Positions 1-64,000 of a stretch of 64,000 nt of DNA are shown here, one piece after another. Each line of letters begins with the position of its first letter. Position 1 is the first letter of the stretch. Made by a program: the position numbers and the translations under genes. The notes beneath the pieces were generated by a model. It was not told the DNA's origin, searched no databases, and worked only from the letters and a program-made list of their open reading frames with translations. The stretch is from an uncultured Candidatus Saccharibacteria bacterium (GTDB lineage Bacteria; Patescibacteriota; Minisyncoccia; Phycocordibacterales; UBA9973), in contig CAZWJU010000002.1 of the NCBI GenBank assembly GCA_964634365.1, positions 32,069 to 96,068 of the forward strand. The letters are read 5' to 3'.

Positions 1-1323
1 ATACAAACCAAAGAAAAAGAATACTTGCCATCTGATAACGCTATTATAATCAGTGTAGAAAGTGGAATGTCTAGTCAGTTTAGTAAAGATTTAGCGAAAG
101 CAGTAAAGAGTGGCATTGATAAAAAAATTATTAAAGGGCTAGCTCCAGTATTGGCTCCTCTTGGATACTTAAATACTAAACACGAAGTTCGTGGTGAAAA
201 TTACATAATCAAAGACCCTGAACGATTTGAACTTATTAAGAGAGCGTGGAATATGATGCTAACTGGAGAATATACAATTCCTAAACTTCTAAAAATAATG
301 AATGATGATTGGGGTATGCGTACACGAACCACACGACATCGTGGAGGTGGAAAAATAAATAAAAGTACTATGTATAATATCTTAACCAATATATTTTATA
401 CTGGTCTTTTTATCTACAATGGAGAAGTTGGGAATGGTAAACACGAACCAATGATCACAATGGATGAGTTTGATATTGTTCAAAAGATGTTAGGGAGATA
501 TGGGAAACCAAGAGCCAAGAGTCATATATTTACGTACACTGGCACAATGATATGTGGTGAATGCGGTAGCTCTGTTACAGCTTGTACAAAGACGAAACTA
601 GTAAAAACTAAAAATGAATTAAAGGACTATACATTTTACTATTGTTCACACCGAAAGAAAGGAACAGAAAATTGCTCTCAAAGAGCTTTCATTCCATTGA
701 AAAATATGGAAGATATGATAAAGGAAGAAATAGACAAGTATACGATTTCAGAAAAGTTTAGAGATTGGGCATTAAGAATACTTGCAGAAGAACACTCTGA
801 TGAAGTTCGAGAGAGGGAGCTAATTTATAAAACACAATTAGGTGATATTGAGGCATCTCAAAGAGAGTTAGATAATTTAATAACAATGCGTATGCGTGAT
901 CTCATAAATGATGAACAATACGGTTCAAGGAAAAACGAGTTAACCGAGAAAATTGCAATCTTAAAGCAGAAAATCAATGAAACTGAAAGCCGAGCATTGA
1001 ACTGGTTACAATATACCGAACAAGTATTCAACTTTGCACAAGTAGCAAAAACCAAGTTTGAAGACCCTGAAACTACGATAGAAGATAAGAAAAGTATATT
1101 TACTGCACTTGGTTGGAACTATATAGTAAAAGACCAAAAACTCTTTATTTTACCGAATGATTGGCTAGAGCCAATAGATAAGAAGCGAAAAGCTGTAGAA
1201 AGTGAAATAAATCGGTTGGAACTGGAAAAAACCTTTGCTATAAAAGGACAAAACACCCGTTTAGGGGTGCTTTGTCCAATACTGCGCGACCGACCGGACT
1301 TGAACCGGCAACCTCCCGCGTGA
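1..1323 (+). CDS. Large serine recombinase (integrase-type), 5'-truncated at window edge; recombinase domain, zinc beta-ribbon and coiled-coil present
   Basis: Frame 1 is open from nt 1; the ORF track begins at TTG 25. It has a CX2C...YYCSH...C zinc-ribbon (CGECGSS...YYCSHRKKGTENC) followed by a long heptad-rich coiled-coil, as in C-terminal halves of large serine recombinases. The catalytic Ser domain would lie upstream of the window. The last ~13 codons overlap tRNA-Asp. Confidence 0.7.
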   Translation: MQTKEKEYLPSDNAIIISVESGMSSQFSKDLAKAVKSGIDKKIIKGLAPVLAPLGYLNTKHEVRGENYIIKDPERFELIKRAWNMMLTGEYTIPKLLKIMNDDWGMRTRTTRHRGGGKINKSTMYNILTNIFYTGLFIYNGEVGNGKHEPMITMDEFDIVQKMLGRYGKPRAKSHIFTYTGTMICGECGSSVTACTKTKLVKTKNELKDYTFYYCSHRKKGTENCSQRAFIPLKNMEDMIKEEIDKYTISEKFRDWALRILAEEHSDEVRERELIYKTQLGDIEASQRELDNLITMRMRDLINDEQYGSRKNELTEKIAILKQKINETESRALNWLQYTEQVFNFAQVAKTKFEDPETTIEDKKSIFTALGWNYIVKDQKLFILPNDWLEPIDKKRKAVESEINRLELEKTFAIKGQNTRLGVLCPILRDRPDLNRQPPA

Positions 1324-1358
1324 CAGGCGGGTGCTCTAACCAGTTGAGCTACGATCGC
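1285..1358 (-). tRNA. tRNA-Asp (anticodon GUC)
   Basis: Reverse complement folds as a cloverleaf: acceptor GCGATCG/CGGTCGC (one G-U pair), D-arm AGCTCAACTGGTTAGAGC, anticodon stem CCCGC/GCGGG with loop CTGTCAC, T-arm GCCGGTTCAAGTCCGGT, discriminator G; CCA not encoded. Confidence 0.85.
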
Positions 1359-1393
1359 ATATTATTTTCCGAACACAAATACAAATGTCCGTG

Positions 1394-1466
1394 TGTCGGA
1401 GGTGGGGATCGAACCCACGACCCCAGGCTTATGAGTCCTGTGCTCTACCGACTGAGCTACCCCGAC
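1394..1466 (-). tRNA. tRNA with CAU anticodon (Met elongator, or Ile2 if lysidinylated)
   Basis: Reverse complement: GTCGGGG-TA-GCTCAGTCGGTAGAGC...loop CTCATAA...GTGGGTTCGATCCCCAC-CTCCGAC-A. The anticodon stem has one A-G mismatch at 31-39. Confidence 0.7.
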
Positions 1467-1495
1467 AAAAAGCAAACTTCTTTGCTTTTTGTCGG
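1462..1495. repeat. Perfect 15-bp inverted repeat (CCGACAAAAAGCAAA cttc TTTGCTTTTTGTCGG) overlapping the 5' end of tRNA-CAT
   Basis: Read directly; palindromic hairpin whose left arm begins inside the tRNA acceptor stem. Confidence 0.6.
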
Positions 1496-1608
1496 TGGGT
1501 ATACCACCTGGTAAAGCAGTGCGATGTTGTGAGGCTTTTGCCGAACCATCGCTATCAAACAAGCTTGCCATTATTCGACATAGAGACATTGTGTCGCTTG
1601 CCGAAGTG

Positions 1609-1680
1609 TTGCGGGGGGACGATTCGAACGTCCGTCTTCAGGTTATGAGCCTGATGAGATAACCACTTCTCTACCCCGCT
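1609..1680 (-). tRNA. Second tRNA with CAU anticodon (initiator-like or Ile2/Met; A1-A72 mismatch or 6-bp acceptor)
   Basis: Reverse complement: (A)GCGGGG-TA-GAGA AGTGGTTA TCTC A TCAGG CTCATAA CCTGA AGAC GGACG TTCGAAT CGTCC CCCCGC A. The anticodon stem is perfect, the T-arm is canonical, and pairing at 1-72 is unusual. Confidence 0.65.
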
Positions 1681-1771
1681 ATATAAAAAATCGCCTTTTC
1701 TAAGACAAAGGTATTGTACCTAAATATGGTATTTTTGCAACCTTATAAATTATGACAAATACATGGTTGTA

Positions 1772-1800
1772 TTGACTTATCTATATTTTCATAGTATTAT
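1772..1800 (+). promoter_or_regulatory. Near-consensus sigma70-type promoter (TTGACT - 17 nt - TATTAT) for the downstream unknown gene
   Basis: TTGACT at 1772-1777, 17-nt spacer, TATTAT at 1795-1800. The first plausible start ATG (1817) is only ~10 nt beyond the expected TSS. Confidence 0.5.
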
Positions 1801-1816
1801 ATGCAAAAATCGACAG

Positions 1817-2680
1817 ATGAATAAAGAAAACGTATTGAACAAAACAGTCAGCCACACAGCTGCAATATTCCCTATTTTGATGGCTTTAAAAAAGTTTGAG
1901 GAAAAGGGGATCTATTTTACCGAAAGAACAACTGTTCAAAAAGACATCATGAGTTTACTCAGAGAAGCGGACCAAGTTAAGTATTCGGAAAATGAGATCA
2001 GGAGCTTCGTCGCAGACAATGCACCTGAGCTGAACAAAATCCTCCGTGATAATGGATTCGACATTCAGCTGGATGAAAAAGCACCATTCGACTTGGGAGT
2101 TGTTACGATCATGGACCTTGTAGCGAAATGGATCGCAAAAGCAAATTCTGCGATTGTAAACTATGAAGGTACTGAATACCCTGCTGCATTGATTAAGCAT
2201 GGTGCAAGTATCGTAAATAATGATTATGGTGAACGCACACTTATTATTCGTACAACGACGGGGTTATGTGTGTTTATCCAAATCGCCGATGAAGAAAAAT
2301 CTGGATTGGATTTATTTTGTCACATATTTGAACAAGCAAGGAAGATGACACACTCCGAAACACCGTGCGACGCGATTATCCCACTGGTAGACCTGAATGA
2401 ACAACCAGATATTAGCTGGCTTATCGGCATGAGCTGTGAATCGCCAAGATTTACAATCAACCAAGCACTGCAACAAAATCGCTTGAAAATTACCCTGGAT
2501 GGTATTCATGCTGAGAGCGCAGTAGCACTTGGAGCAGCAAGAGGTATCGGGCTGGAAAGACCAAGATTCGTAGTTGACCGACCGTTCAATATTTGGCTGG
2601 CTTACGGAAATCCGGAATTACAGTATTTCCCAATTTTCTGCGCATACGTTGCGCCGGATACTTGGAAAGAATCAAAATAA
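1817..2680 (+). CDS. Hypothetical protein (287 aa from ATG 1817; the ORF-track start 1763 lies inside the promoter), no recognisable motif, visibly higher GC than surrounding genes
   Basis: Long ORF with high-complexity composition; a promoter and a terminator bracket it; no family recognised from sequence. Confidence 0.5.
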   Translation: MNKENVLNKTVSHTAAIFPILMALKKFEEKGIYFTERTTVQKDIMSLLREADQVKYSENEIRSFVADNAPELNKILRDNGFDIQLDEKAPFDLGVVTIMDLVAKWIAKANSAIVNYEGTEYPAALIKHGASIVNNDYGERTLIIRTTTGLCVFIQIADEEKSGLDLFCHIFEQARKMTHSETPCDAIIPLVDLNEQPDISWLIGMSCESPRFTINQALQQNRLKITLDGIHAESAVALGAARGIGLERPRFVVDRPFNIWLAYGNPELQYFPIFCAYVAPDTWKESK

Positions 2681-2683
2681 TAA

Positions 2684-2708
2684 AAATCCCTCACACTGTG
2701 AGGGATTT
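2684..2708. terminator. Bidirectional intrinsic terminator (AAATCCCTCAC act GTGAGGGATTT) shared by convergent genes
   Basis: GC-rich perfect hairpin flanked by A-run and T-run on both strands. Confidence 0.7.
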
Positions 2709-2713
2709 AATTT

Positions 2714-3409
2714 TTATATATACTCAAATTCTTTAAATACAGACTTATAGAGTTCTATTACTCTTTTTGCCTCATGACGAGACAGTGTGTATTCTGAACC
2801 ATCGTGCGCGATACGATTGCGCACTTTGTGTGCTTCCCAAGCATTTTGCAAAGTTTTAAAATCACTTGCTTCTACGTTCTTCAATCTCTCGCCTAAGTTT
2901 TCACCCTTGTATCCCATACGCTCTACCATCTCATCGAGTATGATATCGGCTTCAAGTATTGCCTGACGCCAATCATTTTCATTTTCTGTATCCATATGTC
3001 GCTCGATAGATTCCCAACGCTCATTTTGTTTTTGTACTACAGGCTCAGGTTCTATTCCCTCTTTTTCTAGTTCATGATGTTTATCGTCTTCAATCTCTTT
3101 GATACGTAAATATGTATACGCAATCAAAACTGCCATGAGTACTCCTATGATCCCTAAAATTATTGAAAATATTCTAAAAAGACCGCCATTTACAATCAGA
3201 TTCCATATAGCCTCTAGCAATTGAACAACTCTGTAAAAAAGAAATTCTACGTTTAGATATGTCGGAAAAGCAGAACCTTCATTTACTCTGACACCTTGTC
3301 CCAAAAATACTATAACTGCCAATATGCCCAATACAGAAATAATAACCCAAGGTATCGGACCTATTCCACTTCCACCTCCGGCTTTTGGTTTTGGTTTTGG
3401 AGCTGCCAT
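2714..3409 (-). CDS. Membrane-anchored protein with C-terminal HEPN-like domain (two N-terminal TM helices, acidic linker, Rx4H motif VRNRIAHDG)
   Basis: TM1 PWVIISVLGILAVIVFLG and TM2 FRIFSIILGIIGVLMAVLIAYTY. The C-terminal ~120 aa contain ...AWEAHKVRNRIAHDGSEY..., matching the R-x4-6-H signature of HEPN RNase domains (DUF4145-like context). Confidence 0.5.
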   Translation of the reverse strand: MAAPKPKPKAGGGSGIGPIPWVIISVLGILAVIVFLGQGVRVNEGSAFPTYLNVEFLFYRVVQLLEAIWNLIVNGGLFRIFSIILGIIGVLMAVLIAYTYLRIKEIEDDKHHELEKEGIEPEPVVQKQNERWESIERHMDTENENDWRQAILEADIILDEMVERMGYKGENLGERLKNVEASDFKTLQNAWEAHKVRNRIAHDGSEYTLSRHEAKRVIELYKSVFKEFEYI

Positions 3410-3414
3410 AATAA

Positions 3415-4848
3415 CTATTCTATCACAGGGCGAATGAAGTTAACTTTGTTTTCAAACTTTTTAGCAACTTCAAAGAGTTCTTGTTCACTAAAATGTGGCC
3501 CCATAAATTGCATACCAATTGGTAAACCTTCAGTCGTAAATCCAGAAGGCACTGAAACAGCTGGGGTTCCAGCAATGTTTGCTGGAACTGTAAAAATATC
3601 TGATAAATACATAGAAACGGGATCAGATTTCTCCCCTATCTTGAATGCACCAGTCGCTGTTGTAGGTGTAAAAATAAAATCTACTTCTTTGAAAATATTT
3701 CTTAGTTCATTTGTAATCTCTTTTTGAAGTGCTAGGGCTTTGTTGTAGTACGCATCATAATATCCATGTGAAAGTACATATGTTCCAAGCAATATGCGAC
3801 GACGAGTTTCTTTACCAAAACCAACTCCGCGAGTCTTTGAATAAACTTCTTCTAGATTCTTACCTTCACTACGAAGGCCGAAGCGGACACCGTCAAAACG
3901 AGCCAAGTTAGAAGACGCTTCAGCTGGCTGGATAATATAGTACACAGCGAGCGAATATTTTATAAGCGGAAGTGACACATCGACAATCTCATAACCAAGA
4001 GATTTTAAATGTTCAATTGATTGATTGAAGTTGTCTTCTACTTCGGGGTTTAATCCAGTTAGAAAATCTCTAGGTATACCGATCTTTTTTGTATTAGCAA
4101 AGATAGATTTACGATTTGTTTTATCGACTGAAGTCGCTTCTAAAGCGTCCGATACATTTAGTGCATCAAACAATATCTTCGTATCGTCTATGTTTCGCGC
4201 AAATGGTCCAACCTGATCAAGCGAGCTCGCAAGTGCAATAATTCCGAAACGTGAAATTGTACTGTATGTAGGCTTTAGTCCGACAACTCCACAAAAAGCT
4301 GCTGGCTGACGAATTGATCCACCTGTGTCTGAACCGAGAGTAGCCAATGCCATATTTGCCGCTACAGCTGCAGATGATCCCCCAGAAGAACCTCCCGGAA
4401 CACGAGCTGTATCATATGGATTCTTTGGGACACCGTAAAAAGAAGTTTCAGATGAACTACCCATAGCAAACTCATCCATATTTGTACGTCCTAGTATAAC
4501 AGCTCCATTTTCTTTTAAAATCTTTGCAACAGTAGAATCGTAGCTAGCAACATAGCCACTCAGTATCTGTGATCCACATGTTGCAGATTTTCCACCAATT
4601 AGCATATTGTCTTTTAGCGCAACAGGAATCCCAGTTAAGAGAGTTGCAGAATTCGCCTTAAACATTTCATCTGCTCGGTCGGCTTGTTCTAATACATCAG
4701 AAAAAACTTCGATGTATATATTGAGCTCTTTGTTTTTTTTCTCGATTTGTTCTAGGTATGCATTTGCCAAATCACGAGCAGAGTACTCTCCTGCCTTCAT
4801 GGCATTGTGTGCTTTTTCTATTGAAAGTGAATTTAAATCTATTTTCAT
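3415..4848 (-). CDS. gatA: Glutamyl-tRNA(Gln)/aspartyl-tRNA(Asn) amidotransferase subunit A
   Basis: 477 aa; amidase signature GGSSGGSSAAVAA and conserved GatA blocks throughout. Confidence 0.9.
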   Translation of the reverse strand: MKIDLNSLSIEKAHNAMKAGEYSARDLANAYLEQIEKKNKELNIYIEVFSDVLEQADRADEMFKANSATLLTGIPVALKDNMLIGGKSATCGSQILSGYVASYDSTVAKILKENGAVILGRTNMDEFAMGSSSETSFYGVPKNPYDTARVPGGSSGGSSAAVAANMALATLGSDTGGSIRQPAAFCGVVGLKPTYSTISRFGIIALASSLDQVGPFARNIDDTKILFDALNVSDALEATSVDKTNRKSIFANTKKIGIPRDFLTGLNPEVEDNFNQSIEHLKSLGYEIVDVSLPLIKYSLAVYYIIQPAEASSNLARFDGVRFGLRSEGKNLEEVYSKTRGVGFGKETRRRILLGTYVLSHGYYDAYYNKALALQKEITNELRNIFKEVDFIFTPTTATGAFKIGEKSDPVSMYLSDIFTVPANIAGTPAVSVPSGFTTEGLPIGMQFMGPHFSEQELFEVAKKFENKVNFIRPVIE

Positions 4849-5171
4849 TATAAAATCTGTTTTACTTTCAAAAATCCATCTAAACTTTCTGGTAGATTTT
4901 CTGCTATTAAATCTAGAGTTTCATCTGAAGAAGAATCTACTATGTCTTCACGTACAACATTTTGAGTGATGTTCGGCTCTATGCTTGCACCTGAAATATT
5001 AACAGAACTTATCTGATCTATGTATTCGAGTATAGAAGCAAAATCTCCAAGAAGATTTTCCTTTTCTGCATCACTCATATCTAGGCGAGCCAATTGCGCC
5101 AATTTGTCTATATCTGCCTTTTGCATTTCCTGATTATAGCGTATTTTTTGGTTTTTTTCATTTATCGTCAA
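4848..5171 (-). CDS. gatC: Glu/Asp-tRNA amidotransferase subunit C
   Basis: 107 aa, acidic, GatC-like (..LARLDMSDAEKENL..); stop/start overlap with gatA. Confidence 0.75.
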   Translation of the reverse strand: MTINEKNQKIRYNQEMQKADIDKLAQLARLDMSDAEKENLLGDFASILEYIDQISSVNISGASIEPNITQNVVREDIVDSSSDETLDLIAENLPESLDGFLKVKQIL

Positions 5172-5185
5172 ATATCACCACAAAT

Positions 5186-5213
5186 TTGACATACGAGCAT
5201 TTTCTGGTAGATT
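5186..5213 (+). promoter_or_regulatory. Candidate promoter TTGACA - 16 nt - TAGATT
   Basis: Exact -35 hexamer at 5186-5191 and TAGATT at 5208-5213, upstream of the small plus-strand ORF. Confidence 0.35.
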
Positions 5214-5228
5214 TAAGAAAAATATCAG

Positions 5229-5534
5229 ATGTTTATAAAAAATGGAGATAATATAGATAGAATTAAGAACTTTATTTATAATGTAATTATTACTTCATTG
5301 TTCTGGCTAGTCTTTACTTGCATCATTTTTTTTGTTGAGGTAATGAGATTTTTGATCAAAGATCATGCCAACATACTAGCAAAATATGATTTTCAAGAAA
5401 GACATCCGATTCTTTGTGTTTTAAATCAGATATCAATTTTCCTTATAATTATCTCTTGTGTATTATTATGGATTTTAAGATTCCAAATAACTAAGAACAA
5501 AAATAAAGATATTCCAATCGATCAGGTTAATTAG
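5229..5534 (+). CDS. Small hypothetical membrane protein (2 predicted TM helices)
   Basis: 101-aa ORF between convergent core genes with hydrophobic segments; no homology recognised. Confidence 0.3.
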   Translation: MFIKNGDNIDRIKNFIYNVIITSLFWLVFTCIIFFVEVMRFLIKDHANILAKYDFQERHPILCVLNQISIFLIIISCVLLWILRFQITKNKNKDIPIDQVN

Positions 5535-5577
5535 TCCTGTGGCCAGTTTTTATTATCCCGCTATACAAAGTGGGATT

Positions 5578-7584
5578 TTATTTTACCATTTTCAAGAATT
5601 CAGACTCCTCTATTACAGAAACCCCAAGCTTCTTCGCTTCATTGAGTTTTGATCCAGCACTCTCCCCTGCAAGCACGAAGCCTGTCGCTTTTGATACAGA
5701 TCCAGAAACTTTACCACCATTTTCAATAATTATTTTCTTTGCTTCTTCGCGAGAAAGGGTCGGGAGTGTTCCTGTTAGAACAAAAGTTTTGCCTGTAAAC
5801 TTCCCTACTGCTTTTTTATATTCTTTTGGTTTTACACCATTATCCAATAGTTTTTGTATAAACTTCTGATGATATGAGTCAGACAAATATTCCAAAATAC
5901 TCTCGGTCACAGCTGGGCCAATATTTTCTATCTCGTCCAAATCAGATTCTTTTGCATTTAAAAACTTCTTGAGTGTGCCGAAGTGTCCTGCCAAGTCCCG
6001 TGCAGTTTCTTCTCCAACATGGATTATCCCAAGCGATACAATAAATCTATCAAGTGTCGGGTTTCTCCTCTCTTTTATATTACTCACAATATTACTTGCA
6101 GACTTATCTCCAAATCTCTCAAGCCCTGACAAGTCAGCTTCGGTGAGAATGAAGAGATCTGCTCCGTCAGTTATCAATCCCTCGTCCTGAAGTCGCTCTA
6201 TTATCTTTGGACCAACAGTATAGATATCGAACGCATTTACGAAGTGAACAAGACCCCGGGAACTCTTGGCCTCACAGCGTTTGTTTGTACAGTAAAACGC
6301 CACACTTTTTCCACCCTGACCTTCTTTCTTCTCTACTTCCCCTCCACAGATAGGACACACACTCGGCATCTTAAAACTTTTTTCTTTTCCTGTGCGTAGA
6401 CTTTTCAATACTTCTACAACTTCGGGTATAACATCCCCTGCTTTTTGTATAACAACAGTGTCACCTATTTTTATATCGAGTCTTTCTATCTGATCCATGT
6501 TGTGAAGAGTCGACTTGGAAACAGTCGAACCAGAAACAAGAGTCGGTTCAAAATGTGCAAGTGGTGTCAAAACTCCTGTGCGTCCCACCTGAACTGTTAT
6601 GTCGAGAACCTTTGTGGTGGCGCGTTCTGCTGGATATTTAAATGCACACATATAGCGTGGGGCTTTGCCGACTATACCTAATCTCTCTTGCAAATCTGTC
6701 TCATCAATAGATATAACTATACCGTCTGTTCCAAAAGGTAATTTTTCTCTTATCTTTTTTATTTCTTCGATAAAAGATTCTACTTCTTTTAAGTTTTTGC
6801 ATTTCTTCTCATGAACTGAAACTGGAAAACCGAGCGAGACAAGTAGTCTATGTTCGTCTGAATGTTTTTTTATATTTTTTTCATAATCTGCCGATAGTTC
6901 TGCTATGTCATATGCAAAAAAAGATAGGTGACGCTCCTTTACTACACTAGGATCAAGCTGACGAACTGAACCAGCAGAAGCGTTGCGAGTGTTTGCAAAC
7001 TTGGGTAGGCCGAGCTTTTCATTTTGTTTGTTTAACTTTTCGAGAACGTCTTTTGACATAACTATCTCTCCGCGAACTTCTATCTTTTTAGGAGAATCTT
7101 TTGGGAGAGTAAGTGGTATGTCAGTTATCATTTTTATATTTTCTGTTATGTTTTCTCCGACAAATCCATCTCCTCGAGTTCCTCCATAAACAAGTTTTCC
7201 ATTTTCATAAAGCAAAGTAACAGCTAGACCGTCGAACTTTAGCTCGGCAAAATATGTGGGAGTTTTTCCAGGAATAAGTTTTAGTGCCCTTTTTTCCCAA
7301 TCAGCGAGTTCTTCATAAGAAAAAACATCTGCTAGTGAGGTCATGCGAGAGCTGTGAGTTATCTTTTCAAACTTGGGAAGAGGAGCGCCTGCTACACGAG
7401 AAAGCGGGTCATCTTTTACACGAAACTCTGGGAATTTGTCTTCTAGAAGTCTAAGCTCTCTGGTTAGAGAATCATAAACATCGTCAGTTACAGAAGGGTC
7501 GTTTTCTACATGATAGCGAAAACGGAGACTTTGTATCTCCTCGCGCAACTTTTCTATTCTGTTTTTTGCTTCTTTTTTATCCAT
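5578..7584 (-). CDS. ligA: NAD-dependent DNA ligase
   Basis: Adenylation-domain motifs, a CPICGGEV zinc finger, HhH region and C-terminal BRCT. The likely start is the ATG at 7584 (MDKKEAK...), because the ORF-track extension to 7605 runs into a terminator hairpin. Confidence 0.9.
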   Translation of the reverse strand: MDKKEAKNRIEKLREEIQSLRFRYHVENDPSVTDDVYDSLTRELRLLEDKFPEFRVKDDPLSRVAGAPLPKFEKITHSSRMTSLADVFSYEELADWEKRALKLIPGKTPTYFAELKFDGLAVTLLYENGKLVYGGTRGDGFVGENITENIKMITDIPLTLPKDSPKKIEVRGEIVMSKDVLEKLNKQNEKLGLPKFANTRNASAGSVRQLDPSVVKERHLSFFAYDIAELSADYEKNIKKHSDEHRLLVSLGFPVSVHEKKCKNLKEVESFIEEIKKIREKLPFGTDGIVISIDETDLQERLGIVGKAPRYMCAFKYPAERATTKVLDITVQVGRTGVLTPLAHFEPTLVSGSTVSKSTLHNMDQIERLDIKIGDTVVIQKAGDVIPEVVEVLKSLRTGKEKSFKMPSVCPICGGEVEKKEGQGGKSVAFYCTNKRCEAKSSRGLVHFVNAFDIYTVGPKIIERLQDEGLITDGADLFILTEADLSGLERFGDKSASNIVSNIKERRNPTLDRFIVSLGIIHVGEETARDLAGHFGTLKKFLNAKESDLDEIENIGPAVTESILEYLSDSYHQKFIQKLLDNGVKPKEYKKAVGKFTGKTFVLTGTLPTLSREEAKKIIIENGGKVSGSVSKATGFVLAGESAGSKLNEAKKLGVSVIEESEFLKMVK

Positions 7585-7593
7585 AATGGAAAA

Positions 7594-7614
7594 GTACAGG
7601 AACATATCCTGTAC
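7594..7614 (-). terminator. Intrinsic terminator hairpin (GTACAGGA acata TCCTGTAC) after the pilus gene block
   Basis: 8-bp perfect stem followed by a T-run on the minus strand, immediately downstream of the PilX-like gene stop. Confidence 0.5.
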
Positions 7615-7679
7615 TTATGAGTATACCCTATTATATACCGACACGAGAAATATTCACTCAAAAAAGCGAACCAGCATAT

Positions 7680-8279
7680 TTACAGAGCGCCGGTGCCGGT
7701 ACCATCTCCTTCAGCACCTCCTTCTGGTGGAGGAACCTCGCCTCCACCCGCATCACCTCCTCCGTCTACTGCAACAGCCACTGGGTTTGGATATTTTACT
7801 TCGAGCAATCTTTCGACAATGCGATTTGTATCGAAAGAATCAAGCTGTGCACAATCTATATTGTAACCCTGAGATATTATACGTGTGTAGCTAGTACCGT
7901 CTATATCAAAATTTTTATTTACCTCAACAGTCGCACAACTACGAGGAGACAGATCAAATTCAAATGTAAACAAGGTTGGAGAAATATCTTCAAAATTAGC
8001 GACCATACCATCTCTACACTCTGGGACTATTGGAGAAACTGGATTGAAAGCATTTTGTTTTAAATCATAATACAAAGCACATTCACTACCAGCGTCTGCT
8101 GCATAAAAAGCTAAGTTAGATTCTTTTGCTGAAACAGTAAGCTCGGTTTCTTTTAAGGCTATATTGAATATACCTGTTGCAAGCACTAGTACGATAACAG
8201 ATATCAAAACTGTAAAAAGCACAACAAAACCATCTTGCTTGCTACCTGTCTTTTTTATTTGTTCGATAAATATTTTCAT
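7680..8279 (-). CDS. Pilus minor component, PilX-like (N-terminal hydrophobic helix, Gly/Pro/Glu-rich C-terminus)
   Basis: N-terminal QDGFVVLFTVLISVIVLVLATG resembles a pilin-like helix without canonical Glu5; last gene of the pseudopilin block. Confidence 0.45.
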   Translation of the reverse strand: MKIFIEQIKKTGSKQDGFVVLFTVLISVIVLVLATGIFNIALKETELTVSAKESNLAFYAADAGSECALYYDLKQNAFNPVSPIVPECRDGMVANFEDISPTLFTFEFDLSPRSCATVEVNKNFDIDGTSYTRIISQGYNIDCAQLDSFDTNRIVERLLEVKYPNPVAVAVDGGGDAGGGEVPPPEGGAEGDGTGTGAL

Positions 8280-8282
8280 ATT

Positions 8283-8894
8283 TTATATTGCACTTACATG
8301 TGGCTGCCAATCCATCAAAATATTTTGATAAGTAATAGTCTGCTCTGACAAACCTTCGTACCAAGTTACTTTACTAGTAACCAAAACATCGTCTGCTAAA
8401 GTTTCATTAATCGGCAAAACAAATATTGTTCTAGTAAAAGGTGAGGCTACTGATCCACTAGGAAGATCACATGCATCACTCTGGTCGTATCCAAAATATC
8501 CAGAAGTCTCTGAGTACGGAATATTGCAAGTAGACCCAGTACATGCGCATACATCTAAAGTAGACGGGTCTATGTTGCAACCAGCTGTCCCACTACAAGT
8601 ATTAATATTTGATAAGAAAATATCCCATCCGGCACCAGAAGGGTCGGATATAACTGAAGTATCTCTAATATTACGAACTGTCTCTACACCCTCTTGGGCT
8701 AGATACGAAGCTGTAAGTCTAGACTTTGCTAGAGTTGTGTTTGATACACCACCACTTGCGACAACTATCAGAAAAACAATCGATGAAGAAAATATAGCCA
8801 AGGCCACAAGAGTTTCTACTATTGTAAAACCAGAATTTTTACTTGCTATTTTATTTATTTTAAAAAGTTTGTTTTGCATATATTTAAAAATCAA
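8283..8894 (-). CDS. Type IV pseudopilin (prepilin-type N-terminal cleavage/methylation domain)
   Basis: SGFTIVETLVALAIF class III signal (G/FTxxE). Confidence 0.7.
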   Translation of the reverse strand: MIFKYMQNKLFKINKIASKNSGFTIVETLVALAIFSSSIVFLIVVASGGVSNTTLAKSRLTASYLAQEGVETVRNIRDTSVISDPSGAGWDIFLSNINTCSGTAGCNIDPSTLDVCACTGSTCNIPYSETSGYFGYDQSDACDLPSGSVASPFTRTIFVLPINETLADDVLVTSKVTWYEGLSEQTITYQNILMDWQPHVSAI

Positions 8895-9543
8895 TTTGTC
8901 TTTGGGATATAGTAGTCTGAACAGAAAAAGGAGTAGATATATCTTGATAAACTATATCTCCTGCCAATCTAATAGTAACTTTCGGCTGCACACCATCGCC
9001 TAGCATAGGATTTGGATTTTCAGCATTCTCAATATTGAACCCAGATTTATTTGGATCTAAATGCACAGAGTATGGGGTCAAATCTAAACACCCACTACCT
9101 GTAGGCGATGTAGCACAAGTAATACCAGCACCTTTTACAAGCTTGTAAATTCCAGTACCTGAGATTTCTACAATTCTGTACACAACCTGGTCTCCATCGT
9201 CAGAAATATTACCGTTAACTTTTTCGAAAGCCATAGACTGATATGGTGTTATACCCTCTTCAAAAGGACAATCCTCTGCCTCACCCAATCCACCAATAGA
9301 TGCTCTACAGTTATATAAACTTCCTAGGCGAATATTTCTAGACATGTCTTCTAAAACAAAGTGCATACTATCTATCGCCTGTCTAGAATCTGATGTCTTT
9401 TTATGAATTTGATTTACTCTCAAAACCGCTCCGATACCTATTATCATCACAACAGTAAAAAGCCCGACCGCTATAACAATCTCTATAACTGTAAAACCAG
9501 ATTTTTTGTTTTTATGATTTTTGTATTTCATATTGTTTAACAA
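8884..9543 (-). CDS. Type IV pseudopilin
   Basis: KKSGFTVIEIVIAVGLF prepilin motif. Confidence 0.7.
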   Translation of the reverse strand: MLNNMKYKNHKNKKSGFTVIEIVIAVGLFTVVMIIGIGAVLRVNQIHKKTSDSRQAIDSMHFVLEDMSRNIRLGSLYNCRASIGGLGEAEDCPFEEGITPYQSMAFEKVNGNISDDGDQVVYRIVEISGTGIYKLVKGAGITCATSPTGSGCLDLTPYSVHLDPNKSGFNIENAENPNPMLGDGVQPKVTIRLAGDIVYQDISTPFSVQTTISQRQIDF

Positions 9544-10184
9544 GCAAAACCACCTCCATCACAAGCATCAACTGGTCCGTCAGATACACTGATCTGGCCA
9601 GTAGGCCATATGGAAATATTCATATTGGCACCTTTTGGAGAAACTATTTCTATTTTTGCACCCGATGATAATTCATATAAAGTATCAAATTTTGTGCCGT
9701 ATATTTTAGGTTCTGGAAAAGGTCTGACATAGGTAACAGACAAATCTTCGTACCCACAAGAACCATCATGAGTACAGATATCAGATATCGCATCACCTGA
9801 TTGAATTGTTGTTGTAGACAGACATTCAATACCAAGCTCCCCTGGTGTGTCGCAATCACCATCAAAAAGAAAATTTCTAGGAGAACCTAAGTCTCTAAAA
9901 TAAATAAACGACTCTGGTGTATCCATATCAAAATAAATTCCGTATGAAGGTGGCTGACCACTATCTAAACCTCCAGTAAGTCTTCCAGATATAGCGTTTG
10001 TCTGAGCTTTTTTAATATGCAAAGCTATGTCTTGAGATAGATTTTGAAGTGAAGCTTTTGTAGAAAAATCTGAAAAGTTAAAAAGTGTGACACTAGATAT
10101 AATACCAACTATAGACAAAACCACTATGAGCTCTATAAAAGTCATCCCCTTTTTGTATTTATAATTTTCTTTAAAAATTTTCAT
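9537..10184 (-). CDS. Type IV pseudopilin (Cys-rich C-terminus)
   Basis: KGMTFIELIVVLSIVGI prepilin motif. Confidence 0.7.
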   Translation of the reverse strand: MKIFKENYKYKKGMTFIELIVVLSIVGIISSVTLFNFSDFSTKASLQNLSQDIALHIKKAQTNAISGRLTGGLDSGQPPSYGIYFDMDTPESFIYFRDLGSPRNFLFDGDCDTPGELGIECLSTTTIQSGDAISDICTHDGSCGYEDLSVTYVRPFPEPKIYGTKFDTLYELSSGAKIEIVSPKGANMNISIWPTGQISVSDGPVDACDGGGFAC

Positions 10185-10991
10185 TTAGAAAAATAAACTA
10201 CTTAAAAATCTAGAGAGTGATTCGAAAGATGTTCCGAAAATATATACAAACAATGTTCCAAATACTAAAAACGGACCAAAAGGAATCTCACTTTTCATAG
10301 TATATCTAGAATGCCTAGCTATTAGAAGTATTATAGAAACGATTGCACCCACCCAAAAAGAAATCATGAGAGCCGCAATCCCGTGAGATAGACCGAGGAA
10401 AAATCCCATACCCATCATGAGCTTTAGATCGCCAAAACCCATCAGTCTACCTTTTGATAAAAGCCAGAGTATATAAAAAGGTAGTGGTATGAGTATCCCT
10501 GCAAAAGCATCTATAGGATCTGGGGTAATAATCCCATAAGCATTTGAAAACATTCCCAAGAAACTAACCAAAATAAAAGTGTAGACTAAGGCGTTTGGAA
10601 TAATCTTGTGACGAATGTCGTATACAGCTATCACTATAAGCAATGAAGCCATAAACATAGAATATATAAGTGGAGCAACAGTAACGAAAGAAACTGTTTC
10701 AGAAGATAAGAACTTATTGGCTAGAAATACAAAGATAAAAGCTGTAGATATTTCAACAAGTGGGTATTGGATAGAGATTTTTGATTTACAAACTGAACAC
10801 TTACCACGTAAAAATATGTAACTGAAAATCGGAAAAAGTTCATACCAATGAAGAGTCTTGCCACAAGACAGACACATGGATCTACCACCTAGTCCCCAAC
10901 CAGTCTGGTAACGGTATATAACAACATTCAAGAAACTTCCGATAAAGAGTCCTAGGATAAATATTATAAATATTGGTAAAAAAGTATTCAT
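10185..10991 (-). CDS. pilD: Prepilin peptidase (A24 family)
   Basis: N-terminal CxxC...CxxC zinc tetracysteine, multi-TM, conserved Asp-containing GFGDLKL block. Confidence 0.85.
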   Translation of the reverse strand: MNTFLPIFIIFILGLFIGSFLNVVIYRYQTGWGLGGRSMCLSCGKTLHWYELFPIFSYIFLRGKCSVCKSKISIQYPLVEISTAFIFVFLANKFLSSETVSFVTVAPLIYSMFMASLLIVIAVYDIRHKIIPNALVYTFILVSFLGMFSNAYGIITPDPIDAFAGILIPLPFYILWLLSKGRLMGFGDLKLMMGMGFFLGLSHGIAALMISFWVGAIVSIILLIARHSRYTMKSEIPFGPFLVFGTLFVYIFGTSFESLSRFLSSLFF

Positions 10992-10998
10992 TTATATT

Positions 10999-11511
10999 TT
11001 ATGGTACTAGGTCGTAACATTTTCCACCAGCAGGCTCTATAGCAGTACCCTTGCAAGACTGTGTATCATCGCCACGAATAGAGTCGGAATTTAAGCCGTT
11101 TAGGTTATCACATAGGTTTAGACCAGTCCCTATTAAACCTGTATTTGTAGATGTAAGGTCACGATCAGTTTGCAATACGTTATTATTTTTTTCTAAAGAA
11201 GTACCAATATGATATGAAGAACATTGACCACCAGACCCACCCAAGCCTATGTAATATACTCCAGTTGGAAGTGAGGGTATGTATGTTGGAGAGAGAGTTG
11301 CTGCTGTCTGAGGATAGTAACCATTTGCGCTGAAATATAAATTCAACGCATTGACCACAGATTTTAATTCTGTAATTTTTTTTGTATCGCGACCACCGGC
11401 ACGTGCTGATGAAACCGAAGCGAATATTACAGAAGCTATAATTCCGATTATAGCAATAACGATAAGGAGTTCCAAAAGAGTAAAACCTTTAAAGTTTTTA
11501 TATTTTTTCAT
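10999..11511 (-). CDS. Type IV pilin
   Basis: KGFTLLELLIVIAIIGIIA class III signal; 170 aa. Confidence 0.75.
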   Translation of the reverse strand: MKKYKNFKGFTLLELLIVIAIIGIIASVIFASVSSARAGGRDTKKITELKSVVNALNLYFSANGYYPQTAATLSPTYIPSLPTGVYYIGLGGSGGQCSSYHIGTSLEKNNNVLQTDRDLTSTNTGLIGTGLNLCDNLNGLNSDSIRGDDTQSCKGTAIEPAGGKCYDLVP

Positions 11512-11579
11512 GAAAAATTACCTTAATAACAATAAATTAAGTATACCATGTAGTATTCTATGGTGTAACGAATGCTGAT

Positions 11580-11619
11580 GTGCAAAACAAAAACCGCGAA
11601 AGCGGTTTTTGTTTTGCAC
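11580..11619 (-). terminator. Strong intrinsic terminator (18-bp perfect stem GTGCAAAACAAAAACCGC gaaa GCGGTTTTTGTTTTGCAC)
   Basis: Directly downstream of the major pilin gene stop; perfect palindrome. Confidence 0.7.
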
Positions 11620-11632
11620 ATTCATTACCAGA

Positions 11633-12088
11633 TTAAGAACAAGTAGTTCCAGATGCTGCCAAGAAGTTACTAGTAACTATAGCCGCACCAGTGTTATCTA
11701 CACAGAAAGACACACCTGTGTTAAGAGGAACCTGAGCTGCCCAACCTGTTGATGAGTCGTGGCATACTGGAACAGTCGCAGTTGCTACAGTTGCATCAGC
11801 TGCTGTAAATGTTGAAGTAGAACCATTCTTAGCTTTCCATGCTGCAAGTACACTGTCTCCAATAACGTTTGTTCCTGTCGCTGCACAAACCAGATCGTAT
11901 GTTCCTGCTGTATCATAGAATAATTCTGCCTCTGCACGAGCATTAGACAAGTTTGCCTTAACAGCAGCATCTGCACCCTTTGTACGTGCTGTGTTAAGTG
12001 AAGCCAAAACTACTGAAGCTAGGATACCGATGATTGCGATAACAACCAAGAGTTCTATAAGTGTGAAACCTTTGTTTTTTTGTGACAT
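11633..12088 (-). CDS. Type IV pilin, probable major pilin (PilA-like)
   Basis: KGFTLIELLVVIAIIGILASV signal; 151 aa; followed by a very strong terminator, consistent with high expression. Confidence 0.75.
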   Translation of the reverse strand: MSQKNKGFTLIELLVVIAIIGILASVVLASLNTARTKGADAAVKANLSNARAEAELFYDTAGTYDLVCAATGTNVIGDSVLAAWKAKNGSTSTFTAADATVATATVPVCHDSSTGWAAQVPLNTGVSFCVDNTGAAIVTSNFLAASGTTCS

Positions 12089-12283
12089 ATAAAATAAAAC
12101 TTTTTTTAAAATTTGTCGCTTTCATTAACCGATTGCGACGCGACCTATTTATAATACCTAAAGTATACCACGAAAGCGTTTTTACTAAGTAAACCCCCTA
12201 GGTGTGGATAAATAAGTGTTATTTGTGGCCTTATTTTATTATAAAATTAAAGATATTTTCTTTAACAAAAAAATAACGAAAAA

Positions 12284-15193
12284 ATGAAAAAGATTACTCT
12301 AACATTTTTACTGATACTTTTGATAGTATCTGCATGCCTATCACAAACAGTGGTAGATGGATTTCAATATATTCTAGGCGACAAAGGTATCGACAGTATT
12401 ACAAATACAGAATACCAAGTTGCAGAACAAATTAATCCAGCAACATACACCGTCGTTGGCTATGCTGATATTGAGATTAATGAAATGTATCCATATTTCA
12501 TAAGCTCAACACCAAACAGAGGGTCGGTGACTATATCAGACAGACATAACGACAGTGATGATGGCGACTGGTCCCCTGGTGGAATACATCCGGGGGAAGA
12601 TTGGAACTATGGAAGTGTGGGTGAAGATATTGGAATGCCTATATACGCTACAGCAAATGGAGTTATACACGATTTTCGAATGCTGTCATATCCAATCAAT
12701 AAGTCTGGGTGGTGCATGGTAATAAAACACTTCATGCCCGATGGTTCATATGTGTATAGTTTTTATATGCATATAACAAATATCGCAAATACCGACGGCG
12801 CAATATGTCTAAATGAAAGTGATTTTGGTTTTTCTATAGGCGAAGAAGTAACAAGAGGTCAAATGATTGCACGAATAGGAAATGTAACTAGTTTTGGTAG
12901 TCATTGCCATTTTGAAATCAGAAGCTTGTATGACCAAGAGTTGGACCTGTGGCCAAATGGACCAGGTGGGCGTTATCCTGAATATTCCAATTCATACAAA
13001 TATGCAATTGATATAGAAAATGTAGCTCTTGCTTACTATGAAATGCAATTAGATGGAATTTTAGATGCATCAGATTTTATTGACACACATAGACCGAGTG
13101 AATTTATTGAAACTGAACCAGTCTGTATAGACCCAGAGATTGAATGGCAAAATACTATTGGAGGAATAAGCAATGATGAACTGTATGTGGTAAAAAAAGT
13201 TTCTAATGGCTACATATTGGGAGGTAATTCTAATTCTGATATATCTATAGACAAAATAGAAATATCAAATGGCGGGATTGATTACTGGATAATAAAGACA
13301 GATGATACGGGTATGATTCAATGGCAGAATACTATTGGAGGAAGTGGCGATGATAGATTATGTTATATTAGCCAGACTACAGATAATGGTTATATATTAG
13401 GAGGATGCTCAAATTCTGGTATTTCAGGAGATAAAAATGAATCATCTTATGGTGCACAAGATTTATGGATAGTAAAAATAGACTCTATCGGGAATATACA
13501 GTGGCAGAATACTATTGGAGGAAGTGGCGATGATATATTGTCGTCTATAAAACAAACCGTAGACGGAGGTTATATACTAGGAAGTTATTCAAATTCTAAT
13601 ATATCAGGAGATAAAGCTGAAGCTAGTTTGGGCGGGATTGATTACTGGATACTTAAATTAGATTTTTCAGGTAATGTACAGTGGCAGAATACTATTGGAG
13701 GAAGTGATGGAGATTACTTGTACGATATTATTCAAACATCCGATAATCAGTATTTACTTGGTGGCTATTCAAATTCTAGTATTTCGGTAGATAAAACTGA
13801 AGCAACCAATGGCAATAATGATTATTGGATAATCAAGATAGATGATTTTGGTGATATACAATGGCAAAATACTATTGGAGGAAGTGGCGATGATATATTA
13901 TTTTCAATACAAGAAATACCAAGTAGCGGTTATTTAATAGGTGGTAAATCTGGATCTAATATTTCAGGAGATAAAAGTGAAAATAGTCTAGGATACCTTG
14001 ATTACTGGATACTTAAATTAGATTTTTCAGGTAATGTACAGTGGCAGAATACTATTGGAGGAAATTTAGACGACAATTTAACAAGTATTTCAAAAACTGG
14101 CGATAATGGAGTGCTCATTTCTGGCTACTCAAATTCTGGTATTTCAGGAGATAAAAATGAAGCTCTAATTGGAATATATGATGGGTGGATAGTAAAAATA
14201 GACTCTATCGGGAATATACAGTGGCAGAATACTATTGGAGGAACCGGATATGATTTTTTATATTGCACTCAAGAAATATCCAGTGGTGAATATATTCTGG
14301 GATTCACTTCAGGATCTACTATTTCCGGAGATAAAGATGAAGATAATCTGGGAAACTATGATTATTGGGTAATTAAATTATTTGGTACCTGTAACCCATC
14401 CACTGAAATTTGCAATACTTTCGATGACGATTGTGATGGACTTATCGACGAAGACCTGGAACCATCTATATCAATCGAAGCATTGGGGTCTACAACCTTC
14501 TGCCAAGGAAGTAGTGTCGTGCTTACAGCAACCCATACCGGAACATCAGTACAGTGGTATAAAAATGGATCAATAATTTCTGGCGCAACTTACGATTTTA
14601 TAACCGTATCTGCGACCGGAAACTATACATGCATAAGCTCCAATGAATGTGCAAGTACAACTTCAAACTCTGTAATTGTAAACGTAAATAAAAATCCATC
14701 TGCAAATATAACAGCGGGCGGTCCAACTAGTTTCTGTTTTGGAGGAAGTGTCACACTTACAGCAAACACTGGGGCTTCACTATCCTACCAATGGTACAAA
14801 GGTGCAACAGCCATCGCTGGAGCAACTAGTATAAATTACGTAGCTACAACTTCTGGAAACTACAAATGTAGAGTAACCAAAACTGCCACAGGGTGTTACA
14901 AGAATTCAAATACTATAACAGTATCTGTAACCTGCCGAGAAGGTGTATCGATAGATCAAATACTTAGCCCAAATCCAGCGAGCAATATCTTGTATGTGGA
15001 TTTGATGGATTTTGAAAGTGACGCTTTGGATATATACATGATCAACAATATAGGTCAAAAAGTCCTTGCCAAAAAAACCGAAGGAGGACACCTGATTGAT
15101 CTTGATATATCTTCCCTGCCAAAAGGGCTGTACTCATTTTTCATAATGAAAGAAGGTTTTATTATTTACTCAGAAAAATTTATCGTCGAGTAG
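12284..15193 (+). CDS. Secreted multidomain protein: signal peptide, M23 (LytM-type) metallopeptidase domain, seven tandem ~60-aa SBBP beta-propeller repeats, CxxxDDDCDG motif, three Ig-like repeats and a T9SS-type C-terminal sorting domain
   Basis: M23 motifs HPGED and GSHCHFE (HxxxD and HxH). Seven repeats of ..IQWQNTIGGSGDD...YILGG.SNS.ISGDK.E...G..DYWI.K.D. FC.GGSVTLTA...YQWYKNG...GNYTC repeats. C-terminus SPNPASNILYVDL...IYMINNIGQKV...IDLDISSLPKGLYSF matches the Por-secretion CTD pattern. Confidence 0.65.
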   Translation: MKKITLTFLLILLIVSACLSQTVVDGFQYILGDKGIDSITNTEYQVAEQINPATYTVVGYADIEINEMYPYFISSTPNRGSVTISDRHNDSDDGDWSPGGIHPGEDWNYGSVGEDIGMPIYATANGVIHDFRMLSYPINKSGWCMVIKHFMPDGSYVYSFYMHITNIANTDGAICLNESDFGFSIGEEVTRGQMIARIGNVTSFGSHCHFEIRSLYDQELDLWPNGPGGRYPEYSNSYKYAIDIENVALAYYEMQLDGILDASDFIDTHRPSEFIETEPVCIDPEIEWQNTIGGISNDELYVVKKVSNGYILGGNSNSDISIDKIEISNGGIDYWIIKTDDTGMIQWQNTIGGSGDDRLCYISQTTDNGYILGGCSNSGISGDKNESSYGAQDLWIVKIDSIGNIQWQNTIGGSGDDILSSIKQTVDGGYILGSYSNSNISGDKAEASLGGIDYWILKLDFSGNVQWQNTIGGSDGDYLYDIIQTSDNQYLLGGYSNSSISVDKTEATNGNNDYWIIKIDDFGDIQWQNTIGGSGDDILFSIQEIPSSGYLIGGKSGSNISGDKSENSLGYLDYWILKLDFSGNVQWQNTIGGNLDDNLTSISKTGDNGVLISGYSNSGISGDKNEALIGIYDGWIVKIDSIGNIQWQNTIGGTGYDFLYCTQEISSGEYILGFTSGSTISGDKDEDNLGNYDYWVIKLFGTCNPSTEICNTFDDDCDGLIDEDLEPSISIEALGSTTFCQGSSVVLTATHTGTSVQWYKNGSIISGATYDFITVSATGNYTCISSNECASTTSNSVIVNVNKNPSANITAGGPTSFCFGGSVTLTANTGASLSYQWYKGATAIAGATSINYVATTSGNYKCRVTKTATGCYKNSNTITVSVTCREGVSIDQILSPNPASNILYVDLMDFESDALDIYMINNIGQKVLAKKTEGGHLIDLDISSLPKGLYSFFIMKEGFIIYSEKFIVE
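13138..14400 (+). repeat. Seven tandem 180-bp intragenic repeats (propeller blades) with stretches of 57-66 nt of perfect nucleotide identity between non-adjacent units
   Basis: 13638-13704 is identical to 13998-14064, and 13467-13524 is identical to 14187-14244; read directly. Confidence 0.8.
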
Positions 15194-15202
15194 ATATAAA
15201 CT

Positions 15203-15230
15203 AAAAACTCTGCAAATTTGCAGAGTTTTT
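15203..15230 (+). terminator. Intrinsic terminator (AAAACTCTGCAAA TTTGCAGAGTTTT)
   Basis: Perfect palindrome plus T-run after the 969-aa gene. Confidence 0.65.
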
Positions 15231-15274
15231 TATATAAATAAAAGCTTTTAAATTTTGGTGATATAATTGTTGAT

Positions 15275-15853
15275 ATGAAAAACCAAAAGAACTTACTTGT
15301 GTCAATCTTAGTTATTTTACTTGTTTTTGTTTGTATATATTTACTCATAAAAGATACACACAAAGACAGCACTGTCGTTTCAAATGATTCTGAAATACAG
15401 ACAGATTACTACGCAGGTCCTTTTAGTTGCACTGCTGGAGGATACAATCAAACAGGAGAAGGTATACTCGATACTTATACTGTAAAATCAGGAGATTCTC
15501 TTCTCTCTATATCTAAAAACATATACGGAGATTCTTCTCGTATTTCAGACTTAGTTTTTCTGAACAAGCATACTTACAACTCACTTTCTACAGACTCTCC
15601 ATTTATTGAAATCGGATGGACTCTCTTACTGCCAGAAAAAGATATCAGAATCGACAGCAGAGGAATGACCGTAAGTAGTGGTCAGGTAATAAAATTAGAT
15701 ACCGATCAAATCATAATAAAAACAAGCGATTATTCAGCTTCATACCACTTCTACTCAGATCATACCTCCCTTTCACTACCAGATATAAAACCAGGTGATT
15801 GTATACATGTCTACAATTCTGGCTCTCATATATATAAAATAGAAATGCAATAA
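15275..15853 (+). CDS. Membrane-anchored LysM domain protein
   Basis: N-terminal TM helix; LysM-like block YTVKSGDSLLSISKNIYGDSSRISDLVFLN. Confidence 0.55.
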   Translation: MKNQKNLLVSILVILLVFVCIYLLIKDTHKDSTVVSNDSEIQTDYYAGPFSCTAGGYNQTGEGILDTYTVKSGDSLLSISKNIYGDSSRISDLVFLNKHTYNSLSTDSPFIEIGWTLLLPEKDIRIDSRGMTVSSGQVIKLDTDQIIIKTSDYSASYHFYSDHTSLSLPDIKPGDCIHVYNSGSHIYKIEMQ

Positions 15854-15857
15854 AATT

Positions 15858-15889
15858 AAAAACATTCTAGATAAATCTAGAATGTTTTT
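15858..15889. terminator. Bidirectional terminator (AAAAACATTCTAGAT aaa TCTAGAATGTTTTT)
   Basis: Perfect hairpin between convergent genes. Confidence 0.65.
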
Positions 15890-15903
15890 AATTAATTTAT
15901 CTT

Positions 15904-17106
15904 TTACTGTATCCCCCCTGCGATGTTGTAGATAGGCACAAGTACTGATGCGAGAAGCACACCGACGCCGAGACCCAGTGCCACGATCATGATAGGTTCG
16001 ATAAGTGAGACGAGTGTATCCACTGCATCATCAACTTCACGCTTGTAGAACTTTGCAAGAGTTTTCAGAATTGATCCTAAAGATCCAGTCTCCTCACCCA
16101 CCTTCACCATCTGCACCAAAATCGGTGGGATTGGTTCATGTTTTGCAAATGCATCAGATAGTGATGACCCACCTTTTACATCTTCTTCGGCCTTTTTTAA
16201 AATATCAGAGTAAACACGATTTCCTACAACATCCCCTGTGATTTCTATAGAACGCACGATTGATATACCAGAGGAAAGCATTGTATCTAAGTTGTCAGCA
16301 ATACGAGCAAGGTAAAGTTTCTTGAAAAGTTTACCTATGATTGGAAAAGAGATTTTTAGCCCATCTAAATATTGCTTGCCAGAATCAGTTCTAGAAAGAT
16401 GCCAAACATATACTCCTGCTATGACAAAAAATATCAATATAAACAATCCATAGTTTACAAAGAAATCACTTGCTCCGATCACCGCTTTTGTATAAAGAGG
16501 TATATCCTGACCACTCTCAGTAATAATAGAAGAAAGCTTCGGTATAACTATAGTAAACATGAGCCCCATCACAACAAAGAAAGTAAATATAACAAAAGCT
16601 GGATATATAAGAGCGTTGCGAGTTTTTGATGTAAGAGAGTAGTTTCGATCTAGATAGTCAGCTAGAAAATTAAATGTATCATTTAGTTTTCCAGATTCTT
16701 CTCCTGCTTTTACCATGTTTACATAGAAAGTTGAAAACACATCTGGGTGCTTCGCCAGAGCTCCTGAAATCGAGTACCCTGCCTGCAGGTCGTCCACTAT
16801 TTGGTTTAGATTTCTTGAAAGCAATGGGTTCTCTACGTTTGAAGCAAGAAGTGAAAAAGCTTTCAGTGCAGATACTTGGGCTTCGAAAAGAGTCGCAATT
16901 TGTCGTGAAAGTATAACCACGTCTTTTGCTGGAACATGTTCGAACACTGACATCTGCAAAAGACTTTTATCTTCCTCGCCTTTTATAGACACAACTATAA
17001 AACCACGACGCTGAAGTGCCGCGATAGCCAAGTCTTTTGTTTGAGCATCGATTGAACCTTCTTTTTGCTCGCCTGTATTTGAAACAACTTTGTATTTGAA
17101 AGTCAT
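15904..17106 (-). CDS. pilC: Type IV pilus inner-membrane platform protein (GspF family)
   Basis: 400 aa, two GspF-type repeats, 3 TM segments. Confidence 0.85.
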   Translation of the reverse strand: MTFKYKVVSNTGEQKEGSIDAQTKDLAIAALQRRGFIVVSIKGEEDKSLLQMSVFEHVPAKDVVILSRQIATLFEAQVSALKAFSLLASNVENPLLSRNLNQIVDDLQAGYSISGALAKHPDVFSTFYVNMVKAGEESGKLNDTFNFLADYLDRNYSLTSKTRNALIYPAFVIFTFFVVMGLMFTIVIPKLSSIITESGQDIPLYTKAVIGASDFFVNYGLFILIFFVIAGVYVWHLSRTDSGKQYLDGLKISFPIIGKLFKKLYLARIADNLDTMLSSGISIVRSIEITGDVVGNRVYSDILKKAEEDVKGGSSLSDAFAKHEPIPPILVQMVKVGEETGSLGSILKTLAKFYKREVDDAVDTLVSLIEPIMIVALGLGVGVLLASVLVPIYNIAGGIQ

Positions 17107-17116
17107 GGTTTAAAAA

Positions 17117-18175
17117 TTAAAGTAATCGCTCTAAAGCTTTTGGGTTAAGTGAATATAGGTAAGCGTTGTCCATAGTGATCTGTCCTGCACGCACAAGCTC
17201 AACAAGAGAGCGGTTCATATCTATCATGCCATGTTCATATCCAGTTTCTATTACTACATCTATCTCGTGAGTTCGCTTTTCACGAATTAGATTTTGTACT
17301 GCATTGTTGTTCACAAGAAGCTCATAAGCTGGGACGAGTCCACCAGTTATACAAGGTATAAGTCTCTGAGAAAATATTCCAATCAAACTCGAAGCAAGTT
17401 GTATACGAATCTGATCTTGCTGACCAGGTGGAAATGCGTCGATTATACGATCAATAGTCTGAGAAGCATTGTTTGTGTGTAGAGTAGAAAAAACCAAGTG
17501 ACCAGTCTCAGCAGCTGTAACAGCAGTAGATATAGTTTCGGCGTTGCGCATCTCACCTATCAGTATTACATTTACATCTTCACGGAATACAGATTTTAAA
17601 GCTGAGTTGAAATCTTTTGTATCTATACCAACTTCACGTTGATCTATAATAGAGTGTTTTGGTGTATACATATATTCTATCGGGTCTTCGATAGTAACTA
17701 TGTGTTCTGCGCGTTCGTTGTTTATGAGATTCACCATAGAAGCGAGTGTTGTAGACTTACCCTGACCAACCGGTCCTACTACTAGGAAGAATCCTTGTTT
17801 CTTTCTGCAAAAAGTTTCGATGATTGGTGGAAGTCTAAGTTCAGCAAGAGTTTTAACTTGTGGTATAAGTCTTAGAGCAATCCCTGCTATACCTTTTGAA
17901 AAGAAAGCGTTACCGCGAAGTCTCGCCTCCCCTTTGAAGTCGTATGAAAAATCAATCTCCTGATCTTCTAAAAATTTCTTGTATTTAACGTCATCCAATA
18001 ACTCTTTTAGGATTCCTAGTGAGTCTTCTTTTGTGTATACACTATGTTTAACTAAAAAGTTCAATTGTCCTGAAACACGTATCGCAGGATAACGCATCCC
18101 AGCAATATGAAGATCGGACCCGCCTTCGCGGATTAGGGTAGTCAATAAATCTTCGAGTTCTTTTGCGTAATCCAT
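17117..18175 (-). CDS. pilT: Type IV pilus retraction ATPase
   Basis: 352 aa; Walker A GPVGQGKST; PilT-length hexameric ATPase. Confidence 0.85.
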   Translation of the reverse strand: MDYAKELEDLLTTLIREGGSDLHIAGMRYPAIRVSGQLNFLVKHSVYTKEDSLGILKELLDDVKYKKFLEDQEIDFSYDFKGEARLRGNAFFSKGIAGIALRLIPQVKTLAELRLPPIIETFCRKKQGFFLVVGPVGQGKSTTLASMVNLINNERAEHIVTIEDPIEYMYTPKHSIIDQREVGIDTKDFNSALKSVFREDVNVILIGEMRNAETISTAVTAAETGHLVFSTLHTNNASQTIDRIIDAFPPGQQDQIRIQLASSLIGIFSQRLIPCITGGLVPAYELLVNNNAVQNLIREKRTHEIDVVIETGYEHGMIDMNRSLVELVRAGQITMDNAYLYSLNPKALERLL

Positions 18176-18177
18176 AA

Positions 18178-18579
18178 TTATCTTGGTAGTTGTTTTGTAA
18201 CAATTTCAGTTACCTTAGTAATAACTTCACTTGGTGTACTAGAAGCCTTAACAATATAACCAGCTACTCCCAAGGTGGCACCGCGTTCTATATCAGATTG
18301 CTGACCACGATTTGAAAGTATTATTTTCATTACACCCTCGGCAATTTTTTCATCTCGCAACTTTTCAAGCAGCTCAAATCCGTCCATCCCAGGCATAACA
18401 ACGTCCATCAACATAACATCCGGAGAAGCACCTGCTTTTAGTTTTTCATAAGCAGCCATAGAGCCGAGTGCAGTGTCTACAGAAAACTTAGGCTCCTGAG
18501 AAAATTTCATCGCATACATATCGAGTAGAAAATTGTCGTCGTCGATAATTAAGATTTTGTATTTTTTACTGTCGTCCAT
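18178..18579 (-). CDS. Stand-alone response-regulator receiver domain protein (PilH/CheY-like)
   Basis: REC fold with DDD...D...T...K positions (ILIIDDD...LMDVVMPGMDG...); sits between pilB and pilT. Confidence 0.7.
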   Translation of the reverse strand: MDDSKKYKILIIDDDNFLLDMYAMKFSQEPKFSVDTALGSMAAYEKLKAGASPDVMLMDVVMPGMDGFELLEKLRDEKIAEGVMKIILSNRGQQSDIERGATLGVAGYIVKASSTPSEVITKVTEIVTKQLPR

Positions 18580-18622
18580 AATTGCTTCTAATTATACTAT
18601 AAAGCCACTTACTTTTACCAAT

Positions 18623-20359
18623 TTATAAATCATTGTAAATCTCCTGGAAAGGCAGCTCCCCTCTCAGACTCTTTATAATCGCATCTTCTTTCATGGTAAG
18701 CATGCCGTTTGCTCTAGCAACTTTGTATATCTCTGCTTCTACTGGATTAGTCAGGATTACGTGTTGCATTTCTTTGTTTACTTCAAACATTTCAAATACC
18801 GCCATGCGACCACGAGTTCCGTTTGGACATTCGGCAGAAGGCACAACTTCATACATTTTGTCTTGTTTAGGTAGCTGTGCTCTGTATTTTTCAGGAAGAT
18901 CTTTGAACTGCTTGTCTAGAAGTTCTTTCATTGCTTCATCCATAGGAACTTCTTTGCGTGAGTCTTCACACACAACACGCGCAAGACGTTGAGCTATAGA
19001 GAGTATGAGTGTTGGCGCAATCAAGTATGGATCAACTCCCATATCTACTAGACGAGGGACTACACCAACAGCAGAGTTTGTGTGTAGAGTAGACAAAACC
19101 AAGTGTCCAGTAAGAGCCGCCTGTATCGCGAGCTGAGCTGTTTCTTTGTCGCGTATTTCCCCCACCATTATTATGTTCGGATCTTGACGCAATATTGAAC
19201 GTAAACCTGAAGCAAAAGAGTATCCGATCTCTGGCATAACCTGAGACTGGTTCACATCTGGAATCTGATATTCAACTGGATCTTCTAGAGATACTACGTT
19301 TGATTTTTCTTTATCGAGTTCGTTTAACATCGAGTATACAGTTGTAGACTTACCGGAACCTGTTGGACCCGTCATAAGTATAAGACCGTATGGTTTTGCC
19401 AATGCATCTTTTATGAGCTTGTAGTTGTGTTCGGACAAGCCTAGTTCTGAAAGTTTCTTCACACCACGAGAAGAATCGAGGATTCTCATTACCACTTTTT
19501 CACCATAGTAGGCTGGAAATGTAGATACACGAAATTCTACTTTTCTACCAGCAATCTTTGTAGCAAAGCTTCCGTCTTGTGGCTTGCGTTTTTCGTCTAG
19601 ACGTAGTTTTGCCATTATCTTTATGCGAGCAACTATACCTGCATATACGTTCAAAGGCAGAACTAGACTTGTGTGCAGTACGCCGTCTACACGAAAGCGA
19701 ACCTTGACCTTATATCCAGTATTTTCAATGTGTATATCAGAAGCGTTCCCTTCTGTTGCGTGGCGCAATATAACCGCTACGACTTTTATAATCGGAGCAT
19801 CTTCAACTATGCGCTCTTCTTCACCTGGTTTTAATTTTGCTTGAATATTTCTATCTTCTATTACAATATCGCCAGTATTTACAGACTCCATCTCTTTATC
19901 GATTTCAGATATTGCTTCGTCGACTTCTCCGGTTAGGCCTTCGTAATTTTTCAAAATACCTTCAAATGCCTTATTTGATATCAAAAATATCTTATAAGGA
20001 ATATTCATTTTTGAAGTTATAAATTGTATAGCATCTATCGCACCTATATTATCAGGATTTACTATACCCACCTCAAGCACTCCGTCTCTTATACCAAGAG
20101 GTACAAACATATAATGCTTTGCTGAATCTTCTGGAATATATTTCAAAGTTTCAGAAGTGATTTGTTTTATATCAACATCTTTTGTAGGAATTTTGAAAAA
20201 GCCACCTTTCATTTCCAAAAGCTTTTTTTCATCTAAACCTAGCTCCACAAGCATGTCGTCGATGTTGCCGCCGTGTTTTTCATCGGCTAGTCTAACTACC
20301 TCACTTATTTGATTGTCTGTAATAATACCCTGACCTGCAAGGTGTTCTAAAAAAGTCAT
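18623..20359 (-). CDS. pilB: Type IV pilus assembly ATPase (GspE family)
   Basis: 578 aa; Walker A GPTGSGKSTT; GspE N-domain. Confidence 0.9.
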   Translation of the reverse strand: MTFLEHLAGQGIITDNQISEVVRLADEKHGGNIDDMLVELGLDEKKLLEMKGGFFKIPTKDVDIKQITSETLKYIPEDSAKHYMFVPLGIRDGVLEVGIVNPDNIGAIDAIQFITSKMNIPYKIFLISNKAFEGILKNYEGLTGEVDEAISEIDKEMESVNTGDIVIEDRNIQAKLKPGEEERIVEDAPIIKVVAVILRHATEGNASDIHIENTGYKVKVRFRVDGVLHTSLVLPLNVYAGIVARIKIMAKLRLDEKRKPQDGSFATKIAGRKVEFRVSTFPAYYGEKVVMRILDSSRGVKKLSELGLSEHNYKLIKDALAKPYGLILMTGPTGSGKSTTVYSMLNELDKEKSNVVSLEDPVEYQIPDVNQSQVMPEIGYSFASGLRSILRQDPNIIMVGEIRDKETAQLAIQAALTGHLVLSTLHTNSAVGVVPRLVDMGVDPYLIAPTLILSIAQRLARVVCEDSRKEVPMDEAMKELLDKQFKDLPEKYRAQLPKQDKMYEVVPSAECPNGTRGRMAVFEMFEVNKEMQHVILTNPVEAEIYKVARANGMLTMKEDAIIKSLRGELPFQEIYNDL

Positions 20360-20379
20360 ATAAAAATTTGAACAAACAA

Positions 20380-21000
20380 CTAATTACTTGTACCTAGAGT
20401 CTTCCAAGATACAACTGAACCGTAGACAGTCTGTCCATTGATTTTAGCGGCAGCTTTATAGAAATATGTTGTATTCGCAGTAAGACCAGAAATTGTAGCA
20501 GTATAAGGACTTGTACTGCCTAGCAATTTTGTTGTACTAGCACCAAGAGATTCTGTTAGACCCCATTCAAACCATCTCTCAGTAGCTACAGTTCCAGCAA
20601 GCAAAGCTCCTTGGAGAACTGTGCTAGAAGTAGATATAGACGTAGGTGTGTTTGTTATGACACTAGGACTTGAGACAACACTTGTAGGAGACAGGTCTGA
20701 GCCTATAGGAGCAAAAGGATTCGGACGACCTTGATTGCCAAGCTGAACAAGAGTTATAGAAAAATCTTGTAGACCTGTGAACGTATTTGCATTGAAAATA
20801 TCTCCATCGAGTTTTAGCACTTGAAGGTTCAATAGAGTAGCTAGAAACTCGTCACCCACTTCGTTTGTAGAGTCTGTATTTGCGCCGACAGTAGATAGAG
20901 TTTGATCACCTTGTTTTTTATTTGATACTAGAGAATAACCGATTGCGATTAGTGCAACCACCACTGCTACTGTTATTAGACGTTTAATAATCTTACTCAT
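20380..21000 (-). CDS. Membrane-anchored pilus-operon protein with FN3/Ig-like C-terminal domain (occupies the PilP position)
   Basis: Single N-terminal TM helix, GRPNPFAP motif, beta-rich C-terminus ending ...YFYKAAAKINGQTVYGSVVSWKT. Confidence 0.35.
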   Translation of the reverse strand: MSKIIKRLITVAVVVALIAIGYSLVSNKKQGDQTLSTVGANTDSTNEVGDEFLATLLNLQVLKLDGDIFNANTFTGLQDFSITLVQLGNQGRPNPFAPIGSDLSPTSVVSSPSVITNTPTSISTSSTVLQGALLAGTVATERWFEWGLTESLGASTTKLLGSTSPYTATISGLTANTTYFYKAAAKINGQTVYGSVVSWKTLGTSN

Positions 21001-21004
21001 ATAT

Positions 21005-21586
21005 CTAATTCTTTAACCAATATGTTTTAATCTTAATATTGTACTTGTAAAAATCTTTACCTTCTGAAGCAGTCGAATCAAAAGTGATACCCTGGATATC
21101 AACAATACGCAGACTACTTTCCAAGTCAGCCAAAAATTTTTGAAAATTATCATAAGAAGCTTGTGTAGAGAAACTCAAATCAAAAGTTCCAATATCTCTA
21201 TTTGTCATATTTAGACTAGCCCCACCTTCGGCTATAGCGTTTTCTGCACCCGCTGCTTCTTTGTTGTCGACATCAAAAGCTACGTTCGTAACTGACATAC
21301 CGTATCTAGAAGCTATATAATCAATCTCTAAAATCAATCGGATATTGTCTACGTTGTCTGGCAAAAGCTTGCGTAATCGCTCAACATCACTTGGAGCAAA
21401 TTCGTTGTACTTGGCTACTAACTCATCTCTTCTCTCTTCAAGTTGTTTTGAGTTTGCCAAAGCTTCAGTGTAAGTTGCTACTTCAGCTTTAAGTTCTTTT
21501 GTAGTTTTAAATATAGGATTTGTAAAACCCAAAAACAATCCTATGGAAGCTACAAACAAAATAATTGGAAAAATAAATCTCATCAT
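21005..21586 (-). CDS. pilO: Type IV pilus assembly protein PilO-like
   Basis: N-terminal TM plus coiled-coil, 193 aa, position after pilN. Confidence 0.55.
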   Translation of the reverse strand: MMRFIFPIILFVASIGLFLGFTNPIFKTTKELKAEVATYTEALANSKQLEERRDELVAKYNEFAPSDVERLRKLLPDNVDNIRLILEIDYIASRYGMSVTNVAFDVDNKEAAGAENAIAEGGASLNMTNRDIGTFDLSFSTQASYDNFQKFLADLESSLRIVDIQGITFDSTASEGKDFYKYNIKIKTYWLKN

Positions 21587-21590
21587 AAAA

Positions 21591-22283
21591 TTATGGGTTT
21601 AATTGGGTGCTATTAGTAGTACCTGCAGGCAATGTTGTATCTACTGTTTCTAGGTCGACCGTTGCACTTTCTGATGAATCGGACACAGCAGATCTGTTTA
21701 CGAATTCTGTATATGAAAGATATGTAGGATCAACTGTAAATTCTAAATCGAAATTTACCTTACCGCTCGCGTCAACCAACAAATTTGAAAAGATAGGATC
21801 TTTTATGTATTTATTTTGCAAAAACATATCGGATTGTAGAGCTATAGGTGTATACCCGCTTGAAGATTGGCCTCGAAGTTTTATATTTACCACTCCTCCG
21901 TTTTCTTTGTCGATTTCATAATCCATACTTGTATAGCGAATAGTCTTCAGAGTAAGTGTCTCAAGTGTTTCAAATATTGGACTTATAACTGTGTGACTAG
22001 ATATAACACTCTCGGCTGCAGACAATCTACGATCTAGATTTTCAAGATCAGTGATAAGTGAAGGCTCAAAACGAGCCTTAGCTTTATCTAGCTGACTAGA
22101 CATACTGTCTACTTGCTTTATGAGTGAAGCTCTATAAAAATACACACCTGCTGCAGAAGCTAGAGATGCAAAAAAAACTAGTGTTGCAAAAAACACAAGT
22201 AAACTCGCAGGTCTACGTGTGGTAACACGCTCTTCTGCAAGAGATTTCTTAGGTATAAAAGATGTTTGAAAGTCTTTATCCAT
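21591..22283 (-). CDS. pilN: Type IV pilus assembly protein PilN-like
   Basis: Short cytoplasmic N-terminus, single TM, coiled-coil; follows pilM. Confidence 0.55.
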   Translation of the reverse strand: MDKDFQTSFIPKKSLAEERVTTRRPASLLVFFATLVFFASLASAAGVYFYRASLIKQVDSMSSQLDKAKARFEPSLITDLENLDRRLSAAESVISSHTVISPIFETLETLTLKTIRYTSMDYEIDKENGGVVNIKLRGQSSSGYTPIALQSDMFLQNKYIKDPIFSNLLVDASGKVNFDLEFTVDPTYLSYTEFVNRSAVSDSSESATVDLETVDTTLPAGTTNSTQLNP

Positions 22284-22365
22284 TTACATAAACGAAGCAC
22301 AAGCTTCTAACATTCTTATATTGTAATACGAACTAGCTAGTATGTATAGAAAATAATGTGTAAAA

Positions 22366-23511
22366 CTATGCAGATTCTTGTAAGCGACGCAGAGCAAGTC
22401 CTGCTGCAACAGCAAACTCAGGTCCAGCAGTCTCAAGTACATTGTCTAAAAATGCAGGTGCTTCTACTTTATCAAAAGGCTTAGCCATCACAACCTCTGA
22501 TCTCAATTGTTCTGTTGCTCTCTCTTTGAAACCTTTCAACAAAACTCCCCCGCCAGTTAGTATCACCTTGCTTATAGTTTTACCGTATTGTCTTTCGTAA
22601 TTTAAAATAGCGCTATTTGTTTCACTCAATATATAGTCTACAGACAGAGAAATAATTTCTGGCATACTCTGATCTTTTTGATTGCCAAACATTCCAAACT
22701 CTCTTTTCATTTGCTCTGCTTGCAAAAAAGTTACACCCAAAGATTTAGACAGTGCATTTGTTATGTCTTGACTTCCTCTGTCTATACTGTGGAACTTTCT
22801 TACAATCCCGTACTCTATGATAGATAATTTGGTTTTTAGTGCACCCATATCGATTATGAGAACAGTTGAAAGCTCTCTACCAAAACTACTTCGTATACTA
22901 GAAAAAAGTTCGATTTCAAAAAAATCTACTGATAGATTTGTCTTTGCGATTATATCTCTATATTTTTGTATAGTGTCATTGTGAATAGCAGCGACCAAGA
23001 CTTCTGTTTTTGGAGACTCTTTTATAGGCTTACCGTCTGGTCCAACAGCTCCATCTAACGCAGAATCTTTTTTAGGAATCGGCCACCAATCAAGTGAAAC
23101 TTCAGATATTGGAACTGGAATATATTTTCTAGCTTCAGTCGGTATAATAGAAGCTAACTGACTTTCATCTATAACTGCAGGTAGTTCAATCAAAAAAACT
23201 AAACTAGAAGAAGCAGGTATAGAAACTGCACCCTGTTTTGTAGTTATACCAGCCTCGCGCATAACATCTGTAAGTGCCTGGGCAACTTTCTCTATAGGTA
23301 GGTTTGTTGTCTGTCCCACTACGCCACCTTCTAAGTATGGACCGAGCGAAAGAGCGCCGTATGTCTCCAGTACTGCCTTTGCGCCTTTTTTCTTTAGCTG
23401 GACAACCTTGATAGCCGATGATCCAATATCAATACCAACAACACTGTCAGTAGAGCTCTTTTTGAAGACTGCTAGGCTATCGCTTAATATCTTTGAAAAT
23501 GGGTTTGCCAT
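22366..23511 (-). CDS. pilM: Type IV pilus assembly ATPase-fold protein PilM (actin-like)
   Basis: 382 aa from ATG 23511 (MANPFSKIL...GIDIGSSAIKVVQL). The ORF-track extension to 23847 overlaps comFC and is not coding. Confidence 0.8.
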   Translation of the reverse strand: MANPFSKILSDSLAVFKKSSTDSVVGIDIGSSAIKVVQLKKKGAKAVLETYGALSLGPYLEGGVVGQTTNLPIEKVAQALTDVMREAGITTKQGAVSIPASSSLVFLIELPAVIDESQLASIIPTEARKYIPVPISEVSLDWWPIPKKDSALDGAVGPDGKPIKESPKTEVLVAAIHNDTIQKYRDIIAKTNLSVDFFEIELFSSIRSSFGRELSTVLIIDMGALKTKLSIIEYGIVRKFHSIDRGSQDITNALSKSLGVTFLQAEQMKREFGMFGNQKDQSMPEIISLSVDYILSETNSAILNYERQYGKTISKVILTGGGVLLKGFKERATEQLRSEVVMAKPFDKVEAPAFLDNVLETAGPEFAVAAGLALRRLQESA

Positions 23512-23557
23512 ATATAAAATTAGTGTCTGTATTATATCATATATACATATTTTAGTT

Positions 23558-24208
23558 ATGAATATACTATCATCGATACTTGAATACGTATTCCCCACCA
23601 AATGCATAGGGTGTAAAAACATAGGCGACATATTGTGCGAGCAGTGCCTACAAAAAATCCCCGAGCCTAAACATCCTGTAGATAGTTTTATACACGCATG
23701 TTTTTCATATAAAAACGGAACAGTGAAGTACGCACTCTGGCTTCTAAAATACCACGGCAAGTTTCCTATTGCGAAGATATTTGGCAATACACTGTATGAA
23801 TACAATATAGACATATTAAGTGAAAAAAATATGTTCGACTCTGGCAAGGAAACTTTAGTTGTACCTATACCAATTACAAAAAATCGTAAACGTGTGCGCG
23901 GATATAATCAATCAGCTCTACTCGCAAGAGCTTTTGTAGAAAATCTTGGAGAAAAAGAATTCAAATATGGAGGAGATATCATAGAAAAAATTCGTGACAC
24001 AATCGCTCAGGCAAAAATTCGCAACCGTACAGAAAGATTGAAAAACTTGCAGGGTGCTTACAAGATTAAATCTAATGCAATTGTAAAAGGAAAAAATATA
24101 ATTTTAATCGACGATGTTTCAACTACCGGAGCAACATTAAAAGAAGCTCGCAGAGTTCTGCGTGAAGCTGGTGCAAGGAACGTAATCGCACTGGTCGTAG
24201 CGCATTAG
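23558..24208 (+). CDS. comFC: ComF-family phosphoribosyltransferase (competence protein ComFC)
   Basis: 216 aa from ATG 23558; N-terminal CxxC...CxxC zinc finger and PRTase motif ILIDDVSTTGAT. Divergent from pilM with a 46-bp intergenic region. Confidence 0.75.
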   Translation: MNILSSILEYVFPTKCIGCKNIGDILCEQCLQKIPEPKHPVDSFIHACFSYKNGTVKYALWLLKYHGKFPIAKIFGNTLYEYNIDILSEKNMFDSGKETLVVPIPITKNRKRVRGYNQSALLARAFVENLGEKEFKYGGDIIEKIRDTIAQAKIRNRTERLKNLQGAYKIKSNAIVKGKNIILIDDVSTTGATLKEARRVLREAGARNVIALVVAH

Positions 24209-24255
24209 AAAATGCTAGAAAAAACAGCTTTATTATGCTATTCTCATTTCGATAT

Positions 24256-24342
24256 GGAGACGTGTCTGAGTGGTTTAAGGTACCTCCTTGCTAAGGAGGC
24301 GAGCTGTAAAAAGCTCCGTGAGTTCGAATCTCACCGTCTCCG
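24256..24342 (+). tRNA. tRNA-Ser (anticodon GCU), type II with long variable arm
   Basis: GGAGACG...anticodon loop TTGCTAA...variable arm CGAGCTGTAAAAAGCTCCG...T-arm GTGAGTTCGAATCTCAC...CGTCTCC-G. Confidence 0.85.
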
Positions 24343-24362
24343 CCGTTTCCGTTTCAATATAT

Positions 24363-24449
24363 GGAGGATTGGGTGAGTGGTTGAAACCAGCAGTTTACTA
24401 AACTGCCGACCTGTAAAAAGGTCCGTGAGTTCGAATCTCACATCCTCCG
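24363..24449 (+). tRNA. Type II Ser-like tRNA with unusual anticodon loop TTACTAA (apparent anticodon ACU)
   Basis: GGAGGAT acceptor, 3-bp D-stem, anticodon stem GCAGT/ACTGC, long variable arm, T-arm identical to tRNA-Ser(GCU), discriminator G. Confidence 0.6.
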
Positions 24450-24453
24450 CAAA
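24432..24453 (+). repeat. att-like direct repeat copy 1 (tRNA 3' end, cgaatctcacatcctccgcaaa)
   Basis: 22-nt sequence repeated exactly at 24573-24594 and with one deletion at 26275-26293. An inverted 11-mer TGCGGAGGATG lies at 24473-24483. Confidence 0.7.
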
Positions 24454-24572
24454 TTTGAACGTAGTGAAAAACTGCGGAGGATGAACGAGTAAACTGCTTT
24501 GCTCGTGTTGAGATTCGAAAGTTTTTTCCGTACGAGTGAAACGAGGTGGAAAAATACCAGCCGTAGTATCGG

Positions 24573-24594
24573 CGAATCTCACATCCTCCGCAAA
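24573..24594 (+). repeat. att-like direct repeat copy 2 (exact 22-nt duplicate of tRNA 3' end, without the 5' half of the tRNA)
   Basis: Read directly. Confidence 0.7.
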
Positions 24595-24721
24595 GACATT
24601 TTATCATGGGAGTAAATACGTTTTCATACAGTAAATGTGCGACCCGGGTGCATAAATTGTGAACAAAAATACACGAATTATTCGTGTATTTTTGTTTGTA
24701 TCAAAATGGTAAAATATAGTC

Positions 24722-25687
24722 ATGAGAAAAGTCGGATCAGTTAAAAATGAATTACTTCAAAAATCCAGAGAATCTATGCTGGCTGCTGTCCAAATTTTTA
24801 ATAATCCAAATGTGAATTTCAAATCTGAATCATTTATAGTTTTGGCTATTATTTCGTGGACTTATCTACTACATGCTTACTATAGAGAGAAAAAGATTGA
24901 ATATCGTTACTTTGATCAGAAAGAACAAAGAAAGAGGTTTCATTTAACAAAAAATGGGGCTTATAAATATTGGGAATTAGAACGTTGTTTAAATGAAAAG
25001 AAATGTCCCATTGATAAGACTACAGTAGCAAACTTATTATTTCTGATTGGATTAAGACATGAGATTGAACATCAGATGACTACTCGAATTGATGATCTTC
25101 TTAGTGCAAGATTTCAAGCTTGTTGTTTAAACTATAATAAATATCTCAAATCACTTTTTCCACAACAAGATAGTATTGAAAAATACCTCTCTTTTAGTTT
25201 ACAGTTCTCATCTTTAAGTGAAAAACAAGTTGATCAATTAAATGATTATAAGGATTTACCTAAAAACATATCTCTATTTATTGAACAATACGATGAGAGT
25301 TTAACATAGGATGTTTTTAATGATAGTAAATTTTCCTATAGAGTTTTATTTGTTCCTAAAACAGCAAATAGAAAAGGTCAGGCTGACAAAGTAATTGAGT
25401 TTGTTGATCCAAAGTCAGAAATAGCAAAAGGTTTGAGTAAGGAGTATTGGGCTATTAAAGACCGAGAAAGACCAAAGTATCTACCTAGTAGTCTTTGTAA
25501 AGAAATACAAAAGCTTGGATATAAAAAATTTAGCATGCCACAACATACAAAATTATGGCAATCTCAAGATGCAAAAAATCCAACAAAGGGTTTCGGGGTT
25601 CAACTAGAAAAAACATGGTATTGGTATGAAAATTGGTTTGAGTTTGTAAAGAAGCATTGCGAAGATAATAAGGCTATGTACTCTTAA
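24722..25687 (+). pseudogene. DUF3644-like (Abi/HEPN-associated-type) gene split by a single in-frame TAG at 25307-25309
   Basis: The ORFs 24722-25309 and 25433-25687 are in the same frame; translation across the TAG is continuous (..EQYDESLT*DVFNDSKFSYRVLFVPKTANRKG..). N-terminal block MLAAVQIFNNPNVNFKSESFIVLAIISWTYLLHAYY. Confidence 0.55.
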
Positions 25688-26274
25688 TCAGGAAGAGTTA
25701 GTTTTTTATCTTATCTATAGCGATTGTGAATGAGTAGGTATAGCTTATACCTATGATACTTTGTATACTTACTAAGTACATATGTAGCTACCCCTGGCTA
25801 GAGGGATAACTACAAGATTCATCTTAAAGAGGAATCTTGCGAACTTCACGAACACATAGATTTGGATACCTATTTGCATAGGCTTCTGTTACTATTTGTC
25901 CATTATCGACACGACGATAAATTATCTGTGTGCGATATTTACTTTGTTTAGGCATATTAAATATGATTAACTTAGTTCTAATAATTCGACCTTTACGGCT
26001 GTAATTTACAGCCAGTTTTCATCTGTGTTACAAGACCATAAAGGGAGTGCCTTTCGCTAGAGATAGCTGCACATATACTTAGTTGTAAAAGATCTACTTA
26101 ATACTCTTAATATATCAAATTACAATACCTTTTGATACAAAACAGCGTAGGTGTCTCATTTTTTACAAAATACCTTTATTTTCAAATACAGTGACCCCGA
26201 ATCACTTACCTAAATGAGACACTCTAAAAAGTGCCGTAATAGTCCTATCAACATTAAGAGCGTAAGTACTTAAA

Positions 26275-26293
26275 TCACACCTCCGCAAATTTT
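26275..26293 (+). repeat. att-like direct repeat copy 3 (tcacacctccgcaaatttt; 1-nt deletion relative to tRNA 3' end)
   Basis: Read directly; abuts the kinase promoter. Confidence 0.6.
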
Positions 26294-26319
26294 GTAGTAC
26301 ATACCTCACAAGGTATAAT
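26292..26319 (+). promoter_or_regulatory. Promoter TTGTAG - 16 nt - TATAAT; the -10 ends 6 nt before the ATG (probable leaderless mRNA)
   Basis: TATAAT at 26314-26319, ATG at 26326. Confidence 0.45.
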
Positions 26320-26325
26320 GCTTTC

Positions 26326-27078
26326 ATGACCGAATCTGAACAAATCGAACAACTTAAAAAAGAGAACGAGGAACTCAAGCAACAAAACGCACTAAAAAGT
26401 AATTGGATTTCGATATCTGCTCACCAACTCCGCACTACCCTATCTGCTGTAAAGTGGATTTTGCGAATGTTTTTAGATAAAGATTTTGGCGAACTTACAC
26501 CAGAACAAGCAGATTTTATGAAACGCGCTAGCGATTCGAACGACCGTATGCTCGCACTTGTAAATGAAATGCTGTCACTAAACCACGCAGACACAACATC
26601 TCTAACCTACAACTTCGAAGAAGTAGATATGGTTAAACTTATAGATGAAACTTTGTTTGATTTTTCTAGTGAAGCTTTCAAAAAAGGTATCGAGACAATC
26701 TTCTTGAAGCCAGAAATTTCAATAGAAGAGATAACCTGCGACAAAGAAAAAATAAGAGTTGTTATCCAAAACTTAATCGAGAATGCAATAAAATACAGTA
26801 ACCCAAAAGACAAGGTGCTTATATCTATCCACGCAAATGAAAAAGAGGTGGGGGTTTCAATAAAAGATACAGGAATAGGAATACCTACAAGCGAACAGGA
26901 GCAAATCTTTGGAAAATTCTACAGAGCGACGAATGCAAAGGTAAAAGATTCTATTGGATCAGGATTGGGGCTATATACAATCAAACATATTATTGAGCAT
27001 CATGGGGGTAAAATAAGTTTCAAGTCCGTAGAAAATGAAGGCACAACATTCACATTTTCAATACCCTTGCACAGATAA
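26326..27078 (+). CDS. Cytoplasmic sensor histidine kinase (HisKA + HATPase_c, N-terminal coiled-coil, no TM)
   Basis: H-box ISAHQLRTTLSAV, N-box NLIENAIKYS, G-boxes DTGIGIP and GSGLGLYTIK. Confidence 0.85.
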   Translation: MTESEQIEQLKKENEELKQQNALKSNWISISAHQLRTTLSAVKWILRMFLDKDFGELTPEQADFMKRASDSNDRMLALVNEMLSLNHADTTSLTYNFEEVDMVKLIDETLFDFSSEAFKKGIETIFLKPEISIEEITCDKEKIRVVIQNLIENAIKYSNPKDKVLISIHANEKEVGVSIKDTGIGIPTSEQEQIFGKFYRATNAKVKDSIGSGLGLYTIKHIIEHHGGKISFKSVENEGTTFTFSIPLHR

Positions 27079-27102
27079 GAAGTCGCGAGTACAATACAAC
27101 AT

Positions 27103-27471
27103 ATGCCAAAGAAAATTCTTATAATTGAAGACGATTCATTCCTTCAGGGACTTGCAGCAGGCAAGCTTTCAAAAGATGGATTCCAAGTGCTTACTGCTTC
27201 CACAGGAGAAGATGCAGTAAAAATTGCTGATAGTGAAAATCCTGATTTTATACTATTGGACTTGGTCCTCCCTACTATGGACGGTTTTACTGTATTAGAA
27301 AAAATCCGTTCCAATGCAGCTCTAGCAAAGACACCAGTGATAGTTTTTTCTAATCTATCAGAAGACAAAGACATCTCACGCGCCCGTGAACTAGGTGCAA
27401 ATGACTTCATGATCAAATCGAACTTCACACTAGACGAATTGTCAGACAAGATTAAAGCTATAATCGGATAA
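27103..27471 (+). CDS. Single-domain response regulator (CheY-like receiver)
   Basis: KILIIEDD...LLDLVLPTMDG...KTPVIVFS...K receiver signature; 122 aa. Confidence 0.85.
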   Translation: MPKKILIIEDDSFLQGLAAGKLSKDGFQVLTASTGEDAVKIADSENPDFILLDLVLPTMDGFTVLEKIRSNAALAKTPVIVFSNLSEDKDISRARELGANDFMIKSNFTLDELSDKIKAIIG

Positions 27472-27498
27472 CAAAACAGGCTAGAAGCCTGTTTTGTT
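27470..27498 (+). terminator. Intrinsic terminator (AACAAAACAGGC tagaa GCCTGTTTTGTT)
   Basis: Hairpin plus T-rich tail after the receiver gene. Confidence 0.65.
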
Positions 27499-27542
27499 AT
27501 TGTTTATGTAAATTATTAGTTATAAAAAATTAATTAAAATAT

Positions 27543-28031
27543 ATGAGTAAAACATCTGCAATATTAGGATTGATCGCACTTATCGCGGTTGGTGGGTTTA
27601 TTATATTTGAAGAAGAAAAAAATATTGAGACAAACGAAATTGAAACTGAAAACTTAGCAGCAGAAAACTCTATTGAAAATAGTAGTACTGAATCTTCATC
27701 AACCAACACAGAAAAAGAAGAAGTCTCTGGTGAAGAAACCATAGTGAATCAAACTACAGTGGTTACATATATGTCGTCAGGCTTTAGCCCAAATATATTA
27801 AATATAAACATAGGAGATACTGTAAAATTTATAAACGACTCATCGGGCAATATGTGGGTCGCTTCAAATCCACATCCGCAACACACAGAATATTCAGATT
27901 TTGATGCACAGAGAAATTACACTAGCGGAGAGTCCTACTCGTTCACTTTTACTGAAAGTGGAACTTATGAATACCACAATCACGTAAACCCTAGTATGCG
28001 CGGAACGATTGTAGTTTTAGGAGATAAGTAA
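27543..28031 (+). CDS. Membrane-anchored or secreted cupredoxin-like domain protein (Cys ligand replaced; Ser/Thr/Glu-rich linker)
   Basis: N-terminal hydrophobic helix; C-terminal ..IGDTVKFINDSSGNMW..HPQH..GTYEYHNHVNPSMRGTIVV resembles a plastocyanin/EfeO-type beta-sandwich but with YHNH instead of the Cys-containing loop. Confidence 0.4.
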   Translation: MSKTSAILGLIALIAVGGFIIFEEEKNIETNEIETENLAAENSIENSSTESSSTNTEKEEVSGEETIVNQTTVVTYMSSGFSPNILNINIGDTVKFINDSSGNMWVASNPHPQHTEYSDFDAQRNYTSGESYSFTFTESGTYEYHNHVNPSMRGTIVVLGDK

Positions 28032-28041
28032 AATCAATAAA

Positions 28042-28067
28042 AATCCCCTATGTAATTAGGGGATTTT
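28042..28067 (+). terminator. Intrinsic terminator (AATCCCCT atgtaatt AGGGGATT)
   Basis: Hairpin plus T-run. Confidence 0.65.
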
Positions 28068-28098
28068 TATTATTGCTCTAAAAAGTTACAATGCTTAG

Positions 28099-30279
28099 AT
28101 GCAGACTACCGATCCGTTAAAAAAACACTTCAAACTACAAGCAACAGAAGAGAAGGCGCTCGCGCGTCTTGGTATAAATACAGTTCATGACCTGCTATAC
28201 CACTTCCCGTCGCGCTATAGCGACATATCCGAACTGCATTTTATCCGTGATTTAAATCCTGGTGAGATTGCCACAATCCACGGCACTATCACGCGTGCAA
28301 AAACAAAAAAATCTTTTCGCACAAAAGTACCCATGGGCGAAGCGACAGTCGAAGACCAGACTGGGACGATTGGTATAGTCTGGTTCAATCAGGCATACCT
28401 CGCAAAAATGTTTCAAGTTGGAGACAGTGTAAAAGTAACCGGCAAAGTTAGTCAGACAAAAAACGGACTCACTATTACCAATCCTGAAATAGAAAAAACA
28501 CCTACCCTTCCAATCGATATACATGACACACTCTTTGTAAAAGACGGCGAGGTTAATTCAGGAATTAGATATCCTATATACCCCGAGAGTCGTGGAGTAA
28601 CATCCCGATTTATATTTCATGCAATTGATAAAATATTTAAGTCTGGAATTCAAAACTCCATAATTGACCCTATACCTAACGGAATTTTAAAAAAATATAA
28701 CCTCCCAAAGCTTGGCACCGCACTAGTCTGGATACACACTCCGCGAAATGAAAATGACGCAGAGGCTGCGAGAAAGCGTTTTGCTTTTGAAGAAGTCTTC
28801 TTGATTCAATTGAAAAAACAACAAGACCGCCATATATTCAAAAGCTCTTATGCGTATGAAATAAAAATTGAAAAAGAAGACTTACTCGAGTTTACAAACC
28901 GATTCCCTTTCCCTCTTACAGAAGGCCAGAAAAATGCAATCGAAGGAATCCGAACTGACATAACCAAAGATCATCCGATGGCGAGACTACTCGAAGGAGA
29001 TGTCGGTAGTGGAAAAACTGCCGTCGCTGCGAGCGCAAGCTTCGGGATTATTACAAACAGGCCTGCTAAACAAACTTTTGGATCACTTCAAGTTGCATAC
29101 ATGGCGCCAACTGAGATACTAGCGACTCAACTTTTTGAAAACTTCATATCTTTTTTTGAACACACAGGTATAAATATAGGACTTATCACAGGAAGTGGAT
29201 GTAGAAAGTTCCCATCTAAAGTTGCTTCAAATGTTGGCAATTGGACCAACATATCTCGTACACAACTACTAAAATGGGTGGAAAATGGTGAGATACCAAT
29301 ACTTATAGGCACGCACGCACTAATTCAAAAATCTGTAAAATTTAAACACTTGGCTTTGGCTATCATAGACGAACAACATAGATTTGGAACAATACAGAGA
29401 AGTAAACTAGCTCACAAAGAATCAAATGGAAAAGTAATCGCTCCACACCTTTTGTCTATGACAGCAACACCTATACCTAGAACACTTGCTCTAACAATAT
29501 ATGGAGATCTAGATCTAACTGTACTAGATCAAATGCCGGCTGGTAGAAAACCAATCCATACTGAAATTATCCCTTCAAACAAGCGTGATGATGCTTATGA
29601 AAAAATCCGCCAAGAACTAAAGAGTGGGAGACAAGTATATATCATATGTCCACGTATCGATGAACCTGATCCAGAAAAAGAAATGGCAGTAATCGCAAAA
29701 TCTGTAACAGAAGAAGCCAAACGTTTGAAAAAAGAGGTGTTCAAAGAATACGAAATCGGTATATTGCATTCTAAAATGACGAAACAAAAAAAAGAGGAGG
29801 TTATGGAATCTTTCGGAAACCACGAAATAGATATACTTTGCGCAACTTCAGTAGTTGAAGTTGGCGTAAATGTACCGAACGCAACCGTGATAGTAATCGA
29901 GGGTGCTGAGCGTTTTGGACTAGCTCAGCTCCACCAGCTCCGAGGACGCGTGATCAGATCAAACCACCAAGCATACTGCTACTTGTTTGCTGACGCAAAA
30001 TCTGAAAAAACAAGAGATCGACTGAAGGCGCTTGTTAGTGCGAAAAGCGGTTTTGAACTTGCTGAACTAGACCTGAGCCTACGCGGAGCCGGAGAACTAG
30101 GCGGAGGAAAACAGTGGGGCATAACAGATCTTGGCATGGAAGCCATACGAAATATAAAAATGGTTGAGGCAGCACGCAACGAAGCAAAAGCTATAATAGA
30201 AAAAGATTGCGCACTGAGAGACTACCCTACTCTCGTTGAAACTATACGAGAAAAATATAACGATCTACATTTTGAGTAA
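28099..30279 (+). CDS. recG: ATP-dependent DNA helicase RecG
   Basis: 726 aa; N-terminal wedge/OB region, Walker A DVGSGKTAVAA, DEQHRFG box, helicase C motifs. Confidence 0.9.
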   Translation: MQTTDPLKKHFKLQATEEKALARLGINTVHDLLYHFPSRYSDISELHFIRDLNPGEIATIHGTITRAKTKKSFRTKVPMGEATVEDQTGTIGIVWFNQAYLAKMFQVGDSVKVTGKVSQTKNGLTITNPEIEKTPTLPIDIHDTLFVKDGEVNSGIRYPIYPESRGVTSRFIFHAIDKIFKSGIQNSIIDPIPNGILKKYNLPKLGTALVWIHTPRNENDAEAARKRFAFEEVFLIQLKKQQDRHIFKSSYAYEIKIEKEDLLEFTNRFPFPLTEGQKNAIEGIRTDITKDHPMARLLEGDVGSGKTAVAASASFGIITNRPAKQTFGSLQVAYMAPTEILATQLFENFISFFEHTGINIGLITGSGCRKFPSKVASNVGNWTNISRTQLLKWVENGEIPILIGTHALIQKSVKFKHLALAIIDEQHRFGTIQRSKLAHKESNGKVIAPHLLSMTATPIPRTLALTIYGDLDLTVLDQMPAGRKPIHTEIIPSNKRDDAYEKIRQELKSGRQVYIICPRIDEPDPEKEMAVIAKSVTEEAKRLKKEVFKEYEIGILHSKMTKQKKEEVMESFGNHEIDILCATSVVEVGVNVPNATVIVIEGAERFGLAQLHQLRGRVIRSNHQAYCYLFADAKSEKTRDRLKALVSAKSGFELAELDLSLRGAGELGGGKQWGITDLGMEAIRNIKMVEAARNEAKAIIEKDCALRDYPTLVETIREKYNDLHFE

Positions 30280-30283
30280 AATT

Positions 30284-30309
30284 AAATCCCTCGCAATTGC
30301 GAGGGATTT
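30284..30309. terminator. Bidirectional terminator (AAATCCCTCGCAATTGCGAGGGATTT)
   Basis: Perfect palindrome between convergent recG and the hydroxylase gene. Confidence 0.7.
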
Positions 30310-30313
30310 TTTA

Positions 30314-31204
30314 TTATTTAGAAACACTGTCGCTGTGAGACACTATTTCTTCAGCAACTTTCGGCAGATACTTGGTTATCATCTTGTAGTAAAGATCGAA
30401 ACTCTCTACCTGAAAGTACTCAATCTGGAGTTTCGTAATATCATACTCTGTATACATCGCTTGGCGAATAAAATTCTTCATCGCAAGCGGACTATCTCCA
30501 CACGAGTGTATCGTAGGCTTCGAACTTGTCGCTGCATAAAGCGTTTCGCCAACCGAAGAAAGGATACCCGGGCCAGCAATACGACGATCACCATGACCAC
30601 GAACAAGTATGAATTCCACCAAAAACCAAAATGCGGGTGGAAGCAACTTCATAACTTCTGGTGAGAAATTATATCTCTTTGCGACAATACCAAACATCTG
30701 AAGACATTCTCCATATTTCTTGAGAGTGAGCATCGGTAGATGCCCAAAAACTTCATGAAACATGTCTGGAGCTGGTGTGTATTGCCAGTCCTTCAGACTA
30801 CGAAAAAAGTTTGTAACCGGAAACATCTTTTTCATGAGTCCGTAATACAAAATATCGTCATCGAGAGTTCCGTCGCAGATATATATCTGCCACCCGGTAA
30901 GTTTTTTTAGACGACGATTGATTTCTGAAAATACCGGGATCTTGTCCCCTGTAATACCAAGCTTCTTCAAACCTTTGAAGAAAGCTCTGTGTGCAATATA
31001 CTCCAACTGCCTAGTTTGATTCTCCCAAAGGAGCCTCCAGGTTTTTTGGTCATCTTCGGTGTATTTTTCGTACTGCTGAACCTCATCGAGATTTCGACGA
31101 GCAAGTTTATTGAAACGCGACTTAACGCTCTCTTCTAAGGCTTTTTTCATTGTGCTATTTTTCATCACTCTACACTGAAAAAGAGATAGTGGCAAGTGTG
31201 CCAA
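30314..31204 (-). CDS. phhA: Aromatic amino acid (phenylalanine-4-) hydroxylase-like, biopterin/iron dependent
   Basis: Iron-binding block PDMFHEVFGHLPML (H-x4-H) and downstream GPGILSSVGE (GAGLLSSxGE-like), characteristic of PAH/TyrOH catalytic domains. True start is probably an internal Met (MKNSTMKK.. or MKKALEES..). Confidence 0.6.
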   Translation of the reverse strand: MAHLPLSLFQCRVMKNSTMKKALEESVKSRFNKLARRNLDEVQQYEKYTEDDQKTWRLLWENQTRQLEYIAHRAFFKGLKKLGITGDKIPVFSEINRRLKKLTGWQIYICDGTLDDDILYYGLMKKMFPVTNFFRSLKDWQYTPAPDMFHEVFGHLPMLTLKKYGECLQMFGIVAKRYNFSPEVMKLLPPAFWFLVEFILVRGHGDRRIAGPGILSSVGETLYAATSSKPTIHSCGDSPLAMKNFIRQAMYTEYDITKLQIEYFQVESFDLYYKMITKYLPKVAEEIVSHSDSVSK

Positions 31205-31257
31205 AAACTTTGAAAAAATTCTCTAAATAAGCTAATATCAAAGTCTAGCCGATATAT

Positions 31258-31331
31258 CCACCCTTAGCTCAGTTGGTTAGAGCACAGAGCTTATACCTCT
31301 GGGGTCCTTGGTTCGAATCCAAGAGGGTGGA
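31258..31331 (+). tRNA. tRNA-Ile with UAU anticodon
   Basis: CCACCCT-TA-GCTC AGTTGGTTA GAGC A CAGAG CTTATAC CTCTG GGGTC CTTGG TTCGAAT CCAAG AGGGTGG A; perfect cloverleaf. Confidence 0.8.
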
Positions 31332-31339
31332 CATGACAG

Positions 31340-31366
31340 AAAAATGCCAACTGCTTGGCATTTTTT
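31340..31366 (+). terminator. Intrinsic terminator (AAAAATGCCAA ctgc TTGGCATTTTT) nested inside an outer GGACATG/CATGTCC inverted repeat
   Basis: Read directly after the tRNA-Ile. Confidence 0.65.
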
Positions 31367-31453
31367 GGTACATGTCCAAGGCGCAGTGATGTTTTGCGAG
31401 CACGCAAAACCACGAGCCGGGCGATCAGCAGATTCGTGCCGTGAGGCTTCGCG

Positions 31454-31513
31454 GAAAAATACGACCCAGTAGGTCAATGTGCTCATTGAGCGACGGCGAG
31501 TATTTTATCCGTG
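31454..31513 (+). ncRNA. Conserved ~60-nt structured intergenic element, copy A (candidate small RNA or cis-regulatory element)
   Basis: 55/60 identical to 36417-36476. Contains the hairpin GTCAATG tgct CATTGAG, whose single mismatch sits at a different position in the two copies. Confidence 0.4.
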
Positions 31514-31569
31514 ACGACAAACAATATGCTAATATGTTTATATATTTATAAAATAATTTATTTAAACCT

Positions 31570-32040
31570 ATGAACGAATTTGGAGCTAAAAAATTAGGAG
31601 AAGTACTAGCGTTTGCAATCGTGGGTGAAGAAACAATAGAAAAAGGAAGAGGGGTGCTATCCCCTGTTTTAGGCGAAAACGAAATCGCAGACATCCTAGA
31701 GAAAAATCGTATTTATGGAGACGAGCTAAAAAAACTCGCGAGCGAACTTGGTGTAAGCGATATAGTAAATACTAAACTCGAAAAGACTGGTGCTAAGCTT
31801 CGAGAGATGCGAGAGCTCTATATCGGAGATCAGTGGGAGAACCCAACTGAAATACTCGAGTGGTCAGGATTCTTTGAGGGTGCAGCATTTGTACACTGGG
31901 GACTTGTAAAAGGTGTGGCAGAAACTTTAAATCACGAATTACTCATGTCACTTGCAAATGAATGCATGAACTTCCACCATGATCTACTAGACACAATATC
32001 TTCCGAACTACAATCAGTCGGACAAAATAAAGCAGAATAA
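31570..32040 (+). CDS. Hypothetical protein (156 aa)
   Basis: ORF with good coding character, preceded by copy A of the conserved element; no family recognised. Confidence 0.5.
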   Translation: MNEFGAKKLGEVLAFAIVGEETIEKGRGVLSPVLGENEIADILEKNRIYGDELKKLASELGVSDIVNTKLEKTGAKLREMRELYIGDQWENPTEILEWSGFFEGAAFVHWGLVKGVAETLNHELLMSLANECMNFHHDLLDTISSELQSVGQNKAE

Positions 32041-32042
32041 TA

Positions 32043-32065
32043 AAATCCCCCAGTCAGGGGGATTT
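32043..32065. terminator. Bidirectional terminator (ATCCCCC agtca GGGGGAT)
   Basis: Hairpin with flanking A/T runs. Confidence 0.65.
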
Positions 32066-32070
32066 TTGTT

Positions 32071-32508
32071 TTATTCAATGTAATATATTGCCAAAATTTC
32101 TAGCGTAGATTTATAAGCCTCTAATAATGAAAAATCTTCTAGATCATTTAGTGATTTTAGAGGAACAAAAGGAAATAGTTTCTGTCCTTCGGTATTTATT
32201 CCATATATTTGAGGAGAAAAAAACACCAAAAGATCATCTTCTAAACCATAAGGCAGAACCCAGACACCATGCATGTCTATATTGGATGGATCTATACAAT
32301 CATATGTACAAGCAAGACTATCAGGTAACCAATAATAAGCCAAAAAATTTCCAGTATTTGAAACTTCAACAAAAGAAGAGTCAGTTGGAGTCTTTATTTT
32401 TTTGAATTCTCCTTGTGTAGATATGATGTATGTTATTTCTGTTTGTGCAAAAACTATATTATTCGAAAATGAAAAGTACAAAACCAAGATGAAAAAAAAC
32501 TTCTTCAT
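32071..32508 (-). CDS. Secreted hypothetical protein (signal peptide MKKFFFILVLYFSFSNNIVFAQ)
   Basis: N-terminal signal peptide; 145 aa. Confidence 0.5.
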   Translation of the reverse strand: MKKFFFILVLYFSFSNNIVFAQTEITYIISTQGEFKKIKTPTDSSFVEVSNTGNFLAYYWLPDSLACTYDCIDPSNIDMHGVWVLPYGLEDDLLVFFSPQIYGINTEGQKLFPFVPLKSLNDLEDFSLLEAYKSTLEILAIYYIE

Positions 32509-32582
32509 AGTATATTTTTCTTCAACTTAACACACACCAAACAACAAAGCAAACAAAAACCATCCAATGGATGGTTTTTGTT

Positions 32583-33092
32583 TTATGTTGATTTTTGAGT
32601 AAAAATACCTGACGTTTTTACTTGCTTCCCTTTTTTAAAAAGAAGTACTAAACCAAATATAGAATTAGCAAGACCGATTAGTGCAATAGGCAAACCAAGC
32701 AATGCAATATTAGGACTTGTTAAACTCGATATATTTAAACCTCTGCTTGTAGGATTAATCAAGCTAAGCACAAGTCCAGATAAAGGTATGAGAAGCCAGT
32801 AAACAGCCTTTGGATTAAGCGTAATATCACGCAATCTTTTATATGCAACAACAATCTTTACAACACCAAGCAAAAGAAGAATTGGTAAAATCTCCAACAT
32901 CTTTTCATTGGATAAAATTGCTCTTCTGCTACCGCTTCCAAGTATTAAGTACATTGCACCCATGGCAACCACCCCAATAAAAATATTTGCTAAAAGATAG
33001 TCGAAACGCCCTATTGGTTTTGTGAAAATATCTGAGTGCATATTATAGAGGCTTATTTGTGTTATTTTTATTATCAAGCGCCTGTGAAGCAA
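32583..33092 (-). CDS. Hypothetical integral membrane protein (4-5 TM)
   Basis: Hydrophobic profile; 169 aa. Confidence 0.45.
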   Translation of the reverse strand: MLHRRLIIKITQISLYNMHSDIFTKPIGRFDYLLANIFIGVVAMGAMYLILGSGSRRAILSNEKMLEILPILLLLGVVKIVVAYKRLRDITLNPKAVYWLLIPLSGLVLSLINPTSRGLNISSLTSPNIALLGLPIALIGLANSIFGLVLLFKKGKQVKTSGIFTQKST

Positions 33093-33255
33093 CCACTACT
33101 ATAAGAGATCCAAAAGCTACCACGCCAATAGTCGACAAAGACTTTCCGAGCACCTCCTTTGATAACACATCCCATATTGATAGAACTGCTATCAAGGTGA
33201 GGACTGCGACTGCGGTTACAAGTGTATATATTGCTATTTGTTTTAAATGTGACAT
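33043..33255 (-). CDS. Small hypothetical membrane protein (two TM helices; start probably at the internal Met MSHLKQ)
   Basis: Overlaps the downstream gene start; hydrophobic. Confidence 0.35.
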   Translation of the reverse strand: MSHLKQIAIYTLVTAVAVLTLIAVLSIWDVLSKEVLGKSLSTIGVVAFGSLIVVVASQALDNKNNTNKPL

Positions 33256-33300
33256 AAGTTTATTGACTAAAATACTAATACTTATATTATAACATGCAAC

Positions 33301-33328
33301 AAAAAAACCGGACATTCCGGTTTTTTTA
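33301..33328 (-). terminator. Intrinsic terminator (AAAAAAACCGGA catt CCGGTTTTTTT) after ftsH
   Basis: Read directly. Confidence 0.65.
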
Positions 33329-33329
33329 T

Positions 33330-35246
33330 CTATTTACTTTCTTCTGCTTTCTTTTTTAGACTTATTCCGTGAGCTTTAATAATCTCTTCGTATTCAGGCT
33401 GTTCTAGAGTTTCAACTTCTATAAGCTTGTCTGCGACAGCGTCTAGACACTTTCGATTTTCTGTTAATACCTTGCGAGCTTTTTCTAGAGATTCGTTCAT
33501 TATACGTTTTACCTCATCGTCAATTCTTGTAGACATAGTCTCAGAATATTCACGGTCTTCTACTCCGCGACCAAACATAGTTCGCCCTCCATCACTCTCT
33601 AGTGCTACAGGACCTATAAGATCACTCATACCCCAGCGTGTAACCATAGCACGAGCAAGAGAACTTGAAACTTGAAGATCGTTCGATGGACCGGTCGTAA
33701 TATCTCCAAATACCATCTCTTCAGCAACATATCCACCGAGAGACATGGCGATATCATCTAAAAATTCTTTACGTGATTGAAGCTTTCTATCTTCTAGTGG
33801 AAGTTTAAGTGTATAACCACCAGCTCTACCACGCGCAACTATGGAAACTTTGTGGACCGGGTCAGCATAAGGTAGAACACTTGCTACAACAGCATGACCT
33901 GCTTCGTGGTATGCAGTAATTTTCTTTTCGATTGGAGACAACAGATGACTCTTGCGTTCAGGACCCATCATGACCTTTTCTATTGAACGAATAAAATCAA
34001 ACTGAGCAACTTTCTTGCGATCTTCACGAGCAGCAAGTATCGCACCTTCGTTCATAAGTGAATATAGGTCAGCACCAGAAAATCCTGGCGTACGCTCTGC
34101 TATAACCTTCAAGTTAACATCTTCTGCGAGTGGCTTCCTGATTGCGTGAATAGCTAAAATCTCTTCTCGATCTGCTCTGTCTGGTAAATCTAAAACAACT
34201 CTTCTGTCGAAACGTCCTGGGCGCAATAGTGCAGGATCGAGCACATCAGAACGGTTTGTAGCAGCCATAACAATTACCTTCTCGTTTGGTTCAAACCCAT
34301 CCATCTCAACAAGAATTTGGTTTAATGTTTGCTCGCGTTCATCGTTTCCACCACCAACACCAGTACCACGGACACGTCCAACAGCATCTATCTCATCTAT
34401 AAATATAATTGACGGTGCTGTGCGTTTAGCAAGTTGGAAAAGATCACGCACACGTGAAGCACCAACACCCACAAACATCTCTACGAATTCTGAACCAGAT
34501 AAATGGAAAAATGGAACACCAGCCTCCCCTGCAACTGCGCGAGCAAGCAAAGTTTTACCTGTTCCTGGAACTCCAGTAAGTAAAACACCTTTTGGTATAC
34601 GTGCTCCTATATCAAGAAACTTTTTTGGATTGCGAAGAAAATCTACGATTTCTTTCAACTCCTCTTTTGCTTCTTTTGAACCAGCAACATCCTTGAAGGT
34701 TACACGATTGTTCTTGTCATTTGGATCAGTTATTTTTGCTTTTGATTGACCGAAAGAAAATGCTTGCATACCTGCGCCTTTTACTTGGCGAGACATAAAC
34801 CAAAAGAATAAAACTATAAAAGCAATCGGTATAAGTATAGGCAAGATTGTAACAAGCCAATATCCAAAACCTGTCTGACTCTTTATATTGATTGGAGTAG
34901 CAGAAATCTTATCGCTAGAAACGCCATAGTTTGCCAGAGTCTGAGAAAGAGAAGACTCTACTTCTTTCTTGGATTTCTTGAAAGTTCCATCGTTGAGCTC
35001 TATGTTTAAAACATCTCCTTCAACTTCAATATTTTTAACCTGACTTGTTTCAATCAGAGAAGCAACTTCAGATAAAGTAACTTCTTGTACTTCTTTTTTG
35101 TTTTCCTTGATAACAGTATATAGAGCTGAAATCAGCATAAATATCAAGAACGCAGTAATAATGTGGCTTCCAAAAGTAGTAGGTGCGCCACCTTGTTTTT
35201 TACCTTTCTGGTTAATATTTTTTAAGTTTTTTATTGGTGATTTCAT
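33330..35246 (-). CDS. ftsH: ATP-dependent zinc metalloprotease FtsH
   Basis: N-terminal TM pair, AAA Walker [19 protein letters not shown] zinc site; 638 aa. Confidence 0.95.
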
Positions 35247-35499
35247 ATATTTAAGTGTACTTTACTATACACTAATAAATTTCACTCGTCTATAATTCTC
35301 TGGAGATCGCTGGGTGGTTAGACGAGTGAAATTATTTTTGAGAACCTCTCGGTTCTCAACGTTTCACTGCTCTCCTCTACGGTGAAAACTAAAGTTTTCC
35401 CCGACCCCCTTTCCTCGCCCAATCATTCTAAAATCAAGAAAAATTTAAGATATTCTGGGCTAGAAAAAACACAGAAAATAAATGTGCTACAATCTCCGT

Positions 35500-35943
35500 A
35501 TGGCAACTTTTGCAGAAAACCGAAAAGCACATTTTAACTACGAATTCCTAGAAAAAATAGAAGCCGGAATCGAGCTTTTTGGTCTTGAAGTTAAAGCTAT
35601 ACGAACAGGTAAAGCCACTCTCGAAGGGGCGAGAATAATAATACGCGGAGGTGAAGCTTATGTGCTAGGTATGAGCATATCTCCATATCAACCCAACAAC
35701 ACAAAAGATGAGTACGATCCGCTCAGAACAAGACGCCTCCTCCTAAAGAAAAAAGAAATCGAAACTCTAGCAAAAACTGAATCTACTAAAGGTTTGACAT
35801 TAATCCCTATATCGTTGTATAATAAGGGTCCTAAAATAAAGGTTTCTGTTGCGGTCGCACGTGGTAAGAAAAAATTTGATAAACGTGAGACAATCAAAAA
35901 ACGTGACTTAGATCGTGAAATAGGCAGAACATTGAAAAAATAA
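35500..35943 (+). CDS. smpB: SsrA-binding protein SmpB
   Basis: MATFAENRKAHFNYEFLEKIEAGIELFGLEVKAIR... canonical SmpB; probable start at 35500. Confidence 0.85.
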   Translation: MATFAENRKAHFNYEFLEKIEAGIELFGLEVKAIRTGKATLEGARIIIRGGEAYVLGMSISPYQPNNTKDEYDPLRTRRLLLKKKEIETLAKTESTKGLTLIPISLYNKGPKIKVSVAVARGKKKFDKRETIKKRDLDREIGRTLKK

Positions 35944-35946
35944 AAT

Positions 35947-36330
35947 GGGAATGTAAGGCATCGACAAGGAATCAGTTTTGTACAGTGCGTGCCGAGCTCG
36001 CGCGAAACGCTCGTAAAACATCGCGCAAAACTCAAATGCAAAAACATTTGGTAAGGTAACATCACCATACTTCGGTATGGCTGATCTTGCTCTCGCTCGA
36101 GCTTAAGCTCGCGAGTGTCTCTGTGTTCGACTTCCGATAAAATACAGAGGCAACATATATCGGGATAGAAAAATATCACGTCTCAGATAATTTTCGAAAC
36201 AATTGAGAATCGAGTAAATATTATTTTGTTCATTTTATAGATACCTACTCTAAACAAATAAAATAAACTATGCATGTAGATTCTATATGAAACCTTCTTT
36301 GCACGGGGGTTCAACTCCCCCCATTTCCAC
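35947..36330 (+). ncRNA. ssrA: tmRNA (ssrA)
   Basis: Starts 4 nt after the smpB stop. 5' GGGAATG pairs with 3' CATTTCC; conserved GTGCGTGCCGAG...CTCGTAAAACATCGCGCAAAA near the resume region; 3' tRNA-like end GCACGGGGGTTCAACTCCCCCCATTTCCA. Predicted tag frame ends ..GMADLALARA-TAA (36104-36106). Confidence 0.85.
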
Positions 36331-36343
36331 TAGTAAAATATTT

Positions 36344-36370
36344 GCGCCCAAAAGGCGCTTTTATTTTTTT
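36344..36370 (+). terminator. Intrinsic terminator (GCGCC caaaa GGCGC + T-run) within a long hairpin that includes the tmRNA 3' end and an inverted copy TAGTGGAAATG at 36371-36381
   Basis: Read directly. Confidence 0.6.
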
Positions 36371-36416
36371 AGTGGAAATGAGTGAAGTGTCTGCACACTT
36401 CAGAGGAAGAAGTGAA

Positions 36417-36476
36417 GAAAAATATGACCCAGTAGTTCAATATGCTCATTGAACGACGGCGAGTATTTTATCTGTG
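36417..36476 (+). ncRNA. Conserved ~60-nt structured intergenic element, copy B
   Basis: 92% identical to 31454-31513; located after the tmRNA terminator and ~68 nt upstream of an unrelated small gene. Confidence 0.4.
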
Positions 36477-36543
36477 GCCAACTCCCTCAAATCCCCTTTG
36501 ACACTCCCCTCTTTTTATGATTAAATAAAAAAAATGTTAAAAT

Positions 36544-36963
36544 ATGATACTCGAACACACTTTAAAAACCCTAATAGAAAAAAAGGAAGGGAGTGAAATT
36601 ATTTTAGAATTTTGGCATAAAGGAAAAGTTTTTCGTGCCTGTCTTGAACAGTGTCATATGGAAAGAAAAACAAAGATAGTATTTTTAAAATTCAAAGATG
36701 CTATCTTTTATGAGAAGCAGCGAAAAGAGTGGGTGCAAGCGGGGCGAGATATGTTTTCCTGTATGTGTTTCAATACAGAAGAAGATACATGTGAGATCGC
36801 AAAAAGCGGCACGGTGAATTTAAACTCAAAAATTTTTGGGAAGGTTACAATATTCCCAAATGGGCAAATTCACAACAAAGATGTCTCTGGTGGGTACTAC
36901 CGACAAAAAAGCACAAACCAGCAAATACTGGCAGAGACAACAAAAAACCTCTGTCAAAACTAA
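36544..36963 (+). CDS. Hypothetical Cys/His-containing protein (139 aa)
   Basis: ORF preceded by copy B of the conserved element; no family recognised. Confidence 0.45.
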   Translation: MILEHTLKTLIEKKEGSEIILEFWHKGKVFRACLEQCHMERKTKIVFLKFKDAIFYEKQRKEWVQAGRDMFSCMCFNTEEDTCEIAKSGTVNLNSKIFGKVTIFPNGQIHNKDVSGGYYRQKSTNQQILAETTKNLCQN

Positions 36964-36989
36964 CAAAAAGCGCAAAATATTTTGCGCTT

Positions 36990-37733
36990 TTATATTTTAT
37001 AGTCCCCTACGGTCGTGCGCTTGAGTGAATACACAACTGCACCAGTTTTAAATTTACGACCTATATCATCGACAAAAGTACGAACATAGAACCCAGAGCC
37101 AACTTTTATAGAAAATGTAACCAACGTAAAATTCCCCCAATTTTTTAAAATATTTCTCCAGGCTAAAAGTGTCTCGGCTTGTCTAAAATCTCCCTTAACT
37201 AACTTGCATATCTCCTCTACTCTATCGGCAATCTCTATGCTTGATACTTTTTTTATAGATTTCAAATCTCCTTCATACAATTCAACTTTATGTCTCGGGC
37301 GGATAATTTTTGCACCAGCTCTGGCTAAAGTTATGAGGGATTTACCTTTTATTGTTTTTGAAGAAAAGATTGGATACTTTTGGTTTATGGTTATTGGCGT
37401 ATTTTGAAATATTTTATCCAACTCCTGTTTTATAAAAACATCATCTATTGGGGCTTTATTTTTACCAGCACTAGGAATACCCAAAAGGTCGTATGTGTCA
37501 GTGGTAAAACCCAAAAGCATAGAAACCTCGTATGTTTTAGGGAGTTTGGTATACACCTCCTTTTCCTTGCACAATTCACCACCCAAGAGCACCAAAAGCC
37601 CCTCGGCTGCTGGATCAAGCCTACCCGCATAAGTCATGGGTATATTCTTGTAGAGTGGGTTTATAAGCCTAAAGCGCTCTATGGCCTCAAGCGGGGTTTC
37701 CCCTAGCCTTTTTTGGAAAAGTATTGGTCCCAT
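36990..37733 (-). CDS. truB: tRNA pseudouridine(55) synthase TruB-like
   Basis: Catalytic Asp motif context YAGRLDPAAEGLLVLLGG. Confidence 0.7.
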   Translation of the reverse strand: MGPILFQKRLGETPLEAIERFRLINPLYKNIPMTYAGRLDPAAEGLLVLLGGELCKEKEVYTKLPKTYEVSMLLGFTTDTYDLLGIPSAGKNKAPIDDVFIKQELDKIFQNTPITINQKYPIFSSKTIKGKSLITLARAGAKIIRPRHKVELYEGDLKSIKKVSSIEIADRVEEICKLVKGDFRQAETLLAWRNILKNWGNFTLVTFSIKVGSGFYVRTFVDDIGRKFKTGAVVYSLKRTTVGDYKI

Positions 37734-37854
37734 ATATTGAATAGATTAGCACGAGACAGGGCCAAGTCATTTATTGACTTTTCATATATAAAAGGCTATT
37801 ATATGGACCAAGGTATTCGAACTAAATTACCTATTTCTTAACAATACTGAACGC

Positions 37855-38373
37855 TTGCGAGAACGCATAAACAACCAAATAAGGGCTAAAGAACTAAGAG
37901 TCATAGATAGTGAAAATGGCAATTTGGGTGTACTCTCGTTCAAAGAAGCTCTAGATATGGCGATAGAACGCGGTATGGACCTGATTGAAATATCTCCAAA
38001 CGCCAATCCCCCAGTCGCAAAGATAATGGACTTTGGGAAGTATCAGTATGAACAGAACAAGAAACAGAAGAAGGCAAAAGCAGGGGCGAAACCTACAGAA
38101 ACAAAATCAATACAGGTTAAAATAGCCACCGGCGAACATGATCTAGAGCTAAAAGCTAAACAAGCTTCAAACTGGCTAAAAGAAGGTCACCGTATAAAAG
38201 TTGAACTATTCCTATCTGGTAGAGCAAAGTTCATGGCCGATGCATTTCTAAGAGAGAGATTGGACCGAGTACTACACTTGATAACCGAAGAATACAAAGT
38301 TAGCGAATCTTACAAAAGAGGCCCTAAGGGTATCACAATAACAATCGAACGTGATACTAAAAAAACAATTTAA
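37855..38373 (+). CDS. infC: Translation initiation factor IF-3
   Basis: RINNQIRAKELRVIDSENGNLGV...PPVAKIMDFGKYQYE...; classic infC-rpmI-rplT operon. Confidence 0.9.
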   Translation: MRERINNQIRAKELRVIDSENGNLGVLSFKEALDMAIERGMDLIEISPNANPPVAKIMDFGKYQYEQNKKQKKAKAGAKPTETKSIQVKIATGEHDLELKAKQASNWLKEGHRIKVELFLSGRAKFMADAFLRERLDRVLHLITEEYKVSESYKRGPKGITITIERDTKKTI

Positions 38374-38403
38374 CCATTACAAGCAAAAATATTTAAAAAG
38401 ACT

Positions 38404-38592
38404 ATGATAAAAACAAACAAATCATACGCAAAGCGTTTGAAAAAGACAAAAAGCGGAAAACTTTTGGCTCGAAAGCCTGGGTTCAACCATTTTAATGCAA
38501 AACAAAGTCGCACAGAACAACTTGCAGGCCGAAAGATGAAAGAGTTTATTATGAAAAATAAAATAAGAAGCCAAATGCTTCCAAATATGTAA
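38404..38592 (+). CDS. rpmI: 50S ribosomal protein L35
   Basis: 62 aa, basic, MIKTNKSYAKRLKKTKSGKLLARK. Confidence 0.85.
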   Translation: MIKTNKSYAKRLKKTKSGKLLARKPGFNHFNAKQSRTEQLAGRKMKEFIMKNKIRSQMLPNM

Positions 38593-38593
38593 T

Positions 38594-38938
38594 ATGTCAC
38601 GAGTAAAAAGAGGAGTAATAAAAAATAAGCGTCGTAAAAATGTACTTTCTAAAACTAAAGGTTACCGTTTTGGAAGAAGTACAAAAGAAGCTCAAGCAAA
38701 AGAAGCTATTGCACACGCTGGAACACATGCTTTTGCACACAGAAAAGATAAAAAAGCAGATCGCAGAGCAAGTTGGCAAGTAGATATCAATGCTGCAACT
38801 AGAGAGCTTGGAATGTCATACAGTAAATTCATAGACAAACTAAAGAAAAAGAATATCGGTTTGGATAGAAAAGTTTTATCTCAAATCGCAATAGAAAATC
38901 CTGAAAGTTTTGAAAAAATATTCAAACAGGTAGCATAA
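38594..38938 (+). CDS. rplT: 50S ribosomal protein L20
   Basis: MSRVKRGVIKNKRRKNVLSKTKGYRFGRS... canonical L20. Confidence 0.9.
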   Translation: MSRVKRGVIKNKRRKNVLSKTKGYRFGRSTKEAQAKEAIAHAGTHAFAHRKDKKADRRASWQVDINAATRELGMSYSKFIDKLKKKNIGLDRKVLSQIAIENPESFEKIFKQVA

Positions 38939-38940
38939 TA

Positions 38941-38964
38941 AAATCCCCCACTCGGGGGATTTTA
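38941..38964. terminator. Bidirectional terminator (AAATCCCCCACTCGGGGGATTT)
   Basis: Read directly. Confidence 0.7.
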
Positions 38965-39600
38965 TTATGCTAGCGGGTCAGATTTTAATTTAAATTCCTG
39001 CACCTTGTCTTCTTGGACCAATTTCATAACCTTCCTTACTAGCTCTTTAGGATCAGAATCAAAAACAATTTTCGCGTTTGGTCTATGGCCGTCTTCAAGT
39101 AGTTTCTTGATGTCTTTCGCCGTATCCCAATCCCCTTCAAGTATTCCAATAGGCTTGTTATCTTCAAAAGCAATAGTAAACTCGTGGATTGTACCTATAC
39201 GACCACAACCTATAAACACAGCATCGCAAGTTCTAGTAAACAACAGATCTCGTCCAGGATAACCAAAACCTGTATAGATAATCAAATCCATATAATCTAA
39301 AGGCAACCTATAAGTATCTACATGCTCTCGCTCATTTACTGCTGGAGATAAACCAATAGACATCCCCTTCTCTTCTTTTGTTCCCATTGCACTCCAAAGA
39401 GGAAAACCGGTTGTTGCTCCGGTGACTAAAATACCACCCTGCCTAACTATCTCCTTTCCAAGCTCTTTTGCCTTGTCTAGAGCATCAACACCACAGTGAC
39501 CAGTTTCTGCTGCACCAGATACACCAAGCTTAACTTTTAAATGATTGTGTTTGTCTCCATTCCCAATCGGACCGTTGTAACATAAATATTCAGTACCCAT
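38965..39600 (-). CDS. LOG/SLOG-family Rossmann-fold protein (TIGR00725-like)
   Basis: GGILVTGATTGFPLWSAMG and GCGRIGTIHEF blocks resemble the GGGxGxMG / PGGxGTxxE motifs of LOG-type proteins. Confidence 0.5.
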   Translation of the reverse strand: MGTEYLCYNGPIGNGDKHNHLKVKLGVSGAAETGHCGVDALDKAKELGKEIVRQGGILVTGATTGFPLWSAMGTKEEKGMSIGLSPAVNEREHVDTYRLPLDYMDLIIYTGFGYPGRDLLFTRTCDAVFIGCGRIGTIHEFTIAFEDNKPIGILEGDWDTAKDIKKLLEDGHRPNAKIVFDSDPKELVRKVMKLVQEDKVQEFKLKSDPLA

Positions 39601-39610
39601 ATGATATATA

Positions 39611-40978
39611 TTAACACGCTAAGATCACGCTCTCTCCTGGTTTCGGCACAACTGCATCGATACCAAAATTATCGCGTAATTTTTGAACTAAAAATAATGA
39701 CGACTTCGGCTCTCCCATAACTACATAAACTCTTCTGACTGTTTCCTGTGTATCTGAAACGAAATTGATCAAATTGTCAGAATCTTTGTGTCCAGAATAT
39801 CCACTAATCTTTTCTATATGAGCCCTTACTGGTACATCTTCGCCAAATATCTTAACTGTCTTTGCACCGTCTTCTATAGCGCGCCCCATTGTACCGGAAG
39901 ACTGATATCCTATTAAAAGCAGTGTGTTGTTCTCGTCTGGAAGATAATTTTTCTCATGATGAACAATTCTTCCTCCATTAGACATACCACTTCCTGCAAT
40001 TATTATTTTAGGATCTGGAGTATTTAATATCATTTTAGATTCTTCTGTCTTTAGAGTTGCGTGCAGACCCTTAAACATAAATATATCGTCTCCATGATCT
40101 ATGTGTGAAAGTGCGTCTTTGTTTAAAAGTTTTTCGTAACTTCTATATATCTTTGTAAGCTTTATGGCCAAAGGTGAATCAAAAAATATAGGCATCTTTG
40201 GTATACGCTCATTTTCTACCATGTCATTTATTTCAAAAAGTAATTCCTGGGAACGTTCAAGAGAAAAAGTTGGGATTATGAGTGTACCATTACGCTTGAA
40301 GTTGTCTTGGATAATTGCCTGCAATCTCTGCTTGCGCTCCCCTCTAGATTCATGGTTTCTATCTCCATAGACAGATTCCATAATCATATAATCGGCGTCA
40401 TCAATTTTTTCAGTATCTAAAAGTATAGGCGAAGGAGAATTGCCTAAGTCACCGGTAAAAACTATGTTCTTACCATTGTATTTTATATAAAGCATACCAG
40501 ATCCAAGTATGTGACCGGCGTCTTTGTAGAAAATAGATAAATTCTCGAATTCTTTTATCTCCTCATGATAATCAACCCCTTTCCATAATTTCATTATCTC
40601 GGCCACTGCTTCTGCGGTATATATTTCGTCTAGTTTGTGTTCTACATCTCTTCCAAGTATGACTGTAGTATCCAAAAGCATTGGTAGTGCTAAATCTTTG
40701 GTAGCGTTTGTAGAATATATAACTCCTCTAAAACCATCTTTAAAAAGCTTTGGTATACGACCTATATGGTCGATATGTGCGTGTGTTATAAACAGGGCGT
40801 CAATCTGTTTTGGATCATATGAAAAATCTTTCCAGTTTATTTCATCTGCTAGCTTAGTAGATTGTAGTAGTCCACAATCGATTAGTATTTTGTGATTTTC
40901 TGCTTCAAAAAGAAAATTAGCACCAGTAACAGTGCCTGCGCCAGAGCAAAAAGTTACAACAGCTTCTTTTTTATCCAT
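39611..40978 (-). CDS. MBL-fold beta-CASP family ribonuclease (RNase J / CPSF-like)
   Basis: Metallo-beta-lactamase HxHxDH (ITHAHIDHIG) with downstream beta-CASP motifs; 455 aa. Confidence 0.65.
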   Translation of the reverse strand: MDKKEAVVTFCSGAGTVTGANFLFEAENHKILIDCGLLQSTKLADEINWKDFSYDPKQIDALFITHAHIDHIGRIPKLFKDGFRGVIYSTNATKDLALPMLLDTTVILGRDVEHKLDEIYTAEAVAEIMKLWKGVDYHEEIKEFENLSIFYKDAGHILGSGMLYIKYNGKNIVFTGDLGNSPSPILLDTEKIDDADYMIMESVYGDRNHESRGERKQRLQAIIQDNFKRNGTLIIPTFSLERSQELLFEINDMVENERIPKMPIFFDSPLAIKLTKIYRSYEKLLNKDALSHIDHGDDIFMFKGLHATLKTEESKMILNTPDPKIIIAGSGMSNGGRIVHHEKNYLPDENNTLLLIGYQSSGTMGRAIEDGAKTVKIFGEDVPVRAHIEKISGYSGHKDSDNLINFVSDTQETVRRVYVVMGEPKSSLFLVQKLRDNFGIDAVVPKPGESVILAC

Positions 40979-40986
40979 CCCGTATA

Positions 40987-41439
40987 TTATATATTATTAT
41001 TTTTATTTGCCCATATATTTCTCAAAACTAAAACATATGCGAGTAAACCTCCGGATATATCAAAAAATAAATCACTTACAGAATCTAGTGGTGTACCCAA
41101 ATCTCCAAAAGTTATGCGAGCAACTCCAAATTCATACAACTCCCAAGCAAAACCCACTGCAAAAACAAACAGGACAAACCTTATAACACTAGATCTAGAC
41201 AATATGTCTGACGGCAATGTAAAAAAACTAGATTTTATAATATGACCAAGACCAATATACAAAAAACCCAAGAACACTCCACCTAAAAAGTGCATTGGCA
41301 TATCAAACCACCAGATACTTAGATACCAAAAAAACTTCATTGCCAGCAAATTGGTAAATAAGATAAACAAAATAAGTACTAAAAGCCTGATTCTGATATA
41401 TTTTGTGGTTGTCATAGGTATATTATACTTTAAAACCAT
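40987..41439 (-). CDS. Hypothetical integral membrane protein (4 TM)
   Basis: Hydrophobic 150-aa ORF; preceded by a long structured leader. Confidence 0.5.
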   Translation of the reverse strand: MVLKYNIPMTTTKYIRIRLLVLILFILFTNLLAMKFFWYLSIWWFDMPMHFLGGVFLGFLYIGLGHIIKSSFFTLPSDILSRSSVIRFVLFVFAVGFAWELYEFGVARITFGDLGTPLDSVSDLFFDISGGLLAYVLVLRNIWANKNNNI

Positions 41440-41702
41440 AAAAAAATCCCTGCTTTGTAGCAGAGAGGCTTTTTAGGACTACCCAGAGTTATTACCGTAG
41501 CGTATTTTATGCTACGTGGGTCTCCTCGATGTAGTGTATCGGTCACCTTGCGGCTCCACCAACATTACAAAAGTTTGGAATCCCATAAACTCAAATGTTC
41601 TCGGTAATACTTATAAGTAATCCTACGGATATTATAGACTAGCGAATATTATTGCACAATCTAGACGAAATTTTTATTTGTTTTAAAACTTTTAAATAAA
41701 AC
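41440..41702 (-). promoter_or_regulatory. Long structured 5' leader with a terminator-like hairpin (CUCUGCU acaa AGCAGGG + U7) abutting the start codon; candidate riboswitch/attenuator
   Basis: ~260-nt non-coding region upstream of a minus-strand membrane-protein gene. It contains several stable hairpins (e.g. CGTAGC..GCTACG) and an intrinsic-terminator-like stem immediately 5' of the ATG. Confidence 0.35.
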
Positions 41703-41726
41703 AAAAACCCATGATCATGGGTTTTT
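41703..41726 (-). terminator. Intrinsic terminator (AAAACCCATGA TCATGGGTTTT) after ndk
   Basis: Perfect palindrome directly downstream of the ndk stop. Confidence 0.7.
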
Positions 41727-41735
41727 GTCAAAAGA

Positions 41736-42212
41736 TTAATCTTTATGTTCAGAGTAAATCAGATCTGTGTCAATTTTTGCATAAGAGAACAGCTCATCGG
41801 ATTTAAAAAATCTTTTTATTTCATTTTCTCCAGCTTCTACAGAATCAGAAGCGTGAACTAGATTTGACTGAGAGCTCATAGAAAAATCTCCTCTTATGCT
41901 TCCAGCATCTGCTTCATATCCTCGTGTTGGCCCCACAATTAGTCTTATTGCTGATACAGCATTTATGCCTGAAACTGCCATAACTATAACAGGACATGTT
42001 TTCATATAGTTCAAAATACCAGGGAAAAATGGTTTGTCGGCAATGTGTGCATAGTGTTCTTTCAATATAGTATCCTCTACTGTCATCATCTTCATGCCGA
42101 TTATTTTTAAACCCTTTCTTTCAAAACGGCTTATGATTTCACCCACAAGATTACGCTGAAGTGTGTCCGGCTTGATTATTATTAGTGATTTTTCTTCGTT
42201 TGGTCGTGCCAT
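41736..42212 (-). CDS. ndk: Nucleoside diphosphate kinase
   Basis: Active-site NLVHASDS, 158 aa. Confidence 0.9.
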   Translation of the reverse strand: MARPNEEKSLIIIKPDTLQRNLVGEIISRFERKGLKIIGMKMMTVEDTILKEHYAHIADKPFFPGILNYMKTCPVIVMAVSGINAVSAIRLIVGPTRGYEADAGSIRGDFSMSSQSNLVHASDSVEAGENEIKRFFKSDELFSYAKIDTDLIYSEHKD

Positions 42213-42275
42213 ATATTCTTTATATTAATACTAAAGTGCCCTCATAATACCTGAGAGTAGTACTTAAAGCAAGAT

Positions 42276-45005
42276 TTATTGTTGAGCTTTTTTGAACTTA
42301 GCAAAAACTTCTTCTTCGACTTCTACTCGATCACGTCCGTATTTTAGATATGAGATTTGTTTCAATTTTTCTACTATCTCTACGTTTCCTTTTCGTGGTG
42401 CCAGCGTCTCTATATTGAACGGCTTGAGTGCTGGGGCTCCGTTTATAATCATACTCATGTATGCATTGTAGTTGTCGAGTCTTGAGATATCTTGAGCTGT
42501 AAATGTTGGAGAAAATTTTGGCTCCAAGAAACTTGCGTCTTCAGGACTTATGCGGAAGACAGCCATAGACCCAACGTTACCAAATACCGCATTTTTAATA
42601 TCATCTGGAAGTTGTGATATGTATTGGTGGGCAACGTTTAGAGAAAGTCTGTACTTACGAGCCTCAGACAAAATAGATGCTATAGCCGGAGTAGTAACGT
42701 TCTGGAATTCGTCTATATAAAGATAGAAATCTGACATTTGTTTTCCATAAGAATCAACACGAGAAAGTGCCGCCATTTGAAACTTCATAACAATAAGCAT
42801 ACCGATCAAGTTTGCATTGAGTTCACCTAGTCTACCTTTTGAAAGATTCACAAGAAGAATCTTTTTGTTGTCCATAATATCTCTAAAATTCAAAGCAGAA
42901 GTCTCCTGGAGTACAACCGGGCGAGTAAATTCATTTGAAATAAATACATCGAACTTTGAAGTGATATAAGGCACAAAGTTCGCAAGCCCCTGATCCCCTG
43001 TAGTAGCCTCAGCAGACGCCCAAAATTGCTTCACTATTGGGTTTTTGCAATGCTCTAGCTTCATATCACGAAAAGCTTTATCGGCAAGCACTCGAGTGAT
43101 TTCAAGTAAAGTAGAGCCACTTTCTGGATGATCCATCACCAAATATGCACCGTTTTTAAAGTACTGTTCGAACATCGGACCCATAGATTCTTTTGAGAAC
43201 AGTTGGTTAAATATCATCATCAAGGTGTCTATAACCATAGTCTTCTGCTCTGGGTATCGTGGGTCGAACTCAAGCATATTGAGCGCCATCGGGCGAGGAA
43301 TATAAGCTGGATCAAAATATATAACATCATCTATTCTCTCTGGTGGAACATAAGACAAGATATCTTGTATGTCAGTTCCGTGAGGGTCAATAAAACAGCA
43401 CCCGTCACCATTTGCAATATCTTGAGCAATCATATTTTTCAAAATCACAGTCTTACCAGTACCAGTCTGACCAATAACATAAAAGTGTCGCATTCGGTCT
43501 TCGCGCTTCATGTGCACAGGAGTCTCCATCCCTCTGTATTTATTTATACCAAGCAATATACCATCACGAGACATCTCAAGTGGTGCTGGAGCGATACCAG
43601 CCTTGGCTTCTTTCAACTGAGGATTCCCTACTCCTACTGGGAAATGAAATATTGTCGAAAGCTCTCTTAGATTGAGAGGTAGATTTTCTGATTCATTTAT
43701 AAGTCTATAAGAATACTCATGAAATAATTCGGGTAATTTCTTTTCTGGAATTTTATTGAAAACAAATCTATTACTTCCAGGATCGTTGAATTGGTTGAAG
43801 GCACTTTCTAGTTCAGTTAAGATATCATCTGCTCTATTTTTTGTTTCAGCAGAAGAAATAAAGCGCACACTGACTTCTAAAATAGAACTTTTGATTTTCT
43901 CACTTATGTTACTTATTGCGTTGTCGTCAATTTTTTTCTCTTTATCTTTTTCTTTACCAGAACCAAACAATAGGTTTTTCGAAGCACTGATCAAGGCTTG
44001 CCCAACTTTGTATTTTTCATTGGCCTCTTTAACAGAAAGACCGTCTTTTACATCTTTTAAAATACTAGTAAAACGCTTTATAAAAGTATCTCCAGCTGGA
44101 ATAATCGTAAACTGTATAGCAGCGCCCTCGCCTTCACGTTTCATTTTAGAAAAAACATTTAAAATAGCCTGCATAGGATCATGCTCGAGTGCGTCATGAG
44201 TTTTTATAGGCATAATAGGATTCTCGGACAGGCTCGCATACGCACCAGAAGACGCACCGCCTACAGAAAAAATATTGTAGTCATCGCTAACTTCTCTGAC
44301 TTTTGCATCTGTATAGAAGGCAAGAACTTGTTTCTCAAACAACTGACCTTTATTTTTTGGAACAGCAGCATAAATAACGACTTCGTTACTAGAGCTAGAT
44401 AGTGATATTTCGAGTGTATAGTATTCTTTTGTCTTATTGTTTACATCTCCTGCAACAGACTGCATGCCTGCATAAAACTGCTCCATCGCACCCAAAAGCT
44501 CTTTGAAACCCTTTTCGTTGCCTGTTGTAGATGGAGGTAGAGTAATTTCAAATAAAGACATATTGAGCCCTTTGAACACTGGAGTGCCCTCTTTTAGTCC
44601 AGGTATATTTTGAGCTGATACAAGATACTGAACCAAAAATCTATGGAAGTCATCGTCTATATGTGGATTTTTAAACCCAGAAGCCATCTCCATAGCGGCT
44701 TTTATTCCTCTGGAAATCAAAATACCCAAAAGCTCTTCCATTTTGGAATCGTGAGCTTCTGGTTTTAGTCTTAAAACAAACTGACCTGCCTCTGATTCAG
44801 AAACTTTGTTTTTATCCGACAAAACTTGCTCTTGGGGTATATTTTTATATACATCTAGAGTTTCTTTTGCAATATTTTGTATTTCAGGTTTTGCGCCTGA
44901 CTCAACTAACTCTTGCTCTCTCTTGGCTATATGCTCTCGCAAAAATTTCAATTCCTCTTCGGGGGATTGAAATTTTGGTAGTTCCTTGAAAAAGTTTGGT
45001 TCCAT
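42276..45005 (-). CDS. TraD/TraG/VirD4-family (TrwB-like) P-loop ATPase with ~450-aa N-terminal region of unknown function
   Basis: Walker A GQTGTGKT, Walker B YIDEFQNV, C-terminal SEARKYRLSLNVAHQYISQL block typical of type IV coupling-protein / FtsK-HerA superfamily ATPases; 909 aa. Confidence 0.5.
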   Translation of the reverse strand: MEPNFFKELPKFQSPEEELKFLREHIAKREQELVESGAKPEIQNIAKETLDVYKNIPQEQVLSDKNKVSESEAGQFVLRLKPEAHDSKMEELLGILISRGIKAAMEMASGFKNPHIDDDFHRFLVQYLVSAQNIPGLKEGTPVFKGLNMSLFEITLPPSTTGNEKGFKELLGAMEQFYAGMQSVAGDVNNKTKEYYTLEISLSSSSNEVVIYAAVPKNKGQLFEKQVLAFYTDAKVREVSDDYNIFSVGGASSGAYASLSENPIMPIKTHDALEHDPMQAILNVFSKMKREGEGAAIQFTIIPAGDTFIKRFTSILKDVKDGLSVKEANEKYKVGQALISASKNLLFGSGKEKDKEKKIDDNAISNISEKIKSSILEVSVRFISSAETKNRADDILTELESAFNQFNDPGSNRFVFNKIPEKKLPELFHEYSYRLINESENLPLNLRELSTIFHFPVGVGNPQLKEAKAGIAPAPLEMSRDGILLGINKYRGMETPVHMKREDRMRHFYVIGQTGTGKTVILKNMIAQDIANGDGCCFIDPHGTDIQDILSYVPPERIDDVIYFDPAYIPRPMALNMLEFDPRYPEQKTMVIDTLMMIFNQLFSKESMGPMFEQYFKNGAYLVMDHPESGSTLLEITRVLADKAFRDMKLEHCKNPIVKQFWASAEATTGDQGLANFVPYITSKFDVFISNEFTRPVVLQETSALNFRDIMDNKKILLVNLSKGRLGELNANLIGMLIVMKFQMAALSRVDSYGKQMSDFYLYIDEFQNVTTPAIASILSEARKYRLSLNVAHQYISQLPDDIKNAVFGNVGSMAVFRISPEDASFLEPKFSPTFTAQDISRLDNYNAYMSMIINGAPALKPFNIETLAPRKGNVEIVEKLKQISYLKYGRDRVEVEEEVFAKFKKAQQ

Positions 45006-45023
45006 TAGTTTCTATTATACAGT

Positions 45024-45620
45024 ATGAAAAATAGATGGTATAGTAGCCATATGGATAAAATAAACAATTTTGATCATGCTAAGCCTCTTGAGGATATGGA
45101 TCCGAAAGAAAGCATCATATCTAATGCTGGGGGTGTGACCCAACAAAAAGCCGAGGAAATCACTCACCCTGCAGAACTAGAATACAATCAAAGAGATATT
45201 GATTATATTATTTCAACTAAACTAAAAGAAGAATTTGATAAATTAGATACATTTCAAAAATCTGTATTTAATAAATACGGACTGGATCTAAACAAAGAAA
45301 TTGATAGCAAGATATTTGACTTAATGTCTGAGCAAATGTTATTAGAAAGATTGAAAGTACTCGAAGCAACTATAGTTTTAGCAATAAATTCAAAAGAAAA
45401 AACAGAGGAAAGTAGAAGATACTACGAAAAACTACTAAAAGAATACAATGATGAAGTAATACGCTACAAGGATAGATACAAAAAAGAGCACGAACCAATA
45501 CAAAATACAGACCCAAAAGAAGCAGAGGAAATAATACTAAACTTCTTAAATCCAGAAAATAAAGAGCATCAGAAAAAAGAATTAAAACCGGAACAAGTAC
45601 TAGAAGAACAAATGTACTAA
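45024..45620 (+). CDS. Hypothetical charged coiled-coil protein
   Basis: 198-aa Lys/Glu-rich ORF; no family recognised. Confidence 0.4.
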   Translation: MKNRWYSSHMDKINNFDHAKPLEDMDPKESIISNAGGVTQQKAEEITHPAELEYNQRDIDYIISTKLKEEFDKLDTFQKSVFNKYGLDLNKEIDSKIFDLMSEQMLLERLKVLEATIVLAINSKEKTEESRRYYEKLLKEYNDEVIRYKDRYKKEHEPIQNTDPKEAEEIILNFLNPENKEHQKKELKPEQVLEEQMY

Positions 45621-45621
45621 A

Positions 45622-45650
45622 AAACACACCACGAGAGTGGTGTGTTTTTT
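45622..45650. terminator. Bidirectional terminator (AAAAACACACCAC gaga GTGGTGTGTTTTT)
   Basis: Read directly. Confidence 0.7.
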
Positions 45651-46413
45651 AGATTTTGGTTAATATTTCAGGCTCTCCATCTGTTATCAAAACTGTATGT
45701 TCAAAGTGTGCGCTTTTCTTTTTATCTCTTGTAGAAACTGTATAACCATCATCTTCAAAAATAACTGCGTCACCGCCTTCATTTACCATAGGCTCAATCG
45801 CAACAACCATACCCGCTACCAACTTTTCTCCTTTACCGAGCTTGCCGAAATTTGGTATATATGGATCTTCGTGAATCGCACGCCCTACCCCGTGTCCCGC
45901 AAGTTCACGCACGATACCGTATTTGTATGGTTTTAAAAAACTTTCTATAGCGTGCCCTATATCTCCAGTTGTGTTACCCTCGATAGCTTTTTCTATTCCA
46001 ACATAAAGTGACTGTTCGGCAACAGAAAGTAATTTTTTAGATTTTAAATTAATCTTACCTACACCCACAGTACGAGCATGGTCAGTAAACATACCTTTGT
46101 AGTTCAGGCCTAGATCTAGAGAAACAACATCGCCCTCTTTTAAAACTCTACTACTTGGAATACCGTGAACTATTTCATCATTTACTGAAATACAGATTGT
46201 CGCAGGATATGGATAAGGCGCTCCGTCAGGCTGATAGTTCAAAAAAGCAGGTTTGCCACCGGCCTTTTTGATTAGTTCATACGCATATGTATCCAATTCA
46301 TCTGTGGTAACCCCTGGCTTTACTTTCTTGATGACAGAATCCAAGATCTTACCCAAAATCTTTCCACCTTCACGTAGAATTTCTATTTCTTTTTTTGTCT
46401 TAATTATTATCAC
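45649..46413 (-). CDS. map: Methionine aminopeptidase type I
   Basis: Conserved metal-ligand blocks (D..D..H..E..E) of the pita-bread fold; 254 aa. Confidence 0.9.
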   Translation of the reverse strand: MIIIKTKKEIEILREGGKILGKILDSVIKKVKPGVTTDELDTYAYELIKKAGGKPAFLNYQPDGAPYPYPATICISVNDEIVHGIPSSRVLKEGDVVSLDLGLNYKGMFTDHARTVGVGKINLKSKKLLSVAEQSLYVGIEKAIEGNTTGDIGHAIESFLKPYKYGIVRELAGHGVGRAIHEDPYIPNFGKLGKGEKLVAGMVVAIEPMVNEGGDAVIFEDDGYTVSTRDKKKSAHFEHTVLITDGEPEILTKI

Positions 46414-47002
46414 CTTTTAAAACTGAAATCTTTTTAACTAAATCTTCGTGGACCTTTTCAATAGGTTGCTCTCCATGAACATCTATAAAATGATATCCCG
46501 AATGATTTCTAAAATACTCTATAGCTGGCAAAACATCTCTGTCGTACCAATCGAGACGAGATTCTATGTACTCTTCTGTATCGTCACTTCTACCACGACT
46601 CATCATACGTTCCTTTGACCAATTCCTAGATACATTTATAGATATTACATAAGGTCTTTCCCTTTTATAAAAAGAAATCGCAGAATCAAGTACTGGTGCT
46701 TCTGAGGCACGACGAGCTAGACCGTCTAGTATCAAATCCTCTGTTCCACCAAACTGCTCTATCAGTGAGTCTGCCCAGATCCATACAGGTAAAAAAGGTG
46801 GTAGTAATCCCCCGTCTTTCATAACCTCTTTTGTCAGATTGGCTGTATAGTTATCTTTCTGGATAAAATCTCTAAACTTTTCGCCTGTTTCAAGGTAAAT
46901 AACCTTGCGATTTTTACCTTCTAAAAGCTCTTTTAATAGTTTTGCTTGTGTTCCCTTGCCAGATCCAGATCTACCAAAGAATATAAATGTTTGTGGGGGC
47001 AT
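46400..47002 (-). CDS. adk: Adenylate kinase
   Basis: P-loop FFGRSGSGKGTQ, position between secY and map. Confidence 0.8.
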   Translation of the reverse strand: MPPQTFIFFGRSGSGKGTQAKLLKELLEGKNRKVIYLETGEKFRDFIQKDNYTANLTKEVMKDGGLLPPFLPVWIWADSLIEQFGGTEDLILDGLARRASEAPVLDSAISFYKRERPYVISINVSRNWSKERMMSRGRSDDTEEYIESRLDWYDRDVLPAIEYFRNHSGYHFIDVHGEQPIEKVHEDLVKKISVLKGDNN

Positions 47003-47087
47003 AGTCGCATCGTATCATAAAAAACACTTTTATAAAAATAAAACCTAGAACTAAGTTCTAGGTTTTATTTTTCAAATTTTTATATAT

Positions 47088-48359
47088 TTAGTATTCTCTC
47101 ATTGAAAGCTGTGCATCAATTTTTTTGATTATGTCCAAAACAACCGAAACTACGATGAGTAGTGCTGTTCCTCCAATTGCAAGCTGTGTTATACCTGTAA
47201 CTTTCTGAATAACAAATGGAAATACTGCTACTAGACCTAAGAACAAAGCTCCTAGAAATGTTATACGAGTAACTATGTTACCTACATATTCTTCTGTTGC
47301 AGTTCCTGGTCTGATGCCTGGGATAAATGCTCCACCTTTTTGTAAGTTTGTAGCCATAGCATGTGGATCAAAAGTGACAGCCGTGTAAAAGTAAGTAAAC
47401 AAGAATACTAATACAAAGTAAGCAATTCCATACCATAGTGTTCCTCTAGAAAACAACAACATAAAGTCTGAAACTTTCAAAAGAAATCCTGATGTTGAAG
47501 TAGCTAAATAGTTACCTATAAGTTGAGGGAATAAAAGTATTGATAGAGCAAATATTATAGGAATAACTCCAGCTTGGTTTACGCGTAGTGGTATATAAGT
47601 AGAAGCTCCTTGTGTTACAGCATTACCTCTTGATTGTTTTGCATATGTAACAGGAATAGGTCTTTCAGCTTCAGTAATGTATATGACTCCGATAACCATC
47701 AAAATACCAGCTAGTATAAACAGTATATAAAATGGTATTTGAGACGGATCAAAAGAAAACAATATCTGACTGATTTCTGTAGGCACAGATGCTACTATAC
47801 CAGCAAAAATTATAACTGAAACACCATTACCTATACCGAATTCTGTGATAAGCTCACCAATCCACATCAAGAGCATAGACCCTGCAATAATCACAACTAT
47901 GCTAGTTATAAGATCAAATAATCCAAGTGTAGGCAAGACTCCTTGGCGAGCAAGTATTACCAAAAGACTAAAACCTTGTACAGCAGCAAGTGGAACTGTT
48001 AATAGTCTTGAATATTGAGTGAAGCGCTTTCTTCCAATCTCCCCCTCTTCTTGGTACATCTCTTTTAGTCGAGGGATCATCAGAGTAAGAAGTTGCATTA
48101 TTATGGATGCTGTAATATAAGGCCCGACACCAAGCATTATTATAGATAGATTTGAAAGACCTCCTCCAGAGAATATATTTATTATCCCCAAAAATTGGTT
48201 ATTTGCTAGCAAAGAAGCCAAGCGAGATGTATCTATTCCAGGAACTGGAATAGCAGCTAAAACTCTAAAAGCCGCCAGCATTAACACAGTAAACAATATT
48301 CGCTTTCTTAGTTGTTTATCAGTAAATATTTTATGTATTTTTTGCCAGAACTTTGTCAT
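47088..48359 (-). CDS. secY: Preprotein translocase SecY
   Basis: 10 TM, 423 aa, conserved SecY blocks. Confidence 0.95.
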   Translation of the reverse strand: MTKFWQKIHKIFTDKQLRKRILFTVLMLAAFRVLAAIPVPGIDTSRLASLLANNQFLGIINIFSGGGLSNLSIIMLGVGPYITASIIMQLLTLMIPRLKEMYQEEGEIGRKRFTQYSRLLTVPLAAVQGFSLLVILARQGVLPTLGLFDLITSIVVIIAGSMLLMWIGELITEFGIGNGVSVIIFAGIVASVPTEISQILFSFDPSQIPFYILFILAGILMVIGVIYITEAERPIPVTYAKQSRGNAVTQGASTYIPLRVNQAGVIPIIFALSILLFPQLIGNYLATSTSGFLLKVSDFMLLFSRGTLWYGIAYFVLVFLFTYFYTAVTFDPHAMATNLQKGGAFIPGIRPGTATEEYVGNIVTRITFLGALFLGLVAVFPFVIQKVTGITQLAIGGTALLIVVSVVLDIIKKIDAQLSMREY

Positions 48360-48364
48360 ATTTT

Positions 48365-48808
48365 TTATTTGCGGATCTCTCCTCCAGTTGCAGCTATCTT
48401 AGATTTTGCTGACTCTGAAACTAGTATTTTAGAAAAGATTATTTTCTTAGTTATTTCACCTGTACCTAATAGTTTAACTTTTGGTGTAACACCACGAATG
48501 CGTTTTACAAGTTTCTTTTCAAGCAGTATAGCTGGCGTAACAATATCTCCTGCTTTGAAATTTGCCTCGATCGCAGATAGATTTACAACTGCTGGTTTAA
48601 GCTCGAAACTAACGAAACTGTTCTTGCCACGACCACGAAGTTTAGGAAGTTTTTTTATGATATCTCGAATATGAGGGCGTCTTTTATTACCTGCGCGTGC
48701 TTTCTGACCCTTTGTTCCGCGTCCAGAAGTTTTACCACGAGTACCACCACGGCCAACTTGAGCGCTTTTCTTGTTTGGTGTATTTCTTTTTAGTTTGTGT
48801 ATTTGCAT
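48365..48808 (-). CDS. rplO: 50S ribosomal protein L15
   Basis: Gly/Arg/Lys-rich N-terminus, L15 family. Confidence 0.9.
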   Translation of the reverse strand: MQIHKLKRNTPNKKSAQVGRGGTRGKTSGRGTKGQKARAGNKRRPHIRDIIKKLPKLRGRGKNSFVSFELKPAVVNLSAIEANFKAGDIVTPAILLEKKLVKRIRGVTPKVKLLGTGEITKKIIFSKILVSESAKSKIAATGGEIRK

Positions 48809-48819
48809 AAAGTTTTAAA

Positions 48820-49461
48820 TTATTGCTGTACGTATGATTGAACTTCTTCTACAGGAGCAACACGTTTCTTTGTAGCAATAAGTGACAAAGCTTTTAAAGT
48901 AGCTTGCGCGTTGTTTAATCTATTTTTACTTCCTGAATGAATTTTACCTGTAACATTCTTTAGGCCAGCTAATATTACGATATCACGAACAGTACTACCT
49001 GCAACTATTCCGTGTCTTTTGTTTGGAGAAACCTTAATTCTTGAACTTGCAAATTTAGCTTCAACTTCATGAGGGATAGACATTTCTTTAGTTGTCTTGA
49101 TTGTGATCATGTTCTTTCTAGCATTCTTTAGAGCTTTAGATATAGCAAGTGCTGTATCTGTAGCCTTTCCTGTACCAAAGCCCACTGAGCCTTTTTTGTC
49201 TCCTATAACCATAGCTACAGAAAAACTCATACGACGCCCTCCTGCTACCACACGAGTAACACGACGAATATCAATAATCTTTTGATCAAATTCTGGTTTT
49301 GGTCTAGAAAAACCTCCACTTCTTCCACCAGAGCGATTACCTCCGCGACCTCTTGGTGCTCCACGAGATCCGCCTTCCCTTTTTTGAGGAACAACAGCTT
49401 CTTTGACAGATTCTGTTGTTACAACTTCAGGTGTTATGTTTTTGTTATCTTCTGTATCCAT
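48820..49461 (-). CDS. rpsE: 30S ribosomal protein S5 (with Gly/Arg-rich N-terminal extension)
   Basis: RVTRVVAGGRRMSFSVAMVIGDKKGSVGFGTGKA core. Confidence 0.9.
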   Translation of the reverse strand: MDTEDNKNITPEVVTTESVKEAVVPQKREGGSRGAPRGRGGNRSGGRSGGFSRPKPEFDQKIIDIRRVTRVVAGGRRMSFSVAMVIGDKKGSVGFGTGKATDTALAISKALKNARKNMITIKTTKEMSIPHEVEAKFASSRIKVSPNKRHGIVAGSTVRDIVILAGLKNVTGKIHSGSKNRLNNAQATLKALSLIATKKRVAPVEEVQSYVQQ

Positions 49462-49470
49462 ATAATTAGT

Positions 49471-49821
49471 TTAAAAAATTAATCCTCCTTCTCGAGCTTT
49501 ATCAGCAAGAAGTTTTACGCGCCCAGTATATTTAAATCCATTTCTATCAAAAACAACAGTTTTTATACCCTTTTCGATAGCGATTTTAGCAATCTCTTTT
49601 CCAACATTTATTGCTCTTTCGTTCTTTGTACCCTTTTCTATTTTTACATCAGAAAAAGAAGCTAGAGTTGTGCCTTTTGTATCATCAATAAGCTGCGCAT
49701 AGATAAACTTGTTTGAACGAAAAACCGACAAGCGTGGACGTTCTGCTGTACCACTTATCTTGATTTTGATCTTTCGCTTTATGCGATTTCTCTTTTCTGT
49801 TTTTTTGTTTACTGTTTTCAT
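49471..49821 (-). CDS. rplR: 50S ribosomal protein L18
   Basis: Canonical L18, 116 aa. Confidence 0.9.
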
Positions 49822-49826
49822 ATATT

Positions 49827-50360
49827 TTATGCAGATTTCTTACCTTGTTTTCGGCGAATAGTTTCTGTGTCATAGCGGAATCCTTTACCCTTATATGGTT
49901 CAGGTTTTTTCATCATGCGAATTTTAGCTGTAAATTGACCTACGAGCTCTTTGTCTATTCCAGATACAGTAATAACATTTTTTTCAGCAGTAATAGTGAG
50001 ACCTGTTGGTATTGGAACAACTACAGGATGAGAGAATCCTAGTGCTAGGTTTAGATTTTGACCAGATACTTCTGATTTAAATCCAACTCCTTCCAGGATC
50101 AATTTCTTTGAAAACATTTCTGTCACACCAATAATCATATTCTCAACATGAGAAGCATATGTTCCCCATAATGCTCTACTGAATACCGTATCTTTTCTTG
50201 GAGAAAAAGTTATTACTCCGTCTTCGATCTTTATTTCTATATCATCTCTGAAATTTTTTGTGATAGTTCCTTTTGGACCTGTAACTGTGCAAAGACCATC
50301 AACGCAATTGACTGTTACTCCAGATACGATTTTAAGTTGTTTTTTTCCTACGCGTGACAT
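49827..50360 (-). CDS. rplF: 50S ribosomal protein L6
   Basis: [11 protein letters not shown]... start at 50360 (ORF-track extension overlaps rpsH). Confidence 0.9.
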
Positions 50361-50373
50361 AAATCTTTTGTTA

Positions 50374-50760
50374 TTACCACATTTTAAATAACACTTCTCC
50401 TCCGACCAATTGTTTCTTTGCATTTACTCCAGACAATATACCTTTTGGAGTTGATAGAACAACGATTCCAAAACCATTCTTTATTGGTCTGATATCTTTT
50501 GATCCCATATACATTCTGCGAGAAGGCTTTGAAATTCTAGAAACATCACTTATACGAGGAGAACCATCTCTGTAAGAAAGCTCTATTTCAAGAGTTGGGT
50601 GAGTTTTCTCAGTCTTCTTTGTAACTGATTTTATATACCCTTCATTAACCAAGCATTCTAAAATTGCTAGTTTTATTTGTGAAAAAGGAACACTAACACT
50701 CTCGTGCTCTGCACGATTAGCATTCTTTAACTTTATTAACATGTCTGCGATTGGATCCAT
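50374..50760 (-). CDS. rpsH: 30S ribosomal protein S8
   Basis: MDPIADMLIKLKNA... canonical S8. Confidence 0.9.
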   Translation of the reverse strand: MDPIADMLIKLKNANRAEHESVSVPFSQIKLAILECLVNEGYIKSVTKKTEKTHPTLEIELSYRDGSPRISDVSRISKPSRRMYMGSKDIRPIKNGFGIVVLSTPKGILSGVNAKKQLVGGEVLFKMW

Positions 50761-50786
50761 AGTGATTTTATTATTGAATTACTCTT

Positions 50787-50972
50787 CTACCAGCTAGATT
50801 TGCGGATACCTGGAATTTTACCTTCATTTGCAAGCTCTCTAAAGCAAATACGACAAACTCCGAAATCACCCATAAAACCTCTTGTACGACCACAACGAAA
50901 ACATCGATTTACTTTTCGAGTACTAAATTTTGGTTTTCTATTTGAGCGTGCGACTGTTGATTTTTTAGCCAT
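50787..50972 (-). CDS. rpsZ: 30S ribosomal protein S14 type Z (zinc-binding, 61 aa)
   Basis: CFRCGRTRG...CRICFRE zinc ribbon. Confidence 0.9.
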
Positions 50973-51164
50973 ATATATAAAAGCCTTAAATATAAGGGAA
51001 TATCTCGTGTCTTTTCTTAAATCAGCTCAAAAATGAGCAAACTCAAGGAGAAACACGGATTCACCAAATATCTATGGGCTTCGCCTATACTAGCAAAATA
51101 AAGATTTTGTGTCAAATAATATAAAATCCCACACGCTTTATGTAGGATTTTATATATTTTATAT

Positions 51165-51542
51165 TTATGCAGAAGCTAGATCTTTCTTTAGATCTTCGAT
51201 TTTGCCTTGCGTTACAGCATCATCAACCTCTTTAACTTGTGCCTCAAGAGCATTCATTTCTTCTTCAAAGAATTTAACGCTATTGTCTAAATCCTTTTCT
51301 ACTTCATCTATATCAGCCTCAGCCTTAGAAACAATTGATGCAACTTCAGGATTTTTTGGATCAGCGACTATTCCCGCCTCGGCAAAAGACTTATCGAGTT
51401 CACTATCAATTAACGCTTGAACCTCGTCGAGTACTGCCGGAGTAATAGCTCTTGATGTTAGCAGAGAGATTGCTTTTGCCTTTTGTTCTGGTGGAAGAAC
51501 ATCAGAATTTTTTATTTCATTTATATAATCATCTAGTGTCAT
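51165..51542 (-). CDS. Hypothetical acidic coiled-coil protein inserted in the ribosomal cluster
   Basis: 125 aa, highly acidic, heptad-rich; followed by its own terminator hairpin (51118-51150). Confidence 0.5.
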   Translation of the reverse strand: MTLDDYINEIKNSDVLPPEQKAKAISLLTSRAITPAVLDEVQALIDSELDKSFAEAGIVADPKNPEVASIVSKAEADIDEVEKDLDNSVKFFEEEMNALEAQVKEVDDAVTQGKIEDLKKDLASA

Positions 51543-51544
51543 AA

Positions 51545-52570
51545 TTATATAGCTACTTGTGAATTATTTGTTACTACGACTTTGCTTAGACCCTCTCTCA
51601 AAGAAACAAGTTTCTCAGCTTTTTCTTTTATTGCATTTAGTCTAGCCTGCTTAGCTTCTTCGAGGTTTCCTGCAACCATCGAATCTTTAGCAATTTCTTT
51701 GTCTAACTCTCTCATTTTGTAAGCTATAATCTCGTCTTTTAGTCTCATTTTTATTCTGTTAACTTCAGCGCTAGCAAAATTGCCTGCCTCAGTCATAAAA
51801 TTATTAAGTCTTCTAAACTGATTGAATATACTGTCCTGCATTCTCTCAAGCCCTTCTTTTGTTCTTTCTGCTTTATAAGCGGCAACTGAAGCTATCAAAA
51901 CAGCTTTCTCTTCTGTAAATCTCTTTGTTGCTTTTGCTTTTTCAGCAATCCAATTACCTAAACCAACTACACCACCCTCTATTTTATCAAAAGCTTTATC
52001 ATACATATTGTCTACAAAACCAATACCTTTATCTAGCTTATTTGATCCAGCAGTTAGCCCAGCTTCTATAATCTTGTCTGTAGACAAAACAGCAATGGAA
52101 ATATTTTTTGGTATTTCATATCCAAAATCTTTTATTTTTCTAAAGAAATTACCTAATTTGCTACCCACACTTGAAATACGAGTTTTTGCATTTTCTTTTA
52201 TACCGGAAATTTTCTGACTTATTATTTCATATCTTTTTTCGCCAACTGAAAGAATACTTTCTGTTTTATCTGTCGGCATAGTAGCAGATTCTAGGGCTGC
52301 ACTCGGTATTGGATTTTCTATATTTAAAGGTTCTTGAGCTTGTGTATACGCTTCTATATTTTTTGGTGACTCTTCTTCAGCCTTATTTTCGCTGATACTA
52401 GAAATGCGTTTATTTATATTTTCTAGATTTTGCTTTGCAATTAAAAGTTCGGACTCTTTTTGAGCAACTGCTTGTTCTGCGGCTGACTTCTCAGCCAAAA
52501 GAGCTTGTAGTTCAATAGGGCTAATATTTTCGTTTGTATCAACTGAATTAATATCCATATTTATATTCAT
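51545..52570 (-). CDS. Hypothetical long coiled-coil protein inserted in the ribosomal cluster
   Basis: ~340 aa from an internal Met (MNINMDIN..). The ORF-track N-terminus runs through the rplE terminator hairpin and is not coding. Confidence 0.5.
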   Translation of the reverse strand: MNINMDINSVDTNENISPIELQALLAEKSAAEQAVAQKESELLIAKQNLENINKRISSISENKAEEESPKNIEAYTQAQEPLNIENPIPSAALESATMPTDKTESILSVGEKRYEIISQKISGIKENAKTRISSVGSKLGNFFRKIKDFGYEIPKNISIAVLSTDKIIEAGLTAGSNKLDKGIGFVDNMYDKAFDKIEGGVVGLGNWIAEKAKATKRFTEEKAVLIASVAAYKAERTKEGLERMQDSIFNQFRRLNNFMTEAGNFASAEVNRIKMRLKDEIIAYKMRELDKEIAKDSMVAGNLEEAKQARLNAIKEKAEKLVSLREGLSKVVVTNNSQVAI

Positions 52571-52604
52571 AAGCAATATTGTATACCGTTTATGATATAA
52601 AACA

Positions 52605-52632
52605 AAATAGAAAAAATCCCCAGAGGGGATTT
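52605..52632 (-). terminator. Intrinsic terminator (AAAAATCCCC aga GGGGATTTTT) directly after rplE
   Basis: Read directly. Confidence 0.65.
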
Positions 52633-52649
52633 TTTCTTTCAAAATGTTT

Positions 52650-53189
52650 TTATTTCTTAAATGGAAAACCTAGGAGTGTAAAGAATTCTAGTGCTTCTTC
52701 TTTTGTTTTTGCACTTGTTACTATTGTAACAGCGAGACCAAAAACATCTTTTAGCTCTTCGTCCCCTGTTTCTGGGAAAATAGTGTGTTCACGTATTGGC
52801 AGAGTTAGATTTCCAATGCTGTCTACAATCTTTGTATCAACACCTCGAAAGTCTTTCATACGAGGAATAGCAACGTTTGTAAGCTTATCTAAAAATCCAT
52901 ACATGCGAGCTCCGCGTAGAGTAACCATAACTCCAACTGGATCACCTTGTCTAACTTTAAAACTAGCAATAGATTTCTTTGCGCTCTTTGTTGCAGGCTT
53001 TTGACCTGTGATCTTTGCAAGACGTCCGATTATAAATTCGTTACGATTTTTATCTTTTTTAATTCCACTACCTGTACCAGACGCAACTATAACTTTCAAT
53101 AGACGAGGTGATGCAAGGCGGTTTTTGTAACCACGCTTAGCTTTCATAATCTCGTATGCTTTTTCTTCTTTTATCTTTATTGGTTCCAT
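52650..53189 (-). CDS. rplE: 50S ribosomal protein L5
   Basis: Canonical L5, 179 aa. Confidence 0.9.
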   Translation of the reverse strand: MEPIKIKEEKAYEIMKAKRGYKNRLASPRLLKVIVASGTGSGIKKDKNRNEFIIGRLAKITGQKPATKSAKKSIASFKVRQGDPVGVMVTLRGARMYGFLDKLTNVAIPRMKDFRGVDTKIVDSIGNLTLPIREHTIFPETGDEELKDVFGLAVTIVTSAKTKEEALEFFTLLGFPFKK

Positions 53190-53191
53190 AA

Positions 53192-53443
53192 TTATTTTTT
53201 AGCTTTTTTAGGTTTTGCTACTGCATCACTCTTAAGCTTAACATTTGATGCATGTATTGGTAGAGAAATTTCGACTACTTGCCCTTTTGCACCTCTTGCA
53301 CGACTGCGGATATGTTTTTTCTTTTTGTTTATACCATCAACAACAACCTTGTTTTCACTAGGAATAACCTTCAAAACAGACCCGTTTTTGCCTTTGTCTT
53401 TACCTGTTAACACTATTACATTGTCTCCTTTCTTGATTTTCAT
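53192..53443 (-). CDS. rplX: 50S ribosomal protein L24
   Basis: MKIKKGDNVIVLTGKDKGK KOW motif. Confidence 0.9.
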   Translation of the reverse strand: MKIKKGDNVIVLTGKDKGKNGSVLKVIPSENKVVVDGINKKKKHIRSRARGAKGQVVEISLPIHASNVKLKSDAVAKPKKAKK

Positions 53444-53468
53444 AATTTTTTTTATTAAAAGATTCTTT

Positions 53469-53840
53469 TTATAGAACCTCTGGAGCTAGAGATATTATCT
53501 TCTGATAACCTCTCTCAGCCAATTCACGAGGTATTGGGCCGAATATACGCCCTGCTTTTGGTTCAAGCTTACCTTTTTCAAGGATTACAACTGCATTATC
53601 ATCAAATCTTATATATGAACCATCCTTTCTTCGAAATGCGTTAGTTGTACGCACTACTACAGCCTGGTGAACATCCTTTTTCTTTACAGCTTTGCGAGGT
53701 TCTGCGATTTTAACTGAGATAATCACAACATCCCCTATGCGAGCATAGCGTCTGTGTGAAGCACCGAGTACTTTGAAAATCTTCCCGATCTTTCCTCCGG
53801 CATTGTCTGTTATTTTTACAACTGATCCATCTTGAAGCAT
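53469..53840 (-). CDS. rplN: 50S ribosomal protein L14
   Basis: MLQDGSVVKITDNAGGK.. canonical. Confidence 0.9.
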   Translation of the reverse strand: MLQDGSVVKITDNAGGKIGKIFKVLGASHRRYARIGDVVIISVKIAEPRKAVKKKDVHQAVVVRTTNAFRRKDGSYIRFDDNAVVILEKGKLEPKAGRIFGPIPRELAERGYQKIISLAPEVL

Positions 53841-53866
53841 AAAATTATTTTAAAAAATTAAGGTTA

Positions 53867-54112
53867 TTATTTGATGATTTTAAAATGCTTATCCTTTGAA
53901 ATAGGAGAACATTCTTCAATCATTACTGTTGATCCGACCACAGCACTATTGTCTTCATCGTGTGCTTTATATTTTTTTGAAACTTTAATGTATTTCTGAT
54001 ATTTAGGGTGCTTATTGAAATTTGACACTGAAACAACCGCAGTTTTGTCCATTTTGTTTGATACAACTACGCCACTCAAAACCTTATTCTTTTTTTTGAT
54101 TTCTGTTTTCAT
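53867..54112 (-). CDS. rpsQ: 30S ribosomal protein S17
   Basis: 81 aa, S17 OB fold. Confidence 0.85.
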
Positions 54113-54117
54113 ATGGT

Positions 54118-54300
54118 TTATGACTTACGCAAGCGTAATTCTGTTAAAATACGTGCGATTTTTCTTCTTGTATTGCGACCTGCGCGAACATCTTTTGTCT
54201 TTGCGCCAGAAAGATTGAAATTGAAACTTGAAAGAGTCTCACGAGCATCTACGAGTTCTTTTTCAATATCTTCTGTTTTTATATCTTTCATCTTTTTCAT
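54118..54300 (-). CDS. rpmC: 50S ribosomal protein L29
   Basis: 60 aa helical, L29 family. Confidence 0.8.
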
Positions 54301-54305
54301 AAATT

Positions 54306-54728
54306 TTACAATTCGCGACTTACTACCTTAGTCTTCATAGGAAGCTTTGTTCCAGCCTTACGTAATGCTTCACGAGCAATTTTCTCATCAACACCGTCGA
54401 CTTCGAAAATAACACGTCCTGGTCTAACTTCAAAGCAGTATCCTTGCAAATCTCCCTTTCCTTTTCCCATACCCACTTCTGGTGGTTTTGCTGTTACAGG
54501 ACGATCAGGAAATATTCGGATCCATACACGACCAGTCTTACCAAGTGCACGAGTCATTGCCTTACGAGCAGATTCGATTTGGTTTGACATAACACGAGCA
54601 CTGCTTGTTGCCTTGATTCCATAAGAACCGAAGGACACAGAAGTACCTCTCGTATCACTTCCGAGCTTTGAGATATCTTTACGTGCACGTTGCCATTTTC
54701 GATGTTTTACTTTCTTTGGGACTAACAT
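54306..54728 (-). CDS. rplP: 50S ribosomal protein L16
   Basis: MLVPKKVKHRKWQR.. canonical. Confidence 0.9.
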   Translation of the reverse strand: MLVPKKVKHRKWQRARKDISKLGSDTRGTSVSFGSYGIKATSSARVMSNQIESARKAMTRALGKTGRVWIRIFPDRPVTAKPPEVGMGKGKGDLQGYCFEVRPGRVIFEVDGVDEKIAREALRKAGTKLPMKTKVVSREL

Positions 54729-54743
54729 AAATTTAAATTAAAA

Positions 54744-55409
54744 TTATTTCTTATCTTTTTGAAAAACTTGTCCGCGATAAATCCAAACCTTAATACCGAC
54801 ATCTCCATAAGGTAGATGTGCTTTTTCGCGCGCAAAATCAATATCAGCTCTGAAAGTTTGTAGTGGGATTGAACCACGCTTTATTTCTTCACTTCTAGCA
54901 ATTTCTGCTCCTCCTAATCTTCCCCCCACAACTATACGTGCTCCTTCAACACCTCTTACAGACATAACTTTTTCAATTGTCTGTTTCAATACACGTCTGT
55001 AAGGAAGTCTTTTTTCTAGACCTTCCGCAATCATATAAGCAACGATGGTTGCGTCTGCTTCTGGTTGAGCAACTTCAACTATATCAATCTTTATCTCTTC
55101 AGATGGTTTAATTCCTAGTTTGTTTATCTCTTTAATTATGTCTGCTTTTAGTTTTATTGAACCCTCTCCGTTTCTACCAATAAGCACACCAGGTCTAGAT
55201 GTTCGGATTATTATACGAAAAGCTTTTTGATTTCTCTCAACTTCGATAGATGAAACATAAGAACCGCGAAGTCTCTTTTCTAGGTATTCACGTATTAAAA
55301 CATCAACACGCAAGAAGTCTACATATTTCTTACCACTAGCAAACCAGCGAGATTTCCAATCTCTGAGTATTACTAGGCGATGTGCATATGGGTGGACAAT
55401 TTTTGACAT
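54744..55409 (-). CDS. rpsC: 30S ribosomal protein S3
   Basis: KH domain plus S3-C; 221 aa. Confidence 0.9.
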   Translation of the reverse strand: MSKIVHPYAHRLVILRDWKSRWFASGKKYVDFLRVDVLIREYLEKRLRGSYVSSIEVERNQKAFRIIIRTSRPGVLIGRNGEGSIKLKADIIKEINKLGIKPSEEIKIDIVEVAQPEADATIVAYMIAEGLEKRLPYRRVLKQTIEKVMSVRGVEGARIVVGGRLGGAEIARSEEIKRGSIPLQTFRADIDFAREKAHLPYGDVGIKVWIYRGQVFQKDKK

Positions 55410-55428
55410 AAATTATTATTTAAAAATA

Positions 55429-55830
55429 TTATTCAGTTACTTTTTTAGTCTTTTTTGATACTGCTTTCTTGACTACTGAAGTCTTAGCTTTCTTTACTTT
55501 CTCTGCCTTTTCAGATAATACAAGCAAAACGTGACTTGATCTCTTGTTTATACGAGAAGCAGAACCACGTGCACGAGGCATGAAGCGCTTCATAGTCACT
55601 CCTTTGTCTACTCTAATATCTGAAACTACAAGGTTTTCTTTTTTTATACCAGAATTCTGTGTTGCGTTTGCAATAGCTGAGCGCAATAAAACCAAAATTG
55701 GTGTTGCTGCGCGTTTAGGCAAAAAAGACAAAGCTAGTTCAGCATCTCCTACTTTTTTACCTTTAATCAAATCCGCAACTAGGCGAACCTTTCTAGGTGA
55801 TTGTCTGTAATTTGGGATTGAAGCCTTCAT
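55429..55830 (-). CDS. rplV: 50S ribosomal protein L22
   Basis: Canonical L22 with Lys-rich C-tail. Confidence 0.85.
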   Translation of the reverse strand: MKASIPNYRQSPRKVRLVADLIKGKKVGDAELALSFLPKRAATPILVLLRSAIANATQNSGIKKENLVVSDIRVDKGVTMKRFMPRARGSASRINKRSSHVLLVLSEKAEKVKKAKTSVVKKAVSKKTKKVTE

Positions 55831-55832
55831 AA

Positions 55833-56183
55833 TTATTTCTTAGTTGCTTTACTGTCTGAAGTAGCCTTTGCAGCTTTAGCCTGAGCGATTTCTGTCTCTT
55901 TTTGTTTCGCCTCAAGTTCCTTTTGCATCTTACCTCCGTGTCTAATAAACTTTCGAGTTGGAGAAAATTCACCTAATCTGTGACCAACCATATCTTCTGT
56001 AACGAGTACTTCTATGTGACTTTTACCATTATGTACACCAAAATTAAATCCAACCATCTCTGGAGATATCTGAGAAGCTCGTGACCAAGTCTTAATAACC
56101 CCTGTAGAAATAGGGTTTTTGCCCTCAATCTTCTTGAGGAGTCTTTCATCAACGTATGGTCCTTTTTTAAGTGATCGTGTCAT
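55833..56183 (-). CDS. rpsS: 30S ribosomal protein S19 (with Ala/Lys-rich C-terminal extension)
   Basis: [16 protein letters not shown]... canonical core. Confidence 0.9.
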
Positions 56184-56340
56184 GTGTTAGTAAAGAGTGA
56201 TTAGGCATAAAGGAATATGACACAGGTGTTTCCTGTTAACTATTCGCTTATTGCTACCCACTGTTCAATTAAAATAGCTCTCTAGGAGCGTTGAAACTAT
56301 ACTAGCAAATACGCCAAAAATGTCAAATTTTACATATTAA

Positions 56341-56366
56341 AATCCCCGAATTTGGGGATTTTACAA
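56341..56366 (-). terminator. Intrinsic terminator (AAAATCCCCGAATTTGGGGATTTT) after the inserted 103-aa gene
   Basis: Read directly. Confidence 0.65.
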
Positions 56367-56372
56367 GTTTAT

Positions 56373-56684
56373 TTAAATGAATTTTGCAAGATTGCTTATA
56401 TCTCCATCGAGATTTGGCAATAATTGTTCTTTGGAACTACTGTTGAAAAATAAGAAATTTGCACCTTTTTTGTTGGCCCAGGCCATCATATTTCTCACTT
56501 TATGCTCCAAATAAAGCAAGGGTTCATTGATGAAAATTATTATTTCGTCTTGATTTAAGTCACTATGACTCATGTTTTCTTCAAGATTCAACACTGCTAC
56601 AGAATGACCTTTTTGAATCAAATTCTCCTTGATTCTCTGAGTTACTTTTGACTCAACTTGTACCGGAACTAAGATTATCTTCAT
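56373..56684 (-). CDS. Hypothetical small alpha/beta (flavodoxin/Rossmann-like) protein inserted between rplB and rpsS
   Basis: 103 aa with alternating beta-alpha pattern (KIILVPV.., HSVAVLNL, EIIIFINEP, ANFLFFNSS); no family assigned. Confidence 0.45.
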   Translation of the reverse strand: MKIILVPVQVESKVTQRIKENLIQKGHSVAVLNLEENMSHSDLNQDEIIIFINEPLLYLEHKVRNMMAWANKKGANFLFFNSSSKEQLLPNLDGDISNLAKFI

Positions 56685-56746
56685 TTCGTTTAATTTTGCC
56701 TCAATCTAACACAAAACAAAATCCGGGGCAAACCCGGATTTTGTTT

Positions 56747-57592
56747 TTAACCTTTTCTATTTTTTCCTGTCTTACGACGAGATACGATGAGATGGTTTGA
56801 GTATTTTTTAGGTGTACGAGTCTTTCGTCCTCCTGTAACTTTACCCCACATAGTTTTTGGTCGGCGAGTTCCGCGTCCTTGGCGTCCTTCTCCTCCTCCG
56901 TATGGGTGATCAACTGGGTTCATCACAGATCCACGGACTGTTGGGCGAATACCCTTCCAGCGACTGCGTCCTGCTTTACCTATAGATTCTAGAGCGTGTT
57001 CACCATTTGAAACTTCCCCTATACAAGCGAAACATTCTTCTGAAACTTTACGAATTTCAGTTGAAGGCATCTTTAGGTGTGTTTGACCATCTGAGTTTGC
57101 AACTACTTGAGTAAACACTCCTGCGCCACGAGAAATTTTAGCACCACCTTTTGGTTTTAGTTCTATGTTGTAGACAAAAGTACCTACAGGTATTTTTCTC
57201 AAAGGCAGTCTGTTTCCGGTAGTTAAAGGAGCACTTTCAGATACAATAAAAGTATCTCCTACTTTCATGCTCTTTGGAGCAATAACATATCTTTTTTCTC
57301 CGTCTTTGTATACAGCAAGAGCGATAAAAGCTGTTCTGTTTGGATCGTACTCGATTGAAGCAATCTTAGCAGGAATATCAAATTTATTGTAAAGAAAATC
57401 TACATCTCTAAATAAACGTTTGTGACCTCCTCCTTTGTGGCGAGTTGTAATACGTCCTTGATTGTTTCTTCCAACAGAACGCTTGCGACCATATACGAGA
57501 GATTTTTCAGGCTTTGCGCCAGAAAGCAACTCACGATATGGAACCGTTGTCATGTGTCTGCGTGATGGAGTTGTTGGTTTATATGATTTCAT
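56747..57592 (-). CDS. rplB: 50S ribosomal protein L2
   Basis: 281 aa, canonical L2 blocks (GRNNQG, HKGGGHKR). Confidence 0.95.
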   Translation of the reverse strand: MKSYKPTTPSRRHMTTVPYRELLSGAKPEKSLVYGRKRSVGRNNQGRITTRHKGGGHKRLFRDVDFLYNKFDIPAKIASIEYDPNRTAFIALAVYKDGEKRYVIAPKSMKVGDTFIVSESAPLTTGNRLPLRKIPVGTFVYNIELKPKGGAKISRGAGVFTQVVANSDGQTHLKMPSTEIRKVSEECFACIGEVSNGEHALESIGKAGRSRWKGIRPTVRGSVMNPVDHPYGGGEGRQGRGTRRPKTMWGKVTGGRKTRTPKKYSNHLIVSRRKTGKNRKG

Positions 57593-57614
57593 ATTTAATA
57601 ATACTATTCCCTAT

Positions 57615-57914
57615 TTATATTAATTCTATACTATCGCCTTTTTTAAGATAAACATAAGCTTTCTTACCTCCACTTGTGGTTCCCTTCTTGCCTCGTACAG
57701 TAATTTTATTTTTTCTAATTGTAACTATACCCACTTTTATAGGAGTAACTTTATATTTAGCTACGATGTTCTTTATTATTTCAGGTTTAGTTGCATCAGG
57801 AGAAACATCGAAAGTGTATACATTTTTTGTAGATATAAATGCAGCCTTTTCACTTATGCGAGGTCGCTTTATGATACCCTCTTTTCCTTTTTTTGTTTTA
57901 TTTGTTGTAGCCAT
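57615..57914 (-). CDS. rplW: 50S ribosomal protein L23
   Basis: 99 aa L23; shares its first 9 codons with rplD. Confidence 0.85.
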   Translation of the reverse strand: MATTNKTKKGKEGIIKRPRISEKAAFISTKNVYTFDVSPDATKPEIIKNIVAKYKVTPIKVGIVTIRKNKITVRGKKGTTSGGKKAYVYLKKGDSIELI

Positions 57915-57918
57915 AAAA

Positions 57919-58659
57919 TTATTTTGAATTTACACGTTTTGTAAGCGCAGAAAGAGAAACTTCTGGATCAACGATAATAATGTATTTGTAGTTCAAAATT
58001 TGTGCTGGGTTTATATCCAAAACAGATTCTAGTCTAACTGCAGGAATATTTCCAAAAGGTCGTAGTGAGACTTCATCAACTTGTGGGAATATAAGTGCTG
58101 TATTTTTTCTTTTGTTTACTCCAATCTTTTCAAAACCACTGATAGATTTTAGAGCATTAATTACAGAAGCACCTTCTTTTGTCTTAGAACCAATTTTTAG
58201 ATTAGAAACAAACAACACTTGGCCACTTTTCCACTTTTCAGATAGAACAGTTGCTAGAGCTTTATTTCTCATCTTCTTATTGATCTTTCTCTTGTAGTTT
58301 TTGTCTGTAATTGGACCATGAGTAGTACCTCCACCAACCCATATTGGTGAACGACTTGAACCGTGACGAGATCGTCCTGTTCCTTTTTGCTTCCAAGGTT
58401 TGATACCTCCACCACGTACTTCACCACGATCTTTTGTGTCTGCAGTACCAGCACGCTTGTTTCCCAAGATACTTGTAACTACCTGATGAACCATGTCACC
58501 ATTCCATTTTACGCCAAAAACATTTTCTGGAAGCTTAATTGTCTCTCCAGCAACACCTTTTTGGTCATAGACAACTGCATCTAAAGAAACAGTTTTAGTC
58601 TTTGGGCCTGTTTCAGAAACTTTCTTTACAGATTTTTTTGTTTTATTTGTTGTAGCCAT
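57919..58659 (-). CDS. rplD: 50S ribosomal protein L4 (N-terminal extension)
   Basis: Core ..GGGIKPWKQKGTGRSRHGS.. canonical. Confidence 0.9.
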   Translation of the reverse strand: MATTNKTKKSVKKVSETGPKTKTVSLDAVVYDQKGVAGETIKLPENVFGVKWNGDMVHQVVTSILGNKRAGTADTKDRGEVRGGGIKPWKQKGTGRSRHGSSRSPIWVGGGTTHGPITDKNYKRKINKKMRNKALATVLSEKWKSGQVLFVSNLKIGSKTKEGASVINALKSISGFEKIGVNKRKNTALIFPQVDEVSLRPFGNIPAVRLESVLDINPAQILNYKYIIIVDPEVSLSALTKRVNSK

Positions 58660-58663
58660 AAAA

Positions 58664-59278
58664 TTATTTTGAAGTTACCTCAACAAGCGTACCACGACGA
58701 CCAGGTATGGCACCTTTTATAAATAAAGTATTTGTTTCAGGATCAATAGCAACAACAGTAAGATTCTCTACAGTGATAAAATCACTTCCCATTCTTCCCG
58801 CCATGCGCATTCCTTTAATAACACGTCCTCCAGCACGTCCTCCTCCTCCAATAGAACCTGGAGCGCGTTCTGAGTGCTTGCGTCCATGAGATCTCTTATC
58901 TCCATGGAAACCGTGACGCTTAACTACACCTTGAAAACCTTTACCTTTTGTAATACCACTAACACTTACGTTATCGCCTACTGCGAATTGATCTAAGTTT
59001 AGAGTGTCGCCACGTTTTAATGTTGGATTCTCCATTCTCCATTCACGCAAGAATCTAAAAGATCCTAAATCTTTTGTATGTCCAATTTCTGCTTTTGTTT
59101 TGCGTTCTGGCTTTTGAGTGCCGTAACCAACTTGAACAGCAGAATATCCGTCTTTGTCCTTTTCTTTAACCTGTGTAACAACAATTGGGCCTGTAGAAAC
59201 TAGAGTCACAGGAACAACCTTACCGTCTTCGGTAAAATAGTTTGCCATATGTTGTTTTGTTCCGAGAATAAATTTCAT
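58664..59278 (-). CDS. rplC: 50S ribosomal protein L3
   Basis: Canonical L3, 204 aa. Confidence 0.9.
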   Translation of the reverse strand: MKFILGTKQHMANYFTEDGKVVPVTLVSTGPIVVTQVKEKDKDGYSAVQVGYGTQKPERKTKAEIGHTKDLGSFRFLREWRMENPTLKRGDTLNLDQFAVGDNVSVSGITKGKGFQGVVKRHGFHGDKRSHGRKHSERAPGSIGGGGRAGGRVIKGMRMAGRMGSDFITVENLTVVAIDPETNTLFIKGAIPGRRGTLVEVTSK

Positions 59279-59371
59279 ATTAGTAATTTAAGTGATAAGG
59301 CAAAGAAAACAGTGAGAGTAAATTTCTTTACTCACTCTGCTTTACTTTGCGCCATTTATTATGCGCGCCTA

Positions 59372-59746
59372 TTAGAGCATCTTTACATCAATATCAACAC
59401 CAGAAGGAAGACTTAGATTCGTTAGCGCTTCGATAGTCTTTTGATTTGGATTCAATATATCGATAACACGCTTGTGAACACGCATTTCAAATTGTTCACG
59501 AGAATTTTTATATACGAATGAAGCACGGTTAACAGTATATTTCTTGATCTCTGTTGGAAGAGGTATTGGACCTACTACCGTAGCATCATAGCGCAACGCT
59601 GTGTCTATGATTTGCTTTACAGAAGCATCGAGAATCTTGTTCTCATACGCACGTACGCGTATGCGAAGCTTGATACTAGCATCGTCCTTCACTGCTTTTG
59701 TTGTCTTCTTGCGAGTTGCTTTTGGTTTTGTTGTTTTTGTTGTCAT
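59372..59746 (-). CDS. rpsJ: 30S ribosomal protein S10 (Thr/Lys-rich N-terminal extension)
   Basis: Core IRVRAYENKILDAS... canonical. Confidence 0.9.
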   Translation of the reverse strand: MTTKTTKPKATRKKTTKAVKDDASIKLRIRVRAYENKILDASVKQIIDTALRYDATVVGPIPLPTEIKKYTVNRASFVYKNSREQFEMRVHKRVIDILNPNQKTIEALTNLSLPSGVDIDVKML

Positions 59747-59787
59747 GAATGAACTTCTTTAAGTGCTTTCGCACAATAATCTTTCTG

Positions 59788-60984
59788 TTATGCAGTAATT
59801 TTAGTTACAACACCAGCTCCAACTGTCTTACCTCCTTCACGGATAGCAAAGCGCTGTTGTTCTTCTAGTGCAACTGGAGTAATAAGCTTAACTTTGAAAG
59901 TTATAGTATCTCCAGGCATAACCATTTCTACTCCATCTGGAAGTGTAACTTCTCCAGTAACGTCAGTTGTACGGATGTAGAATTGTGGCTTGTAACCCTT
60001 GAAAAATGGTGTGTGGCGACCTCCTTCTTCTTTCTTCAAGATGTAAACTTCACACTCAAATTGATCATGTGGAGTAACAGATCCAGTTTTTGCTAGAACT
60101 TGTCCACGAGTAATATCTTCTTTCTTTGTACCGCGAAGTAGAATACCAGCGTTGTCTCCAGCTTGTCCTTCGTTTAGGTTTTTGTTGAACATTTCAATAC
60201 CAGTAACAGTTGTTTTAGCTGTAGGTCTGATACCAACGATTTCAATTTCTTCTCCAACCTTTACGATTCCACGTTCGATTTTACCTGTAGCAACAGTTCC
60301 ACGTCCTTCGATAGAGAAGATGTCTTCAACTGCCATAAGGAAAGGCTTAGCTACGTCACGTTCTGGAACTGGGATGTATGTATCTAGAGCTTCTGTAAGT
60401 TCAAGAACTTTCTTTGCCCATTCATCTTCCATTGAAGTTGCTTCTAGAGCTTTTAGTCCTGATCCACGGATCACAGGAGCATTTGCACCATCAAAGCCTT
60501 GTTTTGTAAGGATTTCACGGATCTCTTCTTCAACTAGGTCGATAAGATCTTTGTCATCAACCATGTCGCACTTGTTTAGGAAAACAATGATCTTTGGAAC
60601 ACCAACTTGTTTTGCAAGAAGAACGTGTTCGCGAGTTTGTGGCATAGCACCATCAGTAGCTGCAACCACTAGGATTGCACCGTCCATCTGAGCTGCACCA
60701 GTAATCATGTTTTTGATGTAGTCAGCGTGACCTGGAGCATCAATGTGTGCATAGTGACGAGTAGGAGTTTCATACTCGTTGTGTGAAAGGTTAATAGTAA
60801 TACCACGAGCCTTTTCTTCAGGCGCAGAGTCAATAGCGTTAACGTCTTTTAGCTTAACTTTGTTACCCGCCATGTCCAAAACATGCAGTATTGCTGCAGT
60901 TAATGTTGTCTTTCCATGGTCTACGTGACCAATTGTTCCCACGTTTACGTGAGGCTTACTTCGATCGAATGCTTCTGTTGCCAT
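59788..60984 (-). CDS. tuf: Elongation factor Tu
   Basis: [19 protein letters not shown] GTPase motifs; 398 aa. Confidence 0.97.
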
Positions 60985-61186
60985 ATTTTTGAGATCACAG
61001 AGGAATAGACGAGCTATTCATGTGTAAAATTATGTAAATTAATAATACTGTTCAAATAAAAACAGCGCAAAATTGCGATGCCCTCATATTAGCAAATACT
61101 AAAATATTGTCAAATTAAAGCCTAAAAAATCAACTTTCTTGTAAAAAAACTATATAGTGGTAAAGTGGGTAAAAATCGTACAAATT

Positions 61187-61948
61187 ATGGAAAAAATCAA
61201 TCAATTTGAGCTTTTTGAAAAACACCAGAATGACCCATTGAGAATTCTATACGAACTTGGAGGGTTCTATGAGTGTCCAAAAGACAAAGAAGGAAAAAGG
61301 CTCGGCCCACTTGTTGGTTACGCAGGAAAATATACCGGAGAAGACGGCTCGGCAAGACAATATGTTGGTGATATATATGCAAATTTCTCTGTCCTTGAGC
61401 AATATCCGATATTGCTATACCGCCTAGCTAACATTATGACCATAAAAAACGACCCTATATTTTCAAAAACTGATCTTATCTGTGGTCCGCAAATGGGTGG
61501 TATTGCAATAGCACAAATGCTTGCGTATATAACAGGCAGTCGTTTTGCCTATATAGAGAAAAAAGTAACTCAACTCGCGACAGATAACATGCGCGAACAA
61601 GCAACTTTGAATTTCATCCGACATTCTATTTTCCCAGGGGAAAAAGTAATCATTGTGGAAGATGTTCTCAATAACTTCTCTACAACAAAAGAAACTATTG
61701 AAATGATAGAAGCAAGAGGCGGAGAAGTAGTCGCTATTGGTGGATTACTTAACCGCTCAGTCACGATAGATAATGAATATGATTTTAATAAAAGAAATAT
61801 TCCAGTATTTTCACTCGTGAAAAAACCTTTTGCAGAATACAAACAAGATGATCCTTTTGTGGCTTCAGATATCCAGACAGGCAATATTGTTCTCAAGCCA
61901 AAAAATGAATGGTCGAAACTTGCCTATGCAATGATTCAAAACAAATAA
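61187..61948 (+). CDS. Phosphoribosyltransferase-fold protein (OPRT/PyrE-like, degenerate PRPP loop)
   Basis: ..ICGPQMGGIAIAQMLAYITG.. and VIIVEDVLNNFSTTKET resemble type I PRTase blocks. Confidence 0.4.
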   Translation: MEKINQFELFEKHQNDPLRILYELGGFYECPKDKEGKRLGPLVGYAGKYTGEDGSARQYVGDIYANFSVLEQYPILLYRLANIMTIKNDPIFSKTDLICGPQMGGIAIAQMLAYITGSRFAYIEKKVTQLATDNMREQATLNFIRHSIFPGEKVIIVEDVLNNFSTTKETIEMIEARGGEVVAIGGLLNRSVTIDNEYDFNKRNIPVFSLVKKPFAEYKQDDPFVASDIQTGNIVLKPKNEWSKLAYAMIQNK

Positions 61949-61950
61949 AA

Positions 61951-61979
61951 ATTAAAACCGCCTACTTCTGAGGCGGTTT
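61951..61979. terminator. Bidirectional terminator (AAAACCGCCT acttctg AGGCGGTTTT)
   Basis: Read directly. Confidence 0.7.
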
Positions 61980-61981
61980 TT

Positions 61982-62707
61982 TTATTTTTCGATCATATCA
62001 AACATGTCTTTGGCTAAACTTTCAGGCTTTTGAGCGTCTTTATCCCAATCCACCTTTATTTTAGGCCTTCTGGTCTCGGTTTCATCGTTAAAATCAGCTC
62101 TCATTTTGGGAGTATCGATGATTTTCGGCTCAATAAGCAAGTATTCAAACTTTTCATCCTTATCCAAACCTCTTGAAACAGTCTGCTTTGAGAAATTCCT
62201 TTTTGAGAAGACATACCCCCACTCTGGCCAGGTAAGCAGATCTTTAAGCGGAAAAGAGGCAGCATGAGACGAAACATTCAAAATCTTCACCTTGTTTTCA
62301 GATTTGTAGCATTTTTTCATTGCATCTACGAAACGCATAGGAGCGAGAAAGTTTTGCTCCTCCAGGTCCTCGATAGCGTTCAATCTTTGCTCGTCTGTGG
62401 TCTCACCTGGATATTTGTAATCCCAGGCGAACTTGCCAGTCGAATTGATGACACAATCTACTTCATGCATCCGAGTAAATATTGTATTTAAAGCTTCTTC
62501 GATATTTATACTAGAACCAAGGTCTAGAGAAATAACATCAACACTATCTCCATGTTGATCTTTCAGGGCCTGAAGCTTTTCTTCATTTCTACCAAAAGCC
62601 ACTACTTTATAACCTCGACTCACCCCTTCGGCCACGACAAACTGACCTATCTCTCCTGTAGCCCCAGTGATAAAACATATTTTTTTATTTTCCATATTTG
62701 TGTTCAT
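61982..62707 (-). CDS. Short-chain dehydrogenase/reductase family oxidoreductase
   Basis: N-terminal ITGATGEIG Rossmann motif; catalytic YVFSK (YxxxK). Confidence 0.7.
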   Translation of the reverse strand: MNTNMENKKICFITGATGEIGQFVVAEGVSRGYKVVAFGRNEEKLQALKDQHGDSVDVISLDLGSSINIEEALNTIFTRMHEVDCVINSTGKFAWDYKYPGETTDEQRLNAIEDLEEQNFLAPMRFVDAMKKCYKSENKVKILNVSSHAASFPLKDLLTWPEWGYVFSKRNFSKQTVSRGLDKDEKFEYLLIEPKIIDTPKMRADFNDETETRRPKIKVDWDKDAQKPESLAKDMFDMIEK

Positions 62708-62791
62708 TTTTCCTAGTGTACCTTTTTATTTGTGAATATCAAATGAACAGAATGATTCCAAAAATAAAAACCCTCGCGCGGGGTTTTAAAA

Positions 62792-63229
62792 TCATCTGTT
62801 CAATTTTTGGTTCATATCCAAGTCATCACGAATCTCTTTTAAAATACTTAAGAGATTTCTCTTGTCTACTTCGTGAACCTCCGACCCCTTGAGGTCGATA
62901 TACTGCTTTACGAGATCAATCGCAAATTCTTTGTTGCGACTCTTGAAAACACCATCGAGAACACTGGTGAGTTGTATAACCCCCAAGTATTCAACATTTC
63001 TATCGATGCTTGCTGTGATACTTTTACTGGCTATTTCTTGCTTCCTCTCTGGTTTTGATTTTGAACTAGCCATCAAATCAAAAGCATAGTTCAACCTTTT
63101 GAGGTTCTCGCGACCGAGCATATACTGCTTGCCATTTACCAGTCTAATCAGTGCATTTATTGTATCTTTAGCTTTTTTATATCTATGAAAAGCTGCTGGT
63201 TTCTTGAATACTTCTATTTTTCTTTGCAT
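62792..63229 (-). CDS. Hypothetical protein (start probably at the internal Met MQRKIEVF)
   Basis: ORF with terminator hairpin downstream (62765-62790); no family recognised. Confidence 0.4.
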   Translation of the reverse strand: MQRKIEVFKKPAAFHRYKKAKDTINALIRLVNGKQYMLGRENLKRLNYAFDLMASSKSKPERKQEIASKSITASIDRNVEYLGVIQLTSVLDGVFKSRNKEFAIDLVKQYIDLKGSEVHEVDKRNLLSILKEIRDDLDMNQKLNR

Positions 63230-63319
63230 GTTACATTTATTTAAAATCAAAATACCACATAATACAAATATTGACAAGAGCGGGGTTTTAAACTAAAGTA
63301 TTTAAAAAGTTCACAAATT

Positions 63320-63895
63320 ATGGAAAGAAAAAATCTTTTTATGGTGCTGCTCGGATGCAAACCCGAAGGCAGAAATACAGAACAGCATGACATCTTTTTT
63401 GGTGTCGGAGAAAAATTATCTGATTTAAAACAACAGATGATTGATTTCTGGCCTGAAGCACAAACTACTGAAAAAAATACTCTGCATGTAGATGTATGGA
63501 AAGAAGTAAAATGTGTAAATGGATACAAAGTTGTCGCCTTCCCCTTAAGAGCTGGTGAAAAAATAAAGACAGCGAAAAATTTATACTTCATAAATTTTGG
63601 AGCCTATACTCCAAACGAATTCGAAGAAGACCATAAAAAAATATTGGTTGTTGCTGAGTCGATTGAGGTAGCAAAGGTAGAGGCACTGAAACACCCATTT
63701 TACAAAAATGGTCAAAAAGCACCTGCTGGAGCAAGATCACACGTAGACGACAAATTTGATATCGATGACGTGTTAAAAATCGAAATTCCTGGTTACAGAA
63801 TTGCTTTGGAAAAAATTTCAAAAATCCAAGCCGCTCATATGGAAATGGAAACACCTATAAATTCTGGGTATCTGCCATTGAAGCTCATAAAATAA
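63320..63895 (+). CDS. Hypothetical protein, DUF1543-like
   Basis: N-terminal ..LFMVLLGCKPEGRNTEQHDIFFGVGE.. resembles the DUF1543 opening block. Confidence 0.35.
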   Translation: MERKNLFMVLLGCKPEGRNTEQHDIFFGVGEKLSDLKQQMIDFWPEAQTTEKNTLHVDVWKEVKCVNGYKVVAFPLRAGEKIKTAKNLYFINFGAYTPNEFEEDHKKILVVAESIEVAKVEALKHPFYKNGQKAPAGARSHVDDKFDIDDVLKIEIPGYRIALEKISKIQAAHMEMETPINSGYLPLKLIK

Positions 63896-63900
63896 AGAAA

Positions 63901-63926
63901 CCCGTCCAACTGGACGGGTTTTTAAT
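63901..63926 (+). terminator. Intrinsic terminator (AAACCCGTCCA act GGACGGGTTT)
   Basis: Read directly; a second hairpin GTGGCTTAAGCCAC follows at ~63940. Confidence 0.65.
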
Positions 63927-64000
63927 TTTATTTTTTTTGTGGCTTAAGCCACTCTTTTTTAATCTTTCCCACAAGCCAAGGAGCGTTTTTGGGTTGATCT

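Follow-up and report, generated by a model that had tools for sequence, protein, structure and literature searches.

A divided S10-spc ribosomal protein cluster in Paceibacteria with a conserved rpsZ leader RNA and an accessory gene pair between rplE and rpsZ

Results

Organization of the rplE–rpsZ region

The DNA analyzed here (hereafter called the window) is a contiguous stretch of 64,000 nucleotides in which the genes for uL5 and uS14 are separated by nonribosomal DNA. On the minus strand, rplE is followed in order by a terminator, an ORF coding for 341 amino acids (ORF1), an ORF coding for an acidic protein of 125 amino acids (ORF2), a hairpin, and rpsZ. This is the layout proposed in a first-pass annotation of the same DNA, and all of its elements are present, with coordinates that were off by only a few bases. 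The rplE gene (uL5; 52650–53189) matches the Pfam families Ribosomal_L5 and L5_C, is 98% identical to its copies in the related loci L001 and L002, and is the final gene of the rpsS...rplE transcription unit.

A hairpin resembling an intrinsic terminator lies 3′ of rplE at 52609–52637, close to the position (52605–52632) given for it earlier. The scanner match comprises a 13-bp stem that includes five G-C pairs, a 3-nt loop, and a U-rich tail (AUUUUGUUUU), and the predicted fold has a free energy of -17.5 kcal/mol (z = -4.4 versus shuffled sequences). This combination of a stable, G+C-containing stem-loop with a directly following U-tract predicts an intrinsic (Rho-independent) terminator. Immediately downstream is a weak promoter-like site (52578–52605; TTGTTT, 16 nt, TACAAT) that scores under the threshold of the promoter scanner used. 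The upstream TTG and (A)TACAAT elements and the context of the ORF1 ATG are nonetheless invariant in the window, L001, and L007, and the flanking terminator sequences differ among these loci. We infer that this site acts as the promoter for ORF1. Because its -10 element ends 7 nt 5′ of the ATG, the ORF1 mRNA may be leaderless.

ORF1 occupies 51545–52570 when its 341 codons are counted from the conserved ATG. A longer version starting from a TTG at 52642 was rejected because it runs into the terminator and because relatives begin at the conserved ATG. ORF2 (51165–51542; pI 4.1) starts 2 nt past the ORF1 stop codon, and therefore the two genes are probably translationally coupled. The unit is closed by an inverted repeat at approximately 51114–51160 that forms a terminator-like hairpin (-18.7 kcal/mol, z = -6.8). 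The terminator annotated at 51118–51150 is thereby borne out as a strong hairpin, but not as one followed by an uninterrupted U-tract: the tract is broken (UUUUAUAUUAUUU) and lies partly within the stem, and the terminator scanner did not list the structure. It is accordingly less canonical than the hairpin that follows rplE. In both L001 and L007, a hairpin and a TTTT sequence are found at the matching position.

The rpsZ gene is preceded by a far better promoter candidate at 51087–51115 (TTGACA, 17 nt, TAGTAT), which matches the scanner consensus at 10 of 12 positions and additionally carries the TG of an extended -10 element. With -35 and -10 hexamers at a spacing within the 16- to 18-nt range and the optional TG, this element is a predicted sigma-70-type promoter. 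Between it and rpsZ, a structured 5′ leader spanning 50988–51071 was delineated by alignment, a covariance model, and its predicted fold. The downstream unit begins with rpsZ itself, which encodes a zinc-type uS14 of 61 amino acids (50787–50972; Pfam Ribosomal_S14, E = 4e-22). Its second gene is rpsH (uS8; 50374–50760), which was taken from the ORF listing, and the orthologues of which in L001–L007 match Pfam Ribosomal_S8.

The rplE–rpsZ boundary is present throughout the related genomes

In this Paceibacteria (CPR) lineage, the S10-spc cluster is divided into more than one operon by cuts at two fixed points, rplB|rpsS and rplE|rpsZ. Among 62 related Paceibacteria genomes, the distance between the genes for L5 and S14 has a minimum of 135, a median of 834, and a maximum of 4257 nt; for comparison, the median gaps are 35 nt between L24 and L5 and 31 nt between S14 and S8. 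A terminator-like hairpin with a T-run is located within 90 nt of the rplE stop codon in 73 of 82 related loci, and an element of the form TTGAC[A/T]...TGnTAnnAT is located 13–29 nt 5′ of the leader in all 58 nonredundant loci (58/58).

The same boundary, with terminator, promoter, and leader, is present even in relatives whose gap is only 135–260 nt and holds no inserted gene. Therefore, ORF1 and ORF2 occupy a pre-existing interoperon gap and did not create the split. The idea that an insertion had divided the operon holds with respect to the separately terminated units that it envisaged, but not with respect to the cause, since the boundary is found clade-wide regardless of an insert.

What fills the gap varies. 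Of 102 gap ORFs, 62 are singletons, and the Pfam content of the cargo is miscellaneous, including pilins, NUDIX proteins, kinases, toxin-antitoxin genes, and sigma factors. When ORF1 and ORF2 profiles were compared with the cargo ORFs of 60 relatives, no hidden homologues were detected at the same site, and thus the cargo is truly different in each lineage.

The predicted rpsZ transcript begins with a conserved, covarying RNA structure

An alignment of the leader comprises 56 distinct sequences of ~80 nt in which 96.2% of the cells at paired positions are in fact paired. Compensatory changes support 14 of the 18 base pairs; the observed covariation values were reached by none of 500 shuffled alignments (0/500), and slid registers all gave far lower values. 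In the window, the leader is predicted to fold with a free energy of -28.4 kcal/mol (z = -6.0). The covariance model built from the alignment (R1) finds one match per locus, always 5′ of rpsZ, with a score of 72.2 bits in the window. A search of Rfam, both at the gathering score and at E <= 1, returned no family for either this leader or the one at the other boundary.

The most conserved nucleotides are UCUCCUU ... AAGAAA, which include an internal loop (UCUCC / AGAAA). Pairing of the conserved CUCCUU with the Shine-Dalgarno region of rpsZ was considered and rejected because most relatives have no complement near the start codon. The leader is 5′ of the rpsZ start codon at a distance of 25 to >100 nt, in some relatives with long inserts between the two. 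In several relatives, the interval between the leader and the ATG also contains a second hairpin, which is small and G+C rich and has a T-rich stretch after it.

The lower helix of the leader resembles the S8 recognition site

The lower helix of the leader carries a core of the form 5′-RAUC / GAUAUY-3′, in which UA forms a 2-nt bulge and two A nucleotides are invariant. In the window, the leader alignment places this core at 51058–51061 (AAUC) and 50999–51004 (GAUAUU). Alignment columns 13, 14, 80, and 82 are invariant (U, C, A, and A, respectively), and conservation is 90% or higher at columns 79 (G) and 81 (U). Taken together, these positions provide equivalents of U598, C599 / G639, A640, U641, and A642 in the asymmetric internal loop of 16S rRNA helix 21, with the A at 51000 (column 82) as the equivalent of A642. 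Pair 11–84 is G-C in 42 sequences and A-U in 14 and is broken in none, whereas pair 12–83, which is A-U in 55 sequences, is G-C in a single sequence. The core of that one natural variant (L055), AGUC/GAUACU, is exactly that of E. coli 16S rRNA at positions 596–599 and 639–644, as read from rrsH. The reported determinants for S8 are the 597–643–641 triple, the invariant A642, and a variable 596–644 pair (PMC4176348).

The S8 operator of the E. coli spc operon is an mRNA mimic of helix 21 at the start of rplE. As in that operator, the Paceibacteria leader places a helix with an asymmetric internal loop in the mRNA of the spc gene set, has the U598, C599 / G639, A640, U641, A642 core together with a covarying 596–644 pair, and is followed just downstream by the gene for S8. 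Since S8 represses at rplE in E. coli, repression at the leader may be proposed by analogy. The differences are also substantial. The leader belongs to the 5′ UTR of rpsZ, where a separate transcript would begin, and the regulated gene would be rpsZ and not rplE, whereas the E. coli site is internal to a longer operon and overlaps the start codon of rplE. The 597–643 pair is A-U in 55 of the 56 leader sequences and G-C in E. coli. Moreover, the leader has an extra variable bulge beside G639, its upper helix and internal loop, which are large and strongly conserved, have no equivalent in the rRNA, and it occurs in a CPR phylum. In the window, the core is ~27 nt 5′ of the rpsZ ATG and overlaps neither the ribosome-binding site nor the start codon. 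With the leader 25 to >100 nt upstream, it is not obvious that S8 could simply block the start site as it does in E. coli.

Note that the case for S8 as the ligand is based on a resemblance over ~10 nt that was spotted post hoc. The leader has no similarity to the E. coli site at the level of sequence or covariance model, and a search of E. coli 16S rRNA with model R1 did not match helix 21; the link to S8 therefore comes from the core motif. The window itself contains no 16S rRNA. We regard the promoter/terminator architecture and the structure of the leader RNA as demonstrated and the assignment of S8 as the weaker part of our reading.

Less probably, in our judgment, the leader would be a genuine RNA element with a different role, serving as the binding site of another product of the operon (uS14, uL6, uL18, uS5, or uL15) or as a protein-independent stabilizing stem-loop, a processing site, or a transcription attenuator. 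Such a role would fit with the location of the most conserved nucleotides outside the helix 21-like motif, with the lack of start-codon overlap, and with the failure of the covariance model to recognize helix 21, and the second hairpin and T-rich stretch seen in several relatives could be an attenuator. Against such a role, the asymmetric UA bulge, the invariant A, and the flanking U-A and C-G pairs reproduce the published S8 determinants, a natural variant has the exact rRNA core, and S8, the only known spc regulator, is the product of the second gene. We therefore retain the leader as a candidate S8 autoregulatory operator outside Gammaproteobacteria, in which the binding of S8 is inferred.

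ORF1 and ORF2 form an autonomous gene pair

With a predicted weak promoter and terminator hairpin of its own, the ORF1–ORF2 pair is, by its sequence signals, a self-contained bicistronic operon. Homologous gene pairs were recovered from 13 other loci (L088–L100) in Nomurabacteria-type genomes, none of which has a ribosomal protein gene within 6 kb, and the neighbors of the pair differ among these loci. The family is absent from most of the Paceibacteria examined.

The two genes had been suggested to encode lineage-specific ribosome-associated factors. Several observations speak for the reading that they act in the ribosome or its biogenesis and their position was selected for coexpression, for example by read-through of the rplE terminator. 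The location between rplE and rpsZ is conserved throughout the genus-level clade of the window, ORF2 is under purifying selection as strong as that on L5 and S14, and binding to RNA or the ribosome could be accommodated by the pairing of a basic helical domain with an acidic protein. In the L093 genome, moreover, the module is near the RNA-metabolism genes for NusB, RNase III, and RNase R. In contrast, the same site in relatives holds genes for pilins, NUDIX proteins, guanylate kinase, toxin-antitoxin systems, and sigma factors, and the module is insulated by its own predicted promoter and by hairpins on either side. Linkage to ribosomal genes is not conserved across the family, and neither protein has a significant match in Pfam, NCBIfam, or the PDB that would tie it to a ribosomal or biogenesis protein. 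A ribosome-specific role is thus unsupported, because the pair sits away from ribosomal genes in Nomurabacteria, and we consider it improbable. The data are better accommodated by accessory cargo that happens to reside in the gap.

Both ORFs are real genes, as indicated by their low dN/dS values (0.18–0.26 for ORF1 and 0.03–0.06 for ORF2, versus 0.02–0.05 for L5 and S14). The rplE–ORF1–ORF2–rpsZ junction recurs in NCBI, ENA, and Logan assemblies, in >24 contigs from independent assemblies, and the same gene order is found in the complete 705-kb genome of Ca. Pacebacteria CP064973.1; hence the contig of the window is not chimeric. The synteny check that the first-pass annotation had called for thus finds the order conserved in the assemblies of relatives, and its own worry, that the ORFs might be noncoding or the contig chimeric, is not borne out. 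A foreign or mobile insertion of recent date, a chimeric assembly, or artefactual ORFs might have been suspected from the orphan-like nature of both proteins, which belong to no Pfam or NCBIfam family, and from the turnover of cargo at this site among relatives, but such explanations have a negligible likelihood and are refuted as far as sequence data allow, given the independent assemblies, the retention of the gene order with low dN/dS across lineages in which synonymous sites are near saturation (dS about 1–1.7), the absence of a GC or compositional break and of flanking repeats, and the lack of an integrase or transposase. Likewise, PADLOC and PHROG searches with the proteins of the window gave no matches, and nothing in these searches marks the pair as part of a mobile element, a toxin-antitoxin system, or a defense island.

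Features of the ORF1 and ORF2 proteins

The description of both products as coiled-coil proteins was a fair one, in that AF2 models of ORF1 and ORF2 are all-helical, with a single long helix of the classical kind confined to the N-terminal ~60 residues of ORF1. ORF1 is composed of an acidic N-terminal long helix (approximately residues 18–61), a variable acidic linker, and a basic, all-helical C-terminal domain (residues 109–341, pI 9.6), and its homologues are 50–100% identical. The model for ORF1 has low confidence (pLDDT 44) and was too poor for a fold search. The C-terminal domain belongs to a family of ~260- to 310-aa proteins (36 representatives; reciprocal profile match, E = 1.8e-25) that is characterized by the motifs F.KG.ERY..., LSAD, EKT.EGL, and a C-terminal ...MAA/VAI. 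ORF2 is modeled as four helices (pLDDT 75.6), its homologues are 80–98% identical, and the ~121-aa gene found 3′ of each ORF1-like gene at other loci is its homologue (hhalign probability 98.2%, E = 3.9e-14).

Scanning ORF1, ORF2, and a 103-aa ORF against Pfam and NCBIfam returned only subthreshold noise, PDB sequence searches with three profiles yielded nothing significant, and a Foldseek search of the PDB with the ORF2 model gave no match under E = 0.6. Some likeness to LEA_4, YtxH, and apolipoprotein families is nevertheless apparent. The ORF1 C-terminal domain and its ~280-aa relatives are all-helical, repeat-like, and rich in A, K, E, and G, and weak matches were obtained from single members of the ORF1 family to YtxH (9e-5), LEA_4 (6e-4), and Apolipoprotein (4e-3). 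Against a closer relationship, no family member reaches a Pfam gathering score, at most 1 of 26 members matches any one of these families, and ORF1 of the window matches none of the three. The ORF1 family is also set apart by conserved motifs of its own and by a small, acidic partner gene that always accompanies it. We therefore describe the basic amphipathic-helix domain of ORF1 as at most distantly LEA/YtxH/apolipoprotein-like, to which an acidic N-terminal long helix appears to have been added in the clade of the window.

Discussion

We propose that transcription through rplE would end at the intrinsic terminator and that transcription would start anew upstream of rpsZ, from an extended -10 promoter close to consensus. 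The new transcript would begin with the conserved, covarying stem-loop of ~80 nt, the lower helix of which may serve as a helix 21-like S8 recognition core. When in excess over 16S rRNA, S8 would bind the leader and thereby repress the rpsZ-rpsH-... unit. The stretch from the rplE terminator to the rpsZ promoter could then be regarded as a neutral interoperon gap into which unrelated genes have entered time and again. For the genus-level clade represented by the window, the cargo would consist of a weak promoter, possibly giving a leaderless mRNA, followed by ORF1, the coupled ORF2, and a terminator hairpin; the same gene pair is carried elsewhere in the genomes of other Paceibacteria (Nomurabacteria). 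To this reading as a whole, with a split cluster, a leader with putative S8 control, and an autonomous ORF1–ORF2 cargo in the gap, we assign a probability of roughly 0.7.

A broader version, to which we give about even odds, would extend to the class Paceibacteria. The S10 and spc genes would have been repartitioned at two fixed points, each with a consensus promoter and a conserved leader; the rpsZ leader would be a new S8-responsive operator; and the gaps would be landing pads for accessory operons that are gained and lost repeatedly. In the conserved ribosomal super-cluster described for other bacteria, accessory genes likewise gather at operon boundaries while the order inside each operon is kept. 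In Paceibacteria, however, the boundaries (rplB|rpsS and rplE|rpsZ) fall within the gene sets that make up the S10 and spc operons in model organisms, and each one bears its own conserved promoter and leader.

The structure of the E. coli S8 operator has been reported to be narrowly gammaproteobacterial (PMC3616713). A 2024 review (PMC10931766) treats the regulation of spc ribosomal genes beyond E. coli and its relatives as an open question, for which the leader RNA, with its 56 distinct sequences and strong covariation, offers a testable handle. If our assignment is correct, then the leader, which comes from a CPR lineage, would give spc-type autoregulation its first candidate beyond Gammaproteobacteria.

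The inserted genes themselves are ordinary lineage-specific cargo, and the reason for their placement is the more informative aspect of the locus, namely that the transcription units of what has been called the most conserved operon are arranged differently in a large uncultured radiation. If the gaps indeed act as proposed, then they place accessory operons beside the genes whose expression is the highest in the cell. There is also a practical consequence for the use of ribosomal protein synteny blocks in CPR binning and phylogeny, in that kilobase-scale variable inserts are to be expected at both junctions in this clade.

ORF1 and ORF2 constitute a conserved pair of uncharacterized Paceibacteria protein families in organisms with about 700 genes. 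Both proteins are predicted to be cytoplasmic, and their models are all-helical. They might form a stoichiometric heteromer, with the acidic ORF2 paired to the basic ORF1 domain. We tentatively suggest that such a heteromer has a structural, scaffolding, or protective role and is not part of the ribosome, a proposal drawn from composition, gene coupling, and the subthreshold LEA_4, YtxH, and Apolipoprotein matches of single family members. A merely accessory role would not predict that ORF2 is constrained as strongly as a ribosomal protein, which counts against this proposed function and makes the ORF2 family worth characterizing.

The rplE–rpsZ break predates the insertion and is more widespread

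On the minus strand of the window, rplE (52650–53189; Pfam L5 domains) is followed by a hairpin of 13 bp with a 3-nt loop and a U-rich tail (52609–52637; −17.5 kcal/mol, z = −4.4), by a 341-aa gene termed ORF1 (ATG at 52570, to 51545), and by a 125-aa gene termed ORF2 (51165–51542) that starts 2 nt past the ORF1 stop. A strong hairpin 3′ of ORF2 (~51114–51160; −18.7 kcal/mol, z = −6.8), a promoter-like TTGACA-17-TGcTAGTAT (51087–51115), and an untranslated region of ~115 nt then lead to rpsZ (50787–50972; Pfam S14). The coordinates and description of this layout in the first-pass annotation are correct, with the caveat that the second hairpin, which it named a terminator, has an interrupted U-tract.

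That annotation had also suggested that an insertion split the operon. We fetched 80 loci of species-level relatives via L5 (60–78% identity), which carry the labels Paceibacteria, Nomurabacteria, or Parcubacteria. Where L5 and S14 share a locus (62 genomes), they lie 135–4257 nt apart (median 834 nt), compared with medians of 35 nt between L24 and L5 and 31 nt between S14 and S8; in four additional loci, S14 is absent within 5 kb. A hairpin with a T-run occurs <90 nt past the rplE stop in 73 of 82 loci, and because the sequences of these hairpins are unrelated among loci, it is the feature rather than the sequence that is conserved. The gap spans only 135–300 nt in 18 genomes and holds a terminator, a promoter, and the rpsZ leader RNA but nothing else, so the split exists independently of any insertion. 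The insertion reading thus had cause and effect reversed.

ORF1 and ORF2 form a gene pair found away from ribosomal genes

Larger gaps carry one to six ORFs that are mostly unrelated across genomes (62 of 102 are singletons). Their Pfam content is mixed and includes pilin-like N_methyl proteins, nucleotidyl transferases, NUDIX, guanylate kinase, a HigB/HTH pair, a sigma factor, and Schlafen/AlbA. Among the relatives' loci compared, only seven (L001–L007) have ORF1 and ORF2 at this site, and the insertion is ordinary lineage-specific cargo.

The alternative that the two proteins are ribosome-associated factors, raised by their position within the cluster, is not supported by the distribution of the pair. 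An exhaustive profile search placed the ORF1 C-terminal domain in a family of ~260–310-aa proteins (36 representatives, E ≤ 1e-3) that have motifs in common over the full length of the domain, and a profile built from remote members alone matched only ORF1 among all window ORFs (E = 1.8e-25). In every recovered locus, the ORF1-family gene is directly followed by a ~121-aa acidic homologue of ORF2 (hhalign probability 98.2%, E = 3.9e-14). These remote loci, annotated as "hypothetical protein" in Ca. Nomurabacteria, have their own promoter and terminator, and no ribosomal gene was found <6 kb from them. Their neighbors vary, with SMC, RNase III, NusB, and RNase R in one locus and H+-PPase and YgjP in another. 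Thus, the pair is predicted to be a portable bicistronic operon; in the window's genus, it occupies the rplE–rpsZ gap, and ORF1 has acquired an N-terminal extension. A conserved TTGnnT-16-TACAAT located 7 nt ahead of the ORF1 ATG in the window's clade points to a weak promoter, from which the ORF1 mRNA may be leaderless.

Neither protein matched Pfam, NCBIfam, PADLOC, or PHROG models or PDB sequences. AF2 models of both are all-helical (pLDDT 44 for ORF1 and 75.6 for ORF2), and querying the PDB with the ORF2 model in Foldseek returned nothing. ORF1 comprises a long acidic N-terminal helix, a variable acidic linker, and a basic 233-aa helical domain (pI 9.6), with no hydrophobic segment found; ORF2 has a pI of 4.1. 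Weak matches of single ORF1-family members to LEA_4, YtxH, and Apolipoprotein fit an amphipathic-helix protein, although they do not establish membership. We speculate that basic ORF1 and acidic ORF2 could form a stoichiometric heteromer that serves as a scaffold or protective assembly. A 359-aa Logan protein (P0015) joins a Mur-ligase C-terminal domain to an ORF1-type N-terminal helix (residues 249–318), which could reflect either two genes called as one because of a frameshift or a helix domain that is separately mobile.

Both ORFs are real genes, as indicated by their homologues (50–100% identity for ORF1 and 80–98% for ORF2) and by low Nei-Gojobori dN/dS values, which are approximate because synonymous sites are near saturation: 0.18–0.26 for ORF1 and 0.03–0.06 for ORF2, alongside 0.02–0.05 for L5, 0.03–0.05 for S14, and 0.11–0.16 for S8. 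No GC discontinuity was found, nor any repeats flanking the ORF1/ORF2 pair. A chimeric contig or other artefact is ruled out by synteny, since the rplE-ORF1-ORF2-rpsZ order is found again in assemblies from NCBI, ENA, and Logan, among them the complete Ca. Pacebacteria genome CP064973.1 (705 kb). The order is also present in a more distant MAG with a third gene ahead of rpsZ. In the more distant relative GCA_031972835.1 (L007, 7546–8307), this third gene encodes 238–253 aa without a Pfam match and separates ORF2 from the rpsZ promoter; in that genome, rplB does not precede rpsS.

A conserved structured leader precedes rpsZ

The sequence TTGAC[A/T]...TGnTAnnAT is present 5′ of rpsZ in 58 of 58 non-redundant loci, and a conserved leader element begins 13–29 nt past this promoter. 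Judged from these sequences, rpsZ most likely heads its own transcription unit with a conserved structured leader. An alignment of 56 sequences supports a long hairpin with 18 modeled pairs (96.2% of cells paired) and compensatory changes in 14 pairs (172 cells); none of 500 shuffles reached the observed values. The covariation score is 0.496, and all slid registers score far lower (at most 0.138). A covariance model built from this alignment gives one strong match per locus (56–82 bits), always just 5′ of rpsZ, and a single match in the 64-kb window (50988–51071, 72.2 bits), where the fold has −28.4 kcal/mol and z = −6.0. The leader has no match in Rfam.

In five loci (L015, L016, L018, L020, and L050), the apical CUUAAG helix (alignment columns 28–66) is swapped for another conserved module, CUUCUUUGCCCG...GGGAAGG...AAGAA, such that the leader base is constant and the tip is exchanged. 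Additional inserts of 40–120 nt separate the leader from the rpsZ ATG in L011, L015, L017, L019, L024, L050, L053, and L054. Several are built from short, palindromic repeats of the CTAGT/ACTAG type or from G+C-rich hairpins; the inserts may represent miniature repeat elements or else attenuators.

The leader core resembles the S8-binding site

The lower helix of the leader reads 5′-[G/A]AUC...GAUAU[C/U]-3′, wherein U13, C14, A80, and A82 (alignment positions) are invariant and conservation is 90% or higher at G79 and U81. Its outer pair is G-C in 42 sequences and A-U in the other 14, with none broken. The S8 site of E. coli 16S rRNA (from rrsH) consists of A596 G597 U598 C599 / G639 A640 U641 A642 C643 U644, and the 597-643-641 triple, an invariant A642, and a 596-644 pair of variable identity are given as S8 determinants (PMC4176348). 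The leader shares U598, C599, G639, A640, U641, A642, and the 2-nt asymmetry with this site. At the equivalent of 597-643, 55 sequences have A-U; the one exception, L055, has G-C, and its core is exactly that of the E. coli rRNA. A variant altering U641 (L064) is tolerated in the S8-like register only.

Because of this resemblance, and because S8 is encoded by the second gene of the rpsZ unit and is the known spc repressor in E. coli, we propose that S8 may autoregulate the unit through the leader. Several features weigh against the E. coli mechanism operating here unchanged. The leader site lies clear of the start codon, an extra variable bulge adjoins G639, the best-conserved part (the UCUCC/AGAAA loop and CUUAAG helix) has no helix 21 counterpart, and the covariance model does not match E. 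coli helix 21.

A second break and other features of the cluster

The cluster is also broken (56262–56746, minus strand) between rplB (56747–57592) and rpsS (55833–56183). This gap holds a 103-aa ORF (56373–56684) of no family with 41% identity to a 105-aa ORF of L001–L004, a palindromic terminator (56338–56363), and a promoter, TTGACA-16-TGcTAGTAT (56299–56326), all on the minus strand. Among relatives (L001–L004 and L008–L087), the gap measures 129–2068 nt (median 690), and 5′ of rpsS lie a conserved promoter and a short hairpin leader that is likewise conserved (ACGAGCUC-NNNN-GAGCUUAUUUAUAUU) and may be a second ribosomal-protein leader. A clade-wide re-partitioned S10-spc cluster with a covarying, S8-site-like rpsZ leader would represent a new variant of known regulation. 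A 2024 review called spc regulation outside E. coli-like bacteria unknown (PMC10931766), and our literature searches turned up nothing on this rpsZ leader or on these S10-spc breakpoints in Patescibacteria.

The longest rplF ORF (198 aa, 49827–50423) overlaps rpsH by 50 nt; because relatives' rplF is called at 177 aa, the true start is probably an internal codon farther downstream. Between rpsE (48820–49461) and rplO (48365–48808), rpmD (L30) is absent and the spacing is 11 nt (48808–48820), which fits the L30 loss reported for CPR bacteria. A perfectly palindromic hairpin of 18 bp (47034–47072), with A-runs and T-runs on its flanks, lies between secY and adk; it could act as a bidirectional terminator and would close the rpsZ...secY unit. 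Elsewhere (24256–24450 and 31258–31332), ARAGORN predicts two neighboring tRNA-Ser with anticodons GCT and ACT (unusual) and a tRNA-Ile with anticodon TAT.
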